A stretch of 64,000 nucleotides of DNA from Alphaproteobacteria bacterium. GTDB lineage: Bacteria; Pseudomonadota; Alphaproteobacteria; UBA6615. This document shows, piece by piece, positions 1 through 64,000 of the stretch (position 1 is the stretch's first letter; every line of letters starts with the position of its first letter). The notes beneath the pieces were generated by a model. It was given only the letters and a program-made list of their open reading frames with translations. It did not search any database and was not told where the DNA came from. The stretch spans positions 146,261 to 210,260 of the forward strand of contig CBDHEC010000051.1 in the NCBI GenBank assembly GCA_965261975.1, in the 5' to 3' direction. Made by a program: the position numbers and the translations under genes.

Positions 1-32
1 CGTGGCGACGCAGACTAGCCGGAGTATTTCGA

Positions 33-509
33 ATGGACGAATACGTCGCGTTCTTCTGGGACATCGAGTTCTGGCACTGGTGGGCCTTCGCCGTCGTGCT
101 GATTTCGATTGAGGTTTTTGTCGCCTCCACGCTGTTGCTCTGGCCCGGCATATCCGCCGCTGTGCTCGGGTTCGTAGTGCTAGTTCGCCCCGATTTAGAC
201 TGGCGCTATCAGATGCTGTTATTCGCGGTCCTGGCCGTGGTCAGCACGGTGTTTTGGCTACGCTGGCTGCGCAAGCGTCCGATCAAGACCGATCACCCGA
301 ACCTGAACACCCGCGGGCGCAGCTATGTGGGCCGTCGTATTACCCTGTCAGAGCCCCTCAGTGACGGCCGCGGGCGGGTCCAGATCGACGACACATGGTG
401 GCAGGTGCGCGCTGACGGGCCACTCGACAAAGGTGTCGAGATCGAGGTGACCGACACCGATGGTGCGACCTTGCTTGTCCAGGCATTCGACACCCCGAAA
501 ACCGCCTGA
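33..509 (+). CDS. NfeD family membrane protein (YbbJ-like)
   Basis: Hydrophobic N-terminal helices (WHWWAFAVVLISIEVF) and an OB-fold-like C-terminus (GRGRVQIDDTWWQVR). Confidence 0.85.
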   Translation: MDEYVAFFWDIEFWHWWAFAVVLISIEVFVASTLLLWPGISAAVLGFVVLVRPDLDWRYQMLLFAVLAVVSTVFWLRWLRKRPIKTDHPNLNTRGRSYVGRRITLSEPLSDGRGRVQIDDTWWQVRADGPLDKGVEIEVTDTDGATLLVQAFDTPKTA

Positions 510-549
510 TTCAGCGCATTTTCACGATCGCGACACGGGTCGCGTTTCC

Positions 550-578
550 TTGCCCGAATCCGCTGTTTCGGGTAGTCT
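550..578 (+). promoter_or_regulatory. Putative sigma70 promoter of gyrA
   Basis: TTGCCC(550-555)-17 nt-TAGTCT(573-578); GANTC sites at 508, 556 and 599. Confidence 0.55.
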
Positions 579-655
579 CTGACGATGAAAATGCACCCGA
601 TTCGGCACCTTCGAAATCACTTGAATTTCGCGCCGTACAGCGTTGATAAAAAACG

Positions 656-3523
656 ATGAGTGACCAATCCGCAGGGCTTCCGCCGGACGGTTTTGATATC
701 GCCCCGGTGACCATCGAGGACGAGATGAAGTCCTCGTACCTCGATTACGCGATGAGCGTGATCGTATCGCGCGCCTTGCCCGATGTGCGCGACGGCCTGA
801 AACCGGTGCACAGGCGCATCCTGTACTCGATGAAAGAGTCCGGTTTCGAGTACAACCGGCCCTATCGAAAGTCGGCGCGTATCGTCGGCGAGGTCATGGG
901 TAAATATCACCCCCATGGCGACAGCGCGATCTACGACGCCATGGTGCGTATGGCGCAGGATTTCTCCATGCGCCTGGAACTGATCGACGGCCAGGGCAAT
1001 TTCGGCTCTATGGACGGCGATCGGGCCGCGGCCATGCGTTACACCGAAGCACGCATGTCGAAGGCCGCACATTCGCTGATCGCGGATATCGACCGGGATA
1101 CCGTCGATTTCCAGCCGAACTACGATGAAAGCATCAACGAACCGGTGGTTCTGCCGGCTCAGTACCCGAATTTGCTTGTCAACGGCGCCGGCGGCATCGC
1201 CGTGGGCATGGCGACCAACATTCCGCCCCATAACCTGGGCGAGGTGATCGACGCCTGCTGCCTGTATATCGACAACCCCGAAACAACCATCGATCAGATG
1301 CTCGAGGTGATGCACGGGCCGGATTTCCCGACCGGAGGCATCATTCTGGGCACCAGCGGCATCCGTGCGGCCTTCCACACCGGCCGCGGGTCGGTCGTGA
1401 TCAGGGCCAAGACAGCCTTTGAAGAGGTTCGCGCCGGGCGCAACGCCATCGTCGTCACCGAGATACCCTATCAGGTGAACAAGTCCCGGATGATCGAGCG
1501 CATCGCCGAGGTCGCCCAGGAAAAGATCATCGAGGGCATCTCCGACCTGCGCGACGAGAGCGATCGGGACGGGGTGCGGGTCGTCATCGAACTGAAGCGC
1601 AACGCCGAACCCGAGGTCATCCTCAATCAACTGTTCCGCTATACCCAGCTGCAATCCTCGTTCGGCGTGAACATGCTGGCGTTGAACGGCGGCCGGCCGG
1701 AGCTCCTCAACGTCAAGGAGATCATTGCCGCGTTCGTGGCCTTCCGTGAGGAGGTCATCACCCGGCGTACGATCTATGAATTGGCCCGCGCGCGCGATCG
1801 CGCGCATACGTTGGTCGGCCTGGCCGTCGCCGTGGCCAATCTGGACCCGGTGATCGAGCTGATCCGCGCGGCCAAGGACGCAAACGAAGCCCGCGAGCAG
1901 CTCTGCGGCAAGATGTGGCCCGCGAAGGACGTCGGACCGCTGATCACGTTGATCGACGAACCCGGGCGCGCGGTGGACGAGAAGGGCAACTACCAGCTGT
2001 CCGAAGAGCAGGCGAAAGCGATTCTGGAACTTCGCCTGCATCGCCTGACCGGGCTCGAGCGCGACAAGATCGCCAACGACCTCGTGGAGCTGGTCGAGCA
2101 GATCAAGGAATATCTCTCCATCCTCGACGACCGCGAGAAACTCTACGGGATCCTGCGCGACGAACTGCTGGCCATGCGCGAGGAATTCGCCGACCCGCGA
2201 CGCACCGAGATCATCGAGGGCGAGTTCGAGCAGGATATCGAAGCACTCATCCAGCGTGAGGACATGGTCGTGACCGTGACCCACAATGGCTACATTCAGC
2301 GGGTCCCGCTCTCGACCTATCGGGAGCAGAAACGCGGCGGCAAGGGCCGGGCAGGCATGAAGGCCCGCGATGAGGACTTCATCAGCTCGGTCTTCGTGCT
2401 CAACACCCACACGCCGGTGTTGTTCTTCTCGTCACGTGGCATGGTCTACAAGACGAAGGTCTACAACCTGCCCGTCGGCACGCCCCAGGGCCGCGGCAAG
2501 GCGCTGGTCAATGTGCTGCCGCTCGAGGAAGACGAGACCATCACGACCCTGATGCCGTTGCCGGAAGACGAGTCCGAGGCCGAGAATCTGTTCGTGATGT
2601 TCGCGACCGAAAGCGGCAATGTGCGACGCAACCGCCTGTCGGATTTCGTCCAGGTAAAATCCAACGGCAAGATTGCCATGAAGCTCGACGAGGGCGATCA
2701 ACTCGTCGGCGTGCAGCCTTGCGAGGATACCGATCACGTTCTGCTGGCGACCGCCAAGGCCAAGTCGATCCGCTTCGAGGCAACCGACGTACGCGTGTTT
2801 GCCGGCCGCAACTCGACGGGCGTTCGCGGTATTCGCCTGGGCCCGGACGATAACGTGATTTCGATGTCGATCCTGTCTCACGCGGAATTCTCCGTCGATG
2901 AGCGCGAGGCCTACCTCAAGCGCAGCCGCGCGGAACGGGCCGATGGCGACAGTGATGTGACTGCAGACGCACCCGCCGCCGACACAGACGACGGCGAGGC
3001 GAACGAGGCGCTCGTGCTTACCGACGAGCGTTACGCGGAGCTGGCCGCGCAGGAGCAGTTCATCCTCTCGGTGACGGCCAACGGCTTTGGCAAACGGACC
3101 TCGGCATACGAATATCGGATCACCAACCGGGGCGGACAGGGCGTGGTCAACATCACCTTGTCCGACGTCAAGGATAACGCAGTCGTCGCTTCGTTCCCGG
3201 TCGAGGAAGAAACGCAGCTCGTCATGGTCACGGACGGGGGGCAGCTCATCCGCACGGGTGTGGGCGACGTGCGTATCGCCGGTCGCTCCACACGCGGCGT
3301 GACATTGTTCCGTGTCGCCGATGATGAACGGGTTGTGACTGTCGCCCATTTGCGCGACGATGATGAGGAAGACGAGACGGATGAAAATACCGAACAAGAT
3401 GCCGAAAACGGCACGGCTCGGGAGAGCGAGACGCCAGACGTAGAGACCGGCGAAGTGTCGGAGAACGACGATGCAGCCGGCAGCGACGAAACGGCGCTCG
3501 AGGATGAAAATGGCGAAGACTGA
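656..3523 (+). CDS. gyrA: DNA gyrase subunit A
   Basis: [22 protein letters not shown] catalytic Tyr, GyrA-box QKRGGKG, acidic C-terminal tail. Confidence 0.99.
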
Positions 3524-4040
3524 ACGCGTCGGGGTCTACCCCGGCACCTTTGACCCGACCACGAACGGGCATATGGACATCATCAAGCGGGGCGCACGGG
3601 TGCTCGACCGGTTGGTGATCGGCGTTGCCGTGAATGCCGGGAAGGGACCTCTGTTTTCGCTCGACGAGCGTGTGGAGATGGTGCGCGATGAGGTTGCCTC
3701 GATCGACGACCCGAAGATTGGCACAATCGACGTAAAGCCCTTCGATTCACTTTTGATGCAGTTTGCCGAAGCGGAGAATGCCGACTGCATCCTGCGCGGC
3801 CTGCGCGCGGTCTCGGACTTCGACTATGAATTCCAGATGGCCGGCATGAACGCCCGCCTTAATGCTGACATAGAGATTTTGTTTTTGATGGCCTCGGAAC
3901 GACACCAGTTCATCGCCTCTCGCCTGGTCAAGGAGATCGCGGCACTCGGCGGTGATATCTCCAGTTTCGTTTCGCCCACCGTTGCCCGGCGTGTGAATGA
4001 ACGCTTCGGGCGGCTCGACCTGCAGGCCGTCAACGAGTAA
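3510..4040 (+). CDS. coaD: Phosphopantetheine adenylyltransferase
   Basis: [12 protein letters not shown] and [12 protein letters not shown] motifs; overlaps the gyrA stop; start is 3504 or 3510. Confidence 0.97.
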
Positions 4041-4046
4041 ACACCC

Positions 4047-4631
4047 ATGATGAAACGTCGAATCTTTCTGGCCGCGCTGGTTGCAGCGTTCGGCTTTTTC
4101 ACAACGGACGGGTTTGTGCCCCATGCGGCCCAGGCTCAAAAAAGTGCACAGGAGCGTGACTTGGAAAATACTCTCTACATCGATCTCGAAGGCGGACGCG
4201 TCACGATCGAGCTGTTGCCCGACGTCGCCCCCAATCATGTTGCGCGCATCAAGGAACTCGCCCGCGCGGGTTTCTATGACGGCATTGTCTTTCACCGCGT
4301 GATCGACGGCTTCATGGCCCAGACGGGCGACCCGACCGGCACCGGCACGGGTGGTTCCGAGCTCCCCGACCTGGAGGCGGAGTTCTCCGACGTCAATCAC
4401 GGCCGCGGTGCTGTCTCGATGGCCCGCGCGCAAAACCCGAACAGCGCCAACAGCCAGTTTTTCATCGTCTTCGATGACGCCTCGTTCCTCGATGGCCAGT
4501 ACACCGTCTGGGGACAGGTGACCGACGGCATGGAACATGTCGACGCGATAAAGCGCGGCGAGGGGTCGAGCGGCGCCGTTCAGGACCCGGACAAGATGAT
4601 CAAGGTCCAGGTCGCAGCCGACGCGCAGTAA
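4047..4631 (+). CDS. Cyclophilin-type peptidyl-prolyl cis-trans isomerase, exported
   Basis: FHRVIDGFMAQTGDP, SANSQFFI and LDGQYTVWG motifs; N-terminal signal peptide. Confidence 0.95.
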   Translation: MMKRRIFLAALVAAFGFFTTDGFVPHAAQAQKSAQERDLENTLYIDLEGGRVTIELLPDVAPNHVARIKELARAGFYDGIVFHRVIDGFMAQTGDPTGTGTGGSELPDLEAEFSDVNHGRGAVSMARAQNPNSANSQFFIVFDDASFLDGQYTVWGQVTDGMEHVDAIKRGEGSSGAVQDPDKMIKVQVAADAQ

Positions 4632-4669
4632 GGGTCGGCAAACAAGTCCGAAAACACGCGCGTCGGGCA

Positions 4670-4698
4670 TTGACCCGGCGCGTGTCGGTTTCTAAATA
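4670..4698 (+). promoter_or_regulatory. Putative sigma70 promoter of tRNA-Lys
   Basis: TTGACC-17 nt-TAAATA, 50 nt upstream of the tRNA; the -35 lies in the loop region of a hairpin (about 4654-4685). Confidence 0.6.
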
Positions 4699-4748
4699 GA
4701 CGCATTCCGCACCTCGCTGCCCAATTCCAATGGCCGCGTGTGCCGTGT

Positions 4749-4824
4749 GGGCACTTAGCTCAGTTGGTAGAGCATTCGACTTTTAATCGAACGGTCGTAG
4801 GTTCGAATCCTACAGTGCCCACCA
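4749..4824 (+). tRNA. tRNA-Lys (anticodon UUU)
   Basis: Acceptor GGGCACT/AGTGCCC, anticodon arm TTCGA-CTTTTAA-TCGAA, GTTCGAATC T-loop, encoded CCA, 76 nt. Confidence 0.98.
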
Positions 4825-4924
4825 TTTTCCCATGCCAGGTCTTACTCGGGGCAGGTGCGCCGAACACGAAAATGCGGAAGCATTTTCCGTCGGGTTATGC
4901 CCTACTCAGGCTCCAGGGAACCGA

Positions 4925-5542
4925 ATGCCACGCAAAGACAAAGCAGCCCGATCAAACAAGCTGATCTGTGATTTCACGGGTGGGGCGGTGCGCCATCGGT
5001 TTCGGTTTGGCGGTGGCCGTGGCCAGGCCTTGCCCAAGGCTGTCGGGATGAAGGGCGGCAACACCCCGGCCGTGGTGGATGCCACCGCCGGTCTCGGCCG
5101 GGATGCCTTCCTGCTGGCATCGCTGGGCGCGAACGTCACGCTGATCGAACGATCTCCGGAAATGCACAACCTGTTGGCCGAAGGCATGGAACGTGCTCGA
5201 AAGGCGGGCGGTGACGTCGCTGACGTCATCACCCGCATGACCTTGCTTCACGGGGACGCACGGGATCTGCTCGCCGGCCTCGCCCCGGAAGTGGTGCTGG
5301 TCGACCCTATGCACCCCCCGCGCAGTAAATCCGCACTCGTGAAGAATGAAATGCGCCTGATCCGCGAGATCGTTGGCACGGACGAGGATTCGGCCGACCT
5401 CATGAGTGAAGCCTTGGCCACCGCCAGCAAGCGGGTGGTGCTGAAGTGGCCGCTGCGGGCCGAGCCGATGGACGGCCTCCGGGCCCCGTCACATCAGATC
5501 AAGGGTAAATCCACCCGCTACGACGTGTACATGCTCGGCTGA
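4925..5542 (+). CDS. rsmJ: 16S rRNA m2G1516 methyltransferase (RsmJ-like)
   Basis: VVDATAGLGRDAFLLASLG, DPMHP..KSALVKNEMR and STRYDVY motifs. Confidence 0.85.
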   Translation: MPRKDKAARSNKLICDFTGGAVRHRFRFGGGRGQALPKAVGMKGGNTPAVVDATAGLGRDAFLLASLGANVTLIERSPEMHNLLAEGMERARKAGGDVADVITRMTLLHGDARDLLAGLAPEVVLVDPMHPPRSKSALVKNEMRLIREIVGTDEDSADLMSEALATASKRVVLKWPLRAEPMDGLRAPSHQIKGKSTRYDVYMLG

Positions 5543-5594
5543 CGGCGTGTTGGGTAACGCCACGCGCAGGGCCAACGGCACAATACGTATCAGG

Positions 5595-6839
5595 TTATGC
5601 AAAGGCCGGCCGCAGGTTGCGGGTGCGTAAGATCAGCCCCACGATGATGGCGAGATTGGCCAGATTGAACCCGACACCAATGAGAAACGCGAGCTGGTAA
5701 CTGCCGGTCTGATCGAAAACGTGCCCGCCGAGCCACGAGCCCAGGGCCATGCCCCCACCGGCACAAAGCAGAACGAGGCCGGTCCGCCGCCCGGCCTCGG
5801 CGGCAGGCAGGAGCTCACGCACGATCACCGGATAGCAAGGCAGAATGCCGCCGTAACCGAGGCCGAACAGCGCAGCGGCCAAGTAGACCGTCGACAGGTT
5901 GTCGACAAAGGCGAGGACGAACAGCAACGTCGCCTGGGTCGCGGAAAACAGAAAAATCGCCCGCAACCCGCCATAGCGTCCACCAAGAAACCCGACTCCG
6001 AAGAAGCTTGCCAGCGCTGAACAGCCGAGCATGACCGACAACACCTCCGCGCCGCGTGCGGGATCGTATCCGAGGTCACTGACATGGCTGACGATATGGG
6101 CGAGGGGCAGCGACATCGCCACGCAGCATCCGATCGATGCGGTCGAAAGCAGTGCCTGGATCGTGCGCGGTGCCAGCGGTGCGCGCACGGACGCAACATC
6201 TCCGCCCCGCGAGGCGTGGTATGGACCAGAGTGTTTCGAAGCGGGAGGCCGCTGCCGCAAGATCAACGCCAGGGGCAACATCGTGCCGAGTGCGAACAGG
6301 CCATAGAGCAAAGCCGTCTGGCGCCAGCCGACGGCGGCGATCAGATAGTGGAACACCTGCGGCCACATCAGGCCTGCCAGCCCCTGACCGGACCCGACGA
6401 CACCCACGGCGAGGCTGCGATTGTGCTCGAACCAGCGCGTGATGTTTGCCGTCAGCGGCGCGAACAGGCTTGAGCGGCCAAAGAAGCCGAGCATGACCCC
6501 GTAGATGAAGAACAGCTCCCACTGGGTTTGGACGAAGCTGGTCAGGATCGCGCCAAGTCCAACCATCGTGGCCCCGATGAAGGCGGGCAGCATCATCCCG
6601 CGGCGGTCGAGCAGCCAGCCCATGAAAATACCGCCGATTCCCGCGCCGCCATATTGCAGGGCATAGGCAATCGACGGCACAGCGCGCGGCCAGGCAAACT
6701 CGGCGCTGATCTGCTTCAGGGCGACGACGATGAAATAAATGCTGCCGGTGCCGATCAGCATGAACAGCAGCGACGCAATCAGCACGATGCTCCGTTGCCG
6801 AACCGCCGGTTGCCTCAGTGCCCCGAGAATGTCCGTCAT
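5595..6839 (-). CDS. MFS transporter
   Basis: About 12 hydrophobic segments; motif A-like GWLLDRRG. Confidence 0.9.
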   Translation of the reverse strand: MTDILGALRQPAVRQRSIVLIASLLFMLIGTGSIYFIVVALKQISAEFAWPRAVPSIAYALQYGGAGIGGIFMGWLLDRRGMMLPAFIGATMVGLGAILTSFVQTQWELFFIYGVMLGFFGRSSLFAPLTANITRWFEHNRSLAVGVVGSGQGLAGLMWPQVFHYLIAAVGWRQTALLYGLFALGTMLPLALILRQRPPASKHSGPYHASRGGDVASVRAPLAPRTIQALLSTASIGCCVAMSLPLAHIVSHVSDLGYDPARGAEVLSVMLGCSALASFFGVGFLGGRYGGLRAIFLFSATQATLLFVLAFVDNLSTVYLAAALFGLGYGGILPCYPVIVRELLPAAEAGRRTGLVLLCAGGGMALGSWLGGHVFDQTGSYQLAFLIGVGFNLANLAIIVGLILRTRNLRPAFA

Positions 6840-7125
6840 GATTCGTCCCCTTCAAAGACGGACAATAGCCGGTCTCTCGCCAGGGCCGGGGAACATTCGA
6901 CGGGTGCCATGTTGCCTTGATGCCTTGGGCCAGGTGGTGGAATGGGGATCAGAAACACACGGAGATTTGGTGGATATCAACGAGGGGACCGCATTCAGGC
7001 ACAGTCCGAAGCCGATCCTTAGCCGGCGCGTATCCGCAAGATGAAATGAAACGTATACGCGTTGCAGTTGCCTCGCGGGGCAGTGCGGTTGCGCTTCGAC
7101 GTACCACCCCGTCGAAGTGCCCTGA

Positions 7126-8133
7126 TCAGGCACTCAGCTCCTTTTCCCAGGCGACGCGCATCTCGACGAGGCGCGTGGGCGGTGACACGAGCAACGCGCG
7201 CGCGACCCTGCGCACCCGGTCCCGTTGATCATCCTCGGTGACGTACTCGACAGGCGACTTTCCGTCCACCCGCGCCAGAAACAGCCCCGGCAGGAGGCTC
7301 GCCGTCCGAGCTTCCATCTCGTCGGGCGATTCCCAATCCACACCGGCCAGGTAGGCGTTCGTCATCGCATCGAAGCAGTCGAGGAAGTCGGGCCTGGCTG
7401 CCGGCGTCCAAAGGCACTTCAGCAGATAATGGTTGAGGCAGAAGGCCAGATCGAATGCCGGGTCGCCGATGCAGGCACATTCCGCATCGAGAAACACCGG
7501 TCCATCGGGCCCGACCAGAATATTCTTGGGACTAACGTCGCCGTGGATCATCGCCAGGCGGGTCACATGGGTCCGATCGCTCAAGGTATGGAGTACGTCG
7601 TGCAGATCGGGGTGCGGGCCCGCAGTCGCCTCGAGATAAGGTTCGAGGCGGATGGCGTGGAAAATGTCGTTCCGCGGGAAGGTTTCCTTTAGCTCCTCGC
7701 GCCCGGCAGTACCGGCATGTATCGCCGCGAGGCGGCGGCCAACTTCCGCGGCGATTTCCGGGTCGGCACGTCCGTCGCGCAGTTCATTCTTGTAGAGCTT
7801 GAACTCCGACGGATCGAGAAACTCCATGGCGAACAGCATGGCGTCTTCGTCATGCGCTAACACTTTCGGCGCAGCTCCCGGGATGATGCCGTCCGCGATC
7901 CGATACCAGTCGACCTCGAAGCGGTTGCGCTCTACCGGGACCTGCCACTCGACCTCGACGGCGAGCTGGGGCAGGGCGCGTTTCACACAGAAACTGCGGT
8001 CGGGTCCCGTCACCTTCCAGATATCCGACGAAATCCCGCCCGTGAGACGCTCGAAGGCGGCAGAATCGTCGATCAGATTTGCCGCACGCAGCGACGCAAC
8101 AAGCTCGCCATCCGGTTGCGGGGATTCACTCAC
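7126..8133 (-). CDS. Aminoglycoside phosphotransferase/methylthioribose kinase family small-molecule kinase
   Basis: LTGGISSDIW P-loop, VKRAL, HGDVSPKNIL Brenner motif, LDAECA..GDPAFD. Confidence 0.85.
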   Translation of the reverse strand: MSESPQPDGELVASLRAANLIDDSAAFERLTGGISSDIWKVTGPDRSFCVKRALPQLAVEVEWQVPVERNRFEVDWYRIADGIIPGAAPKVLAHDEDAMLFAMEFLDPSEFKLYKNELRDGRADPEIAAEVGRRLAAIHAGTAGREELKETFPRNDIFHAIRLEPYLEATAGPHPDLHDVLHTLSDRTHVTRLAMIHGDVSPKNILVGPDGPVFLDAECACIGDPAFDLAFCLNHYLLKCLWTPAARPDFLDCFDAMTNAYLAGVDWESPDEMEARTASLLPGLFLARVDGKSPVEYVTEDDQRDRVRRVARALLVSPPTRLVEMRVAWEKELSA

Positions 8134-9002
8134 GCCTTGCCCTCATAGACCTCGATGACCCGTGTCGCGTCGTCTTTCGCCCAGCCGGCATCGGCGGCAC
8201 GCTGGAACATGGCGCGGGCAGCGGGCACGACGGCGAGGTCAATGCCGTTGTCTTTCGCAAGGTCGATGGCGATGCCCATGTCCTTGACGAAGATCTCGAC
8301 CGCCCCCCGGGCCGTGAAGTCACGTTCGGTGAGGGGGCCGATGGACATGTCCAGCATTTTGCCCTGCACCGACCCCTTCGGCAGACAATGGGCCATCGCT
8401 GCGTGAGACAGGCCGGCGCGTTCGCCGGTGATGATAACCTCGGCCAGCAGCGCCGTGCTCGCATTGACGAACAGGTTGGTCACAACCTTCATCACCGCGC
8501 CCGTACCCGACGCACCGGTGTGGGTCGCGTCAGCCGACAGGCTGGTCAGAATGGGTTCGACACGTGCGAATCCCGCGTCGCTCCCACCGACCATGAAGGT
8601 GATCGAACGGTCATCGACCTGCGGCGTGGAGCCGGAAATCGGCGCGTCGAGCATGTCGATGCCCTGTGCGGCAAGCTTGGCGCACAAATCCTTGCTGTAG
8701 GACGGCGGCATGGTGCTCATCTCCACATGGATGAGATCGGTCTTGCCCGCCTTGTTGATGCCGTCGGGGCCGAACAGGTTTTCCTCGATATGCTCGGGCT
8801 TCAACAGAATGGAGAAGGTGATGTCACTGGCATCGGCGACTTCACGGGCGTTCGCACAAGGCGTACCGCCTGCGGCAGCCAGCATGTCCATACGCGCGGA
8901 GTCGATGTCGTAACCAGACACGTCGTGGCCATCGGCCATCATCTCCCGTGCCAGTGCCAGGCCCATCTTCCCCAGCCCGATCATTCCCAGCTTTTCACCC
9001 AT
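8130..9002 (-). CDS. NAD(P)-dependent beta-hydroxyacid dehydrogenase (3-hydroxyisobutyrate dehydrogenase family)
   Basis: IGLGKMG Rossmann motif, DAPISG, catalytic Lys in AVMKVVTN, FVKDMGIA; GGAGAGG RBS. Confidence 0.9.
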   Translation of the reverse strand: MGEKLGMIGLGKMGLALAREMMADGHDVSGYDIDSARMDMLAAAGGTPCANAREVADASDITFSILLKPEHIEENLFGPDGINKAGKTDLIHVEMSTMPPSYSKDLCAKLAAQGIDMLDAPISGSTPQVDDRSITFMVGGSDAGFARVEPILTSLSADATHTGASGTGAVMKVVTNLFVNASTALLAEVIITGERAGLSHAAMAHCLPKGSVQGKMLDMSIGPLTERDFTARGAVEIFVKDMGIAIDLAKDNGIDLAVVPAARAMFQRAADAGWAKDDATRVIEVYEGKA

Positions 9003-9108
9003 CGTTTGCCTCTCCAAAAATCATCACCTGCGCTCGAACTCGCGACACAAATATACCGGAGATGCCTCCAACTTTAAGCATTCGGTAGCCTGCAAATTTC
9101 TGATTTCC

Positions 9109-9136
9109 TTGACAAATCGCTGATGTGGGCCCACAT
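9109..9136 (+). promoter_or_regulatory. Putative rhlE promoter with overlapping 14-bp palindrome
   Basis: TTGACA at 9109-9114; perfect palindrome ATGTGGGCCCACAT at 9123-9136. Confidence 0.5.
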
Positions 9137-9307
9137 AGCGCCCATCAGTTGTCTCGCGATTGCGCGAAGCGCCGCACCTAGCCGGCGCATATCTTGAGAA
9201 TAACAATCAAGAAATAGAGCCGATCCGGCCGCGCCCGGAAGCGGCAGAACGCCAAGGCGAACCTGCGTCGATCATTCGACCGGGCCTGTGGCGATAAAGG
9301 AATTCAA

Positions 9308-10576
9308 GTGAACGATATTAAGTTTACGGATCTCGGCCTGGCCGATCCGATCCTGCGGGCATTGGCTGACCGCAACCACGATACCCCGACGCCGATCCAG
9401 GCCCAGGCCATTCCCCGACTTCTCGAAGACGTCGACCTCCTGGGCGTCGCGCAGACGGGTACCGGCAAGACCGGCGCCTTCGCGCTGCCGATCCTGCATG
9501 TATTGTCGCGCGGCCACGGTGACGGAAAGCGCAGCCATCCGCGCGCGCTTGTCCTGGCACCGACCCGCGAGCTGGCTATCCAGATTGGTGACGATTTCCA
9601 TGCCTATGGCAAATATCTGCATCTACGCCACGTCGTGATTTTCGGTGGTGTCTCGCAGCACGCCCAGGTCACCAAGTTGCGCCGTGGAGTCGACGTGGTC
9701 GTCGCCACACCGGGACGTTTGCTCGACCTGATGGAGCAGGGGCATGTGAACCTCAAGCATGTGGAACATCTCGTCCTCGATGAGGCCGACCGCATGCTCG
9801 ACATGGGTTTTATCCGCGATGTGCGGAAAATTCTCGCCAAGCTGCCGGAAGACCGTCAGTCACTGCTGTTCTCGGCCACCATGCCGGCGGAAGTCGTGAA
9901 ACTGTCTCACGACATGCTCTACGAGCCAGAGCGGATCGATATCGCGCCCAAGACGATCACGGTCGATGCGATCCGCCAGTCCGTGCACTTCGTCAATGCC
10001 AAGGAGAAGCAGAGTCTCTTGCGTGAACTCCTGGCCGACAAGGACATGAAGCGCGTGATTATCTTCACCCGCACCAAGCACCGGGCCAACCGGGTCTCCG
10101 ACAATCTGGTGAAAGCAGGAATCCAATCTGCCGCCATTCACGGCAACAAGTCCCAGGCCGCGCGCCAGAGGGCGCTGGATGCGTTTCGCAAGGGCCAGGT
10201 CCGGGTTCTGGTCGCCACTGACATCGCCGCCCGCGGCATCGATGTGAAGGATGTCACCCATGTGATCAACTTCGAGATGCCGGGTGACGCCGAAAGTTAT
10301 GTGCACCGAATTGGCCGCACGGCGCGGGCCGGTACCCAAGGCGTGGCCCTGTCGTTCTGCGACGATACCGAGTACGGTGAACTCAAGGATATTGAGAAGC
10401 TGATCGGTCGACCCGTTGAGACCGCCAGCGGCGAACGCCCGCAGCGTGCTGCGGCGAAAGCACCCAGGGGCGGCCGTCAGGGCAAGTGGGCCGGCAACAA
10501 GGGCGGACAGGGTCGTTCGGGAGGTCAGAAAAGACGTTCCGGTCGCAACCGCCGGCCAACCCGGCGCGCGGCCTGA
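9308..10576 (+). CDS. rhlE: DEAD-box ATP-dependent RNA helicase (RhlE-like)
   Basis: AQTGTGKT, PTRELA, DEAD, SAT and HRIGRTAR motifs; basic Gly/Arg tail. Confidence 0.92.
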   Translation: MNDIKFTDLGLADPILRALADRNHDTPTPIQAQAIPRLLEDVDLLGVAQTGTGKTGAFALPILHVLSRGHGDGKRSHPRALVLAPTRELAIQIGDDFHAYGKYLHLRHVVIFGGVSQHAQVTKLRRGVDVVVATPGRLLDLMEQGHVNLKHVEHLVLDEADRMLDMGFIRDVRKILAKLPEDRQSLLFSATMPAEVVKLSHDMLYEPERIDIAPKTITVDAIRQSVHFVNAKEKQSLLRELLADKDMKRVIIFTRTKHRANRVSDNLVKAGIQSAAIHGNKSQAARQRALDAFRKGQVRVLVATDIAARGIDVKDVTHVINFEMPGDAESYVHRIGRTARAGTQGVALSFCDDTEYGELKDIEKLIGRPVETASGERPQRAAAKAPRGGRQGKWAGNKGGQGRSGGQKRRSGRNRRPTRRAA

Positions 10577-10624
10577 CCTTGATCGAACCGCACATCGTTC
10601 ATTCGTTCTGAAGGAGAAATAAGC

Positions 10625-10807
10625 ATGGCACGTAAGACGAATTACAGTTTTGAAAAACGCCAACGCGAACTCCAGAAGAAGGAGAAGAAAGCCGCCAAGG
10701 CCGAGGCCAAGCGGGCCGCACGGATTAGCCAGGGCGAACTGACGCCTGATGGCGAGGCGCCCGACGGCGCTCCTGCAGACAGCACTCCGCGCGAGCCGAG
10801 CGAATAA
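10625..10807 (+). CDS. Small basic uncharacterised protein (60 aa)
   Basis: AAGGAG RBS; NYSFEKRQRE..KK motif; lies between rhlE and the terminator. Confidence 0.75.
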   Translation: MARKTNYSFEKRQRELQKKEKKAAKAEAKRAARISQGELTPDGEAPDGAPADSTPREPSE

Positions 10808-10828
10808 CACCAACGAAACCGAAATCAG

Positions 10829-10858
10829 AAGGGCGCCCCCGGTGGGCGCCCTTTTTTT
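10829..10858 (+). terminator. Rho-independent terminator
   Basis: AAGGGCGCCC-ccggt-GGGCGCCCTT followed by a T-run. Confidence 0.9.
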
Positions 10859-10899
10859 CGATGCCCGGTTTTCCTGCAGCCGGGTTTTGCTGTACCAGC

Positions 10900-12165
10900 A
10901 TGCGCATGTCTCGAACCCGATACATTCTTGCCATGGTACCCGGGCTCGGCCTGGCGTTTATCCTGAGCCAGTTCCTGCGTTCGATCCCGGCGGTCATCGC
11001 ACCCGATCTCCGTATGGAGCTGGAACTAACCGCCGGCCAACTCAGCGCATTGCCATCGGCACTATTTTTCGGATCAGCCATCATGCAACTGCCCGCGGGT
11101 GTTCTGCTCGACCGGTTCGGGCCTCGCATCACGGTTGCGGCATTTCTTCTGATTACAGCCACAGGGGTTTTTGGCTTCTCCGTCGCCACGACGACCATCG
11201 GACTGACGGCATGGCTTCTCGTGACCGGATGGGGCATCGCGCCGGTTTTCATGGGCACCATCGTCCTTCTGTCACGCTGGGTACGCCGGGACCGGCTGGC
11301 GACCATGACGGCTCTGACCGTTGGTGTCGGGGGAACCGGCATGCTCTTGTCCGCATCGCCTTTCGCCGCCGCGACCGAAGCCTTCGGCTGGCGCGATACG
11401 TTGACTGCGGTCAGCGTCTTCGCGGTCGCGCTGTTTGGCGTGATACTCCTGACCGTCCGTGACCGACCGCCGGACAGCCCGGCGCCACCTGGCCCCAGTG
11501 AAAGCCTGATCCAGGTCGTCAGCGGTCTGGCGGTGGTGTTCCGGGAGCCCAAGCTCTATGCGATCGGCTGCATCGGTGGCATTACCGTGGGGTCCTTCCT
11601 GACCTTCCGCACACTTTGGGTCGGCCCCTACCTCAACGACGTCTTCGGGTCCGACCTGATCGCCCGCGGCAACATCATCTTTCTGATTTCTCTCGCCTGG
11701 CTCATCAGCGCGGTCGCGATAGGCCCCCTCGACCGGGTTTTCGACACGCGACGCATGGTCGTCGCCGTTGGCGCCACTTTCATGGCGATCTGGTTTGCGT
11801 TGCTGGCGTTGGCCGACGACAGCTCACTGCCGTTTACCGTGGGTGCGATGGTGGCGCTCGGGCTTTGTTCCGGTCTGTCGTCGCCAATTTTTGCCCATGC
11901 CCGCGCACTGTTTTCCGATCGCTATGTCGGTCGCCTGGTTACCGCGATCAATCTGTTCATCTGGGGTGGTGTCTTTCTCGTCCAGGTCGCGACGGGGCTC
12001 TTCATCGACGCGTTTCCGGCTGATGCCTTGGGCCGCACGCCGGTCGAGGCCTATCGCTGGAACTTCGCCATTCTCGCGACACTCCTTCTGACGGCCGTGT
12101 TCTTCTACCTGCGCGTAGACGACGTGCCGCCGTCGCGGGATTCGGACGACCGGGAAACGCGTTAG
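10900..12165 (+). CDS. MFS transporter
   Basis: GVLLDRFGPR motif A; about 12 TM segments. Confidence 0.9.
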   Translation: MRMSRTRYILAMVPGLGLAFILSQFLRSIPAVIAPDLRMELELTAGQLSALPSALFFGSAIMQLPAGVLLDRFGPRITVAAFLLITATGVFGFSVATTTIGLTAWLLVTGWGIAPVFMGTIVLLSRWVRRDRLATMTALTVGVGGTGMLLSASPFAAATEAFGWRDTLTAVSVFAVALFGVILLTVRDRPPDSPAPPGPSESLIQVVSGLAVVFREPKLYAIGCIGGITVGSFLTFRTLWVGPYLNDVFGSDLIARGNIIFLISLAWLISAVAIGPLDRVFDTRRMVVAVGATFMAIWFALLALADDSSLPFTVGAMVALGLCSGLSSPIFAHARALFSDRYVGRLVTAINLFIWGGVFLVQVATGLFIDAFPADALGRTPVEAYRWNFAILATLLLTAVFFYLRVDDVPPSRDSDDRETR

Positions 12166-12539
12166 TCCGCGCCTGGCGAGGGGTAAAAGCGGCCCCAAAT
12201 TTTCAAAATGAAATGAGCCACGATCAATCCCAGAATGACGCCTGCCGTATTTGACAGGGCATCGGCCAGGCTACCGTTACGCCCCGCCCAGCTCGCCTGC
12301 GCAATTTCCAGGAAAATACCAATACCGATGGCCGCGAGCCTCGCGCGTACTCGCCCGGACCAACTGGCGAAGCCCAACCCGGCGCAACCGGCAATGACGC
12401 CGTAAGCCAGGAGATGAAGGGCCTTGTCCGTGCCTTCGGGTGTATCCATCTGTGGTTGAGGGATTAACGACAGCACGATCACCAGAAGGATGAATGCGAG
12501 ATATCCCAGGATGAAGACCCGGTGGGGCAAGCGAATCAC
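12162..12539 (-). CDS. VanZ family membrane protein
   Basis: DKALHLLAY, LEIAQ...GRNGSLADALSN motifs; GTG start inferred inside the longer ORF 12162..12857. Confidence 0.8.
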   Translation of the reverse strand: MIRLPHRVFILGYLAFILLVIVLSLIPQPQMDTPEGTDKALHLLAYGVIAGCAGLGFASWSGRVRARLAAIGIGIFLEIAQASWAGRNGSLADALSNTAGVILGLIVAHFILKIWGRFYPSPGAD

Positions 12540-12543
12540 AGTT

Positions 12544-12936
12544 TCAAACGCCCTGGTTCTGCGTCTTTTCGATGTACAGATCATCGAGGCTGCGGAACTC
12601 GCACGAACCCTTGTTGATGATCCGGGACAGGCCCAACTCGACCGTCTCGACATAACGCGAGCCATCTGCGTTCGCGTCAAAAATCCCCACACCGCCAAAT
12701 GTAATCCTGACTTGGTCGTCGGCTCGCTCGACAGACGGGAGATCATAAACCGAGCAAATATGCTGATCGCAGCGACGGTAGGCATCCTCGATGAAATCGA
12801 TCTGGATTTGCGGGTGTTGGGGGTCGTCGGGCAGGCAAAACCATTGCCCCGACGCATCGGAAATAGCCGGGTCGGCAGCAGCTGTCGCCACCAGACGAGC
12901 CGTTATCAGAACTGAGATTGCGAACGTGGCGCGCAT
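12544..12936 (-). CDS. Hypothetical exported protein with four Cys
   Basis: GAGG RBS, signal-peptide-like N-terminus, protein-like composition. Confidence 0.55.
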   Translation of the reverse strand: MRATFAISVLITARLVATAAADPAISDASGQWFCLPDDPQHPQIQIDFIEDAYRRCDQHICSVYDLPSVERADDQVRITFGGVGIFDANADGSRYVETVELGLSRIINKGSCEFRSLDDLYIEKTQNQGV

Positions 12937-13052
12937 GGCCTCTCTTAGCATATTCAACGTGAGAATCCGGGGTCTTCACGAAAGGCTCGAAAGATTGACT
13001 CCACCCCACATCTGTCGGAAGTCTCCCTCGTGAACGACTGGCGAGCCTATCC

Positions 13053-13718
13053 ATGACGAATACCCCGCAGATCGCATTGTTTCATGTCCACAAGGACGCG
13101 ATGAACGCCGCCGTGGCGGCCTTCGAACGCGATTGGCCCGAGGCCCGTGTGAGCAACCTGCTCGAAGACGGTCTGTTCGAATGGGTGCGCGAAACCGGTG
13201 GGGTCGTGCCCGAGATGTATGAGGCGTTTCAAACCCTCACTGCGTATGCAGTCGGCCGTGGCGCAGACGGCATCCTGTACTCATGCTCGGCATTTCGTGA
13301 ATGCATCGATGCCTGCATCGAGAATTACGAGCTGCCCATGCTCAAGCCGAACGACGCGATGATCGAGGCGGCACTGAACAGGGGAAGCCGTATCGCGGTT
13401 CTGGCAACGGTCGGGCCCACCATTACATCCATTTCCGCCGAGATCGAAGAGATGGCACAGGCAACTGGCCGTGACGTCATCCTGTCTTCGCATATGGTCG
13501 ACGGTGCCTTCGACGCCATGGCAGCCGGTGACGGCACCACGCATGACCGTCTGGTGGCCGAAGTTGCTGCGCAAATATCCGATGCCGATGTGATCGTGCT
13601 GGCCCAGTTCACACTGGCCCGGGCTGTGCCGGCAGTTGCCGCCGTCACCAATATCCCTGTCCTGGACTCGCCCGGTGCCGCCGTAATGAAAATGCGCGAA
13701 CTGCTAGGGCAGGGCTAG
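13053..13718 (+). CDS. Asp/Glu/hydantoin racemase family protein
   Basis: GADGILYSCSAF, RIAVLAT and VIVLAQFTLA motifs. Confidence 0.8.
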   Translation: MTNTPQIALFHVHKDAMNAAVAAFERDWPEARVSNLLEDGLFEWVRETGGVVPEMYEAFQTLTAYAVGRGADGILYSCSAFRECIDACIENYELPMLKPNDAMIEAALNRGSRIAVLATVGPTITSISAEIEEMAQATGRDVILSSHMVDGAFDAMAAGDGTTHDRLVAEVAAQISDADVIVLAQFTLARAVPAVAAVTNIPVLDSPGAAVMKMRELLGQG

Positions 13719-13722
13719 ACCC

Positions 13723-14418
13723 TCAATCCTTGGTCCTGTCGTCGCCGAGGCGAAGCGAGAAGCCACCCTCCGCCGGGACGGAGCCGCCGGGGTCTCCCGA
13801 CGGATCGGCCGCCGTCTCGGGCGGTGCACCGCCAAACATGGAGCGAAGCTTGCGATAGACCGCGCGGATGGCGCGGAATATCTTCGGCAACAGCCATATC
13901 ATCAGCAGAATGAACAGGCCGAGCAGGACCAGGAAAACAATCGGATGATTGAGCGCGGCCCAGAGGCCAGCGATCACCGCGATATCCTCGAGGATCGATG
14001 CCGTCCAGTTGGTCACCGGTTCCGGCGAGGTGTTGATCGCAAGCCGGGTGCCCGCCTTTGTAAAGTGAGAGGCGCCCGCGAGCGACCCGCCGGCAATCGC
14101 CGCCGCCAGTTCCGCTCCGGCCCCCACATCACCGACCGCGCCGGCCGCGAGGATTGCACCGGCCGGTATCCGGATGAATGTTTGTATCGTGTCCCAGCCC
14201 GAATCCACGCCGGGAACCTTGTCCGCGAAGAACTCTGCCAGGAACATGATCCCGGCCGCGCCGATAACCAGCGGGTTGGACAGCACTTCCAGATCCGGCG
14301 GCAGATCCATATTGCCCGTGGCATTCATCAGGCCAAGGGTCAGGATCGCGGCATAGAGGTTGATGCCACTGGCCCAGGCCACCCCCATGGTCAACGCAAT
14401 GGTTTCTACCGGCCCCAT
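13723..14418 (-). CDS. DUF4126 family membrane protein
   Basis: WASGINLYA, EFFADKVPGVDSGWD, INTSPEP..NWTAS.LED motifs. Confidence 0.85.
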   Translation of the reverse strand: MGPVETIALTMGVAWASGINLYAAILTLGLMNATGNMDLPPDLEVLSNPLVIGAAGIMFLAEFFADKVPGVDSGWDTIQTFIRIPAGAILAAGAVGDVGAGAELAAAIAGGSLAGASHFTKAGTRLAINTSPEPVTNWTASILEDIAVIAGLWAALNHPIVFLVLLGLFILLMIWLLPKIFRAIRAVYRKLRSMFGGAPPETAADPSGDPGGSVPAEGGFSLRLGDDRTKD

Positions 14419-14530
14419 GGATCACTCTCGCATTCGTGAATACCGCCCCCTGCACGTTGGGGCGCACAAGGTGTGTGTCAATGGGCCGCGAATGGCGCCC
14501 CATAAACGTCATATTCGCAAAATGCCTGAT

Positions 14531-15301
14531 TCAGGCGGTTTTCGGAAGCTTTCGAAGGCCGCTGACGAGACAGACCAGTAATGGCTTGAAGGCAAACTCG
14601 GCACGCGCCTGAGCGCCAATTGTCATCAGGCTTTCTTCCATGACACGTCCCGGGACGCGTTGGCCAAGACCGATATCGCACAACTGGTCGAACATGCCGA
14701 CGGCAATGTCCCAGTAACGATTGTCTTCGAGCGGAACGTCGGACAGGCGGGCGCAATCCACCAGCGTGACCGCGGCGGCGCTGGCCACGAATTCCGTGCT
14801 GCCACGGGCACAGGCGCGCAACAGGTAACGGAAGTCCGCAAGTCGGCTGCGTTCCATGCCGTAGTGCCGGCCGATTACCTGAAGTTCACTCGACAATCTC
14901 TTGAAATCAAGAGAACTATCGATTTCCAGAGGCATGCGCGGAAGGTCCGCAATGACCGAAGGAGGCGCACCGACATCTTCCATCTGATAGGCGAAGACCT
15001 GGTTCACGCAAATCCGGGCAAGAAGCCAGGCGCGCTCTGCGTGACGGCCATCATTCGTCCCCATGATCCGCGTCGCCAGCAGCTTGAGGCCCTGGCGGGC
15101 ATCGCAATCGAGGGTGTCGTTGATCTTGATGGCGTAGGACGCAATGACGGGGCAGGCCGTCACGGGGCGCTCCGTATGCCGTTCGCCGGCCAGAAGAGCG
15201 ACCAGCGACATGACGCAAAGCTCACTTTCCCGTCGCTCGCCGACACGCGGCACGAGGTCCAACTGGCGAAATAGGGTTTCGACTTGTCTGTGACCCGGCA
15301 T
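14531..15301 (-). CDS. Hypothetical protein (LCVMSLVALLAGE.H...P..CPVI...IND motif)
   Basis: Long ORF with globular composition; start MPGHRQ inferred (ORF is open to 15364). Confidence 0.7.
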   Translation of the reverse strand: MPGHRQVETLFRQLDLVPRVGERRESELCVMSLVALLAGERHTERPVTACPVIASYAIKINDTLDCDARQGLKLLATRIMGTNDGRHAERAWLLARICVNQVFAYQMEDVGAPPSVIADLPRMPLEIDSSLDFKRLSSELQVIGRHYGMERSRLADFRYLLRACARGSTEFVASAAAVTLVDCARLSDVPLEDNRYWDIAVGMFDQLCDIGLGQRVPGRVMEESLMTIGAQARAEFAFKPLLVCLVSGLRKLPKTA

Positions 15302-15396
15302 AATGAAAACCGTACTCCAAGAATCGAATATCGTCCATCGGGGTCGTATCACGAGTTCTTGCACACTGCCCCGTTAGCGGGACGAGGAGCCAGGAA

Positions 15397-16248
15397 ATGT
15401 CGGAAATTGAGCGCGGCACCGTTAAGGCGAACGGTGTGACATTGCATTATCGGGCCAGCGGAGAGGGGGCACCGATGGTTTTGCTGCATGGTTGGCCCCA
15501 AACCTCGTATTCCTGGCGCAAGATGCTCCCGCGCCTGGCACCGCATTACCGATGCATCGCCCCGGATTTGCGGGGATTTGGCGATTCCGACAAGCCGGTT
15601 GGCGGTTACGACATGCGCACGGTCGCAAACGATATCCACGCCCTGTGCGAGGCGCTCGAACTGGAGAATGTGTACCTCGTCGGGGCCGACTGGGGTGGGT
15701 TGGTCGCGCGGCGTTTCGCGCTCGACCGGCCGGGCGTACTCGACCGGCTTTGCATCGTCGATATCGTGCCGCATGACCAGATATTCGCGAATTTCACGCC
15801 CGCCTACGCGCGCGGCGCCTGGCATTACTTTTTCAACGCCGTGCCCGACATGCCCGAGCAACTCGTTGCCCACGACATCAAACTGTTCCTGCAAGCGATG
15901 TTCCGGCCGAAATATCACAATTCAGAACATATGGATGAGGCGATCGACGAGTATGTCCGGGCCTATTCCAAGCCCGGCGCGTTACGCGGCGGTTTCGCCT
16001 ACTACAAGGCCATGTTCGACGAGAACCCGGCACTCGATGCGGAACAACCTGACGCTCAGATCGTCGAGCCGCTGCATTGCGTTTGGGGTAACAGCGGCGG
16101 CATGGGTGGCCCCTTCGACGTGCTCAAGATGTGGGAAGGCGTCGCACCAAAGCTGACGGGCCGGGGACTCGACGCATGTGGGCATTATGTCCACGAAGAG
16201 CAGCCGGATGCTCTTGCCGAGGAGATTATTGCCTTCGGCAAGGTTTGA
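15397..16248 (+). CDS. Alpha/beta hydrolase (epoxide hydrolase/haloacetate dehalogenase-like)
   Basis: HGWP oxyanion motif, DLRGFG, GADWGG Asp nucleophile, CGHYVHEE. Confidence 0.9.
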   Translation: MSEIERGTVKANGVTLHYRASGEGAPMVLLHGWPQTSYSWRKMLPRLAPHYRCIAPDLRGFGDSDKPVGGYDMRTVANDIHALCEALELENVYLVGADWGGLVARRFALDRPGVLDRLCIVDIVPHDQIFANFTPAYARGAWHYFFNAVPDMPEQLVAHDIKLFLQAMFRPKYHNSEHMDEAIDEYVRAYSKPGALRGGFAYYKAMFDENPALDAEQPDAQIVEPLHCVWGNSGGMGGPFDVLKMWEGVAPKLTGRGLDACGHYVHEEQPDALAEEIIAFGKV

Positions 16249-16278
16249 CCGGCCGTGTAGCCAAGGAGCCCGTTACAC

Positions 16279-16638
16279 ATGAGCGACAGCATCATTGAGG
16301 ATTTGTCGCCCGGCGAACTGGCAACCGTCGTCGAATTGCAACGGGTCGAGCTTGATCGCCTGTTGTCGGAACAAAAGCGCCTGAACGACCGGATAGACTT
16401 GCTGCTACAGCTTCAGGAGCGCGAACAGGTGCTGCGTCAACAGATGCAGGCGTCGCTCGAACAACTCGTGGCTCAACGTGGGGCCCCGCAGGCATCAACG
16501 TCGCTAGACATGCCGGACGAAGTGCCTCTGCTGAGTGACCGGCTGGACCGGGCGGAACGAAGGTTTCGTGCGCTCCGCACGGCGGTGGGACAGCTTGTCG
16601 TCGCGCTCGAGCGACAGATTACGGGGCAGAGAGCCTAA
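16279..16638 (+). CDS. Hypothetical coiled-coil protein
   Basis: AAGGAG RBS; L/Q/E/R-rich heptad pattern. Confidence 0.65.
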   Translation: MSDSIIEDLSPGELATVVELQRVELDRLLSEQKRLNDRIDLLLQLQEREQVLRQQMQASLEQLVAQRGAPQASTSLDMPDEVPLLSDRLDRAERRFRALRTAVGQLVVALERQITGQRA

Positions 16639-16658
16639 ACGGGCGGACATCGACCCGG

Positions 16659-17522
16659 CTAGTGCGCCATCAGCACCGGTATCTCGGCGTTCGCGAGGAT
16701 CTGGCTGGTCGCACCCCCGAAGATCATCTGCCGCAGACGGCTCTGGGTGTAGCCACCCTTGATGAGCATGTCGCCGCCGACCTCCATGGTCTCCTTCAGG
16801 ATAATGTCACCCGCATCCGCCGCAGAGCGCCGCCCGGGAATTTCGCGCACGTCCACGGCGACGTCGTCCCGCTGCAGATTGACCTTCACGTCTTCCGCGC
16901 TGGGGCCCGGTACCATGCCGCCTTCGACGGCCAGCACAGTGATCCGGTCCGCTTCGCGCAACACTGGCTTGGCGAATGCAATCGCGCGGGCAGTCTCCGT
17001 ACCGCCGTTCCAGGCGATCACCACATGGCGACCGATGTCCTGAGGGATCGTCGGCGGCGCGATCAGTACCGGACGGCCGGATTCAAACAGTACCGTCTCC
17101 AACGTGTTCATCGCCGGTGTCATGGCGCCCGGCATCGGTCGACCGACGACGGTCAGATCGAAAACCCGGGCGCGCTGCCCGAAGATACCGATCCCTGAAG
17201 CCTCGTCCTCGACCCATCTGGCACACAGCTTGGTCGAGTTTCCCTGCGCTTCGGGAATATTGTTCTGGGCAACGAATTCCTGGAACTGCGCCTGCAGACG
17301 ATCCGCGCGCATGCGCTGTTCCTGCTCGAATTGTTCCTCCGTCCCCGACAGGGCCGCCGCACCGCCTTCAAACCCGACGGCGACGGCGCCGGCCAGGGTC
17401 GGACGGATACACAGGCCCTCGATATAGCTGTCGTAGCGCTTCGCAAAAACGAGCGCCGTCGCCAGGACCGATTCCAATATCTCGCTCTCTTCAAGCGGAA
17501 CCAAGATTGAGCTAAACGCCAT
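16659..17522 (-). CDS. Universal stress protein (tandem USP domains)
   Basis: SILVP, ESGRPVLIAP, VIAWNG..ETARA, GGY..SRLRQMIFGGAT; GGAGG RBS. Confidence 0.92.
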   Translation of the reverse strand: MAFSSILVPLEESEILESVLATALVFAKRYDSYIEGLCIRPTLAGAVAVGFEGGAAALSGTEEQFEQEQRMRADRLQAQFQEFVAQNNIPEAQGNSTKLCARWVEDEASGIGIFGQRARVFDLTVVGRPMPGAMTPAMNTLETVLFESGRPVLIAPPTIPQDIGRHVVIAWNGGTETARAIAFAKPVLREADRITVLAVEGGMVPGPSAEDVKVNLQRDDVAVDVREIPGRRSAADAGDIILKETMEVGGDMLIKGGYTQSRLRQMIFGGATSQILANAEIPVLMAH

Positions 17523-17611
17523 AAGTGCCTCCCAACGCGTATGGCTTTTTCTTGATAATGCGCCTAGTCGACGCTTTCGGGCAACCCGGCAAGAATTCCT
17601 TGCGCCTATGG

Positions 17612-17640
17612 TTGCCACGCCGGTGGCGTTCGGGTAAGAA
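17612..17640 (+). promoter_or_regulatory. Putative promoter of the tRNA-Leu pair
   Basis: TTGCCA-17 nt-TAAGAA, 18 nt upstream of the first tRNA. Confidence 0.5.
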
Positions 17641-17658
17641 ATCGCGCTTCCGAACGGA

Positions 17659-17745
17659 GCGGCAGTGGCGGAATTGGTAGACGCGCAACGTTGAGGGCGT
17701 TGTGGGCGCAAGCCCGTGGAGGTTCAAGTCCTCTCTGCCGCACCA
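17659..17745 (+). tRNA. tRNA-Leu (anticodon GAG)
   Basis: GCGGCAG/CTGCCGC acceptor, CAACG-TTGAGGG-CGTTG anticodon arm, long variable arm, CCA, 87 nt. Confidence 0.97.
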
Positions 17746-17771
17746 TCATTCGGGAACAGACATCGGGTCAC

Positions 17772-17858
17772 GCGGCAGTGGCGGAATTGGTAGACGCGCT
17801 AGCTTCAGGTGCTAGTGATCGCAAGGTCGTGGAGGTTCAAGTCCTCTCTGCCGCACCA
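17772..17858 (+). tRNA. tRNA-Leu (anticodon CAG)
   Basis: Same acceptor stem, CTAGC-TTCAGGT-GCTAG anticodon arm, long variable arm, CCA, 87 nt. Confidence 0.97.
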
Positions 17859-17875
17859 CCCGAAAGCCTCACCGA

Positions 17876-17905
17876 AAAGGGCGTCTCCAACCGGAGACGC
17901 CCTTT
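17876..17905. terminator. Probably bidirectional terminator between the tRNA pair and the RTX gene
   Basis: AAAGGGCGTCTCC-aacc-GGAGACGCCCTTT between convergent genes. Confidence 0.8.
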
Positions 17906-17930
17906 CTGCTTTTCCAGCCCCCATGGATTT

Positions 17931-19556
17931 TCACCATTCGATGCGATCGAGCCCATCGAAATTGATGACGCTGCCGTCATCCATGGTGACGGTTCCGGAG
18001 GCATCTTCCGTCAAAGTAAGAAAGTCGCTGCCGGTCGCCTCGATCGCTGAACCGCTATCGAGCGAGATGGTCCAGTCGCCGCCATCCGGCGCGCCGTCGA
18101 CCACGTTGCTGAGGTCCATCGTGTCCGTCCAGCCATTGCCACCGTGGACAGCTGTATCACCGCCGGATTCCAGCACAAACAGATCGTCTCCCGAACCACC
18201 ATAGAGTTGATCATCACCGTTCCCGCCGGTGATCGTATCGTTTCCGCTGCCACCGCGAACCGTGTCATCACCCGCACCGCTGTTCAATCGGTCATCACCG
18301 GCACCGCCGTTAAGGTGATCGTCACCGGCGCCGCCGTCGAGACGGTCATCACCAGTGCCACCATTAAGGCGATCATCTCCCTGGCCACCGATCAGTCGAT
18401 CGTCACCGGCACCGCCGTCAAGACGGTCGTCACCAGCGCCACCATTGAGGCGATCATCTCCGCGACCACCGATCAGTCGATCGTCACCGGCACCGCCGTC
18501 GAGACGGTCGTCACCAGCGCCACCATTGAGGCGATCATCTCCGCGACCACCGATTAGTCGATCGTCACCGGCACCGCCGTCGAGACGATCGTCACCGGCA
18601 CCGCCGTTGAGGCGATCGGCGCCAGCGCCGCCGTCGAGACGGTCGTCACCAGCGCCGCCGTCGAGACGGTCGTCACCAGCGCCACCATTGAGGCGATCAA
18701 CTCCGCGGCCACCGATCAGTCGGTCGTCACCGGCACCGCCGTTAAGTCGATCATCCCCGCGACCACCGTTAAGGCGATCAGCACCAACGCCGCCGTCGAG
18801 ACGGTCGTCACCAGCGCCACCATTGAGCCGATCATCTCCGCGGCCACCGATCAGTCGATCATCGCCGCCACGCCCGCTCAGGCGATCATCACCATCTCCG
18901 CCGATGAGACGGTCATCTCCACGCCCGCCAACACGATTTACTGACGGGGCTTCAGGAGAATTTTCCGTTTCCGTATTTGCTGTTTCTGAAGCGACCGCGT
19001 CAGTTTCGTCGAACGGAACCTCCATCTGTGATTCGGCAGCTTGCCGGGGAGGTATGACGGCATCGGCCGCGGCACTTGCCGGTGAAAACGCCGGCGGCAC
19101 CACATTCTGATGCGGCTGTTCTTCTGCTTCATTCACCTGGGGCGCGGGAGCCTCGTTTACCGATTCAGCGGACCGAGCGTCGATGTTACCCGCGGGATTA
19201 TCCGGGGTGGAAATGTACGCTTCCGGCGCGACGGACCTACTTTCGTGCGCCTAGATCGCCTCGCTTTCCACGCCTCGATGCTCGGCAGATTCGGCTTCCT
19301 CTGAAGTCAGGCTATCGACGGATGAACTGTCGTCGGGCTGGGTATTTGATACCAAAACACGATCCCCGTGAGGCTCTTGCCCGTGGGTGCCGGTATGCAA
19401 ATTGGGATTGGTCGTGTCGACGGGTGGACGCGCCTCATTCGCGTTTCCTATCCCTGCATCCCGCGCCTGGGGACTGCGGTATTTCTCTCCGTCACCGAAG
19501 TCATGATCGCCATCGAGGGGCTCGGAAAGCCCATTTACGTTTGCTTCATCAGCCAT
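17931..19556 (-). pseudogene. RTX calcium-binding T1SS substrate (about 541 codons) interrupted by an in-frame TAG at 19251-19253 (nonsense mutation or sequencing error)
   Basis: ORFs 19251..19598 and 17931..19136 share a frame with 38 open codons between them; GGAG RBS before ATG 19556; 28 GGxGxDxLx repeats; C-terminus ...FDGLDRIEW. Confidence 0.8.
18174..18929 (-). repeat. 28 contiguous 27-bp RTX nonapeptide repeats with a higher-order 81-bp unit present three times (about 18363-18605)
   Basis: Counted from the translation: GG(A/R)GDDRL(D/N/I). Confidence 0.95.
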
Positions 19557-19654
19557 CCTGGCCCTCCAGCGTTTCTTACTCGGATCAGCGTGGCGCACAG
19601 CCTAGGCGGAGAGCGTTTACAGAAGGTTTCGGATCACACACCCGTGTATGTCCG

Positions 19655-19670
19655 TTAATTATTGATCAAC
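19655..19670 (+). promoter_or_regulatory. CtrA-like site in the divergent RTX/T1SS promoter region
   Basis: TTAA-ttattga-TCAAC versus consensus TTAA-N7-TTAAC (1 mismatch). Confidence 0.45.
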
Positions 19671-19752
19671 CATATCGCTCGATGATCACACGAAGTTTGA
19701 CGAGAAGCTCTCATGGGTGGGGTTCAAGTCGACACCTGTGCTGGGAGCGGAC

Positions 19753-21518
19753 ATGTCGGTTCGTCCATCGAAAGTGTTTGTTGCGAAGAAGCCACGCGCC
19801 TTGCGTTCGCTTGCACGTTCCGCATTCGGACGTGCCGATGTTCTGATCTCTTCTGTGCTGATCAACATACTCTCACTGGCACTGCCCTGGTCATTCTGCA
19901 AACGTTTGACCGCGTTATTCCCAATGGCACGAGCGCAACCTTCGTCTATCTCCTGATCGGGCTTGGCGTCGCGGTCATGGCGGATGGCGGCATGCGCATG
20001 GCGCGCTCCTATATCACCGCCTGGGGTGCCGCACGGTTCGAACACGCCGTGGGATGCCGGACGATCAACCACATGCTGAATGGGAGCATTCTCAACTTCG
20101 AGAAGGAACCAACCGGCACACAGATTGCCCGCGTCAACGCCATCGAAACCTTGCGCGACCTGTATGCCGGGCAGGGCATGCTTGCCCTGATCGATCTTCC
20201 CTTCGTGGCAGTATTCCTCGCGCTCATCGGTATCGTCGGCGGCTGGTTGGTGCTCGTTCCTGTCGGAGTGATTCTTCTTGTCGGGGGAATTGCCGCATTG
20301 ATCGGTGTGCAGCTGCGAACCGCGTTGGATGACCGTCACACTGTCGACGATCGACGTTACAGTTTCGTCATCGAGGTTCTTGGAAGCATGCCTCTGATCA
20401 AGGGATTGGCGCTCGAAGGGCTCATGCTTCGACGGTATGAACGTTTGCTCGGCAGTTCTTCGGAGGCCGTACACAAGGTCATTCTCAAATCGGGCCTTGC
20501 CCAGGCACATGGTGCGATTTTTTCGAATCTGACGATGATTTCCGTCGCGGGCGCCGGTGCGCTCCTGGTCCTGAACGGACAACTGACCCTGGGTACGCTT
20601 GCCGCCTGTATGCTGCTGGCAGGCCGATCGGTACAGCCTGTTCTGCGGGCCATATCCGTGTGGGTACAGTTCCAGAATGTTCAAGTCGCCGAATCCCGTT
20701 TGCAGAACGTGATGGCGTCACCGTCCGAGGGACAGAACCAAACGCGCGAAGCACCGGATATTTCGGGGGCCGTCCGGTTCAAGGACATGGGTTTCATCTA
20801 TCCCGGAACCGACAACGCACTTTTTCTCAACGTCGACTTCCAACTTGATGCAGGCGAAACCGTGGCATTGGTCGGCGACAATGGTTGCGGGAAATCGACG
20901 CTCCTCTGGCTCACGATGGGGTTGCTGAGCCCGACGGCCGGTTCTATCGAGCATGACGGTGTAAGTATCGCCGACGTTCCGCCGGCCGATATACGCAGGC
21001 AGATTGCCTATCTTCCCCAACGCAGCACCCTGTACCGCGGAACGATCCGGGGAAACCTGACGATGTTCGCCGGGGATGATCGACTGGACGCCGCGATGGA
21101 GTACGCCCACGCCCTGGAACTCGACACTGTACTGGCGCGTCTGCCCGATGGGCTCGACACCCAGCTCGGCAGTTCAAGCAACGACATTCTGTCCGCCGGT
21201 GTTCGACAACGAATTTCGATCGTCCGGGCACTCGCTGCGCGCCCGAAATTGATGCTTTTCGACGAGGCGAACTCCGCGTTCGATTTCAGAACGGACGACA
21301 AACTGCGTGATCTTCTCGAGACCATGCGCGGGTCTGTTTCGATGCTGCTCGTCAGTCATCGCCCATCGCTGATCCGCATGGCCGACCGGGTCTGTGAAAT
21401 CACGCATCGTCAAATCCACGATCGCCGTTCCGCCGAGCATGTCGGGACGCCGCAGAATCCGCCCCGACAGGAAACTGCGGCCACGCCGTCAATCATGGAA
21501 AGTGCGCACGCATCATGA
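19753..21518 (+). CDS. Type I secretion ABC transporter 1 (1-nt deletion at about 19885-19887, probably a sequencing error)
   Basis: INILSLALP|LVILQTFDRVIP joins across frames; GDNGCGKST Walker A, LSAGVRQ, FDEAN, VSHR. Confidence 0.9.
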
Positions 21519-23677
21519 CCGCACTACTGGCAGCCCTTCCTCAGGCCAGCGAACAGGTAGAGCAACTCGAAGCCAACCTGAAGCGCGCAGACCCCGACGC
21601 CACCTTGCACGGCGCTGCGGGGTGTTTGGTCCCCATTCTCACCGCACTGAGGTGGCGCGGGGACCCCGACCAGCTGGTCGAATCCCTGCCGCATTTTGTC
21701 GGTGCGCTCGGCCTGGATGATCTGCGCGACGTTCTCGCCAGGCTCGGCTTTCCCACCAGCATGCTGAGAGACCAGGTTTCCAGCCTCGACGAGCGCATGT
21801 TCCCTTGCGTATTCGTTACCGACAAAGGTCGATTTATTGTCGTCCTCGAACGCGACGGCGAGCAATTCAGAATCTTCGACCCGGAACGCGGCGGTGAATC
21901 GCGGGAACGACTTTCAGGTGTTCACGGCCAGATTGTATTCGTTGGTGACCCATCCACGGCAAAGGCAAACGACGACAATTCCGGCACCGCGTGGTTCTCG
22001 CAAACAATGGCTCGCTTTCGCCGGACCGTTGTCATCATGTTCGTCACAACCTTTGCCATCAACATGCTTGCGATCGCGGTGCCGCTGTCGATCATGGTGA
22101 TCTACGACCAGGTCATTGGGCGACAGAATGGCAGTTTCCTGCCTTATCTTGCCGCCGGCGTCGCCATTGCGATGGCGATGGAGTTCGCGCTGCGCATCGT
22201 ACGCACACGAGGACAGGCGTATCTGAGCGCACGTCTTGAGTTTCTCATTGGCAGCAAGGCGATGGCACACATCACGCATTTGCCTTACGCGGTCGTCGAG
22301 CGGGTACCCGTCGGCAAGCAACTCGCGCGCATCAAAGAGTTTGAATCGCTACGCGATTTCTTCACCGGACCCCTGGTAACAATCGCCTTCGATCTTCCCT
22401 TCGTGATTGTCTTTGTCGCCGTTATCGCGCTGGTTGCCGGGCCTGTCGCACTTGTCCCCATTGGCCTCATGATTTTGTACGCCATCATGGGATTACTGGT
22501 GTTTCCCGCCATGCGCCGACGGGTCAAGCTTGCAAGCGCCGAACGCTCGGAGCGGCAATCCTTCATTGTCGAGACGCTTTCCGAAATGCGTTCGATCAAG
22601 GTCATGGGCGCCGAGCAACTCTGGCTTGAACGCTTCCGGAATATATCGGCCAGCGCGACGATGCGAACGTTTCACGCCAACCACCTGACGAGCCTCGTGC
22701 AGACAGCATCCCACATGCTGATGGTCCTTGGCGGCGTCGGTGTCTTGGCACTGAGCGTATTTCGCATCGAGACCGGGGCGATGACAATGGGTGCCCTGAT
22801 TGCCACGATGGCCCTGACATGGCGCGTCCTGGCGCCCATCCAGACCGGTTTCAATCAGGTCTCGAAACTGGAGCAGGTCTTGCTGAGTATCCGCCAGCTC
22901 AACGACCTCTTGCGTTTTCGCCTTGAACGCGGACCCGATCAGTTTGTCTGCGAACGCAAATTGTTTTCCGGCAATCTGGCGTTCCACCGCATCAGCCTGC
23001 GTTACCTCCCGCGCCACGAGCCGGCCTTGATGAATGTGACGTTCGGCGTTCGATCCGGCGAAATACTTGCCCTGGCCGGGACAAGCGGGTCGGGGAAATC
23101 CTCACTCCTGCGCGTCGCTTTGCGCCTGTATGAACCGCAGTCGGGGTCGGTGACCCTGGACGGGATCGATACACGACAACTCGACCCCGCCGAACTTCGC
23201 CGCGCCCTTGCATATGTGTCACAGGACACACAGGTGCTTTATGGAACAATCGCGCAAAATCTGCGGTTCGGGAATTACTCGGCCACCGACGAAGAACTGC
23301 GCAGCGCCTGTGCAATCGCCGGCTTGCTGGAGGAAATTGAAGGGCTCCCGACGGGCTTCGAGACCCGTATCGGTGACAACCTTACGGCAAGTTTGCCTGC
23401 CGGCTTCCATCAACGCCTGGCGCTGGCGCGCGCCTATCTGTCTGCCGCTCCCATCCTGTTGCTGGACGAAGCCGCAAACGCGCTGGACGACGCAGGGGAC
23501 GAGAAATTCCGAAACGCGCTGGATGCGATGCGCGGCTCCAGAACGATCATCCTTGCAACCCATCGACCAAGTCACATGCGTGTCGCCGACCGTGTTGTGG
23601 TGATGGCCAACGGCACGATGGTCGCAGAGGGAACTCCGGATGAAATTGTCCCGAAACTGCTCCGCCGAGCCATATGA
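21515..23677 (+). CDS. Type I secretion ABC transporter 2 with N-terminal C39-like domain
   Basis: C39-like N-terminus, TMD (IYDQVIG), GTSGSGKS, LLLDEA, ATHR. Confidence 0.92.
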   Translation: MTALLAALPQASEQVEQLEANLKRADPDATLHGAAGCLVPILTALRWRGDPDQLVESLPHFVGALGLDDLRDVLARLGFPTSMLRDQVSSLDERMFPCVFVTDKGRFIVVLERDGEQFRIFDPERGGESRERLSGVHGQIVFVGDPSTAKANDDNSGTAWFSQTMARFRRTVVIMFVTTFAINMLAIAVPLSIMVIYDQVIGRQNGSFLPYLAAGVAIAMAMEFALRIVRTRGQAYLSARLEFLIGSKAMAHITHLPYAVVERVPVGKQLARIKEFESLRDFFTGPLVTIAFDLPFVIVFVAVIALVAGPVALVPIGLMILYAIMGLLVFPAMRRRVKLASAERSERQSFIVETLSEMRSIKVMGAEQLWLERFRNISASATMRTFHANHLTSLVQTASHMLMVLGGVGVLALSVFRIETGAMTMGALIATMALTWRVLAPIQTGFNQVSKLEQVLLSIRQLNDLLRFRLERGPDQFVCERKLFSGNLAFHRISLRYLPRHEPALMNVTFGVRSGEILALAGTSGSGKSSLLRVALRLYEPQSGSVTLDGIDTRQLDPAELRRALAYVSQDTQVLYGTIAQNLRFGNYSATDEELRSACAIAGLLEEIEGLPTGFETRIGDNLTASLPAGFHQRLALARAYLSAAPILLLDEAANALDDAGDEKFRNALDAMRGSRTIILATHRPSHMRVADRVVVMANGTMVAEGTPDEIVPKLLRRAI

Positions 23678-25092
23678 CGCGCGAAGGTAAAGAGGTCTCC
23701 ATGTCGAAGACAAACCATCAGACACCGGTGCCAGCCGCACAGAAGGCCGAACTCCTCGCGCCCGCGAAACCACGGCGCGGTGCCACCCGGCACAAGCTCA
23801 GGTTTCTGTCGCATGCCGCGCAGTTGGAAGAGGCGGGCCCGCCGCGGTTCCTGACGACTGTCATCGTCGTTGTGGCACTTTTTGTCGTCGGCGCCGGTGC
23901 CTGGGCTGGCGTGACCAACGTGACGTCTGCGGCGCAATCGTCGGGAACAGTTGTTCCAACGGGCACGATCCATACCGTTAAGCATCTTGAAGGAGGCATT
24001 GTTCGCGAAGTTCTTGTGCGCGACGGCGACCATGTCGCTGCCGGCGATCTCCTCGTCCGGCTCGATGATGTTGCCAGCGGTGCGGATCTCGATCAGCTGG
24101 AAACCCGACGCCTCACACTCACGGCAAAGTCGAAACGGCTTCGCGCCGAACTCGGCGGATATCCGGAATCCTTCGCCGACCTGGAAGATCAGGAACCGAC
24201 GTTGATTGGAGACCAGAAGCGGCTCCTCGGCGTGGCACGCCAAAGCTATGACGACGAGCAGAATATTCTGGTTAGCCGGCTCGCCCAGCGACGTCTCGAG
24301 GTCGCGGCCTTGAAGGAACAGACATCGGGGCTGACCGACCAGCTTGCCGCAATTCGGGAGCAGGCAGACATTCGCGAAGGCCTTTTCAAGAAAGGCATCG
24401 GTTCACGCATTACGCTGCTGGAAACCCAGCGCGAAGTCGCCCGCCTGCGTGGCACTTTGGGCGAGAGCAAGTTCAGCCTGCGTCAGGCCGAAAGCGCCGT
24501 TCTCGAAGCGCAAGGCGCAATACGTGAGCATCGCTCACGCTGGCAGAGTGATCGGGAGCGTGAGCTCGAGACCGTCATGGCGGAGCTAAGCGAAGTGCTC
24601 GATACGCTGGCCCTGTTCCGCGACCGGGTCGAAAGACTGGAAATTCGAACACCGGTTCGGGGTACCGTGAACCTTCTATCTATCGCCGGCGCCGGCGCGG
24701 TCGTAGCCCCCGGCGAGAGCCTGATGGAAATTGTGCCCAACGACGAAATGTTGATGGCCTCGGTCAAGGTTGATGCCCGTGACGTGGGATATCTGTCACC
24801 CGGTCAGGTGGCGGATGTTTCGATCAGCGGATTCGATGTTGCACGATACGGAACCATTCCAGGCCGTCTCGAATGGGTCTCCGCCACCAGTCATGCGGAC
24901 GAGCAGGGCCGGGTTTTCTACGAGGCGCGTGTCGCCTTGGAGAACACCGAACTCAACTACGCGCAAGACAGCCGCCGCGTCATCGCAGGCATGTCCGTGC
25001 AGGCAAGCATCAATACCGGGACCCAGTCTCTATTCAGCTTCCTCGTTCGGCCCGTTGCCGCATCATTGCGCCTGGCGTTTGCCGAAAGATAG
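23674..25092 (+). CDS. HlyD family type I secretion membrane fusion protein
   Basis: Single TM, VKHLEGGIVREVLVRDGD, IRTPVRGTV, GMSVQASINTG; alternative start 23701. Confidence 0.95.
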   Translation: MTREGKEVSMSKTNHQTPVPAAQKAELLAPAKPRRGATRHKLRFLSHAAQLEEAGPPRFLTTVIVVVALFVVGAGAWAGVTNVTSAAQSSGTVVPTGTIHTVKHLEGGIVREVLVRDGDHVAAGDLLVRLDDVASGADLDQLETRRLTLTAKSKRLRAELGGYPESFADLEDQEPTLIGDQKRLLGVARQSYDDEQNILVSRLAQRRLEVAALKEQTSGLTDQLAAIREQADIREGLFKKGIGSRITLLETQREVARLRGTLGESKFSLRQAESAVLEAQGAIREHRSRWQSDRERELETVMAELSEVLDTLALFRDRVERLEIRTPVRGTVNLLSIAGAGAVVAPGESLMEIVPNDEMLMASVKVDARDVGYLSPGQVADVSISGFDVARYGTIPGRLEWVSATSHADEQGRVFYEARVALENTELNYAQDSRRVIAGMSVQASINTGTQSLFSFLVRPVAASLRLAFAER

Positions 25093-25223
25093 GCAACCTG
25101 CATTAAGTGCCTTTCCAGGACCGTCAGTAACCTGGACACGCACAAAACACTCCGTGTTTTCGCCATATTGCGTTGGTACCTTCACGCTCAGCCCTTATAT
25201 GTGTTGCGCAGGATGGAGCACCC

Positions 25224-26018
25224 ATGGCGAACGACGATAGAAAACCGAAAAAGCGCGAAGACCGGTTAGGCCTCGGCGGCAAAAAGCGGCACGGCATCGT
25301 AGCCCATCTGCGCGGATACTTTCTCGCCGGCCTGCTGACAGTCGCGCCGATCGGGCTGACCATCTGGCTGTTCTGGGTGCTGCTGAAATTCGTCGACTCG
25401 CGCATCACACCGCTGATCCCTCAGAATTATAATCCCAACACCTACCTGCACGCGGTCGTGCCGTTCGAGATCCCCGGTGTCGGCCTCATCGTCCTGATCG
25501 TGGCGCTGATTATTATCGGAGCGCTCACCCGCGTGCTGCTGGGCCGCACGCTCATCCGGATTGGCGAAAACCTGGTCAACCGCATGCCTGTGGTCCGCAG
25601 CGTTTATGGCGCCACCAAGCAAATCGTCGAATCTGTCCTCAAAAGTCAGTCCGACGCGTTTCGCCAGGTGGTGTTGTTCGAGTATCCCCGCCGCGGCAGC
25701 TGGGCAATCGGGTTCGTTACCGGTGCGACCAAGGGCGAAGTTCAGGCCCTGACCGACGACGACGTCGTCAATGTGTTCCTTCCGACCACACCGAATCCGA
25801 CATCGGGCTACCTCCTGTTTTTGCCGCGCCGGGAACTGATGCCGCTTTCCATGACGGTGGAAGAGGGGATCAAGATGATCATTTCCGGCGGCATCGTGAC
25901 ACCGGAAGACCGGCGCCCTCCCGAAGAGCGGGAAATCAAACGCATCTCCTCGGCCGACGGCGACAAGCCGACGATTGGACCGAACGCGGCCCTGACAGCG
26001 GCCGCCGACGACGAATGA
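25224..26018 (+). CDS. DUF502 family membrane protein
   Basis: YFLAGLL..API, VRSVYGATKQI, FLPTTPNPTSGYL. Confidence 0.92.
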   Translation: MANDDRKPKKREDRLGLGGKKRHGIVAHLRGYFLAGLLTVAPIGLTIWLFWVLLKFVDSRITPLIPQNYNPNTYLHAVVPFEIPGVGLIVLIVALIIIGALTRVLLGRTLIRIGENLVNRMPVVRSVYGATKQIVESVLKSQSDAFRQVVLFEYPRRGSWAIGFVTGATKGEVQALTDDDVVNVFLPTTPNPTSGYLLFLPRRELMPLSMTVEEGIKMIISGGIVTPEDRRPPEEREIKRISSADGDKPTIGPNAALTAAADDE

Positions 26019-26031
26019 TCGAACGCCCGGC

Positions 26032-28142
26032 CTAACCCGAACGCGCGTAGCGCACGGCGGCGTCTCTCTCGAACAGATACAACAAGGTACGCAGCGCATC
26101 GCCACGTGCGGATTCGAGCCCGGGATCCCGGTTCATGATCAACCGCGCATCGTCACGGGCCATCGCCAGCAATTCTCCATGGGCTTCGAGATCGACCATC
26201 CGGAACTCCGGCAACCCTGACTGGCGCGTTCCCAGTACGTCGCCAGCGCCGCGCAAACGCAGATCCTGCTCCGCGATCTCGAACCCATCGTCGGTATCCC
26301 GTAACACGCGTAGCCGTTCGCGCCCGGTCTGGCCGATCTCATGTCCATAAAGCAGCAGACAGGTGGGCGTCACGCTCGCCGCGCCCGATACGCCCCCGCA
26401 GTTGATGCAACTGGGCCAGACCGAAGCGCTCGGCATGCTCGATCACCATGACGGTCGCCTCGGGGACATCGACGCCCACCTCGATCACCGTGGTCGCCAC
26501 CAGAACATCAATCGCCGGCTCGACCCCGTCGGCAAACCGGGCCATCACCGCGTCTTTCTCCTTGCCCGCCATCTTGCCGTGAACGAGCCCGACCCGGTCG
26601 CCGAAACGTTCACGCAACGCGCTGTGGCGCGCGGTCGCGGCCGCGACGTCTATGGTCTCGGATTCTTCAACGAGCGGGCACACCCAGAAGACCTTGCCGC
26701 CGGCATCGAGCTGTCGCTGCACGCCGGCGACCGCGTCTTCGAGGCGGTCCACCGAAGCCGTCGTCGTCTTGACCGGCTTGCGCCCGGCGGGCTTCTCGCG
26801 CAGTTGGGATTCTTCGAGGTCGCCATAAGCGGCGAGCATCAGGGTGCGCGGGATCGGCGTTGCGGTCATCAACAGCACATCGACCGCCGCGCCTTTCTCG
26901 GCCAACAGGAGGCGTTGATGCACGCCGAACCGGTGCTGCTCATCAACCACGGCCCACCGCCAGGTCGTTGAATGCGATGTCACTCTGAAACAGTGCGTGG
27001 GTGCCGACCACGAGGGGGATGTCGCCGGATGCCAGGTTTTCTAGAATTTCGGCGCGCGCCTTGCCCTTGTCCCGACCGGTCAGCAACACACAAGATACGC
27101 CCGCGGCCTCGGCCAAGGGTGCAATGGTGGCGTAATGCTGGCGCGCGAGGATCTCGGTCGGCGCCATGAGTGCCGCTTGTCGTCCCGCCTCAACGGCCGT
27201 CAGCATGGCCATCAGGGCCACCACGGTCTTCCCGCTGCCGACATCACCCTGCAGCAGCCGCAGCATTCGATGCGCCGAACCCATATCCTCCTCGATGTCG
27301 ACGATCGCCGTTTTCTGGCTGCCCGTGAGCTCGAAGGGCAGGGCATCCAGCACTCGGGATCGCAGGCGCCCATTGCCGGTGATCGGCCGGCCCGCCTGTT
27401 TGCGGACATGTGAACGGACCAGCATGATCGCCAGCTGGCTCGCCAGAAGTTCGTCATAGGCCAACCGCATACGCGCCGGTGATACCGGATCGAGATCCGT
27501 GAGCTCGCCCGGCGTATGAGTTGCCGTCAACGCGTCATGCCAACCTGACCATTCACGTTGGATTACAAGCGACGGGTCGAGCCATTCCGTCAGATCCGGT
27601 GCGCGCTCCAGGGCCCCGGCCAGCGCCTTGCCGAGCACGTTTTGCGACAGGCCTTCCGTCAATGCGTAAACCGGCTGCACCCGCATCACCTTGTCCCGCT
27701 CGGACGGCTTGGCGACGATGTCCGGGTGGGTCATCTGCAGTTTGTCGTCATAGAGTTCCGCCGACCCGCTCACGAGCCGGATTTCGCCTTCGGGCAACGC
27801 TTTTGACAGGTAGTCGGCCCGGCCATGGAAATAGACCAGGGTGATTTCGCCGGTGTCGTCCCGGCAATCGATACGGTAGGGGATTCGGCGATTTGCCACC
27901 GGTGGCGCATGATGTTTAACGACGGTGAGCTCGAGCGTGGCGATGCGCCCCGTTTCAAGGTCGACCAGGTTGGGGCTGTAGCGGCGGTCGACGATGCCTG
28001 TCGGCAAGTGCCAGATCAGATCGACAATCTGCGGGCCGACCAGGCGCTCGATATGGGCACCGATCCGCGGCCCGATGCCTTTCAACGCCGTCACCGGTGC
28101 GAACAGGGGAAACAATATCTCTGGGCGGGCGCGTTGGGGCAC
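26032..28142 (-). CDS. recG: ATP-dependent DNA helicase RecG (two +1 frameshifts, at about 26953-26955 and 26365-26367, probably sequencing errors)
   Basis: LQGDVGSGKT, VVDEQHRFGV, ATTVIEVGVDV, QLRGRIGRG and DGFEIAEQDLRLRG are spread over three overlapping ORFs. Confidence 0.95.
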
Positions 28143-28249
28143 GGCGGGACCGATTGTGGGGTTCGTGCGGCTGACAGCAGTTCACAGGAAGGCTATATCC
28201 TACGGAGCAAGAGCGCCCGAGTCAGCATCGGGCAGACAGGACCGGAAAG

Positions 28250-28528
28250 ATGACTGCCGAGAAGACCACGGAATCACGTGATGAGCGGATCAAACGCCTG
28301 ATCTATCGCAGCATCTATACCGGCACCCTGGAGACCGACCTGCTGATTGGGAATTTTGCCAAACGGAACCTCGACAGCCTCAATGACGAGCTGCTCGATG
28401 AGTATGAAGCCTTGATCGATAACAGCGACCCGGATCTCTACATGTGGATCAGCGGACGCAAGCCGGTACCGGATGCCTGGGACGGCGAGATCATAAAGCG
28501 TCTCCAAAACTTCAGGCTCGAAGACTAA
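28250..28528 (+). CDS. sdhE: Succinate dehydrogenase assembly factor (SdhE/SDHAF2)
   Basis: RIKRLIYRS...G.LETDLLIGNF, D.DLY.WI.G; usual position between recG and mfd. Confidence 0.85.
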   Translation: MTAEKTTESRDERIKRLIYRSIYTGTLETDLLIGNFAKRNLDSLNDELLDEYEALIDNSDPDLYMWISGRKPVPDAWDGEIIKRLQNFRLED

Positions 28529-28529
28529 C

Positions 28530-31500
28530 TTGTTGCTAAATCACAATTTTACATGGGGCGAACCAGGCTCTGTGACGCGCTTTACCGGCGTGCCGGACGG
28601 CTGCGATGCGCTGCTGCTCGCCGAGCTTCTCGGCCAGGCCAAGCAGCCGCTACTACATGTATCGAGCGACGATCTCGGAATGAACCGGTTGGCGGAATCA
28701 GTTGCCTTTTTCGCCCCGGATGCACGAATCCTCAAGTTTCCGGCGTGGGATTGCCTGCCCTATGACCGGGTGCCGCCGCGCGCCGAGCTCGTTGCCGAAC
28801 GGATGGCGACACTCGGCACCCTCGCACGCGGCGGCGAAACCGATAAGGATACCGACGAACCGTCACTGATTCTCACCACCGTTGCCGCCGTGCTGCAGCG
28901 TGTTCCACCGCGCGATCATATTCGCGACAGCCATATCGAGCTGATCCCCGGCCGCACGGTGGATTTCAGCCTCGTCATGGCGTTTCTCGCAGCGAACGGC
29001 TTCCACCGGACTGAAACCGTCCGCGAGCCGGGCGAATTCGCAAGCCGCGGCGACATCATCGACCTGTTTCCACCCGGTTACCCCGAACCTGTCCGCATCG
29101 ATCTGTTCGGTGATGAGATCGAGGGACTCCGGTGCTTCGACCCCCTGAGCCAACTGACCACCCGGTCCCTGGACCGTCTGACACTTCTGCCCGCCAGTGA
29201 AATTTTGCTCGATGAGGCGGCGATCGCGCGGTTCAGATCATCCTATCGCAGCCGTTTCGGCGCGGTACGTGGTGACGATCCCCTGTATGAGGCGGTCAGC
29301 GAAGGAGTGCGCCATCCCGGGATGGAACATTGGCTCCCGCTGTTCTACGAGGCGCCCGAGACACTGTTCGACTATGTCGAGGGGCCGGTGATCCTCGGTG
29401 CCCAGACACCGGACGCCATGACCGACCGGTTCGATCAGATCACGGACTATTTCTCGGCCCGGGTAAACGCGCCCGATCGCGCGGAGGGCGAAGCACCCTA
29501 TAACCCGCTCCCGCCCGACGCGCTGTATCTCGGGCCCGATGAATGGGAAGACCTGCGCGAAACCAGGCACGCCATCGATTTCGATGTATTCGAAGCACCG
29601 GTGAGCGGGATGGAATCCAATTCCGTTGGCGGCCGCCGCACAGTCGATTTCGCCGAAGCTCGCAACCGGGCGGATACGAACCTGTTCGATGCCGTGCGTA
29701 CCCGCATCACCAACGAGCAGGGTGAAGGCCAGGCGATCGTGATCGCCTGCTACTCCAACGGCTCACGTGACCGGCTGACCCAACTCCTGATCGACCACGA
29801 CGTCGACCGTGCAACACCGGTATCGAATTGGGAGGCCGTCTTGTCAGCGGGCCCCGACCAAATATCGGTTTGTGTGCTCCCCGTGGATAACGGCTTTTCG
29901 GTGCCCGGGCGGACGGTCTACAGCGAGCAGGACATTCTGGGAGATCGTCTCGTCCGACGGCGACGCGCCACCAAACCGAGCGAACATCTCATCTCGGAGA
30001 TGTCGAGCCTGTCGATGGATGACATCGTCGTACACGCCGACCACGGAATCGGCCGCTATGACGGGTTGGAGACGCTCGAAATCGGGGGCGCACCTCATGA
30101 TTGTCTGCGGCTGGTCTATGCCGGCGACGACAAGCTCTATCTGCCGGTCGAGAATCTCGATCTGCTGTCGCGCTACGGCTCCGAAGAAGCCGGTGCCCAG
30201 CTCGACAAACTCGGGAATGCCAGCTGGCAGGCGCGGCGTGCTCAGGTCAAAAACCGTATCACCGAGATGGCGGATAAACTGATGGCACTTGCCGCCGAAC
30301 GGGAGCTGCGCCATGCACCGAAGCTCACACCGCCGGCGGGTCTGTATGAGGAGTTTTGCGCGCGTTTCCCCTTCGCTGAAACCGAGGACCAGAACCGCGC
30401 CATCAACGATACCGTCGAAAGCCTCGGAGCCGGCAAACCCATGGACCGGCTGGTCTGCGGTGATGTCGGGTTCGGCAAGACGGAAGTATCCCTGCGCGCG
30501 GCATTCGTCACCGCACTGAACGGACGCCAGGTCGCCGTGGTCGTCCCGACGACACTGCTCGCGCGGCAGCATTATCAGACATTCAAGGACCGGTTTGCCG
30601 GGCTGCCGGTCAAGGTCGCGCAACTATCGCGTCTGACCGCCGGCAAGGAAGCGGAGGTTGTTCGTACCGGGCTGGAAGAGGGTCAGATCGATATCGTCAT
30701 CGGCACCCACGCCCTGTTGTCCCAGTCCATCGCCTTCCGTGATCTGGGCCTGCTCGTCGTCGATGAAGAGCAGCATTTCGGCGTCGCTCAGAAGGAACGT
30801 CTGAAAGGGCTCGGCAGCGACGTCCATGTCCTGACCCTGACGGCCACGCCGATCCCGCGGACCTTGCAGCTGGCATTGACCGGTGTTCGCGAGCTCAGCC
30901 TTATCGCCACACCGCCGGTGGACCGGCTCGCCGTGCGGACATTCATTTTGCCCTATGACGGTGTCACCATCCGCGAAGCCATCATGCGCGAACATTTCCG
31001 CGGCGGGCAGAGCTTCTATGTTTGCCCGCGGCTTGCGGATATCGAGCGTCTCCAACAACGGCTGAAGGACCTGGTGCCCGAAGTCACCGTCGGGGTCGCC
31101 CATGGCCAGATGCCGGCGCGCGCCCTCGAGGACGTGATGACCGCGTTCTACGATCGCAAATACGAGGTGCTTTTGTGCACCAATATCGTGGAATCTGGGC
31201 TCGATGTTCCCTCGGCGAATACGATCATCGTCCACCGGTCGGACATGTTCGGACTGTCCCAGCTCTACCAGCTGCGCGGGCGGGTCGGCCGCTCGAAATC
31301 CAGGGCTTACGCCTACCTGACATTGCCGAACGATCGCACCCTGTCGGAGACGGCGCGACGCAGGCTGGATGTCATGCAGACACTGGATACGCTGGGTGCG
31401 GGCTTCAGCCTGGCCAGCCACGATCTTGATATCCGCGGTGCCGGCAACCTGCTGGGCGAGGAGCAGTCGGGCCATATCCGGGAAGTCGGCGTCGAACTCT

Positions 31501-32054
31501 ACCAACAGATGTTGGAGGACGCGGTTGCGGCAGCGCGCGAGGCCGGCGCGGGCACGCTCCCTACCGACGAGTGGACCCCTGTTATCTCCATTGGCGCGCC
31601 GATCTTGATCCCCGATAACTACGTGGCCGATCTGGGTGTTCGGCTGGGCCTTTACCGGCGCATCGCGTCCCTGGTGCAGCCGGAGGAGATTGAGGGATTC
31701 GCCGCCGAGTTGATCGACCGTTTCGGCCCGATCCCGAACGAGGTCGAGAACCTGCTTGAGGCCATCACCCTGAAGGGTCTGTGTCGCGATGCGGGTGTCG
31801 AGAAACTTGATGCCGGCCCCAAGGGGGCAGTGGTCACATTCCGGGACAATAATTTCTCAAATCCAGCCGGACTCGTGGCCTTCATTGCCAAGGAATCCGG
31901 AACCGTCAAACTCCGTCCCGACCACAAGCTTGTTTACCGCCGCGACTGGACGGACCCGAACAAACGTTCGGTGGGCGTGCGTCGTTTCATGCGAAACCTG
32001 TCCGCCGTCGCGGCGGCCCCGGAAGGCACGACAGGCGAGTTGTCGGCGGGTTAG
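28530..32054 (+). CDS. mfd: Transcription-repair coupling factor
   Basis: UvrB-like N-terminus, CarD/RID (VHADHGIGRY), CGDVGFGKTEV, DEEQHFGV, TRCF C-terminus. Confidence 0.98.
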   Translation: MLLNHNFTWGEPGSVTRFTGVPDGCDALLLAELLGQAKQPLLHVSSDDLGMNRLAESVAFFAPDARILKFPAWDCLPYDRVPPRAELVAERMATLGTLARGGETDKDTDEPSLILTTVAAVLQRVPPRDHIRDSHIELIPGRTVDFSLVMAFLAANGFHRTETVREPGEFASRGDIIDLFPPGYPEPVRIDLFGDEIEGLRCFDPLSQLTTRSLDRLTLLPASEILLDEAAIARFRSSYRSRFGAVRGDDPLYEAVSEGVRHPGMEHWLPLFYEAPETLFDYVEGPVILGAQTPDAMTDRFDQITDYFSARVNAPDRAEGEAPYNPLPPDALYLGPDEWEDLRETRHAIDFDVFEAPVSGMESNSVGGRRTVDFAEARNRADTNLFDAVRTRITNEQGEGQAIVIACYSNGSRDRLTQLLIDHDVDRATPVSNWEAVLSAGPDQISVCVLPVDNGFSVPGRTVYSEQDILGDRLVRRRRATKPSEHLISEMSSLSMDDIVVHADHGIGRYDGLETLEIGGAPHDCLRLVYAGDDKLYLPVENLDLLSRYGSEEAGAQLDKLGNASWQARRAQVKNRITEMADKLMALAAERELRHAPKLTPPAGLYEEFCARFPFAETEDQNRAINDTVESLGAGKPMDRLVCGDVGFGKTEVSLRAAFVTALNGRQVAVVVPTTLLARQHYQTFKDRFAGLPVKVAQLSRLTAGKEAEVVRTGLEEGQIDIVIGTHALLSQSIAFRDLGLLVVDEEQHFGVAQKERLKGLGSDVHVLTLTATPIPRTLQLALTGVRELSLIATPPVDRLAVRTFILPYDGVTIREAIMREHFRGGQSFYVCPRLADIERLQQRLKDLVPEVTVGVAHGQMPARALEDVMTAFYDRKYEVLLCTNIVESGLDVPSANTIIVHRSDMFGLSQLYQLRGRVGRSKSRAYAYLTLPNDRTLSETARRRLDVMQTLDTLGAGFSLASHDLDIRGAGNLLGEEQSGHIREVGVELYQQMLEDAVAAAREAGAGTLPTDEWTPVISIGAPILIPDNYVADLGVRLGLYRRIASLVQPEEIEGFAAELIDRFGPIPNEVENLLEAITLKGLCRDAGVEKLDAGPKGAVVTFRDNNFSNPAGLVAFIAKESGTVKLRPDHKLVYRRDWTDPNKRSVGVRRFMRNLSAVAAAPEGTTGELSAG

Positions 32055-32059
32055 GGCAG

Positions 32060-32701
32060 CTATTCCGCCGCCAGACCGACACCGGCCAGATCGAAAAGCG
32101 GAAAAAACGCTTCGGGTTCCTGCGCACCGGAAATCGCGTAGTCACCATTCACCACATAGCAAGGCACCGCGTTGATACCCATGCGCCGGGCACGCAGATC
32201 CTCTGCCAGTACGGTGTCGCGATCATCGTCGCAGGCCAGAAACGCTGCCGTGGCGTCTCGGTCCAGCCCGACCATAAGCGCGATCCTCAAGAGGGTCAGA
32301 TCATCCCCGATATCTTCGCCATCGAAGAAGAACGCCTGGAACAGGGCTTCGACCACGGCCTCCTGCGCCCCGAACCTGTCCGCATAGCACACGAGCCGGT
32401 GTGACTGGATCGTGTTCGGCATACGCGGAATCGCATCGAAATCGAACGCGATGCGTTCGGAATGGCCCGCGCGCGCGATCGTTGCGTAGACGCCGGCAGC
32501 ACGATCCGGGCCGCCGTATTTCGTGGCGAAATAACGCTCGCGCTCCATGCCCGCCAGCGGCATATCCGGGTTGAGCTGGAACGCATGCCATTTGATCGTC
32601 GCGACAACGTCGTCGCGCGCCGCCAACGCACGTTCGAGGCGTCGCTTGCCGATGAAGCACCAGGGGCACACCGTGTCCGAATAGATATCGATCTGGATCA
32701 T
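32060..32701 (-). CDS. DsbA family oxidoreductase (FrnE-like)
   Basis: IDIYSDTVCPWCFIGKRRL, FQLNPDMP, ISGAQ. Confidence 0.92.
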   Translation of the reverse strand: MIQIDIYSDTVCPWCFIGKRRLERALAARDDVVATIKWHAFQLNPDMPLAGMERERYFATKYGGPDRAAGVYATIARAGHSERIAFDFDAIPRMPNTIQSHRLVCYADRFGAQEAVVEALFQAFFFDGEDIGDDLTLLRIALMVGLDRDATAAFLACDDDRDTVLAEDLRARRMGINAVPCYVVNGDYAISGAQEPEAFFPLFDLAGVGLAAE

Positions 32702-32824
32702 GCCGGAAATCTGCGACGCCGACGACAGCGGGTCAAGTACGGGAGCGGTCGGCCTCGCCACGAACTAGACTTCTCTGGCTGTGTCGCCATGGGCCATAAT
32801 CGGCCCGAGGGAAGGGGAGCCGAC

Positions 32825-33541
32825 ATGATTCTCGAACATCGTGCCTACACCATGAAGCCCGGCCTGCGGGAACGTTTCTACGAAACCCAGGTCGAACGGG
32901 GATTCGACGCCGTGCGCCCCGTCATCGACCGGGTCATCGGGTATTTTTCGACCGTCAGCGGACCGGCGGATCAGGTCGTCCACCTCTATGCGTTCGATTC
33001 CCTGGACGACTGGCAAACCCGGCTGCACGGGCTCTACGGCGTGCCCGAGCTGGAGCCCTACTTCCTCAACGTTCGCCCGCTGATGCTAACGCAGGAGAAC
33101 CGAATACTCCTGCCGGCCCCCGTGGCGGCGCTGACCCCGCATTTCTCGGCAGAATCCTACTGGACTCCCGGCGACCCGCCTCTGGCCGACCCGACGACGA
33201 ACCGCGACCTGCTGATCGAGGAACAGATCGTCAGCCTGACGCCCGGCTCTCTGGGCCGTTACTGGGAGCTGATCGAACGATACGGTGTTCCGGCCATGTC
33301 GCCGCTGGAGACCAACATGATCGGCAGCTTCCACATGATGGCCGGGCCCCTTCACCAAGTTTACCACTACTGGTTCTTCGACGGTTTCGACGACCGGACA
33401 CGTCGGCACAACGCCGTCCGCGTGAACCCGGACTGGATCAAGTTTCAGGATGAAATCCGGCCCAATGTCGCGAGCCAGGAGAGCAAACTCATGGTTCCGG
33501 CGCCGGTCGCGGAAATGGTGCCGCTGTTTCGTGTGCCGTAG
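32825..33541 (+). CDS. Tandem NIPSNAP-domain protein
   Basis: Two repeats (EHRAYTMKPG...GP.DQVVHLY and EEQIVSLTPG...GPLHQVYHYW); GGAG RBS. Confidence 0.8.
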   Translation: MILEHRAYTMKPGLRERFYETQVERGFDAVRPVIDRVIGYFSTVSGPADQVVHLYAFDSLDDWQTRLHGLYGVPELEPYFLNVRPLMLTQENRILLPAPVAALTPHFSAESYWTPGDPPLADPTTNRDLLIEEQIVSLTPGSLGRYWELIERYGVPAMSPLETNMIGSFHMMAGPLHQVYHYWFFDGFDDRTRRHNAVRVNPDWIKFQDEIRPNVASQESKLMVPAPVAEMVPLFRVP

Positions 33542-33583
33542 TGACCGATTTGTCACGGGTTCGTAACAATCCCTGGGTAACCA
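33539..33583 (+). promoter_or_regulatory. Pho-box-like (OmpR/PhoB family) triple direct repeat plus -10 element upstream of arsC
   Basis: TAGTGAC-cgat-TTGTCAC-gggt-TCGTAAC at 11-bp period, then 10 nt, then TAACCA. Confidence 0.5.
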
Positions 33584-33614
33584 GAACCAAACATGTATCG
33601 GCCACCCATGGAGC

Positions 33615-34130
33615 GTGACGGTGAGCAGCAAAACCTACAATGTACTCTTCATCTGCACCGGCAACTCGGCGCGCAGCATCCTTGCTGAGGCAATCCTAAA
33701 CCGGGCGGGCAACGGCGCCTTCAACGGATTCAGTGCGGGGAGCCACCCAACGGGTGCCGTAAACCCTCACGCCATGGAGTTGCTGAAGAGCCTCGACCAT
33801 CCAACCGAAAACCTGCGGTCAAAGGATTGGCAGGAGTTTGCTGCCGACGACGCACCCGCACTCGATTTTACGTTTACGGTGTGTGACAACGCCGCCGGTG
33901 AGGTCTGCCCTGTCTGGCTCGGCCGACCGATGTCGGCGCATTGGGGACTGCCGGATCCCGCTGCCGTGACCGGCACCAGGGCCGAAATCGCCGCAGCATT
34001 CACAGAAACCTATCGCGCGCTCAGCAATCGCATCGAGACCTTCATTAACCTACCGATCGCATCCCTCGATGCACTTTCCCTGAAAAATCACCTCGAGGAG
34101 ATCGGTCGTGATCAACCGGAATCGGCGTAG
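33615..34130 (+). CDS. arsC: Arsenate reductase, LMW-PTP type
   Basis: VLFICTGNSARS, FTVCDNAAGEVCPVW, AHWGLPDP; the real start may be GTG 33621. Confidence 0.93.
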   Translation: MTVSSKTYNVLFICTGNSARSILAEAILNRAGNGAFNGFSAGSHPTGAVNPHAMELLKSLDHPTENLRSKDWQEFAADDAPALDFTFTVCDNAAGEVCPVWLGRPMSAHWGLPDPAAVTGTRAEIAAAFTETYRALSNRIETFINLPIASLDALSLKNHLEEIGRDQPESA

Positions 34131-34133
34131 TAT

Positions 34134-34826
34134 TTGATCATGAACGATCACGATTTGCCGCGGCGGCTGGCCGCAGAATTTATCGGCACAGCTTTTCTCC
34201 TGGCGACGGTAGTTGGCTCCGGCATCATGGGAGAAACCTTATCCGGTGGAAATGTCGCCATCGCACTGCTCGGCAATACGATCGCCACCGGTGCTATTCT
34301 CGTTGTCCTGATCCTCGTTTTCGGCCCCATATCGGGTGCGCACTTCAACCCGGCGGTAACGCTAACTTTCCTGATTCGACGTGAAATCACGCCCGGTCAC
34401 GCGGTGATCTATGTGGTCGTTCAGATCGTGGCCGGCTTGGTTGGCGTCTATGTCGCGCATGTGATGTTCGGCGAACCGGCGTTCTCCGCATCACTTCACG
34501 CACGCGCCGGGATCGGCCAATGGACCGGTGAGTTCGTCGCCACATTCGGCCTGATCGCCGCGATACTTGGTTGCCTGCGTTTCCGGCCCGACGCCGTTCC
34601 CTATGCCGTCGGGCTGTTCATCACCGCCGGCTACTGGTTCACGTCTTCCACGTCCTTCGCCAATCCCGCCGTCACGATTGCGAGGTCTCTCACCGACACC
34701 TTTGCCGGGATACGGCCCGAAGACGCGCCGTTTTTCATCGCGGCGCAACTGATTGCTGCCGTCGTGGCGACGCTGGTCTTCACTTGGTTTGCCGCGGGTG
34801 ACAGCGACCAGCCGAATTCAAAATAG
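34134..34826 (+). CDS. MIP family aquaporin (arsenite channel, AqpS-like)
   Basis: SGAHFNPAVT and STSFANPAVT NPA boxes; directly follows arsC. Confidence 0.9.
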   Translation: MIMNDHDLPRRLAAEFIGTAFLLATVVGSGIMGETLSGGNVAIALLGNTIATGAILVVLILVFGPISGAHFNPAVTLTFLIRREITPGHAVIYVVVQIVAGLVGVYVAHVMFGEPAFSASLHARAGIGQWTGEFVATFGLIAAILGCLRFRPDAVPYAVGLFITAGYWFTSSTSFANPAVTIARSLTDTFAGIRPEDAPFFIAAQLIAAVVATLVFTWFAAGDSDQPNSK

Positions 34827-35822
34827 GCCAGCGCGCAATTCGATCGGTTCTGCATCCGTCAACCGGGCCGTGTCCGTCGGCGCCAGTTGATTGAATTCGA
34901 TCAACGCGCGTACTTCGTCGACATACGCCTCGCGCCGTTCGGAGTAGGCAATCAATCCCTGGACGAGCGCCAATCCGCGCGGCGTGGTTCCGGCATTGCG
35001 CGCATCCCTACGCAATTGCCGAAGGACCTTATAGGCCGGATTCGAGTTGAGGTTCTGCGCGTAACCACGAACGGAATCGAACGGTGTTTTGAAGCTCGCG
35101 ATCCGGTAATCGCCCAGCGCCTCACGCTGCTCTGCGGGTTTGAGACCCTTGCCATAGCGCCATTGGCCAAACAGCGCATTGCCCTCGACGGCGAACCGCG
35201 ACAGGGCGTAGGCGCTCTCGATCGCACCCTGGGCCAGGGCCAGTGAGGGCGGGATCACATCGACCCGCGCCTCGAGTGTCGCGAGCTGTGCCGCCGTGAG
35301 AGGTGTCTTTGCATCTGCCTTTTCCCGGTCGACGACGCCATAACGGGCCGCCAGATCGAACAACCATTTTCGATCTCCGGAGGCCAGGGCAGCCCCGGAT
35401 TGCTTTTCGCGCAAGCTTTCAAGCCGCGCCCGGTCGTCACGAATGTCACGATTGACCTGCAGGACCAGTGGCAGCAGCGTGCGGAAGAAGAGGCTTTTCT
35501 TCTGTTTGACGTCCAGCCCGTCGGCCCAATCATCCGGCACGGACGTGATGAACACAGGCGGCACCGATGCGTTGCCCGCGCGCAATGCCTGCATGGTGTA
35601 ACCCTGTTCGATGAAATAGCTATGGAGCTGCTCCGGAGACTTCAGCCGAACCGTCGAACCTCCCGCGGGGCCTACGGTAAACCAGGCCACGCCACCGAAC
35701 GCCAGCAACACGCATGCAGCGAGTGCCCAGCGAACCTCGTTCCGGGCAAAAACCCGGGTTAAGTATCCAGAAAACACCAATGCCAAGACCGCATCCTTTT
35801 CGGGGTTCGCAATTCGCCTCAT
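34818..35822 (-). CDS. Bax-like glucosaminidase-domain protein
   Basis: KKSLFFRTLLPL, IPPSLALAQGAIES...SRFAVEGNALFGQW, NLNSNPAY, YSERREAY. Confidence 0.85.
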   Translation of the reverse strand: MRRIANPEKDAVLALVFSGYLTRVFARNEVRWALAACVLLAFGGVAWFTVGPAGGSTVRLKSPEQLHSYFIEQGYTMQALRAGNASVPPVFITSVPDDWADGLDVKQKKSLFFRTLLPLVLQVNRDIRDDRARLESLREKQSGAALASGDRKWLFDLAARYGVVDREKADAKTPLTAAQLATLEARVDVIPPSLALAQGAIESAYALSRFAVEGNALFGQWRYGKGLKPAEQREALGDYRIASFKTPFDSVRGYAQNLNSNPAYKVLRQLRRDARNAGTTPRGLALVQGLIAYSERREAYVDEVRALIEFNQLAPTDTARLTDAEPIELRAGLF

Positions 35823-35935
35823 TGAGCGGATTCAATTTGGCGTTTTTGTGTCTGATTGCCTAAAGTCTGCCCCTCTGTATTCCGGCGACCAACCGTCGTC
35901 AAACAACCAAGAATATCCAATGGGAGGATTCCAAG

Positions 35936-36328
35936 ATGGCCGACGGCCCACCGACACGCACACAGATTCTCGAAGCCAGCGGCGACATGCTCAAATGGCA
36001 GGTCTATGTGGTTCACACGTTCCCGACCGATGGTCTGGGGCCCGTTATGGAGAATATCGGCCCGCATCTCGCCCATCAGGCGAAGATGGAGGAGGAAGGC
36101 ATCTTCGTTGCGGCAGGTCCTCACTGGGCCGATGACGAGGAAACCTGGGAAGGCGAGGGCATGTTTGTCGTACGCGCCCGCGATCTCGCACACGCGAACG
36201 AGATTGCCGCCGCCGATCCGATGCACACCAGCGGCGCGCGCTCGTATCGGGTCCGTCCCTGGCTGATCAACGAAGGCACCATCACGGTGAAGGTCAACTT
36301 TGCGTCTGGTGCACGCGAAGTTTCCTGA
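35936..36328 (+). CDS. YciI family protein
   Basis: HLAH, FVAAGP, AAADPMHTSGARSY.VRPW. Confidence 0.85.
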   Translation: MADGPPTRTQILEASGDMLKWQVYVVHTFPTDGLGPVMENIGPHLAHQAKMEEEGIFVAAGPHWADDEETWEGEGMFVVRARDLAHANEIAAADPMHTSGARSYRVRPWLINEGTITVKVNFASGAREVS

Positions 36329-36353
36329 TTTGAAACAACGGTTTATACCGCGC

Positions 36354-36380
36354 AACGGCCGTCCCCAAGGGGCGGCCGTT
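36354..36380 (+). terminator. Hairpin downstream of the yciI-like gene
   Basis: AACGGCCGTCCC/GGGCGGCCGTT imperfect stem with weak T-tail. Confidence 0.5.
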
Positions 36381-36498
36381 CGTATTTTCGCCGCAAATGA
36401 CGGAAAAAATGCTGGTATATGGCCAACTGCCAAACTTCTTGCGTAGTTCGGGATGAAAAATTCATTCCTCACGCAAAACGAGACAAGGCAGGCACACG

Positions 36499-37293
36499 AT
36501 GAAGAAAATTTTGATCGGACTGGGCGTACTGGTGGTCATTGTGGCGGTCGGGATATTTGTATTCCTCGGCAATCTCAACGACATCGTCCGCGCAGCGGTG
36601 GAAAAAGTCGGCTCCGATATGACCCAGACCAACGTGGTTCTGAATGAGGTCGATATCGAACTGACCTCCGGCAAGGGCGCGCTGCGCGGCTTCCGGGTGA
36701 CAAACCCGAGCGGCTTCAGCGACGACGATGCGTTCAAGTTCGACGAGGTAAGCGTCAACATCGACCTCGGCTCGGTCCGCAGCGACCCCGTGATCATCAA
36801 GGAGGTCATCATCTCCGGCCCCGAAGTCGTCTACGAGTTCGGCGACGACGGCGACAGCAGCCTCGACAAGCTGAACAAGGCGGTTCAGTCGAAGGCCGGC
36901 GGCGGCGGAGAGAAAAGCTCCGGCGGCGGCGATGCCCCGAACATCGTGATTGAGAACCTGGTCCTGCAGAACGGCAAGGTCGCCGTGATAGCTCCGCTCC
37001 TCAACGAAAAACTGTCTGTGCCGCTCCCGACAATCCGCATCAAGGACATCGGCAAGGACGGCAAGGGGGCCACACCTGAGGAAATCGCAACCCAGATCAT
37101 GGATGCGGTTCTGAAAGGTGCCCAGAATGCGGTCGCGAGCGCGAAGATCGATGTCGACAAGCTGACAGGCGCGGCCATGGAACAGGTCGAGAAGGCTGCG
37201 GACGATGCGACCAAGGCATTGGAAGACGCCACCGGTGGAGCCGGTGGTGCCGGCGACGCCGTGAAGGGCCTGATCAAAGGTTTCGGCAAGTAG
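36499..37293 (+). CDS. AsmA-like/DUF748-type membrane-anchored protein
   Basis: N-terminal TM anchor, VTNPSGFS, VIIKEVIISGP, LP.IRIKDIG. Confidence 0.7.
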   Translation: MKKILIGLGVLVVIVAVGIFVFLGNLNDIVRAAVEKVGSDMTQTNVVLNEVDIELTSGKGALRGFRVTNPSGFSDDDAFKFDEVSVNIDLGSVRSDPVIIKEVIISGPEVVYEFGDDGDSSLDKLNKAVQSKAGGGGEKSSGGGDAPNIVIENLVLQNGKVAVIAPLLNEKLSVPLPTIRIKDIGKDGKGATPEEIATQIMDAVLKGAQNAVASAKIDVDKLTGAAMEQVEKAADDATKALEDATGGAGGAGDAVKGLIKGFGK

Positions 37294-37323
37294 ACGCCGA
37301 CAACTTTCAAGTTAAGCAAGGTG

Positions 37324-37353
37324 AGGGCGGTCTTCGGGCCGCCCTTATTCTTT
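37324..37353 (+). terminator. Rho-independent terminator
   Basis: AGGGCGGTC-TTCG-GGCCGCCCT followed by TATTCTTT. Confidence 0.8.
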
Positions 37354-37463
37354 GGTCGGAGCGCGATTCCCTGCGCATTTGCCTGACACCATCACGAAGC
37401 GTCCTGTAGATTTCGGGCAGGCTCTCGCTCGAATCAGACAACCACCCCGATCACCATGGCGAC

Positions 37464-39254
37464 ATGACTGCTGCCTCTGAACAGATTCTCAATTCGACCT
37501 TCGGATTTCCCGAGTTCCGTCCCGGCCAGCAGGAGATTGTCGACCGCCTGCTCGCGGGTACCCACACCCTGTCTGTCATGCCCACGGGGGCCGGGAAATC
37601 GCTTTGCTACCAAATTCCGGCCCTCATCGCGGATCAGTTGACCGTCGTCGTCTCGCCGCTGGTCGCCTTGATGGACGACCAGGTTGCCGGTTTGCGTGCG
37701 AACGGTGTCGCGGCAGCGCGTATCCATTCGAACCGCCCACGCGAAGACAATGTTTCCGACTGGCGGCGCGTTCAGGATGGTTCGATCAAGCTGTTGTACC
37801 TGTCGCCCGAGCGGCTGATGACGGAACGCATGCTCACGGCATTGCAGGCCCTCGACCCGGCGATGTTCGTTGTCGACGAAGCCCATTGCATCTCGAAATG
37901 GGGGTTCAGTTTCCGGCCGGAATATGAGGCGCTTGCCAGCCTGCGCGACCATTTCCCCAAGGCCACGCTCAGCGCATTTACTGCCACGGCCGATACCGCG
38001 ACCCGGCAAGACATCGCGACCAAGCTATTCGGCGGGCAGGGCGACATCGTCGTTCGGGGCTTCGACCGTCCCAATCTGAATCTGGCCGTCACGCCCAAGA
38101 CCGACCGGAACAAGCAGCTCCTCGACTTCGTGGAAGCCCGGCGAGACGGCGCAGGCATTGTCTACTGCCTGTCGCGCAAGCTGACCGAGGAAACCGCCAA
38201 ACTACTCCACGAAAAAGGCTTCAAGGCGTTGCCCTATCATGCCGGGTTGGATCAGGAAGTCCGCCGGGAGAATCAGGAAATATTCATGGCCGAAGACGCG
38301 GTCATCATGGTCGCGACGATCGCCTTCGGAATGGGGATCGACAAGCCGGACATCCGCTATGTGTTCCACATGAACATCCCGGGCAGCATGGAAGCCTACT
38401 ACCAGGAAATCGGACGCGCCGGGCGCGACGGTAAACCCGCCGATGTTCATATGTTGTATGGGCTGGACGATATCCGCCTGCGCCGCCAGTTCATCGCACA
38501 GGATGAGGGCAACGAAGATCACAAGCGCCGCGAACATAAGCGCCTGGATTCGCTGCTGGCCTATGGCGAGGCAATAAGCTGCCGAAGGGTCGCGCTCCTC
38601 GCCTATTTCGGTGAAGAAACTCAGGCCTGCGGCAACTGCGATATCTGTCTCGACCCACCGACGCTCATTGATGGCACCAAGGAAGCGCAGATGCTTTTGT
38701 CCGCCGTCTCAGGTACCGGGCAGGTTTTCGGGGCGGCGCATATCGTGGACGTGCTGCGGGGCAGCGCATCGGAGAAAATTCTTGCGCGTAGGCATGACGC
38801 GTTACCGGTCTACGGAGCCGGGAAGGATCATCCAAAAAACTTCTGGACCGCCTTCATCCGCCAGGTCGTGGCCTCGGGTCATCTGTCTATCGATGTCGAA
38901 GGCTATGGCGGCTTGCAGCTGACCCAGAGCGCCGAAGCGATTATGCAAGGCGAGCAGGGTTATGAGTATCGCGACATCCCGAAGCCGAAAGCCAAGGGCA
39001 CAAAAAAGACCCGCGCGGCCGAAGCGGCTCTGGACGATGCGGACGCCGCGCTTCTCGCCGGCCTGAAGGCGTTGCGCCGCGATCTCGCACGCGAACGCAA
39101 GGTCCCGGCCTATGTGATCTTCTCCGACGCCACCTTGCACGACATGTGCGTGCTGAAGCCGAATGACCTGGATACACTGGCGCTGGTCAACGGCGTCGGG
39201 CCGAAGAAGCTCAAGGATTTCGGCGAGATGTTCCTGGCGGCCTTGAAGGCTTGA
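37464..39254 (+). CDS. recQ: ATP-dependent DNA helicase RecQ
   Basis: MPTGAGKSLCYQ, DEAHCIS, QEIGRAGRDG, Zn-binding CRR..CGNCDIC, RQC and HRDC (VPAYVIFSD). Confidence 0.97.
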   Translation: MTAASEQILNSTFGFPEFRPGQQEIVDRLLAGTHTLSVMPTGAGKSLCYQIPALIADQLTVVVSPLVALMDDQVAGLRANGVAAARIHSNRPREDNVSDWRRVQDGSIKLLYLSPERLMTERMLTALQALDPAMFVVDEAHCISKWGFSFRPEYEALASLRDHFPKATLSAFTATADTATRQDIATKLFGGQGDIVVRGFDRPNLNLAVTPKTDRNKQLLDFVEARRDGAGIVYCLSRKLTEETAKLLHEKGFKALPYHAGLDQEVRRENQEIFMAEDAVIMVATIAFGMGIDKPDIRYVFHMNIPGSMEAYYQEIGRAGRDGKPADVHMLYGLDDIRLRRQFIAQDEGNEDHKRREHKRLDSLLAYGEAISCRRVALLAYFGEETQACGNCDICLDPPTLIDGTKEAQMLLSAVSGTGQVFGAAHIVDVLRGSASEKILARRHDALPVYGAGKDHPKNFWTAFIRQVVASGHLSIDVEGYGGLQLTQSAEAIMQGEQGYEYRDIPKPKAKGTKKTRAAEAALDDADAALLAGLKALRRDLARERKVPAYVIFSDATLHDMCVLKPNDLDTLALVNGVGPKKLKDFGEMFLAALKA

Positions 39255-39255
39255 G

Positions 39256-40466
39256 TTACTCCGCCGGGTCCGGACGGTCGAACATATAGTCGCGAACGAC
39301 GGACATCCCGTCACGCTCGCGCGAGATCATCAGCTGGAACACCATGTTGGAGCCGTGCAGGAAGCCGAGTTCAACCGCGGAAAGATAGAACTCCCACATC
39401 CGGCAAAAGCGTTCGTCATAAAGCGCACACGCCGCATCGCGTTCGCCGCGAACCGCTCCCGCCAGTGCCGGATCGTGTGATAATAGTGCAGCCGCAGCAC
39501 TTCCATGTCGGCCACCCAGAGACCCAGACGTTCGGTCACTTCAAAGACTTCCGACAGCGCGGGCACATAGCCGCCAGGGAAAATATATTTGCGAACAAAG
39601 GGACCGGTGGTTCCCGGCGGCGTCATCCGTCCCACCGAGTGGACGAGGGCGAGGCCATCCGGCGTCAACAGGTCTCGAACCTGCCCGAAATACTCATCGA
39701 AATGTCCGATCCCGACATGTTCCATCATGCCGACAGAGACAACCCGGTCGAACTGGCCGGAGAATTCGCGGTAGTCCTGCAGCACAAACCGCACATTCGC
39801 ACCGACCCCCGCCGCATCAACCCGTTGTTGGGCGACGGCCATCTGGTCCGGCGACACATTCAGCGAGACAACGTCGGCCCCCGCGCGCGCCAGCTCGATT
39901 GCCAGGCTGCCCCAGCCGCCGCCGATCTCGCAGACCCTCATGCCCGGCTCGATCGCGAGCTTGCGAACGATGCGGGCGAGCTTGGCCTTCTGGGCCTCTT
40001 CCAGGCTGTCGTCGGGTGAATGGAAGAAGGCGCAGCTGTAGTTCATGCCTTCGTCCAGAAACAGCCGGTAAAGATCCTCCGACAGGTCGTAGTGATGCTG
40101 CGCCTGGTTTTTCGCCCGTTCGACGGAGTTTTGCTGTTGCCGCCGCCGCCGGGCGCGCCAGATCCGGCGCAGGGTTCCCTGTACCGGGTGCGCACCAAGC
40201 GCCTTACGGTTGATCGAGAACAGGAACAGCAAGTCGTGGATGGTCGTGCCGTCCTCGCAGGTCAGCGTGCCAACCATATAGGCTTCGGCGGCGACCAGTT
40301 CCGGGTTGAAAAACAACTGCCGCGCGACGGCCCGGTTGTGCAGGCGCAGCGAAACCCGCACCACATCGTTGCCATCGCCGAATTCATGCGTCGCGCCTGA
40401 AGCATCCTGAATGACCAGCGTGCCACGGCGCACGAAAGACCGGAGGAGGTTAGCGAGAAGACGCAC
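39256..40466 (-). CDS. cfa: Cyclopropane-fatty-acyl-phospholipid synthase (1-nt deletion at about 39441, probably a sequencing error)
   Basis: HHYDLS, YSCAFF, EIGGGWG, YIFPGG; the conserved YDERFCRMWEFYL continues in the adjacent frame to TAA at 39256. Confidence 0.9.
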
Positions 40467-40554
40467 AAAGCACCTGCGTGTTGTGATCCTTCGAGCCTAG
40501 CCGAAATGCCGTGGATCGGGAACGGTCATCGGAGAAACCGAATGGTCGAAAGTT

Positions 40555-40644
40555 TGGCGGAGGGGGTGGGATTCGAACCCACGAGACGCTTGCACGCCTG
40601 CCAGTTTTCAAGACTGGTGCCTTCAACCACTCGGCCACCCCTCC
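40555..40644 (-). tRNA. tRNA-Ser (anticodon UGA)
   Basis: GGAGGGG/CCCCTCC acceptor, CCAGT-CTTGAAA-ACTGG anticodon arm, long variable arm, GCCA end, 90 nt. Confidence 0.97.
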
Positions 40645-41768
40645 GTGCCGCATTCGGATAGCACCCGGTGGCGAAGTTTGGAAAGCCGTTCTTGCGAAGC
40701 AGCATAGCGCAAATCATCGACCAGCCGCCGCACATCGCGAATCTGAAACAGCACGCGGCTCATCGAATAGCGAAGCTCCAGTGCTGAATCCTGGTTGCGA
40801 AGCGCAACAGTGATGTCACTCTCGATATCGGCGATCGGCGCGCGCAAGTCATCGCCGATCTCGTCGAGGACATCGCGACGCTTGGTCTCGAGGTCCTTCA
40901 ACGCCTCATGCGTCTCGCGCAATTCGCGTGTCTGTTCCGCCACCGTAGCCTCGAGCTGCGAACGTGACACCATCGTATCGCGAAGACTTTTCGCCATCTC
41001 GTCGAAAGCGTGTGCCAACTCGCCCAGTTCGTCGGTACGGCGGGATGAAATCTTGACGCCGAAGTCGCCGGTGCCGATGGATTGCGTTGCACGCGCGAGT
41101 TCGCGGACAGGGCGGCTCATGCGTCCCGCCAGGAAGACTGCAGCTATTCCCGCCAACATCAGCGCGACAGCCAGCACCAACGCGAGGCGTAATTCGAGTT
41201 CTTGCAGCGCTGCGTCCGCCACCTTCGACAACTCGGCCTGCATCGCGGTTACCTCGGCACTGATATATTGCGCATTGAAGACGACCTCGACCGCGCCGAA
41301 GACATAGCCGTCCTCTACGATTGGTTCGATCACGCGCAGATTCGCCTCATCGGTTTCCTGTCCGGGTTGTTTGCCTCGCAGTGCATCAACAACGCGTTGC
41401 GGGGCCGGATCGCCAAATCGCGGCAGTTTCTGTGAGCCATCATGGAAGACCGTCTCGTCTCGCCCATAAACACTGACCGACCGCACGTCGTCTCGCTCGA
41501 CAAGCGGACGGATGATGTTGCCAACTCCCGAGATATCTTCCGCAAAAAGCGGCTCCAACAGCCGTTCAGCCGTAATTCGTGCCGTCGAGACGGCCTGCGT
41601 GCGCGCATTCGAGGTCAAAACACTATCCAGCCGTTCGAGGTTCTCGATCTCAAAGGCATGCACGATACGGTCGATTGTCGCGCGCTGAGCGCCCAAAACG
41701 ACAATGGCGACGCCCGCGACAAGCGCGACGAGTGTGAGGACGTATTTGGTACGGAGCCTGAATTTCAT
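40623..41768 (-). CDS. Membrane sensor with periplasmic domain, HAMP and degenerate HisKA; no HATPase domain
   Basis: Two TM segments, HAMP (SRPVREL...DELGELAHAFDEM), H-box-like IGDDLRAPI, RRLVDDL; ends inside tRNA-Ser. Confidence 0.8.
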   Translation of the reverse strand: MKFRLRTKYVLTLVALVAGVAIVVLGAQRATIDRIVHAFEIENLERLDSVLTSNARTQAVSTARITAERLLEPLFAEDISGVGNIIRPLVERDDVRSVSVYGRDETVFHDGSQKLPRFGDPAPQRVVDALRGKQPGQETDEANLRVIEPIVEDGYVFGAVEVVFNAQYISAEVTAMQAELSKVADAALQELELRLALVLAVALMLAGIAAVFLAGRMSRPVRELARATQSIGTGDFGVKISSRRTDELGELAHAFDEMAKSLRDTMVSRSQLEATVAEQTRELRETHEALKDLETKRRDVLDEIGDDLRAPIADIESDITVALRNQDSALELRYSMSRVLFQIRDVRRLVDDLRYAASQERLSKLRHRVLSECGTEGWPSG

Positions 41769-41770
41769 CG

Positions 41771-42751
41771 TTAGCCTCCGTGACGCTGGCGCACGGCGTC
41801 ACGGATCCGGTCTAGCGCAGCATCCGTTGCCGGATCGACTTCAACGTAGCGGCTGACCCCGAAGTATCTTTTCATTACCGGTGCGGCGGACTCATCAAGA
41901 TGCATGGCCAGCAATACCTCGCGCAGCCTGGATTTCATCGCCGGCGGAAGAGAACGGCGAACCAACAGAACCGAACGCGGCACCCATTGGGTCAGATGAA
42001 ACACACGAAGTTTGGGCCTGAAGCGTTCGGTCATCACCTCCGGATCGTCAAGATCTGTCTCACTGATAGCGCCCACATCCATGCGTCCGCGAACAACTGA
42101 ACCGACAACATTCACTTCGGATCCCGAGAAGGCGTAAAGGACCGTCATGTTGTCCGGGCTTCGAACCCCGACGGGGGACAGATCGAGGCCGGCATCCATG
42201 ATCTCGAGATAGGGCAGAAAGAACCCGGACGTCGAACCCGGATCCTCGAATGCAACCGTGCGGCCGCGCAAGTCCGAGATTGATCTTATATCACTGTCTT
42301 TCTGCACGATCAGCGCGCTTCGGTATCGCGTCACGTTTCGTTTCCACTCGAGGAGCATGATTTCCATTTTGCCCGTGTTCTCGAGGCGCGCGGCGGTAAA
42401 TACGGTTTCGGATATCACGTCGATCTCGCCGCGCGCAGCCGCCGCCAGGACGTTTTGAACGTCCGCGTCCATCACGATTTCCGCACGGGTTCGAAAGTCA
42501 GCACCCAACCGGTCCGTCAGATACTCTCCGAAGGCCATCAATCGACCGGCGTGTTTTCGCGGGTTTCCCGATACCCGACCGATCGTCAGTGTCTTTTGCG
42601 GAGCGTGCATGGCCTTGTCGTCCGCGGCCCACGCCGCAGAGGTTGCCGCCGCCAGATCGACAAGCGCTAGAAACACCACACAGAAAGCGGGCAGGAAATA
42701 CTGCCGCAGCAACGGACCGGGTTGATCGAGCATCATTCTATAATACCGCAC
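41771..42751 (-). CDS. PhnD-type phosphate/phosphite/phosphonate-binding periplasmic protein
   Basis: Signal peptide, YRSALIV.KDS.I.S..DLRG..VAFEDPGSTSGFFLP; start may be 42733-42736. Confidence 0.88.
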   Translation of the reverse strand: MRYYRMMLDQPGPLLRQYFLPAFCVVFLALVDLAAATSAAWAADDKAMHAPQKTLTIGRVSGNPRKHAGRLMAFGEYLTDRLGADFRTRAEIVMDADVQNVLAAAARGEIDVISETVFTAARLENTGKMEIMLLEWKRNVTRYRSALIVQKDSDIRSISDLRGRTVAFEDPGSTSGFFLPYLEIMDAGLDLSPVGVRSPDNMTVLYAFSGSEVNVVGSVVRGRMDVGAISETDLDDPEVMTERFRPKLRVFHLTQWVPRSVLLVRRSLPPAMKSRLREVLLAMHLDESAAPVMKRYFGVSRYVEVDPATDAALDRIRDAVRQRHGG

Positions 42752-42895
42752 CCGGAGGCGCCCAGGACGTGAAATCCTTTACTTCGTGACACAGGGCTTT
42801 TTCGCATAAACCCGACCTGAATCGCCATTCGAGTTGCCAAGTCGCCCCGGCCTTCCGATATTGCACAGACACAGCGGATAATCAGGTCACGAGCG

Positions 42896-43734
42896 ATGCC
42901 GAACGAAACAGCCATAGCCCCGTCTCATGTCCGGGCGGACGTGAAGTATATGACTGACACCGGGGAGAAGCGGTTGATCTATATCCCGTCGGAAGCGGGA
43001 CAGGACAATTCGAAATGGGCCGGCCTGTATGAAGACCGTGAGGTCGACATCCACAATGCACGCAACATGGCAGACCCCTTCGACCTCGACACCGCGGGCT
43101 TCGCCATCGTCTTGCAACCCAGTGCCGTGACCGACTTTTATGACGATGTGCAGATCTCCGACACCTATGAAGACGAGATCGTGGCGCTTCTCGAGAACCG
43201 GACAGGCGCGAAGCACGTCCATATTTTCGATCACACGCGCCGAGCGGATTCAGAGTCAATGCGCGCGGAAAAAGTCGTCCGGGAACCCGCCGGAGTCATT
43301 CACAACGACTACACGCAAGCCTCCGCTGAAAAGCGCGTGCGCGATCTATTTCCGGCAGACGAGGCAGAGGACCTTTTTTGTCCCGTCGGTTTGCCATCGT
43401 CAATGTCTGGCGATCATCGAACAATGCGATGATCGAAACCGCACCGCTGGCCCTGTGTGATGCACGCAGCGTGCACGACAAAGACCTGATCACCGTGGAA
43501 CGCCATTCGAAGGACCGAATTGGCGAGGTCCAGCAGGTCCTCTTCAATCCGGCCCACAAATGGTTCTACTACCCGGGTCTGCAAGCCGAAGAGGCATTGT
43601 TGATCAAGACATATGATTCCGCCGTCGACGGGCGAGCGCGCTTTTCTGTTCACACGGCGTTCGAGGACCCGTCGGCTTCGCCTGACGCGCCCCCGCGCGA
43701 AAGCATCGAGACCCGCGCGTTTGTGTTTTACTAG
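42896..43734 (+). CDS. CmcJ/NvfI family oxidoreductase (frameshift in T-run 43374-43379, probably a sequencing error)
   Basis: IFDHTRR, IHNDYT | RFAIVNVWR, PLALCDARS, HTAFEDP..RESIETR. Confidence 0.85.
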
Positions 43735-43770
43735 ATTGCCAGGACAGGCGAGCCGTCGCCGGGCAGGGCG

Positions 43771-44136
43771 CTATTCCGCCGCAGCACCGCGCAAGTCGCG
43801 CAGCGTGACAATATCCTGCAGAACATCGAAGGCGTTGCCTGGCAGTTCATAGAACTCGCCGCCAAACTTCCCGTCCTCGACCTCGACATTCGTGATGTTC
43901 ACGAGGATCAGCACATCGCGATTCCGGTAGTCGGTAAACCGCAACTCAGCCAACTGGTCCACCTCAGGCCAGACAAGGTCCTTGGTCACCTGCTTTGCAC
44001 CATCGGCGCCGAATCCCGACAAACCGATGTCGAGAATACGGATCGGTTGATCATCGAGCATTGCCTCGATGACGATCTCGCGGCGACGATCGCGGCGGCG
44101 ATCACCACTCGTATACCCAATGACTCGTGTGGCCAT
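43771..44136 (-). CDS. PilZ-like domain protein
   Basis: DRRRDRR (RxxxR) followed by DIGLSG (DxSxxG variant). Confidence 0.6.
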   Translation of the reverse strand: MATRVIGYTSGDRRRDRRREIVIEAMLDDQPIRILDIGLSGFGADGAKQVTKDLVWPEVDQLAELRFTDYRNRDVLILVNITNVEVEDGKFGGEFYELPGNAFDVLQDIVTLRDLRGAAAE

Positions 44137-44183
44137 GTTTTGCCCATTCTTCTAACGCGATACACCACGTTCGCCGAAAGTCG

Positions 44184-44199
44184 TTAATCAAGGCTAAAC
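44184..44199 (+). promoter_or_regulatory. CtrA-like site upstream of the PilZ-like gene
   Basis: TTAA-tcaaggc-TAAAC (1 mismatch to consensus). Confidence 0.45.
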
Positions 44200-44287
44200 G
44201 AACAGCTTCTCGGCTAGGCTGACGTGACATCGGAACGCCCCTCAGCCATAAACGGGGCTCTCCACGCAGGCGTACGAGGCAGTCGCA

Positions 44288-45529
44288 TTGGTCAAAGTCA
44301 TCGTCCAGATGTACCCGGTTTTGCCGACGGCATCCGAGGAAGAGCGCATGGCGTTACGTCCCATCGGGCGGAATGCGGAGCTGTTCCAGCAGACCCTGCG
44401 CGGCTGGTGCGACATCGTGGAGGAGGCGGACAGGCTCGGCCTGTGGGGTGTCACGGCCATCGAGCATCACTTCCATTCCGAGGGATACGAGGTCAGCCCC
44501 AATCCCGGCGTGATGAACGCATTCTGGGGCGCGCGAACGGAAAATATTCGCGTCGGCCAGCTCGGCTATGTGATGAGCGCGCAGAACCCCATCCGGGTGG
44601 CCGAGGAAACGGCCATGCTCGATCACCTGACCGAGGGTCGTTGCTTCGTTGGTTTCTCACGCGGCTTCCAGTCCCGCTGGACAGATGTACTGGGTCAACA
44701 TCTCGGCACGCGCGCCACCCTGTCCGACGGCGGCGCCGACGACCAGCTTAACCGGGAGATATTCGAAGACGCCGTCGACATCGTGCGCAAGGCGTGGACC
44801 GAAGAAAGCATCGAACATAATTCGGCGCGCTGGCAGATCCCGTTTCCCCACGACACCGGTGTGCAAAACTGGCCCATGGCTGCGTGGACGGAAAAGCTGG
44901 GCGCGCCCGGAGAAATCGGTGCGGACGGCGAGGTGCGCCGGGTCAGTGTAGTCCCGGCACCGTACACAAACCCCCATCCGCCGGTCTTCATCGCTTCGAA
45001 TGCCAGCCAGGAGACGGTTGAGTATGCCGGTCGTCACGGTTTCATCCCGGCGTACTTCTCACACATGGACAAGGTCGCCGATTTCGGGCCGGCCTATGTC
45101 GAAGCCGCGGGGCGGGCTGGACACCAGTTTTCCCTTGGCCAGAACCAGGCGATCGTGCGCATGCCGCGTATCGCCGGGAGCATGGCCGATGCCCGCCGGG
45201 CGGTCGCAGCCTATGACGGCCCGATCTACAAGCATTTCTACGAGAACTTCCTGCCGGCCGGCCTCCGCGCCAAGGCCAACGTCCAGCCCGATACACCGCT
45301 GGAGGATCTCGTCGACCCGATGATCGACACCGGCCTGTTCGTACCGGGCACCGCCAGCCAGGTTCGCGAGCATTTCGTCGAACAGTGGAAACATCTGCCG
45401 GCGGAATACGTGATCCTGATCTATCACTACGCCCAGCAGCCAAAGGACAGTGTGATCGAGAACCTCAAGCTGTTCATGGAAGAGGTGAAACCCGCGCTGG
45501 ATGAGCTCACGCCATACGCGGAAGACTGA
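44288..45529 (+). CDS. Luciferase-like (LLM class) flavin-dependent oxidoreductase
   Basis: IEHHFHSEG, NPIRVAEETAMLDHLTEGR, PYTNPHPP. Confidence 0.9.
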   Translation: MVKVIVQMYPVLPTASEEERMALRPIGRNAELFQQTLRGWCDIVEEADRLGLWGVTAIEHHFHSEGYEVSPNPGVMNAFWGARTENIRVGQLGYVMSAQNPIRVAEETAMLDHLTEGRCFVGFSRGFQSRWTDVLGQHLGTRATLSDGGADDQLNREIFEDAVDIVRKAWTEESIEHNSARWQIPFPHDTGVQNWPMAAWTEKLGAPGEIGADGEVRRVSVVPAPYTNPHPPVFIASNASQETVEYAGRHGFIPAYFSHMDKVADFGPAYVEAAGRAGHQFSLGQNQAIVRMPRIAGSMADARRAVAAYDGPIYKHFYENFLPAGLRAKANVQPDTPLEDLVDPMIDTGLFVPGTASQVREHFVEQWKHLPAEYVILIYHYAQQPKDSVIENLKLFMEEVKPALDELTPYAED

Positions 45530-45533
45530 TCAC

Positions 45534-46505
45534 CTACAGCCGCTTGCCCGCGGCGTCCGCAGCACCATGCAGCGCGGCCTTGGGCAACATCACATGACAA
45601 CCCTTGTTCACGTTGACCAGCTGTGAAACCCGCACATCCGCGGCAAGGCTGCACAGGGAATAGGCGTCCTCTGCCGAGAGATTGGTGCGCTCCTGAATCA
45701 GCACAATCATATCCCGCAGCCCCTGCTTAGCCGCATCGTCCAGGTCCTGGTCGATGCCGATGGTGATGTAGTGGGTGTCGGTTTCCGCCCGCGGCATCTT
45801 GTAGGAGAGGTCCTTGCGTACGTGGAACTCGAACGTCCCGATCAGCGCTGTCTCCGCCGCCGACAGGCAGCTCTCGCCGTCACCCTGAAGCGCGTGACCA
45901 TCGCCGGTCTGGAAATTGCCGCCGGGCACATGGACCGGCAGGTACAGGATCGAGCCCGCACCCAGTTCCTTGATGTCCAGATTGCCGCCATGGGGCTGGG
46001 GCACGATCGAGGTGATGGTGCCCCATTCGGGCGGCGGCGAGACGCCCATCACGCCGAAGAAGGCGTTGCACGGCAGGTCCACGCCCCAGGGCAGCTTCGC
46101 GACATGTGCCTCACGGTCGAGCGGAATATTCAGCACCCGCTTCTTGTGGAAGTCCTCGGGCAGGGAGCCCTTGAGCGGCATGATCATGTTCCACGCCCAG
46201 TCCTGGCGCAGTTCCACATCGATGATCCGCACCTCCAGCACGTCACCGGGCTCGGCACCGCGCACCGCGACGGGCCCGGTCATGATGTGGCCCGGCAGGA
46301 TCGGCTTGTTGTCGGCGATGAAGGCGGCATGGTCCGGCAGCAGGCTGTCGCGGACTTCTTCCGGGATCTGGTCCGGCCCGCCGGAGATCGTCTCGATGAC
46401 CACCCGGTCGCCGGGGTCAATTTCGAGGACGGCCTCGAAGTCTGCAGAGAACGCGCCCCAGCGGAGATTCTCCGGTGCTGACGTCAAACGATGTTCCGTG
46501 GCCAT
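45534..46505 (-). CDS. Acetamidase/formamidase family protein
   Basis: HIMTGPVAVRGAEPGDVL, HGGNLD, GDGHALQGDGE. Confidence 0.93.
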   Translation of the reverse strand: MATEHRLTSAPENLRWGAFSADFEAVLEIDPGDRVVIETISGGPDQIPEEVRDSLLPDHAAFIADNKPILPGHIMTGPVAVRGAEPGDVLEVRIIDVELRQDWAWNMIMPLKGSLPEDFHKKRVLNIPLDREAHVAKLPWGVDLPCNAFFGVMGVSPPPEWGTITSIVPQPHGGNLDIKELGAGSILYLPVHVPGGNFQTGDGHALQGDGESCLSAAETALIGTFEFHVRKDLSYKMPRAETDTHYITIGIDQDLDDAAKQGLRDMIVLIQERTNLSAEDAYSLCSLAADVRVSQLVNVNKGCHVMLPKAALHGAADAAGKRL

Positions 46506-46570
46506 GATTTCCCCCAAGACGCTTGTTTGAATTCCATTGTGTCGGGGCACCGGGGCAGGGGCAAGAGCCG

Positions 46571-47329
46571 CTACATGGCCGATACACCGCCATCGAGCAC
46601 CAGTTCCGAGCCGGTCATGAACCGGCTTTCATCCGAGGCCAGGTAGACGACGGCATAGGCCACGTCATCGGGTTCGGCGACGATACCCAGCGGAATCTGC
46701 TGTGCCAGCCGTTCCAGCCCTTCCTCCCGCGTCCCGCGTTTGAGAATGGTATCGAGGATCGGCGTGTCGACGAAGGCCGGATGGACGGAGTTGCAACGAA
46801 CATTGTTCGCCTGTCGCGCGCAGTGCAGCGCGACCGACTTGGTCAGGTGCCGCACACCCGCTTTGGCGGAGTTGTAGGCCGCCAGATTGTGTCCTGCGAT
46901 AATTCCGGAGATCGACGAGATATTGACGATCGAACCGCCCCCCGAAGCTGCGATATGGGCGATCGCGTGTTTGCAGCCGAGAAACACGCTGTCGAGGTCA
47001 AGCGCATGCAGATTGCGCCAATCCTCCAGAGAGGTTTCCTCGACCGTGCCGTTGATCGCCGTCCCTGCGCAATTCACCAACACATGCAGGCCTCCGAATG
47101 CCGCCACGACCGTTCCGAGGGACATCGTCCAGGCATTCTCGTCCGTCACGTCATGGGCAATCGCGATGGCGTTCTCGCCGATCTCGTCGGCAACCTCGCG
47201 CGCGCCATCCAGGTTGATATCCGAGACGGCCACCCGTGCGCCTTGCTTCGCCAGCATCAATGCCGAAGCGCGGCCGATCCCGGATGCGCCACCGGTCACC
47301 AGCGCTATTTTCCCGCTCACCCGTTCCAA
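46571..47329 (-). CDS. Short-chain dehydrogenase/reductase
   Basis: [13 protein letters not shown] catalytic motif; TTG start after GGAGGAG. Confidence 0.92.
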
Positions 47330-47380
47330 ATCGAAACTCCTCCGATAGACTGATCGCATGAAGGCGCAAGGACCCGATCA

Positions 47381-47890
47381 ATGCAACCGCTGACGACCAA
47401 ACGTCTCGCATTGCGGCCATTCACGCTCGACGATGTCGAGGCGGCCTTCGGCTTCTTCGGCGACCCCGAGGTCATGCGGTTCAGCCTTAACGGGCCGCAT
47501 AATTCGCGCAAGACGACCGAAGATTTCGTCGTCACGAACATCAACCGGCAGGCGCGTTTGGGTTTCTCCATCTGGGCCGTCGTCGAAACCACCAGCGGCG
47601 ACCTTATCGGCATGTGCGGCCTGGCCGAGTTCGGACACGGCGTCGAGGGCACTGAACTCGCCTACAGATTGCGCCGCGATCGCTGGGGGAAGGGTTATGC
47701 GACCGAGGCGGGGCAGGCGGCCGTCGAACATGCCTTCGGCTCGCTCGGGTTGGATCGGCTGATCGCCGCCGTCGAACGAGAGAACACGCCGTCGATCCAT
47801 GTCTTGAAGAAATGCGGCTTTGCATTCGTCCGCGATCAGGAGATCGCCGGCAAGGACGCGCTGGTCTTCGAGCAACTCGCGCCGATCTAG
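47381..47890 (+). CDS. GNAT N-acetyltransferase (RimJ/RimL-like)
   Basis: LTTKRLALRPF, RWGKGYATEA, N..SIHVLKKCGF. Confidence 0.9.
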   Translation: MQPLTTKRLALRPFTLDDVEAAFGFFGDPEVMRFSLNGPHNSRKTTEDFVVTNINRQARLGFSIWAVVETTSGDLIGMCGLAEFGHGVEGTELAYRLRRDRWGKGYATEAGQAAVEHAFGSLGLDRLIAAVERENTPSIHVLKKCGFAFVRDQEIAGKDALVFEQLAPI

Positions 47891-47893
47891 AAC

Positions 47894-48928
47894 TCAGGCC
47901 AACCGCCCGCCGGCGGATTTCCACGCATCGATCCCACCTGCCAGATGACACGGGTTGTTGATACCGGCACCCAGTGCAGCTTCCACTGCCATCGCCGAGC
48001 GTTCGCCAAACGCACAGTAGAAGACGATCCGCTTGCCCGACGATTGCGCGAGTTCGAACAGCATCCCGCCCGGGTTCACATTCTCGTCGAGATCGGGATA
48101 GGGGGCATGGACCGAGCCGGGTATCACGCCGTTCTTCTCGCGTTCGGTATCGTCGCGCAGATCGACCAACATGATGCTCGGGTCGCCCACCTGGGCTATT
48201 CCCTGGCCGCAATTGAGCGACATCCCCATGCGTTCGAGATCGTCCTGTTTCAGCCCGATCTTCAGATTGGCCGGCACGGCCACATCCATCATCTTCGGAT
48301 TGGCGAGATTAAGGTTTTCCATGATCTCGACATACTGCGCTTCGGTGTCGACCTGCAGGCGCGGGTTGTAGGCCTTCTCCTCGCCGATGGTGCTGACCGT
48401 GTCGCCCTTATAGTCATGCGCGGGATAAACCAGCGTGTCGTCGGGGAGCTTCAGCAATTTGTTGAAGATCGAATCATATTGGGCAGCCGCATCTCCATGC
48501 TGAAAGTCTGTCCGTCCGGTCCCGCGGATCAGCAGCGTATCACCTGTAAAGACACGGTCGTTCATCAGGAAACTGTAGGAATCGTCCGTATGACCCGGGG
48601 TATAGACCACATCCAGGCGCACGCCTTCGATATCGATCGCATCCCCCTCGGCCACCCGCATGGACACGACATCCACACCGCTTTGTTCGCCCATCACCGT
48701 AATGCAGCGGGTGCGATCGCGCAGCGCCCCGAGCCCGGTTATGTGATCGGCATGGACATGGGTGTCGACCGCCTTGATCAGGCGCAGGTCGAGCTCTTCG
48801 AGCAACTGGAGATAACGATCCACCTTGTCGAGGACCGGATCGATGATCAACGCCTCGCCGCCGGGGCGGCTCGCCATCAGATAGGTGTAGGTACTCGATT
48901 CACTGTCGAACAGTTGCCGGAAGATCAT
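47894..48928 (-). CDS. Persulfide dioxygenase (ETHE1-like)-rhodanese fusion
   Basis: MIFRQLFD..SSTYTY, THVHADH, GTGRTDFQ, YPAHDYKG; C-terminal rhodanese with YCAFGERS. Confidence 0.92.
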   Translation of the reverse strand: MIFRQLFDSESSTYTYLMASRPGGEALIIDPVLDKVDRYLQLLEELDLRLIKAVDTHVHADHITGLGALRDRTRCITVMGEQSGVDVVSMRVAEGDAIDIEGVRLDVVYTPGHTDDSYSFLMNDRVFTGDTLLIRGTGRTDFQHGDAAAQYDSIFNKLLKLPDDTLVYPAHDYKGDTVSTIGEEKAYNPRLQVDTEAQYVEIMENLNLANPKMMDVAVPANLKIGLKQDDLERMGMSLNCGQGIAQVGDPSIMLVDLRDDTEREKNGVIPGSVHAPYPDLDENVNPGGMLFELAQSSGKRIVFYCAFGERSAMAVEAALGAGINNPCHLAGGIDAWKSAGGRLA

Positions 48929-49004
48929 CGACGTTTATCCCCATGCGTGAAACCACACAGAGATTACGTGAAATACGCGCTTCGGTGGAAACAAATTCGC
49001 GCGA

Positions 49005-49913
49005 TCAGAGGCGGTAGAACTCACGCGCGGTGTCGTGGAAGAATTTTTCCTGATCGGCCTCGGAGCGCTCGGCCAGGACATCCTTCTGCGTCGACACGTA
49101 ATCGCCGAATGACGTCCACATGCGTTCGACCGGATAGTTGCTGCCGAAGAAACAGCGATCGGTGCCGAACATGTCGAGCGCGGTGTTCGCGGCGATGCCC
49201 ATGATGTCCGCGTCGACCACACGGGTGAAGGTGTTCAGCCCCGATACCTTGATGAAGACATTCTCACACGGCTTCAGCACCTCGAGTGCTTCACGCCACT
49301 CCGCAACCGTCGAACTGTCGGTCGACGTCAGCATCCCGGCATGCACGAGGCATATGTTCAGGTTCGAACATTCGCGCGCGAGCATCGCCAGGTCGGCAAA
49401 CTGGGATGCGAACCCCTGAAAGTCGAATGTCAGTCCGTTGTCCGACAGAATGGAAAGGCCACGGCGGAAGCTCGTCGACAGACAGAAATCCGAACGGTCT
49501 ACGTAGCGCCAGTACTCGTTCTCCGGATGCCAGTACACCTGCTGGCGAATGCCGCGCGTATTGGCGTGGGACAGGTGGCCCTCGATGATTGTTTCCAGGT
49601 TGGGGTCGGTGAGATCAGCATAGGCAACGATGCCGGAAGGAAAGCCGGTTTCGTCCGCCATCGCCTGCAGGCCGGAGGTTTCGTCCACGGGCCGGGTGAT
49701 GTCGAAGTTAGCCTGCACATGGACGGACTTGACCACGTTGTGGGGTTTGAAGTCCGCCATCAGATCGCCGACCGAGTATTCCTGCTTCAGGGCTGACCAG
49801 TCATCGCCGAAAATCATCGGCCGCATGGGCTTGCTCATCCAAGGGTAATTGGCCTCGAGGTCCCAGAAAATATGGTGGTGGGAATCGATGATCGGACCGT
49901 CGTAACGCGGCAT
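49005..49913 (-). CDS. Amidohydrolase family protein (amidohydro_2)
   Basis: IIDSHHHIF, NVFIKVSGL, FG.DRCFFGSNYP. Confidence 0.88.
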   Translation of the reverse strand: MPRYDGPIIDSHHHIFWDLEANYPWMSKPMRPMIFGDDWSALKQEYSVGDLMADFKPHNVVKSVHVQANFDITRPVDETSGLQAMADETGFPSGIVAYADLTDPNLETIIEGHLSHANTRGIRQQVYWHPENEYWRYVDRSDFCLSTSFRRGLSILSDNGLTFDFQGFASQFADLAMLARECSNLNICLVHAGMLTSTDSSTVAEWREALEVLKPCENVFIKVSGLNTFTRVVDADIMGIAANTALDMFGTDRCFFGSNYPVERMWTSFGDYVSTQKDVLAERSEADQEKFFHDTAREFYRL

Positions 49914-49938
49914 CAAAATACTCCTTCAAGAATAACGT

Positions 49939-51036
49939 CTATTCGCCAAGCGCCGTGTTGACGCGTGGCATGACCTCGTGAGCCATGAGTTCCATCGAGC
50001 GGCGTGACAGCGCAACATCCGCCCAGTCATGCCCGGTGTACATAAGCCGGCCGAACGGGCCGATGATCTCGCGCAGTTCCAGCAACTGTTCGACGACACT
50101 CTCAACCGAACCGGCGATCACCTGGGTATCGAGCGAGTGACGTACGGAAACCTCTTCGTCGGGTTGATCGGGATGCGACTTGAACAGTCCCATGCCCGTC
50201 GCGCCACGCCCCTTCAGCAGCTTCTTCTGAATGTTAGAGAAGTAGAATCCGTAGGGACCGTCTTCGCTGCGCGCATATTTGATTGCCGTGTCGTCATCGT
50301 CGGCGACGAAGATGCTCTTGGCCACGGACCATTGTGAAGGGTCTTCGGGCAGACCTGCGTTTTTCTGGCCTTCGACGAATTTCGGCAGATGTGTCGCCAC
50401 CCAATGGGCCTGCACATAGTTCGATGAGATGCCGCGCCAGCCCCGCTCGGCTGCCATCGTGATCCCCTTCGAATAGGGGGCCAGCGCCGTAAACACGATC
50501 GGCGGATGGGGTTTCTGGAGCGGCTTGGGAATCAGGCCCTGGCCAATCTCCGGATAGAGCGTGCGCTCGGTTGAAGTCTTGAAGAACTTGCCTTCGAGAT
50601 TATAGGGCGCTTCGCCGGCCCAGATATCGAGCACCTGATTGATCGCCTCGACCATCTTCTCGTTCTTGTCGAGATCGAGATTACCGAACACTTCGATATC
50701 CGAAGGCAGGCCACCCGGTCCGATACCGAGGACAAATCGTCCGTCGAGCAGGTGATCCATCATCGCCACCTGTGCGGCGACATGCACCGGGTGATAGCTC
50801 GGCATGTTGATCACGCCGGTCCCCAGTTTGATCTGCGAGGTGCGATCGATCAGCGTCGCCAGGAAGACCAGACAGCTGGTGATCGGCTCGGCCAGGTCGG
50901 TCATATGCTCGCCGACAAATGCCTCGGTATAGCCGAGCTCGTCGGCCAGAATGATCGCCTCCTGATCCTCGCGCAAAACTTCGCGGTAATCTCGGGTGAT
51001 CGGGTGTACTGGCTGGGTGAAAAATCCGAGCTTCAT
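49939..51036 (-). CDS. Luciferase-like (LLM class) flavin-dependent oxidoreductase
   Basis: EAFVGEH, IKLGTGV, MDHLLDGRF.LGIGPG, PLQKPHPP. Confidence 0.9.
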   Translation of the reverse strand: MKLGFFTQPVHPITRDYREVLREDQEAIILADELGYTEAFVGEHMTDLAEPITSCLVFLATLIDRTSQIKLGTGVINMPSYHPVHVAAQVAMMDHLLDGRFVLGIGPGGLPSDIEVFGNLDLDKNEKMVEAINQVLDIWAGEAPYNLEGKFFKTSTERTLYPEIGQGLIPKPLQKPHPPIVFTALAPYSKGITMAAERGWRGISSNYVQAHWVATHLPKFVEGQKNAGLPEDPSQWSVAKSIFVADDDDTAIKYARSEDGPYGFYFSNIQKKLLKGRGATGMGLFKSHPDQPDEEVSVRHSLDTQVIAGSVESVVEQLLELREIIGPFGRLMYTGHDWADVALSRRSMELMAHEVMPRVNTALGE

Positions 51037-51198
51037 GGCCCTCTCCAAATCGAGCTGCATTCATAACCGGCTGCAAGGCATCGGTCACGCCAAACAGCCC
51101 CCAAAAACAGAAATTCACACGGCCCGCGTCGCACAATCGTGATTGCCCGACGCGAAGCCCATATGGCACGCCTGAGCTGGTTAACATACCGAGGCGAC

Positions 51199-52185
51199 AT
51201 GCGACTGAACCGATTACTCATGGGAGGGTTGCTCGCACTTCCACTCTGGCTTGCGGCGAGCACGGCATCTGGGCAAAGCGACGACGCGCTCTTTGTCAAA
51301 TGGCTAGAGGGCCTGCGCGCGGATGCGCTGGCTGGCGGCATCAGCCAGTCGACACTGGATCGCAGCCTCGTCGACGTGGCCCCGATCCCGCGGATTATCG
51401 AACTCGACCGCCACCAGCCCGAATCCACGATCACCTTCGAGAAATACCAGGCCCGCATCGTTAACTCGACACGCATCAGGATAGGGCGCGAGCGCCTGGC
51501 CAAGCATCGTGCGCTGCTGACCGAGATCGGCGATCAGTTCGGCGTGCAGCCGCGCTTTATCGTGGCCCTGTGGGGCATCGAAACGAATTTCGGCAGCTTT
51601 ACCGGCGGCTTCCCGGTGATCGATGCGCTGGCCACGCTCGCCTATGACGGTCGGCGCAGCAAGTATTTCCGCGGCGAACTCCTCAAGGCGCTGCAGATTC
51701 TAGAGGAGGGACATATCGAACCCGAAGACATGAAGGGAAGCTGGGCCGGCGCCATGGGCCAGTCCCAGTTCATGCCGTCGAGCTTCCTCAACTTCGCCCA
51801 CGACTATGACGGGGATGGTGCCAAGGATATCTGGAACACCCAGGCGGATGTCTTCGCTTCTGCGGCAAACTACCTGAAGGGGGTCGGCTGGAACGACGAC
51901 ATCACCTGGGGCCGCAAGGTCGCCTTGCCGGACAGCTTCGACGGTTCGCTCATATCGCTGGATGTCGTCAAACCGCTCGGCGAATGGCAGGAACTTGGCG
52001 TGCGCCGTGCAGACGGCCGGGACCTGCCCACCCGAAATATTCCCGCATCGGTCCTGCGTCCGGGCGGCGAGGGCGGTCAGGCTTTCATCATCTATGACAA
52101 TTATCGCGCGATATTGCGCTGGAACCGCTCCCACTATTTCGCCATGGCGGTTGGCCAACTGTCGGACCGAATCGCGGGCCGCTAG
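51199..52185 (+). CDS. mltB: Lytic murein transglycosylase B
   Basis: ALWGIETNFG, GSWAGAMGQSQFMPSSF, WNRSHYFA. Confidence 0.92.
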   Translation: MRLNRLLMGGLLALPLWLAASTASGQSDDALFVKWLEGLRADALAGGISQSTLDRSLVDVAPIPRIIELDRHQPESTITFEKYQARIVNSTRIRIGRERLAKHRALLTEIGDQFGVQPRFIVALWGIETNFGSFTGGFPVIDALATLAYDGRRSKYFRGELLKALQILEEGHIEPEDMKGSWAGAMGQSQFMPSSFLNFAHDYDGDGAKDIWNTQADVFASAANYLKGVGWNDDITWGRKVALPDSFDGSLISLDVVKPLGEWQELGVRRADGRDLPTRNIPASVLRPGGEGGQAFIIYDNYRAILRWNRSHYFAMAVGQLSDRIAGR

Positions 52186-52199
52186 GGTAGAAACAAATA

Positions 52200-53201
52200 A
52201 TGACTGGAATTGGCTTGAGATTCAGAGGGATACCCGGCATTGGCCAGCAGTTGCGGCCGGTTGCCCTGGCAGCGCTTTGCTGTTTCGGGCTTGCCGCTTG
52301 CGCGGAGACCGAATTCCTCGTCCACACCGCCAAACAGATGAATGGTTCGGCGGATTCCGGCGCCAAGCTCGGGCGTTACAAGGTTGGATCGCCCTATCAG
52401 ATCAAGAGTGTCTGGTACTACCCGACAGAGGATTACGAATACACCGAGACCGGCATCGCGTCCTGGTACGGCCCGAATTTCCACGGCAAGAAAACGGCCA
52501 ATGGTGAGATCTACAATCAGAATGACCTGACGGCGGCGCACCGGACCCTGCCGCTGCCCAGCGCGGTGCGCGTGACGAATCTGGAAAACGGCCGCTCGCT
52601 CGTACTGCGGATCAATGATCGCGGACCTTTTGCGCACGGGCGCATCATCGATGTGTCGCGCCGCGGGGCGCAACTCCTGGGCTTTGAGCGGAATGGCACG
52701 GCAAAAGTCCGGGTCGATATCCTGCCCGACGAGAGCCGTCAGTTAAAAGTCGCGGCGATCAACGGCAGCGAACAGCAACTGCAGGTCGCAGCGTCACCGC
52801 GCGAGGCCGTGGTCTCCAGACCGTTGCCCGCCAGCGGCGCCAGCGCAGGCTCGTCGCCGACCTCGACTGCCCGCCAGACTCCTGTTCAGACGGCCCCGCT
52901 GGAACCCGCGCCGGCTCCCCGGTCGCGTGCGCCGGTGCTGTCGAACGAAGTCGAAGTGCTGCCTGTATCACCGACGGGCATCTATGTTCAGGCCGGAGCC
53001 TTTTCACGGCTTGAGAATGCGCTGCGCATGCGCGACCGCGTTTTCGACATGGGGCCCACCCAGATCAGCCGGTTCGCGGTCTCGGGGACCGAGATTTACC
53101 GGGTTCGGATCGGACCGCTCGGCACGGTCGATGTTGCGGATGTAACCCTCTCCCAGGTTTTGAACGCCGGCGTGTCCGAGGCCCGGCTGATCGTCGAGTA
53201 A
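52200..53201 (+). CDS. rlpA: Septal ring lytic transglycosylase RlpA (lipoprotein, SPOR domain)
   Basis: LAAC lipobox, GIASWYG, TAAHRTLP, RINDRGP, YVQAGAF SPOR. Confidence 0.95.
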   Translation: MTGIGLRFRGIPGIGQQLRPVALAALCCFGLAACAETEFLVHTAKQMNGSADSGAKLGRYKVGSPYQIKSVWYYPTEDYEYTETGIASWYGPNFHGKKTANGEIYNQNDLTAAHRTLPLPSAVRVTNLENGRSLVLRINDRGPFAHGRIIDVSRRGAQLLGFERNGTAKVRVDILPDESRQLKVAAINGSEQQLQVAASPREAVVSRPLPASGASAGSSPTSTARQTPVQTAPLEPAPAPRSRAPVLSNEVEVLPVSPTGIYVQAGAFSRLENALRMRDRVFDMGPTQISRFAVSGTEIYRVRIGPLGTVDVADVTLSQVLNAGVSEARLIVE

Positions 53202-53277
53202 CGGCGTGACATTATTCCGTCGCATTCACCGTTATAGTGGTGTCGTTCGTTCCACCCGCACATGTGAATTCTCTGCC

Positions 53278-54456
53278 ATGCCCCGTATTGCCCGTCGCAT
53301 TCGCAACGCCCTCCTGGTCCTGACCGCATTCGCGGTGATCGCCCCGGCGCAGGCGGCGCCGCCGACCTTCCAGACCACGGCGCGCCAGGCGATCCTGATT
53401 GATTTCGATACCGGTGCGGTGCTGTTCGAGAAGGATTCGGATTCTCCAATGTTCCCGGCGTCCATGAGCAAGATCATGACGTCGCTGCTCGTGTTCGACG
53501 AATTGCGCGCGGGACGTTTGGAAATGGACAGCACTTTCCGTGTTTCAGAGAAGGCTTGGCGCAAGGGCGGCTCGAAAATGTTCGTGAGCGTCAACGACGA
53601 GATCAAAATCGAGGATCTGCTGCGTGGCATCATCGTACAGTCCGGCAATGACGCGTCGATCGTAATCGCCGAAGGCATCGCCGGCAGCGAGGAGGCCTTC
53701 GCCGAGCGTATGACCGAGCGGGCAATAGAGATCGGCCTGGACAGCACCCAGTTCCGTAATGCCACGGGCTGGCCGGACCCCGACCACGTCACCACGGCGC
53801 GCGACCTTGCCAAGCTGGCCCTGTTCCTGATCCGGGAATACCCGGAATTCTATGGCCTGTATTCCGAGCGCGAGTTTACCTACGGCAAAAGCCTGGACGG
53901 CAAGCCCATCACCCAGGGCAACCGCAACCCGCTGCTCTACAAGGCGGTCGGCGCCGATGGCCTCAAGACCGGTCATACCGAAGCTTCGGGTTTCGGGCTC
54001 ACGGCATCGGCCGTGCGTGGTGAGCGCCGCCTGGTCATGGTCATCAACGGGCTCGATAGTGTGCGGGCACGCAGTTCTGAATCCGAGCGCCTGCTCAACT
54101 GGGGCTTCCGGGTCTTCGACAATTACAAATTGTTTGAGGCCGGGGAGACCGTCGAAGAAGCGAAGGTCTGGCTCGGCGACGCGGGCACCGTACCGCTGGT
54201 CATCGAGGACTCCCTCGCCGTGACCATTCCGAAGTCCTCGCGCCGGGGCATGCGCGTCAAGGTCATGTATGAAAGCCCGATCCCGGCACCGATCAGTGCC
54301 GGCGTCGAGGTCGCGCGGCTCGAAGTCACGGTACCGGACATGGAGCCGATCAGCCGTTCGCTGAAAACGGCCAGTGATGTCGGGCAACTCGACTTTTTCG
54401 GGCGCATCACCAGCGCCATCAATTTCATCATCTTCGGTTCGTCTTCGGGCGGTTGA
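53278..54456 (+). CDS. dacA: D-alanyl-D-alanine carboxypeptidase (PBP5/6)
   Basis: PASMSK, SGNDA and KTG motifs; PBP5 C-terminal domain. Confidence 0.93.
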   Translation: MPRIARRIRNALLVLTAFAVIAPAQAAPPTFQTTARQAILIDFDTGAVLFEKDSDSPMFPASMSKIMTSLLVFDELRAGRLEMDSTFRVSEKAWRKGGSKMFVSVNDEIKIEDLLRGIIVQSGNDASIVIAEGIAGSEEAFAERMTERAIEIGLDSTQFRNATGWPDPDHVTTARDLAKLALFLIREYPEFYGLYSEREFTYGKSLDGKPITQGNRNPLLYKAVGADGLKTGHTEASGFGLTASAVRGERRLVMVINGLDSVRARSSESERLLNWGFRVFDNYKLFEAGETVEEAKVWLGDAGTVPLVIEDSLAVTIPKSSRRGMRVKVMYESPIPAPISAGVEVARLEVTVPDMEPISRSLKTASDVGQLDFFGRITSAINFIIFGSSSGG

Positions 54457-54488
54457 CCCCACCGGCAACCCATGTGACATCTGCCGAT

Positions 54489-55163
54489 ATGAATGCGAAC
54501 CAGCCGCGCGGCAAATTCATTACATTCGAAGGTGGGGAAGGGGCCGGCAAGACGACCCAGATCTCACGCCTCGCCGATCGTCTGCAGTCGCAAGGCATCA
54601 CCACCATCACGACACGGGAGCCGGGCGGGGCGCCGGGCGCCGATTCCATCCGGTCTCTGCTGGTGTCCGGTGCCACGGACAAATGGGACCCGATCAGCGA
54701 AGTCTTGTTGCTCTATGCCGGGCGTCGCGAACATCTGAAGCAGACCATTATCCCGGCGCTCGACCAGGGCGCCTGGGTGCTGTGCGACCGGTTCTCGGAT
54801 TCCACCATGGCCTATCAGGGCTACGGGCACGGCCTGTCGAAGGATTTCATCCGTGCTGTACACGACGAGGTCGTTGGCGGGGCTGACCCCGACCTGACCC
54901 TGATCCTCGATATCCCGGTGGATGTCGGCATCGAACGCGCCAATTCGCGGAACACGAGCACGCGCAGCGGGGAGGACCGGTTCGAGCGGATGTATAAGTC
55001 ATTCCATGAACGTCTGCGCGCCGGCTTCCTCGACATTGCCGAGGGCGAACCCGAACGGGTCCGGGTAATCGATGCGGATTCGACGCCCGAGGCCGTCACG
55101 AAGAGCGTCTGGCAGGCTGTCTCCGACAAATTCGGCCTCGATGCATCGGCGGGCCGGGCATGA
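54489..55163 (+). CDS. tmk: Thymidylate kinase
   Basis: FEGGEGAGKTT, TREPGG, CDRFSDSTMAYQG. Confidence 0.97.
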   Translation: MNANQPRGKFITFEGGEGAGKTTQISRLADRLQSQGITTITTREPGGAPGADSIRSLLVSGATDKWDPISEVLLLYAGRREHLKQTIIPALDQGAWVLCDRFSDSTMAYQGYGHGLSKDFIRAVHDEVVGGADPDLTLILDIPVDVGIERANSRNTSTRSGEDRFERMYKSFHERLRAGFLDIAEGEPERVRVIDADSTPEAVTKSVWQAVSDKFGLDASAGRA

Positions 55164-56191
55164 GCGACGAGCTGATCGAACGCATCGAGCGGCCGCGGCT
55201 CGAAACAGGGTCACTGATCGGCCACGAAGCCGCACGGCAGTCCATTGTCCAGGCGCGAAATACCGGGCGCATGGCCCATGCATGGCTGTTGACCGGACCG
55301 GCGGGGATCGGCAAGGCGACATTGGCGTGGCGGTTCGCCCGCCTGGTACTGTCGGCCCCGGATGCGGCCGTATCCGACGAGGATATCGAGACGGACTCCG
55401 CCCATCCCGACGTGCGCAAGATCATCGCCGGCGCGCACCCGGATTGCCGGCTGATACGCCGCAGCATGACCAAGCGTTCGCCCTATCGTTTCCGAACCGA
55501 GATATCGGTCGAGGACATCCGGGATTCCGCGACGTTTCTGCACCACACGGCCGCGATGAGCGACTGGCGCTGCCTCATCGTCGATGCTGCCGACGAGATG
55601 AACCTCAATGCCCAGAACGCGCTGCTCAAGGTCCTGGAAGAGCCTCCGCCACGCACGTTGATTTTGCTGGTGGCCCATGCACCTTCGCGTCTGCTGCCGA
55701 CGATCCGGTCGCGTTGCCGCACCTTGCCACTGCATCCGCTTGGCGCCGAACAGGTCGCGGAAGTCATGGCGCGTGCCGGGAGCGAACTCGCACCCGATGA
55801 AATGAAGATCATTTCCGATATCTCGGGGGGATCACCGGGCAAAGCGCTGGATCTGGCCCGGGCCGGCGGGCTTGAGCTTTATCATGACCTGTCCCAACTG
55901 GTTGAAAACCTGCCGCAACTCGATACCGAGCAGCTGCACATGACGTCCGACAAGTTCGCCGGCGCCGCGGGCGAGGCGGGATACCGGACTTTCCTCGAGA
56001 TTCTGAACTGGTGGATGTTGCGCCGTATCCGTACCGACGCCACTTCGGGCGCGCGCGGGCTTGAGCGCTGGCTGAAAGCGTGGGAGAACGTCAACGAGCT
56101 GACGACCCGCGCCGACAGCGTGAACCTCGACCGCAAACAAGTTGTTCTGAATACGTTTTTTGAACTTTCCGCCGCCGCGAAGGCGGCATAA
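55160..56191 (+). CDS. holB: DNA polymerase III subunit delta'
   Basis: HAWLLTGPAGIGKAT, AQNALLKVLEEPP, LPTIRSRC. Confidence 0.95.
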   Translation: MSDELIERIERPRLETGSLIGHEAARQSIVQARNTGRMAHAWLLTGPAGIGKATLAWRFARLVLSAPDAAVSDEDIETDSAHPDVRKIIAGAHPDCRLIRRSMTKRSPYRFRTEISVEDIRDSATFLHHTAAMSDWRCLIVDAADEMNLNAQNALLKVLEEPPPRTLILLVAHAPSRLLPTIRSRCRTLPLHPLGAEQVAEVMARAGSELAPDEMKIISDISGGSPGKALDLARAGGLELYHDLSQLVENLPQLDTEQLHMTSDKFAGAAGEAGYRTFLEILNWWMLRRIRTDATSGARGLERWLKAWENVNELTTRADSVNLDRKQVVLNTFFELSAAAKAA

Positions 56192-56214
56192 CGAATGGAT
56201 CCCGGTAAGCCACC

Positions 56215-56457
56215 ATGCAGGCCTATCTTCTGCGATACCTGACGCCGCTGACCTACCTGATGTGGGTGGTCATTATCATCGGCATGGTCGATCATTTCTT
56301 CCTTGAGCCGCGCGGCCTGGCGTTTCTGCCGCCGGCCGTGTTCGACTGGCTTCTGATTTTGATGTGGCCATTGCTCGCAGCGGTCTGGTTCGGCAATAAA
56401 GCAAACGAGAAACGAAAAGCCGAAGCGCGGGCCGCAGAACCGCCGGCAGAAGACTGA
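56215..56457 (+). CDS. Small hypothetical membrane protein (two TM segments)
   Basis: 80 aa, two hydrophobic segments and a charged tail; fills the holB-metG gap. Confidence 0.6.
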   Translation: MQAYLLRYLTPLTYLMWVVIIIGMVDHFFLEPRGLAFLPPAVFDWLLILMWPLLAAVWFGNKANEKRKAEARAAEPPAED

Positions 56458-56499
56458 AACCGAACAACGCGTAACCCTGGCACTTGAAAGACCAATACC

Positions 56500-58053
56500 G
56501 TGGCATCAAGCCCGTACTACATCACGACGCCGATCTACTATGTGAACGATCGGCCGCATATCGGCCACGCCTACACGACGTTGGCGTGCGATGTGCTGGC
56601 GCGCTTCAAGCGGCTGGACGGCTATGATGTGCATTTCCTTACCGGGACCGACGAACACGGGCAGAAGGTCGAGAAATCGGCCCAGGCCGCGGGCGTCGAC
56701 CCCCAGGCCTTTACCGATGAGGTGAGCCAGAACTTCCGTCGTTTGGCGGAGGACATGAACTATTCCAACGACGATTTCATCCGCACCACGGAAGAACGTC
56801 ACGTCAAATCCGCCCAGGCCATCTGGCAGGCGATCAAGGATAACGGCCACATCTATCTGGGCAGCTATTCGGGCTGGTATGCCGTGCGTGACGAGGCTTT
56901 CTACGGGGAGGGCGAACTCGAGGAAGATGAAGACGGCCGGAAAGTCGCGCCCACCGGGGCCGAGGTCGAGTGGGTCGAAGAGCCGAGCTATTTCTTCGAT
57001 CTGTCGAAATGGCAGCAGCCGCTGCTCGATTTCTATGCCGCCAACCCCGATTTCATCGGCCCCGACACCCGGCGGAACGAGGTGGTCAGCTTCGTCGAGG
57101 GCGGGCTCAAGGATCTCTCGATCAGCCGCACCAGCTTTAAATGGGGCATCCCGGTGCCCGATGATCCCGAGCACATCATGTATGTGTGGCTCGATGCTCT
57201 GACCAACTACATCACCGCCGTGGGCTATCCCGACGAGGAAAATCCAGATTATTCAAAGTTCTGGCCCGCGGACCTTCACATGGTGGGCAAGGACATTGTC
57301 CGGTTTCATGCGGTCTATTGGCCCGCGTTCCTGATGGCCGCCGGGCTGGCACCGCCGAAGCGGGTCTATGCCCATGGCTGGCTGCTGAACAAGGGCGAGA
57401 AAATGTCCAAATCCCTGGGCAATGTCGTTTTGCCCGAGGATCTGGTTAAGCAATATGGCCTCGACCCCGTGCGCTACTACCTGCTGCGCGAGGTGCCCTT
57501 TGGCAATGACGGCTATATCAGCCACGAAACCATGGTCTCGCGGATCAACGGCGACCTGGCGAACGATATCGGCAACCTGGCCCAGCGTTCCCTGTCCATG
57601 GTCGCCAAGAACTGCGACGGAAAGGTCCCGGAACCCGGCGATTTCACCGAAGACGACGAGAAACTCCTCGCGGCCGCCCATGGCGCGCTGGAGAAAGTAC
57701 GCACGGAGTTCGACCGGCAGGCCTTCCACCGCGGGCTCGAGGCGATCTGGCAGGTCGTCAGCGACGCCAACCGCTATGTGGATGCCCAGGCCCCGTGGGC
57801 GCTGCGCAAGACCGACCCGCCGCGCATGGGCACGGTCCTCTATGTGCTGGCCGAGACGATCCGCCAACTGGGCATTCTCGTGCAGCCGGTGATGCCGACT
57901 GCGGCCGCAAATATGCTGGATCAGCTCGAAATTTCACCCGATGCGCGCAGTTTCGACCATCTCGGCCCCGACAACGCACTTGTCGCCGGCACCGCGCTGC
58001 CCAAGCCGTCTCCGGTCTTTCCGCGTTATGTCGATGAAGAGTCCGCGGACTAA
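56500..58053 (+). CDS. metG: Methionine--tRNA ligase
   Basis: [27 protein letters not shown]. Confidence 0.98.
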
Positions 58054-58058
58054 GCGCC

Positions 58059-58847
58059 GTGCTGGTCGATAGCCACTGCCACCTGGATTTCGCGGATTTC
58101 GGCGACGAGGTCGATGATGTCGTCGCACGTGCCCGCGGTGCCGGCGTCGGCACGATGGTCTCGATTTCGACTCATCTCAGCCGATTTGACGGCGTCAGGG
58201 CCGTCGCCGAGCGCTTCGACGATGTCTGGTGCAGCGTCGGAGTGCATCCACACCATGCGGGCGAGGAGGGCCAGGACACGCCCGACCGGCTGATTGAACT
58301 GGCCGCGCACCCGCGCGTGGTCGGCATCGGCGAGTCCGGGCTCGATTATTACTACGATCGCAGCCCGCGCGATCGCCAGCAGATCAGCTTCCGCGCCCAT
58401 ATTGCAGCCGCGCGCGAGACCGGCCTGCCGTTGATTGTCCATGCCCGTGACGCCGACGAAGACACCGCCGACATCCTGCGCGACGAAATGGGGAAGGGCG
58501 CGTTCACCGGGGTCATGCATTGTTTCTCCAGCGGGCGCGGCCTGGCCGAGGCCGCGCTGGAACTGGGCATGTATGTGAGTTTCTCCGGCATCCTGACGTT
58601 CAAAAACGCCCAGGAACTGCGTGATATCGCCCGCGATGTGCCGGAAGAGCGGCTGCTGGTCGAGACCGACGCGCCGTTCCTCGCGCCGGTTCCCAACCGG
58701 GGCCAACGTAACGAGCCCGCCTTCGTGGTACACACCGCGGAAACCCTCGCCGCGGTGAAAGGCCTGGACATCTCGGCCCTGCACAACAAAACCAGTGAGA
58801 ACTTCTTTCGCCTGTTCTCGCGTGCAGAACGGCCCGCAAACCCGTGA
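58059..58847 (+). CDS. tatD: TatD family hydrolase
   Basis: DSHCH, GVHPH, IGESGLDY, VETDAPFLAP. Confidence 0.93.
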   Translation: MLVDSHCHLDFADFGDEVDDVVARARGAGVGTMVSISTHLSRFDGVRAVAERFDDVWCSVGVHPHHAGEEGQDTPDRLIELAAHPRVVGIGESGLDYYYDRSPRDRQQISFRAHIAAARETGLPLIVHARDADEDTADILRDEMGKGAFTGVMHCFSSGRGLAEAALELGMYVSFSGILTFKNAQELRDIARDVPEERLLVETDAPFLAPVPNRGQRNEPAFVVHTAETLAAVKGLDISALHNKTSENFFRLFSRAERPANP

Positions 58848-59620
58848 AAATCACGCTTCTGGGCTGCGGCAGCTCGGGCGGCACACCGCTGCTGGGACCG
58901 AACGGCTGGGCCGATATCGACCGGGATGACCCGCGAAATCGCCGTCGCCGGCCATCGATCATCGTCGAGACCGAGAACACGCGGATTCTGGTCGATACGG
59001 GCCCTGACATGCGCGCCCAGCTCCTCGATGCGGACGTTTGGCAGGTGGATGCGATCCTGTTCACCCACGCCCACGCGGATCATGTGAACGGCATCGACGA
59101 TATCCGCACACTGAACCACTATCATGGCGGCGCGATCGACGGGTTCGGCAGCGCCGAGACCCTGGACGTACTTCAGGAACGGTTCGCCTATATTTTCGAG
59201 CCGTATCGGGATGTTAACCCGCAATTCTGGCGGCCTTGTTTAACGCCGCGGGTGATCGACGGGCCGTTCACGATTGGCGATATCGACATCCAGCCTTTCC
59301 ATCAGGAACATGGGCGCATGCCGTCACTGGGGTTTCGCTTCGGAAAGTTCGGCTACTCGACCGATGTCAAAACCCTGCCGGAAGAGGCTTTCGACCTGCT
59401 TGCCGGCATCGAGGTCTGGATCGTCGACGCGCTGGGTGAGACGCCACATCCGACCCACAGCCACGTCGATCAAACCCTCGAATGGATCGAGCGGATCGGC
59501 CCGAAACGCGCGGTTTTGACCCATCTGAGCAATCGAACCGACTATGCGAGGCTGGCGGCCAGGCTCCCCGCGGGGGTGGAACCGGGTATCGACGGAATGG
59601 TGATCCATATTCCCGAATGA
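58844..59620 (+). CDS. MBL-fold metallo-hydrolase (PhnP-like)
   Basis: LGCGSSGG, DTGPDMRAQ, THAHADH, YSTD, HPTH. Confidence 0.9.
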   Translation: MKITLLGCGSSGGTPLLGPNGWADIDRDDPRNRRRRPSIIVETENTRILVDTGPDMRAQLLDADVWQVDAILFTHAHADHVNGIDDIRTLNHYHGGAIDGFGSAETLDVLQERFAYIFEPYRDVNPQFWRPCLTPRVIDGPFTIGDIDIQPFHQEHGRMPSLGFRFGKFGYSTDVKTLPEEAFDLLAGIEVWIVDALGETPHPTHSHVDQTLEWIERIGPKRAVLTHLSNRTDYARLAARLPAGVEPGIDGMVIHIPE

Positions 59621-59701
59621 TGTACCGGGAAGGGGTTCGCCTCGGCCCGCATGACGGCCTACTGTGCACCTAACGCGTCAAATCCGAATTGGATGAAAAA
59701 C

Positions 59702-60391
59702 ATGGAACGAGAAATAATCTACGTCGGTGACCCGATGTGCTCCTGGTGCTGGGGGTTTTCGCCGGTTTTACAGAAAATCGTCGACCAGTATGGCGAGACG
59801 GCGCCCATGCGGCTGGTGGTCGGCGGGTTGCACGCTTTTGACACCGACCCGATGAATGACGAGTACAAGGCGCGGATCAAGCATCACTGGGAACAGGTCG
59901 CGGAAGCCACCGGACAGCCGTTCAATTACGCGTTTTTCGACCGCGAGGGTTTCGTCCTCGACACCGAACCGGCATGCCGCGCGTCCGTCGTCGTGCGAAA
60001 CATGAAGCCCGACGCGCTCTTGTCCTTCTACGAGCGGATCCACAAGGGTTATTACGTCGAAGACACGGACACCACGAAGCTCGAGACATTCCAGGACTAC
60101 GCTGCCAAGGAAGACATGGATGTCGCGGCCTTCACCGAGGCATTCGAATCCGAAGAGGCCAAGCAGGAAACCATCAACGACTTCACCTGGTGTCAGCAGT
60201 CCGGTGTGACCGGGTTTCCGACCGTGGTGCTGCGTGAGGACGACACACTGGCGGCATTGAGCGTCGGGTATCAGCCGTTCGACAGCCTGCAATCGATCCT
60301 GGATTCCTGGGTTTTGGGAGAGCTGAGCGTGAAGAAGCAGGTGGAAGCCGCACAGGCGGCCGACGGCTCAGAGGCACCGACGACACATTGA
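59702..60391 (+). CDS. DsbA family thioredoxin-fold protein
   Basis: YVGDPMCSWCWGF, GVTGFPT. Confidence 0.9.
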   Translation: MEREIIYVGDPMCSWCWGFSPVLQKIVDQYGETAPMRLVVGGLHAFDTDPMNDEYKARIKHHWEQVAEATGQPFNYAFFDREGFVLDTEPACRASVVVRNMKPDALLSFYERIHKGYYVEDTDTTKLETFQDYAAKEDMDVAAFTEAFESEEAKQETINDFTWCQQSGVTGFPTVVLREDDTLAALSVGYQPFDSLQSILDSWVLGELSVKKQVEAAQAADGSEAPTTH

Positions 60392-60437
60392 CAATCGATG
60401 TGGCACTTAAGGTTCTGGGTTAATTGGGATATATAAT

Positions 60438-60465
60438 ATTTAACATAATATATATTATGCGTATT
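60438..60465 (-). other. dif: dif site (XerC/XerD chromosome dimer resolution site)
   Basis: Minus strand reads AATACGCATAA-TATATA-TTATGTTAAAT; XerD arm identical to that of E. coli dif; in an AT-rich gap between convergent genes. Confidence 0.93.
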
Positions 60466-60479
60466 AGTGATATTTGGCG

Positions 60480-60941
60480 TTAGGAACCCTTCCGCGCCGG
60501 ATTGTCCCGATAAAGCATGAACCGCGCGAGCGGTCGCTTGATCAGATAAAGATAACCGCCGTGAAGAACGACGGCCCAGATGACCATGCTCGAAACACCC
60601 TCGTGCAGATCTTCGAACGCCTCGCCCCCGTCACCCAATGTCATCAGACCGGTCACGGTCGCCAGGATCACGGATACCGCGATTGCCAGTATCAGGCTCT
60701 TGCTGATCGCCGGATGGGTTATCGCATTGGTCCACTCGATGCCGTCGAACACCGGATAGAACTTGTTGAGACCCAGCTGGCGCGGATTGAAGACCGCCCA
60801 CCCCAGCCGCGCGATGATGATCACGCCGACGGCATAACCAAGCCAGTCATGGATGAACCCGAAATCTCCGGTGAAATAGGCCAGCAGCGTGATGACCGCG
60901 AGGACCGCGTGATACCAGCGGATTTTGTGCATCAAACTCAT
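60480..60941 (-). CDS. Cytochrome b/b6-type di-haem membrane protein
   Basis: RWYH, IHDWLGY, EDLHE and VVLH haem-ligand histidines on four TM segments. Confidence 0.8.
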   Translation of the reverse strand: MSLMHKIRWYHAVLAVITLLAYFTGDFGFIHDWLGYAVGVIIIARLGWAVFNPRQLGLNKFYPVFDGIEWTNAITHPAISKSLILAIAVSVILATVTGLMTLGDGGEAFEDLHEGVSSMVIWAVVLHGGYLYLIKRPLARFMLYRDNPARKGS

Positions 60942-60964
60942 GAAAAGTACTTTCGGAATGCCAA

Positions 60965-61747
60965 CTAGAACGTCTTCACATCGCCGGCGCCGCCGTAGGC
61001 CATCCAGCCGCCATCGACAAACAGGGTTTCACCGGTGATGAAGGACGCGAAATCCGACGCCAGGAAGGCAATCGCCTGCCCCACTTCCGCCGGCGTACCG
61101 AGCCGCCCCATGGGCGTGCGGTTGTTGATGCGGTCCGTATCGATCTTGTCCTCATCGACCAGGCCCTGGATCATCGACGTGGCGATGTAACCCGGCCCCA
61201 CCGCGTTGATCCGCACCCCGTGTGGGCCCCATTCGCAGGCCAGTTCCCGGGTCAGTGCGATGATTGCCGCCTTTGATGGTCCGTAGGCCGTGCGCCGCGG
61301 CCAGCCGCCGGGGCCGTTGACCGAGGCGATGTTGACGATCGCCCCGGCCCCGTTGGGTACCATCAGGCGCGCCGCCGCACGACAAATCTGATACGTGCCC
61401 CTGAAATTGACGTCCATGATCCGTTGCCAGGGTTCCATGTCGCGCTCGAGGGCATATTTCACCTCGTCCACGATACCGGCCGCATTTACGGCGATATCCA
61501 GTCCGCCAAGGGCCTCGGCCACCGCACCCACCGTGGATTCCGCCTGCCCCTCGTTCGATACGTCGCAGACGAAGGTCGGGCAATCACCGAGCTCCGCGCT
61601 GACGGTCCCGAGGCCTTCTTCGTCGATGTCCGTGATCGCGATGGAAGCGCCCAGATCCCGCAGAATACCGGCCGTCACCGCGCCGATGCCGCTCGCACCG
61701 CCCGTCACGAGGGCGCGCTTGCCCGCGAGTGAAACTCCATTTGTCAT
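60965..61747 (-). CDS. Short-chain dehydrogenase/reductase
   Basis: [19 protein letters not shown]; GGAT/AAGG-type RBS before ATG 61747. Confidence 0.92.
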   Translation of the reverse strand: MTNGVSLAGKRALVTGGASGIGAVTAGILRDLGASIAITDIDEEGLGTVSAELGDCPTFVCDVSNEGQAESTVGAVAEALGGLDIAVNAAGIVDEVKYALERDMEPWQRIMDVNFRGTYQICRAAARLMVPNGAGAIVNIASVNGPGGWPRRTAYGPSKAAIIALTRELACEWGPHGVRINAVGPGYIATSMIQGLVDEDKIDTDRINNRTPMGRLGTPAEVGQAIAFLASDFASFITGETLFVDGGWMAYGGAGDVKTF

Positions 61748-61868
61748 GTCGTGATCCGCCTTCCCCAGCCCCAATCGTTGACCGATTGGACCATTGGCGG
61801 CGGGATGCGGCAAGACCGGAAACCGGGATTGCGGCAAACTGTGCGTAATTCAGATGAACTGAGTGGCG

Positions 61869-62333
61869 TTAGCCGAACTGGATGTCGTCGGACCAGACCC
61901 GTTCGAAGCCCCGCAGAAGCGACCAGGCCGCACCGAGCGTCTCTTCCTCGGCATTGAGTGCGCCGGCATGGCGCGCCTCCATCTCGACGAGAGACGCGCA
62001 CAGCGACGTCCCCTTCTCCGTCGCGCGGATCCGCACCGAACGGCGGTCGCGCTCGGAGCGTTCCTGATCGAGATAACCGGTCTCGACCAGATGACGGACG
62101 TTGTAGGTGACGTTGGAGCCGATGTAGTAGCCACGATCCACCAGTTCGCGGATCGACACTTCCGAGGCCTGCACGTTCATCAACAGCAACGCCTGGACGG
62201 CATTGATATCGTCGATGCCGAGCTGGCTCAGCTCATAGCGGATGACATCCAGGTAGCGACGATGCAGCCGCTCGATCAAGCGGGTGATGTCGCCATAGGA
62301 GGCCGCGGTGGTATTTCCAGATGCGTCAGGCAT
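61869..62333 (-). CDS. MarR family regulator of the LdtR/ExpG clade
   Basis: ERLHRR.LDVI..EL...DINAVQALLL, RGYY.GSNV.YN, DRRSVRI. Confidence 0.85.
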   Translation of the reverse strand: MPDASGNTTAASYGDITRLIERLHRRYLDVIRYELSQLGIDDINAVQALLLMNVQASEVSIRELVDRGYYIGSNVTYNVRHLVETGYLDQERSERDRRSVRIRATEKGTSLCASLVEMEARHAGALNAEEETLGAAWSLLRGFERVWSDDIQFG

Positions 62334-62357
62334 ACCCGCATCATGCGCGCGGGCTTC

Positions 62358-62373
62358 TTAACGACGGGTGAAC
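62358..62373 (+). promoter_or_regulatory. CtrA-like site upstream of the MarR gene
   Basis: TTAA-cgacggg-TGAAC (1 mismatch to consensus). Confidence 0.4.
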
Positions 62374-62401
62374 AATAGATTGGACGCAAGATAATCGCGA
62401 T

Positions 62402-62590
62402 TTAGCCGGAAATCGTCGCCGCCTCGCCATCCTCACTGTAGGTCGTGGCGCCATCCCGGACCCAGTCGCCGGCACAGTGCTCGGCTGGAGCCGGCTGCGT
62501 GTCAGTCAGAATAGTTCCGGGATTGCCGTCGTCATACTCGCAGCGGGCGGCCGGTTTCTCGAACCATAGGGGCTGTGCGCGCTGGGTCAT
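62402..62590 (-). CDS. Small hypothetical ORF (62 aa) or gene remnant
   Basis: AGAGGA RBS 7 nt before the ATG; no recognisable motif. Confidence 0.3.
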   Translation of the reverse strand: MTQRAQPLWFEKPAARCEYDDGNPGTILTDTQPAPAEHCAGDWVRDGATTYSEDGEAATISG

Positions 62591-62617
62591 AGATTGGTCC
62601 TCTGGATTGGTAAGCCG

Positions 62618-63688
62618 AAACTGGCGGCCCATGACCTGATCGACATCCTGTATGGCGACGAAGAAACGGTGAACGACTTCTGGGTATCGCTTGTTCCCTA
62701 TGCCGCAACCGTCAATGTGGGCGCGGGCCGGACCGGCTGGCTCGCCTCATACGATCCCGCCGACTATCTGCCTCCAAGTTGGGAAGCCACGACGAACTAC
62801 AGCACCGACGATTTTGCGAGTTTCAACGCCCTGCCCTATCAGGCCCTGCAGGCAAGCGTCGGCTCCCAACCCGACATCAATCCCGCCGATTGGGCGCCGC
62901 TGACCGCGATCCAGTGAAAGGGTTGCGTCGAGGCCCGAGATGCGCCGTTCGATCAAAGCGACACCCTGCCGACGACCGAAGCCTTCCCGCACCAGTTCTG
63001 GCCCTCGACCGCCGGCGTCTACACGCCGCAGACGGGCGACAATGACTGGGATTGGGCCAATATCAACGAGGCCAACGGCGCGCAGAACAACGGCCTCGGC
63101 CCCAATCTCGGTTGCGGCCCCTCGATCACGCCGCTGGTCGCCGCCAAGACCACCGTCCATGCCTCCATTGACGAGATGCAGCCCTGGCATCGCGGCGGTA
63201 CGATGGCCAATCTCGGCCTGGCGTGGGGCTGGCGGGTTCTTTCCCCGACCTGGCAAGGCCTGTGGGGCGGTGCAACACCGGCCGAGTTGCCGCTCGATTA
63301 CGACACACCGTTGATGGACAAGGTCGCCATCATGCTCACGGACGGCGTGAACCAATGGTACGACTGGCCGACCGGCCTGCCGAACAATCCCGACGCCGAT
63401 TACACGGCCTATGGGCGCGTCAGCGAAGGGCGGCTCGGCACGGTGAACGGCGGCGCTGCGACGACGGAGATCAACAACCGGATGCTCGCCATCTGCAATG
63501 CCATGAAAACCGAGGGAATCATCATCTTCGCGATCACGTTCCGCTTGAACAACAACGCGACCCAGGATCTGTATCGGAATCGCGCCACTTCGCCGGCGCA
63601 TTACTTCGACTCGCCATCCAACGATGAGTTGCAGGACGTATTTCACGAAATCGGCAACGAGCTAACGAATCTGCGGCTCGCCCAGTAG
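62618..63688 (+). pseudogene. TadG-like vWA pilus adhesin remnant: N-terminus missing, in-frame TGA at 62915-62917
   Basis: AAHDLIDIL..VSLVPYAATVNVG, (W>stop)KGCVEAR, GPNLGC, GT..NLGLAWGWRVLSP, MLTDGVN, ICNAMK.EG, LRLAQ all in one frame. Confidence 0.85.
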
Positions 63689-63752
63689 GTCCCCATTCCA
63701 CCGACTCTCCGCACCCTCTAGGCTCCGCTCCCTGTTTGACCGGAGACCAGCA

Positions 63753-64000
63753 ATGACGACGCGGAACATCGATCGGCTCAACGAGATCATGGCGCAACTT
63801 CGCCATCCGACGGACGGGTGCCCCTGGGACGTGGCCCAGGACTTCAAGTCGATCGCACGCTATACGATCGAGGAGGCCTACGAAGTCGCCGACGCCATTG
63901 AACGCGACGACCGCGAGGGCCTGCGCGAGGAACTCGGCGACCTTCTCCTCCAGGTCGTGTTCCACGCGCGCATGGCCGAGGAAGAAGAATCCTTCGACTT
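63753..64000 (+). CDS. mazG: Nucleoside triphosphate pyrophosphohydrolase MazG (partial, runs off the window)
   Basis: [39 protein letters not shown]; GGAG RBS. Confidence 0.95.

Follow-up and report, generated by a model that had tools for sequence, protein, structure and literature searches.

In 2018, Teixeira et al., writing on XAC2383/XAC2382, are said to have found the sensor module of this bipartite periplasmic receptor joined to differing outputs among its kin. In that system, as in the locus described here, the gene adjacent to and co-directional with that of the binding protein encodes a membrane partner with a TM-Cache-TM-HAMP architecture. Among proteins that signal without kinase activity, RetS is a histidine pseudokinase that acts via protein contacts. 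The available portions of the sources describe DivL as a histidine pseudokinase that also acts in this way (PMC4211667) and the putative phospho-histidine of RocA as dispensable (PMC7028121). Incomplete kinases of the 'HisKA, no HATPase' class resemble the protein studied here in having a sensor domain and a HisKA-like dimerisation domain but no ATPase, and the available text of the two sources mentions no member that has been studied experimentally (PMC5847659, 10.64898/2026.02.27.708494). PF12974 binding proteins that feed an sCache-like membrane sensor and lack a transporter are also described in the consulted sections of reports on arsenic oxyanion sensing by AioX/AioS and ArrX/ArxX; there, AioS is a full kinase and AioR lies beside it (PMC8050422, PMC5908839).

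Here we analysed a gene pair in a 64,000-nucleotide stretch of alphaproteobacterial DNA (the window). The original prediction had described an oxyanion-binding protein coupled to a sensor lacking both the phospho-accepting His and the ATPase domain, and interpreted the sensor as a maintained, ligand-gated decoy that modulates another two-component system. We confirmed the observation, while the interpretation was partly supported. On balance, the pair probably encodes a two-gene receptor of the XAC2383/XAC2382 type whose cytoplasmic output has shrunk to a DHp-like hairpin that is catalytically inert.

The binding protein and its adjacent sensor

The first gene (41771..42751, minus strand) encodes a 326-aa periplasmic solute-binding protein that belongs to the Phosphonate-bd family (PF12974, E 6e-43), with an N-terminal hydrophobic, signal-like segment at aa 13-43 and the motif FEDPGSTSG. 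Its closest solved relative is XAC2383 (PDB 5ub3), matched at E 6.6e-42 over aa 54-320 with the single sequence and at E 1.1e-78 with a profile of the binding-protein family; the name XAC2383 for 5ub3 comes from a table in the available part of PMC10942540. The PDB match to PtxB was far weaker (7.5e-09), and PhnD and AioX matched only once the family profile was used, with E-values of about 1e-11 for AioX and 8e-19 for ArrX. Since XAC2383 is the closest solved relative, the right comparison is with the XAC2383/XAC2382 receptor family, rather than with PhnD or with AioX/AioS, the pair originally named as a known example. The protein had also been called PhnD-type and unaccompanied by ABC genes. 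Its PF12974 assignment and DPGSTSG motif stood, as did the lack of ABC genes among the open reading frames (ORFs) picked, but not the affiliation with PhnD, whose model TIGR03431 scored 94 bits, below the cut-off of 261. A role as the PhnD subunit of a phosphonate ABC transporter was not supported, as there were no ABC ATPase or permease genes among the ORFs picked at 26.3-58 kb. By analogy with phosphate-binding relatives, and from its conserved S-T-S-G oxyanion loop, we infer that the binding protein may capture a small anionic ligand.

The second gene (40623..41768, minus strand) begins 2 nt past the stop of the first, on the same strand, and encodes a 381-aa sensor-like membrane protein. 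ORFs, hydrophobic segments and Pfam all agreed with the predicted TM-periplasmic-TM-HAMP-coiled-coil layout. The two hydrophobic segments span aa 5-32 and aa 190-218. Between them lies a single-Cache/PDC-like periplasmic domain (approximately aa 33-189; 41202..41672, minus strand), assigned from the AF2 fold, Foldseek and a match of kin to PF17203 (sCache_3_2). HAMP (aa 212-264; 40977..41135, minus strand; PF00672, E 3.4e-16) was the sole Pfam domain detected in the sensor, and searching PDB sequences with a profile of the sensor likewise returned matches to HAMP only. The AF2 model (mean pLDDT 86.5) places an alpha/beta core at aa 79-165, followed by helices at aa 247-324 and 329-372 that form a hairpin. 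Foldseek searches with this model matched the sensor domains of CitA (1p0z), DcuS (3by8) and WalK (4ywz), as well as a WalK full-length model at E 4.8e-14.

The hairpin in the cytoplasmic part (aa 297-357; 40698..40880, minus strand) is homologous to HisKA, as established by BLASTP, alignments and the AF2 model. The G010 orthologue of the sensor aligned with the full kinase P0030 over 360 aa at 29% identity (BLASTP, E 6e-44); the alignment stops where helix 2 ends, and the HisKA match of P0030 (299-364) lies within the aligned stretch. More broadly, family members align collinearly with 524-556-aa full kinases as far as the end of DHp helix 2, which is where the sensor protein finishes, with no Pfam match to a HATPase domain. 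The Pfam HisKA model itself gave no score on the sensor even at E up to 10. The H-box reads EIGDDLRAPI. When aligned by MAFFT with the 24 HisKA regions that this genome encodes, and also with full-length kin, D306 (codon 40851-40853, minus strand) falls in the phospho-His column; RRLVDDL lies within helix 2, so that the predicted replacement of His by Asp and retention of the second helix both held.

The E/D-x-x-T/N sequence beside the His is the phosphatase motif of HisKA proteins. This motif is absent from the family: the position after the His column is D/E in 24/24 representatives, while the residue at His+4 is T in 0/23 and N in 2/23, the others including A (9) and E (3). Without an ATPase domain and the His there can be no autophosphorylation, and since the T/N of the phosphatase motif is also missing, any output is probably by protein-protein contact.

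Using a greedy, non-overlapping set of ORFs of at least 100 aa, we surveyed 26.3-58 kb of the window and found no HATPase_c, REC, ABC permease, ABC ATPase, transcription factor or oxidase gene among the ORFs picked. The closest REC match on the same contig was more than 140 kb from the locus. A CmcJ-like neighbour gene is frameshifted in the window, and a stand-alone PilZ-like protein (p121) is encoded two genes from the pair. Elsewhere in the genome, a second Phosphonate-bd gene occurs with a PhnE-like permease (C18:63027-65922). Immediately 3' of the sensor is a tRNA-Ser(tga) gene (40555..40644, minus strand; ARAGORN), a conserved neighbour of the locus that the last 22 nt of the window's sensor ORF overlap.

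Conservation and loss of the gene pair

A family of sensors with the same architecture was recovered as 24 cluster representatives including that of the window, 22 of them at 367-381 aa and two fragments. The 23 further representatives share 45-85% identity, and 21 of these are 367-373 aa long. HAMP is the only output-side Pfam domain in all family representatives, and none of the 24 has a His in the phospho-His column, where D (17), E (5), T (1) and N (1) are found instead, giving an acidic residue in 22/24. Almost no variation is seen in DLRxP, the remnant of the H-box, or in the loop LRNQDSALELRH, and 22/23 relatives carry a family-specific His (H334) where helix 2 begins. Scanning contigs with the family alignment gave 80 loci that all proved to be generic HAMP proteins (best segment 21-45% identical, over short stretches); since a generic HAMP motif was among the search patterns, family members were not recovered.

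The same short architecture also occurs in seven intact genomic copies from two genera. pN was 0.11-0.17 compared to a pS of 0.62-0.64. NG86 dN/dS was 0.088-0.136 within genus for the whole sensor and 0.030-0.061 for the DHp-like part (0.078 for one second-genus pair), although these omega values are rough, as dS was 1.0-1.7 and thus near saturation. Column conservation was likewise higher in the DHp-like part (0.84) than in the periplasmic part (0.62). Even where a 420-aa gene separates the sensor from the tRNA, as in G050 and G044, the sensor is 369-370 aa, indicating that sensor length is independent of context. The loss of the His and the ATPase domain is therefore ancient and has been maintained under purifying selection, which is strongest on the DHp-like part. 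The original prediction of a maintained loss rather than a fresh truncation, expected to show in homologues of the same short length with a His-less H-box and in dN/dS, was borne out. The wider group of 46 sensor-module kin has other outputs: HATPase_c in 38 and GGDEF with or without EAL in 6, with 2 that are short. In G015, G014 and G057, full-length kinase kin lie directly behind a PF12974 gene.

The family is small, confined to two genera of uncultured marine Alphaproteobacteria, and often lost. The pair is present in 3/12 genomes of the genus and 5/11 of the sister genus, one of the latter copies being broken (G021); it is retained in G010, G011, G044, G050 and G052. Only a relic of about 19 codons is left in G008. 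The tRNA lies right against the next gene in G002, G007, G009 and G017, and empty-site alignment revealed no relic of the pair in these four genomes, in which clean deletion and ancestral absence are thus indistinguishable; deletion is proven by G008 only. Missing from most sister genomes, the pair is dispensable. The G010 binding-protein gene contains an in-frame stop, and that of G050 has a frameshift at a run of G, perhaps through a sequencing error.

The copy in the window is itself altered. DNA alignment with G010, G011 and G008 revealed a 43-bp deletion (junction 40697/40696) that is private to the window genome. It took out the native tail and stop, so the ORF reads on through the region upstream of tRNA-Ser and into the tRNA, ending in a private tail (aa 358-381 plus stop; 40623..40697, minus strand). 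In relatives the tail ends in FA(A/S)RSxxPRRxxRxx, about 55 nt short of the tRNA, and the deleted part held S359, P362 and R363, each conserved at 90% or more. Thus, an end at tRNA-Ser with no HATPase domain and no regulator nearby was seen as first described, but the read-through into the tRNA is not shared by the family. The window copy also has Tyr at position 334 (H334Y), where 22/23 relatives keep His. Misassembly near 40650-40720, raised as a concern from the outset, was not seen: a 23,180-nt Logan contig (depth 12.7, run X1) covers 40300-41300 with 0 differences. Because X1 probably represents the source sample, the match comes from an independent assembler rather than independent data. 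Among the sequencing runs checked, only X1 held the locus, while the others, RNA runs included, cover the tRNA alone. With its tail deletion and H334Y, the window copy is an altered allele, and there is less certainty about its activity than about that of the family as a whole.

The deletion of a tail conserved at 90% or more, and H334Y besides, could mean that an accessory module is being lost and that the sensor gene of the window, though still open, is functionally dead. Such decay would fit the absence of the module from most sister genomes, the deletion relic in G008, the broken sensor of G021, the broken binding protein of G010 and perhaps G050, and the frameshifted CmcJ-like neighbour. 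We nevertheless consider it unlikely. Family length is constant down to 45% identity with pN far under pS, the branch of the window's genome (G000) has not accelerated (19 private amino-acid changes, compared to 19 on the G010 branch), and both the 357 codons ahead of the deletion and the binding-protein gene are intact in the window copy.

Candidate outputs of the DHp-like hairpin

We return to the two-gene receptor with an inert DHp-like output. In this model, the secreted binding protein would take up a small anionic ligand and dock on the single-Cache domain of the sensor, a step suggested by analogy and by the conserved, near-abutting gene pair. The signal would then run from TM2 by way of HAMP and coiled coil into the DHp-like bundle. 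The output may be a ligand-dependent contact that this bundle makes with some cytoplasmic protein, such as a response regulator or a true kinase. Since kinase function was lost long ago and its absence is conserved across a small group of marine Alphaproteobacteria, the sensor probably signals by protein contact. A more specific and only tentative proposal is that the family is a ligand-gated DHp decoy, a third, non-enzymatic class of output among receptors of the XAC2383/XAC2382 type, in which the acidic residue, lying beside the conserved D/E, may mimic a phosphorylated H-box and the bundle holds or releases a regulator, or caps a kinase, depending on the periplasmic ligand.

We searched the genome for a partner of the bundle. 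None of its kinases has a similar DHp: its 24 HisKA regions are 7-22% identical to the DHp-like part, with the PhoR-like DHp at 19%, so that the Pho system, originally offered as an example of a target, gained no support. Genomic homologues of P0030 in G378, G202 and G070 are followed by an OmpR-type regulator and have no binding protein. G000 encodes 29 receiver proteins and four OmpR-type regulators, none of these four linked to the locus; an OmpR-type regulator as partner by ancestry is a lead only. The PilZ-like p121 was rejected as a specific partner, being found in 22/46 genomes, many of which lack the sensor; it is a possible further client of the bundle.

Alternatively, H334 could take phosphate from a receiver, with the bundle acting as a Spo0B-, ChpT- or HPt-like protein under ligand control. 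His is present at this position in 22/23 relatives and never at the canonical site, and the available parts of two sources offer precedents: a role in accepting or transferring phosphate has been suggested for 'HisKA, no HATPase' proteins (PMC5847659), and RedE of Myxococcus gets phosphate from a receiver (PMC2755868). However, the AF2 model puts H334 near the hairpin tip, remote from the canonical site, the window copy has Tyr there, and no receiver gene was seen near the locus among the ORFs picked, which makes phosphotransfer improbable. It is also quite doubtful that the pair acts only in the periplasm or membrane, for example to hold or present the binding protein, with the cytoplasmic helices serving just as a dimerisation stalk. 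In favour of this, neither a cytoplasmic partner nor an enzymatic output turned up among the picked ORFs or the 24 HisKA regions, and the other Phosphonate-bd gene is the one with a PhnE-like permease; against it, DLRxP and LRNQDSALELRH are nearly invariant, and a DHp-like part conserved and constrained above the periplasmic domain is unexpected for a mere stalk.

Signalling by kinase-derived proteins without phosphotransfer is known from a few well-studied cases (DivL, RetS, RocA), and 'incomplete kinases' are tallied in censuses, though none is known to have been characterised. The family described here is a clean natural case in which sensor, relay and DHp bundle are under selection and both catalytic elements are gone, and its own periplasmic receptor, with a solved close relative, makes it a tractable system. 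It could be used to address what a DHp bundle does alone, and how separable HAMP-to-DHp signalling is from catalysis. Its reach is limited, as the family is small, often lost and drawn from two uncultured marine genera.

Relation to described systems

Judged by sequence, the gene pair is a variant of the XAC2383/XAC2382-type receptor. The output of the XAC2383/XAC2382 type is a GGDEF domain or a kinase, and 44/46 kin have an enzymatic output, whereas here there is a His-less, ATPase-less DHp-like hairpin. Docking of the receptor and the nature of its ligand are predicted by analogy with that system. AioX and ArrX are more distant in sequence from the binding protein of the window. Genes for kinase, regulator and oxidase occur together in AioX/AioS/AioR, while in our locus the sensor has neither His nor ATPase domain, and no regulator or oxidase was detected among the ORFs picked.

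Like RocA, DivL and RetS, the sensor is derived from a kinase; in the accounts available, those proteins work without autophosphorylation by touching a true kinase or a regulator. RocA, DivL and RetS retain a CA-like domain (and RocA also the His), and none of the three is known to have a periplasmic binding protein as its partner, whereas in our family the CA domain is wholly absent. The 'HisKA, no HATPase' class, in the portions of the literature cited above, retains the conserved His and consists mostly of archaeal, cytoplasmic proteins with PAS or GAF sensor domains. In contrast, the family of the window has lost the His, is a bacterial transmembrane Cache-HAMP protein and is paired with a binding protein.

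The gene pair and its surroundings

The binding protein ORF (326 aa, 41771..42751, minus strand) matched Pfam Phosphonate-bd PF12974 (E 6e-43), carries the motif FEDPGSTSG and begins with a hydrophobic segment typical of a signal peptide. The sensor ORF (381 aa, 40623..41768, minus strand) follows after 2 nt; it contains hydrophobic stretches at aa 5-32 and at aa 190-218, its sole Pfam match is HAMP (aa 212-264), and its last 22 nt are overlapped by tRNA-Ser(tga), placed by ARAGORN at 40555..40644 on the same strand. Among the picked ORFs of at least 100 aa between 26.3 and 58 kb, none encoded an ABC permease, ABC ATPase, receiver, kinase domain or transcription factor. The original prediction had therefore described the pair correctly. 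The window's genome (G000) has 24 HisKA and 29 receiver matches in total, with the closest receiver on the same contig more than 140 kb away.

Approximately 55 nt upstream of tRNA-Ser (40645-40700, minus strand) are conserved across the aligned genomes and probably hold the tRNA promoter. A CmcJ/NvfI-family oxidoreductase gene (42896-43734, plus strand; NF041278, E 5e-87 for the orthologue in genome G011) lies in two overlapping frames in the window, owing to a frameshift or an assembly indel; relatives have it as a single ORF of about 278-281 aa. A RecG-like helicase (26339-28142, minus strand) likewise appears divided between two overlapping ORFs, wedge plus DEAD (399 aa) and Helicase_C (214 aa), possibly another frameshift or indel error of the assembly. 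Some 6 kb from the binding protein, a PF01451 gene (low-molecular-weight phosphatase/ArsC-type) followed by a PF00230 MIP-family channel gene (33615-34826, plus strand) resembles an arsenic-resistance pair. A conserved 121-aa protein (43771-44136, minus strand) with RRRDRRR and DIGLSGFG motifs had no Pfam or NCBIfam match; the best Foldseek matches of its AlphaFold2 model (pLDDT 72) were almost all PilZ proteins (Alg44, MotI, MapZ, YcgR), at weak E values from 4e-3, and it is probably a PilZ protein that stands alone and binds c-di-GMP.

A HisKA-derived hairpin in a family of short sensors

The sensor's C-terminal part derives from HisKA and forms a hairpin that lacks the His. The Pfam HisKA model gave no score on the sensor with E up to 10 allowed, and a PDB sequence search matched HAMP alone. 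When 1.84 billion representatives were searched with a profile, the closest kin outside the family of short sensors were complete kinases of 524-556 aa, each with HAMP, HisKA and HATPase_c (database proteins P0030, P0031, P0032, P0034, P0037 and P0073), whose alignment to the family profile extends through position 360. By BLASTP, the orthologue from genome G010 and P0030 share 360 collinear residues (29% identity, E 6e-44), ending at ...DDLRFAARS and ...ADLLFITRS, where DHp helix 2 ends. The kinases' SHELRTPL aligned over the sensor's GDDLRAPI, so D306 occupies the His column. An AlphaFold2 model of the sensor (107-row alignment, mean pLDDT 86.5) starts with a long helix at the N-terminus, continues with an alpha/beta domain (79-165) and a helix spanning stalk, TM2 and first HAMP helix (166-232), and finishes with a helix (247-324) and a loop (325-328) leading to the helix (329-372) that completes a helical hairpin. 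Foldseek matched this model to a full-length WalK model (E 4.8e-14) and to the PDC/Cache sensor domains of WalK, CitA and DcuS.

Short, His-less homologues were found in a word-indexed search of 5.8 billion proteins, which returned 24 close proteins, the window's own included, at 45-85% identity. Twenty-two are 367-381 aa long and two are fragments (306-307 aa); HAMP is the only domain past the sensor part in all 24. The canonical His column never holds His (D in 17, E in five, T and N in one each), and is followed by D or E throughout. The H-box residues L308, R309 (20/23) and P311 (23/23) are kept. The HisKA phosphatase motif has T or N at His+4; here that position was T in none of 23 proteins and N in two. 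The family's natural C-terminus reads ...DDLRFA(A/S)RSxxPRRxxRxx. Among the 46 genomes of the GTDB order, 3 of 12 from the window's genus (G000, G010 and G011) carry the short form, as do 5 of 11 from a second genus, where it is intact in G043, G044, G050 and G052 and broken in G021 by a TAG and frame changes. The layout is constant: the CmcJ-like gene is followed by the binding protein and sensor, which diverge from it, and then by tRNA-Ser. A 420-aa glyoxalase-like gene lies between sensor and tRNA in G050 and G044, where the sensor is still 369-370 aa; the tRNA is therefore not what fixes its length.

Nei-Gojobori estimates from codon alignments gave dN/dS of 0.088, 0.130 and 0.136 for the whole sensor in three within-genus pairs (pN 0.11-0.17, pS 0.62-0.64). 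For the same pairs, the DHp-like part gave 0.060, 0.030 and 0.061 (0.078 for G052-G043) and the periplasmic domain 0.09-0.15; within the genus, the neighbouring luciferase-like monooxygenase and RecQ gave 0.04-0.06 and 0.06-0.12. Because dS (1.0-1.7) is near saturation, all these ratios are rough, whereas pN far below pS is robust. Constraint within the sensor is strongest on the DHp-like part, and column conservation across the 24 proteins showed the same trend (DHp-like part 0.84, coiled coil 0.77, TM2 and HAMP 0.71, periplasmic 0.62). Collectively, the recurrent length, absent His and low pN support, for the family, the original prediction of a maintained form and not a fresh truncation.

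The window's allele and losses across genomes

The window's own sensor copy is an altered allele. Compared to G010 and G011, its 3' end lacks 43 bp comprising the conserved tail and TAG stop; the frame therefore runs on through the conserved region upstream of the tRNA and ends at a TGA inside it, adding 24 unrelated residues from the junction at 40697/40696. P0002, the closest database relative at 85% identity, has the normal tail. Position 334 is Tyr in G000 and His in 22 of 23 relatives, and the G000 sensor is the only family member with no His anywhere in the hairpin. The window's lineage is not accelerated: when G011 serves as the outgroup, 19 amino-acid changes are private to the G000 branch and 19 to the G010 branch. 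A 23,180-nt Logan contig from sequencing run X1 matched window 40300-41300 with no differences; the deletion is therefore no artefact of a single assembler, though the source sample is probably X1 itself.

The binding protein/sensor module is dispensable. Genome G008 has a deletion relic (L117:9560-9700) in which the sensor's last ~19 codons (IRDVRRLVDDLRYAA...) remain beside tRNA-Ser and the PilZ-like gene, CmcJ-like gene, binding protein and rest of the sensor are gone. In G002, G007, G009 and G017, ~150 nt separate the tRNA from the CmcJ-like gene, and this interval holds nothing recognisable. An in-frame stop interrupts the gene for the binding protein in G010; in G050 the gene has a frameshift at a G run, which may be a sequencing error because the G050 CFA-synthase gene is split too. 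The 3' side of tRNA-Ser is itself a variable spot, with a cyclopropane-fatty-acid-synthase-like gene in G000 (39330-40466), RecQ directly in G010, and in G011 (L111:4782-9092, RecQ to tRNA-Ser) a 1436-aa NACHT antiphage gene (NF058534 HyoA, 1498 bits).

Proposed working and relation to known systems

The best solved relatives of the binding protein were 5ub3-5ub7 (E 6.6e-42 with the single sequence; 1.1e-78 across the full length with the family profile), followed at a distance by PtxB (7e-23), ArrX (8e-19), PhnD (1e-15) and AioX (~1e-11). A table in PMC10942540 lists 5ub3 as XAC2383 of Xanthomonas citri, and PMC12271599 cites Teixeira et al. 2018, the study of XAC2383. A second Phosphonate-bd gene in G000 (contig C18:61303-65922, E 1.8e-60) has a PhnE-like double permease and an adjoining HisKA kinase gene; the window's binding protein, without its own transporter, is therefore not the sole family member in this genome. 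XAC2383 reportedly favours phosphate-containing ligands and binds XAC2382, a diguanylate cyclase encoded next to it, at the periplasmic Cache domain, and homologues of XAC2383 are said to be paired with Cache proteins of various outputs. Our observations agree with this picture: kinase kin lie directly behind a PF12974 gene in G015, G014 and G057, and 46 kin sharing the sensor module end in HATPase_c (38), GGDEF with or without EAL (6) or short forms that are possibly fragments (2).

In the window, the gene for a secreted binding protein nearly abuts that for a Cache-HAMP membrane protein whose cytoplasmic end is an inert, strongly constrained DHp-like hairpin. The binding protein would sense an anionic ligand and dock on the membrane protein's Cache domain. 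The signal would then travel along HAMP and the coiled coil to the DHp-like bundle, which would act through contacts, by holding or letting go of a regulator, a kinase or some other protein. Speculatively, the acidic residue that replaces the His (22/24) may mimic a phosphorylated H-box. A decoy for another two-component system, as originally proposed, is a reasonable hypothesis. No G000 kinase has a DHp similar to the hairpin; OmpR-type regulators adjoin genomic homologues of P0030 and are a weak lead as partner. As a co-occurring partner, the PilZ-like neighbour is not specific, being present in 22 of the 46 genomes, many without the sensor.

In literature searches that took in few subscription journals, no His-less, ATPase-less HAMP-DHp protein paired with a binding protein was found; Teixeira et al. 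2018 or its supplements might mention such short forms. A census preprint also describes 'incomplete HKs', and the census proteins with HisKA and no HATPase keep the His and were never studied (PMC5847659). In AioX/AioS, according to a review, the binding protein belongs to PF12974 and the kinase is sCache-like (PMC8050422). RocA is described as a pseudokinase that binds CovS and whose own His is dispensable (PMC7028121).
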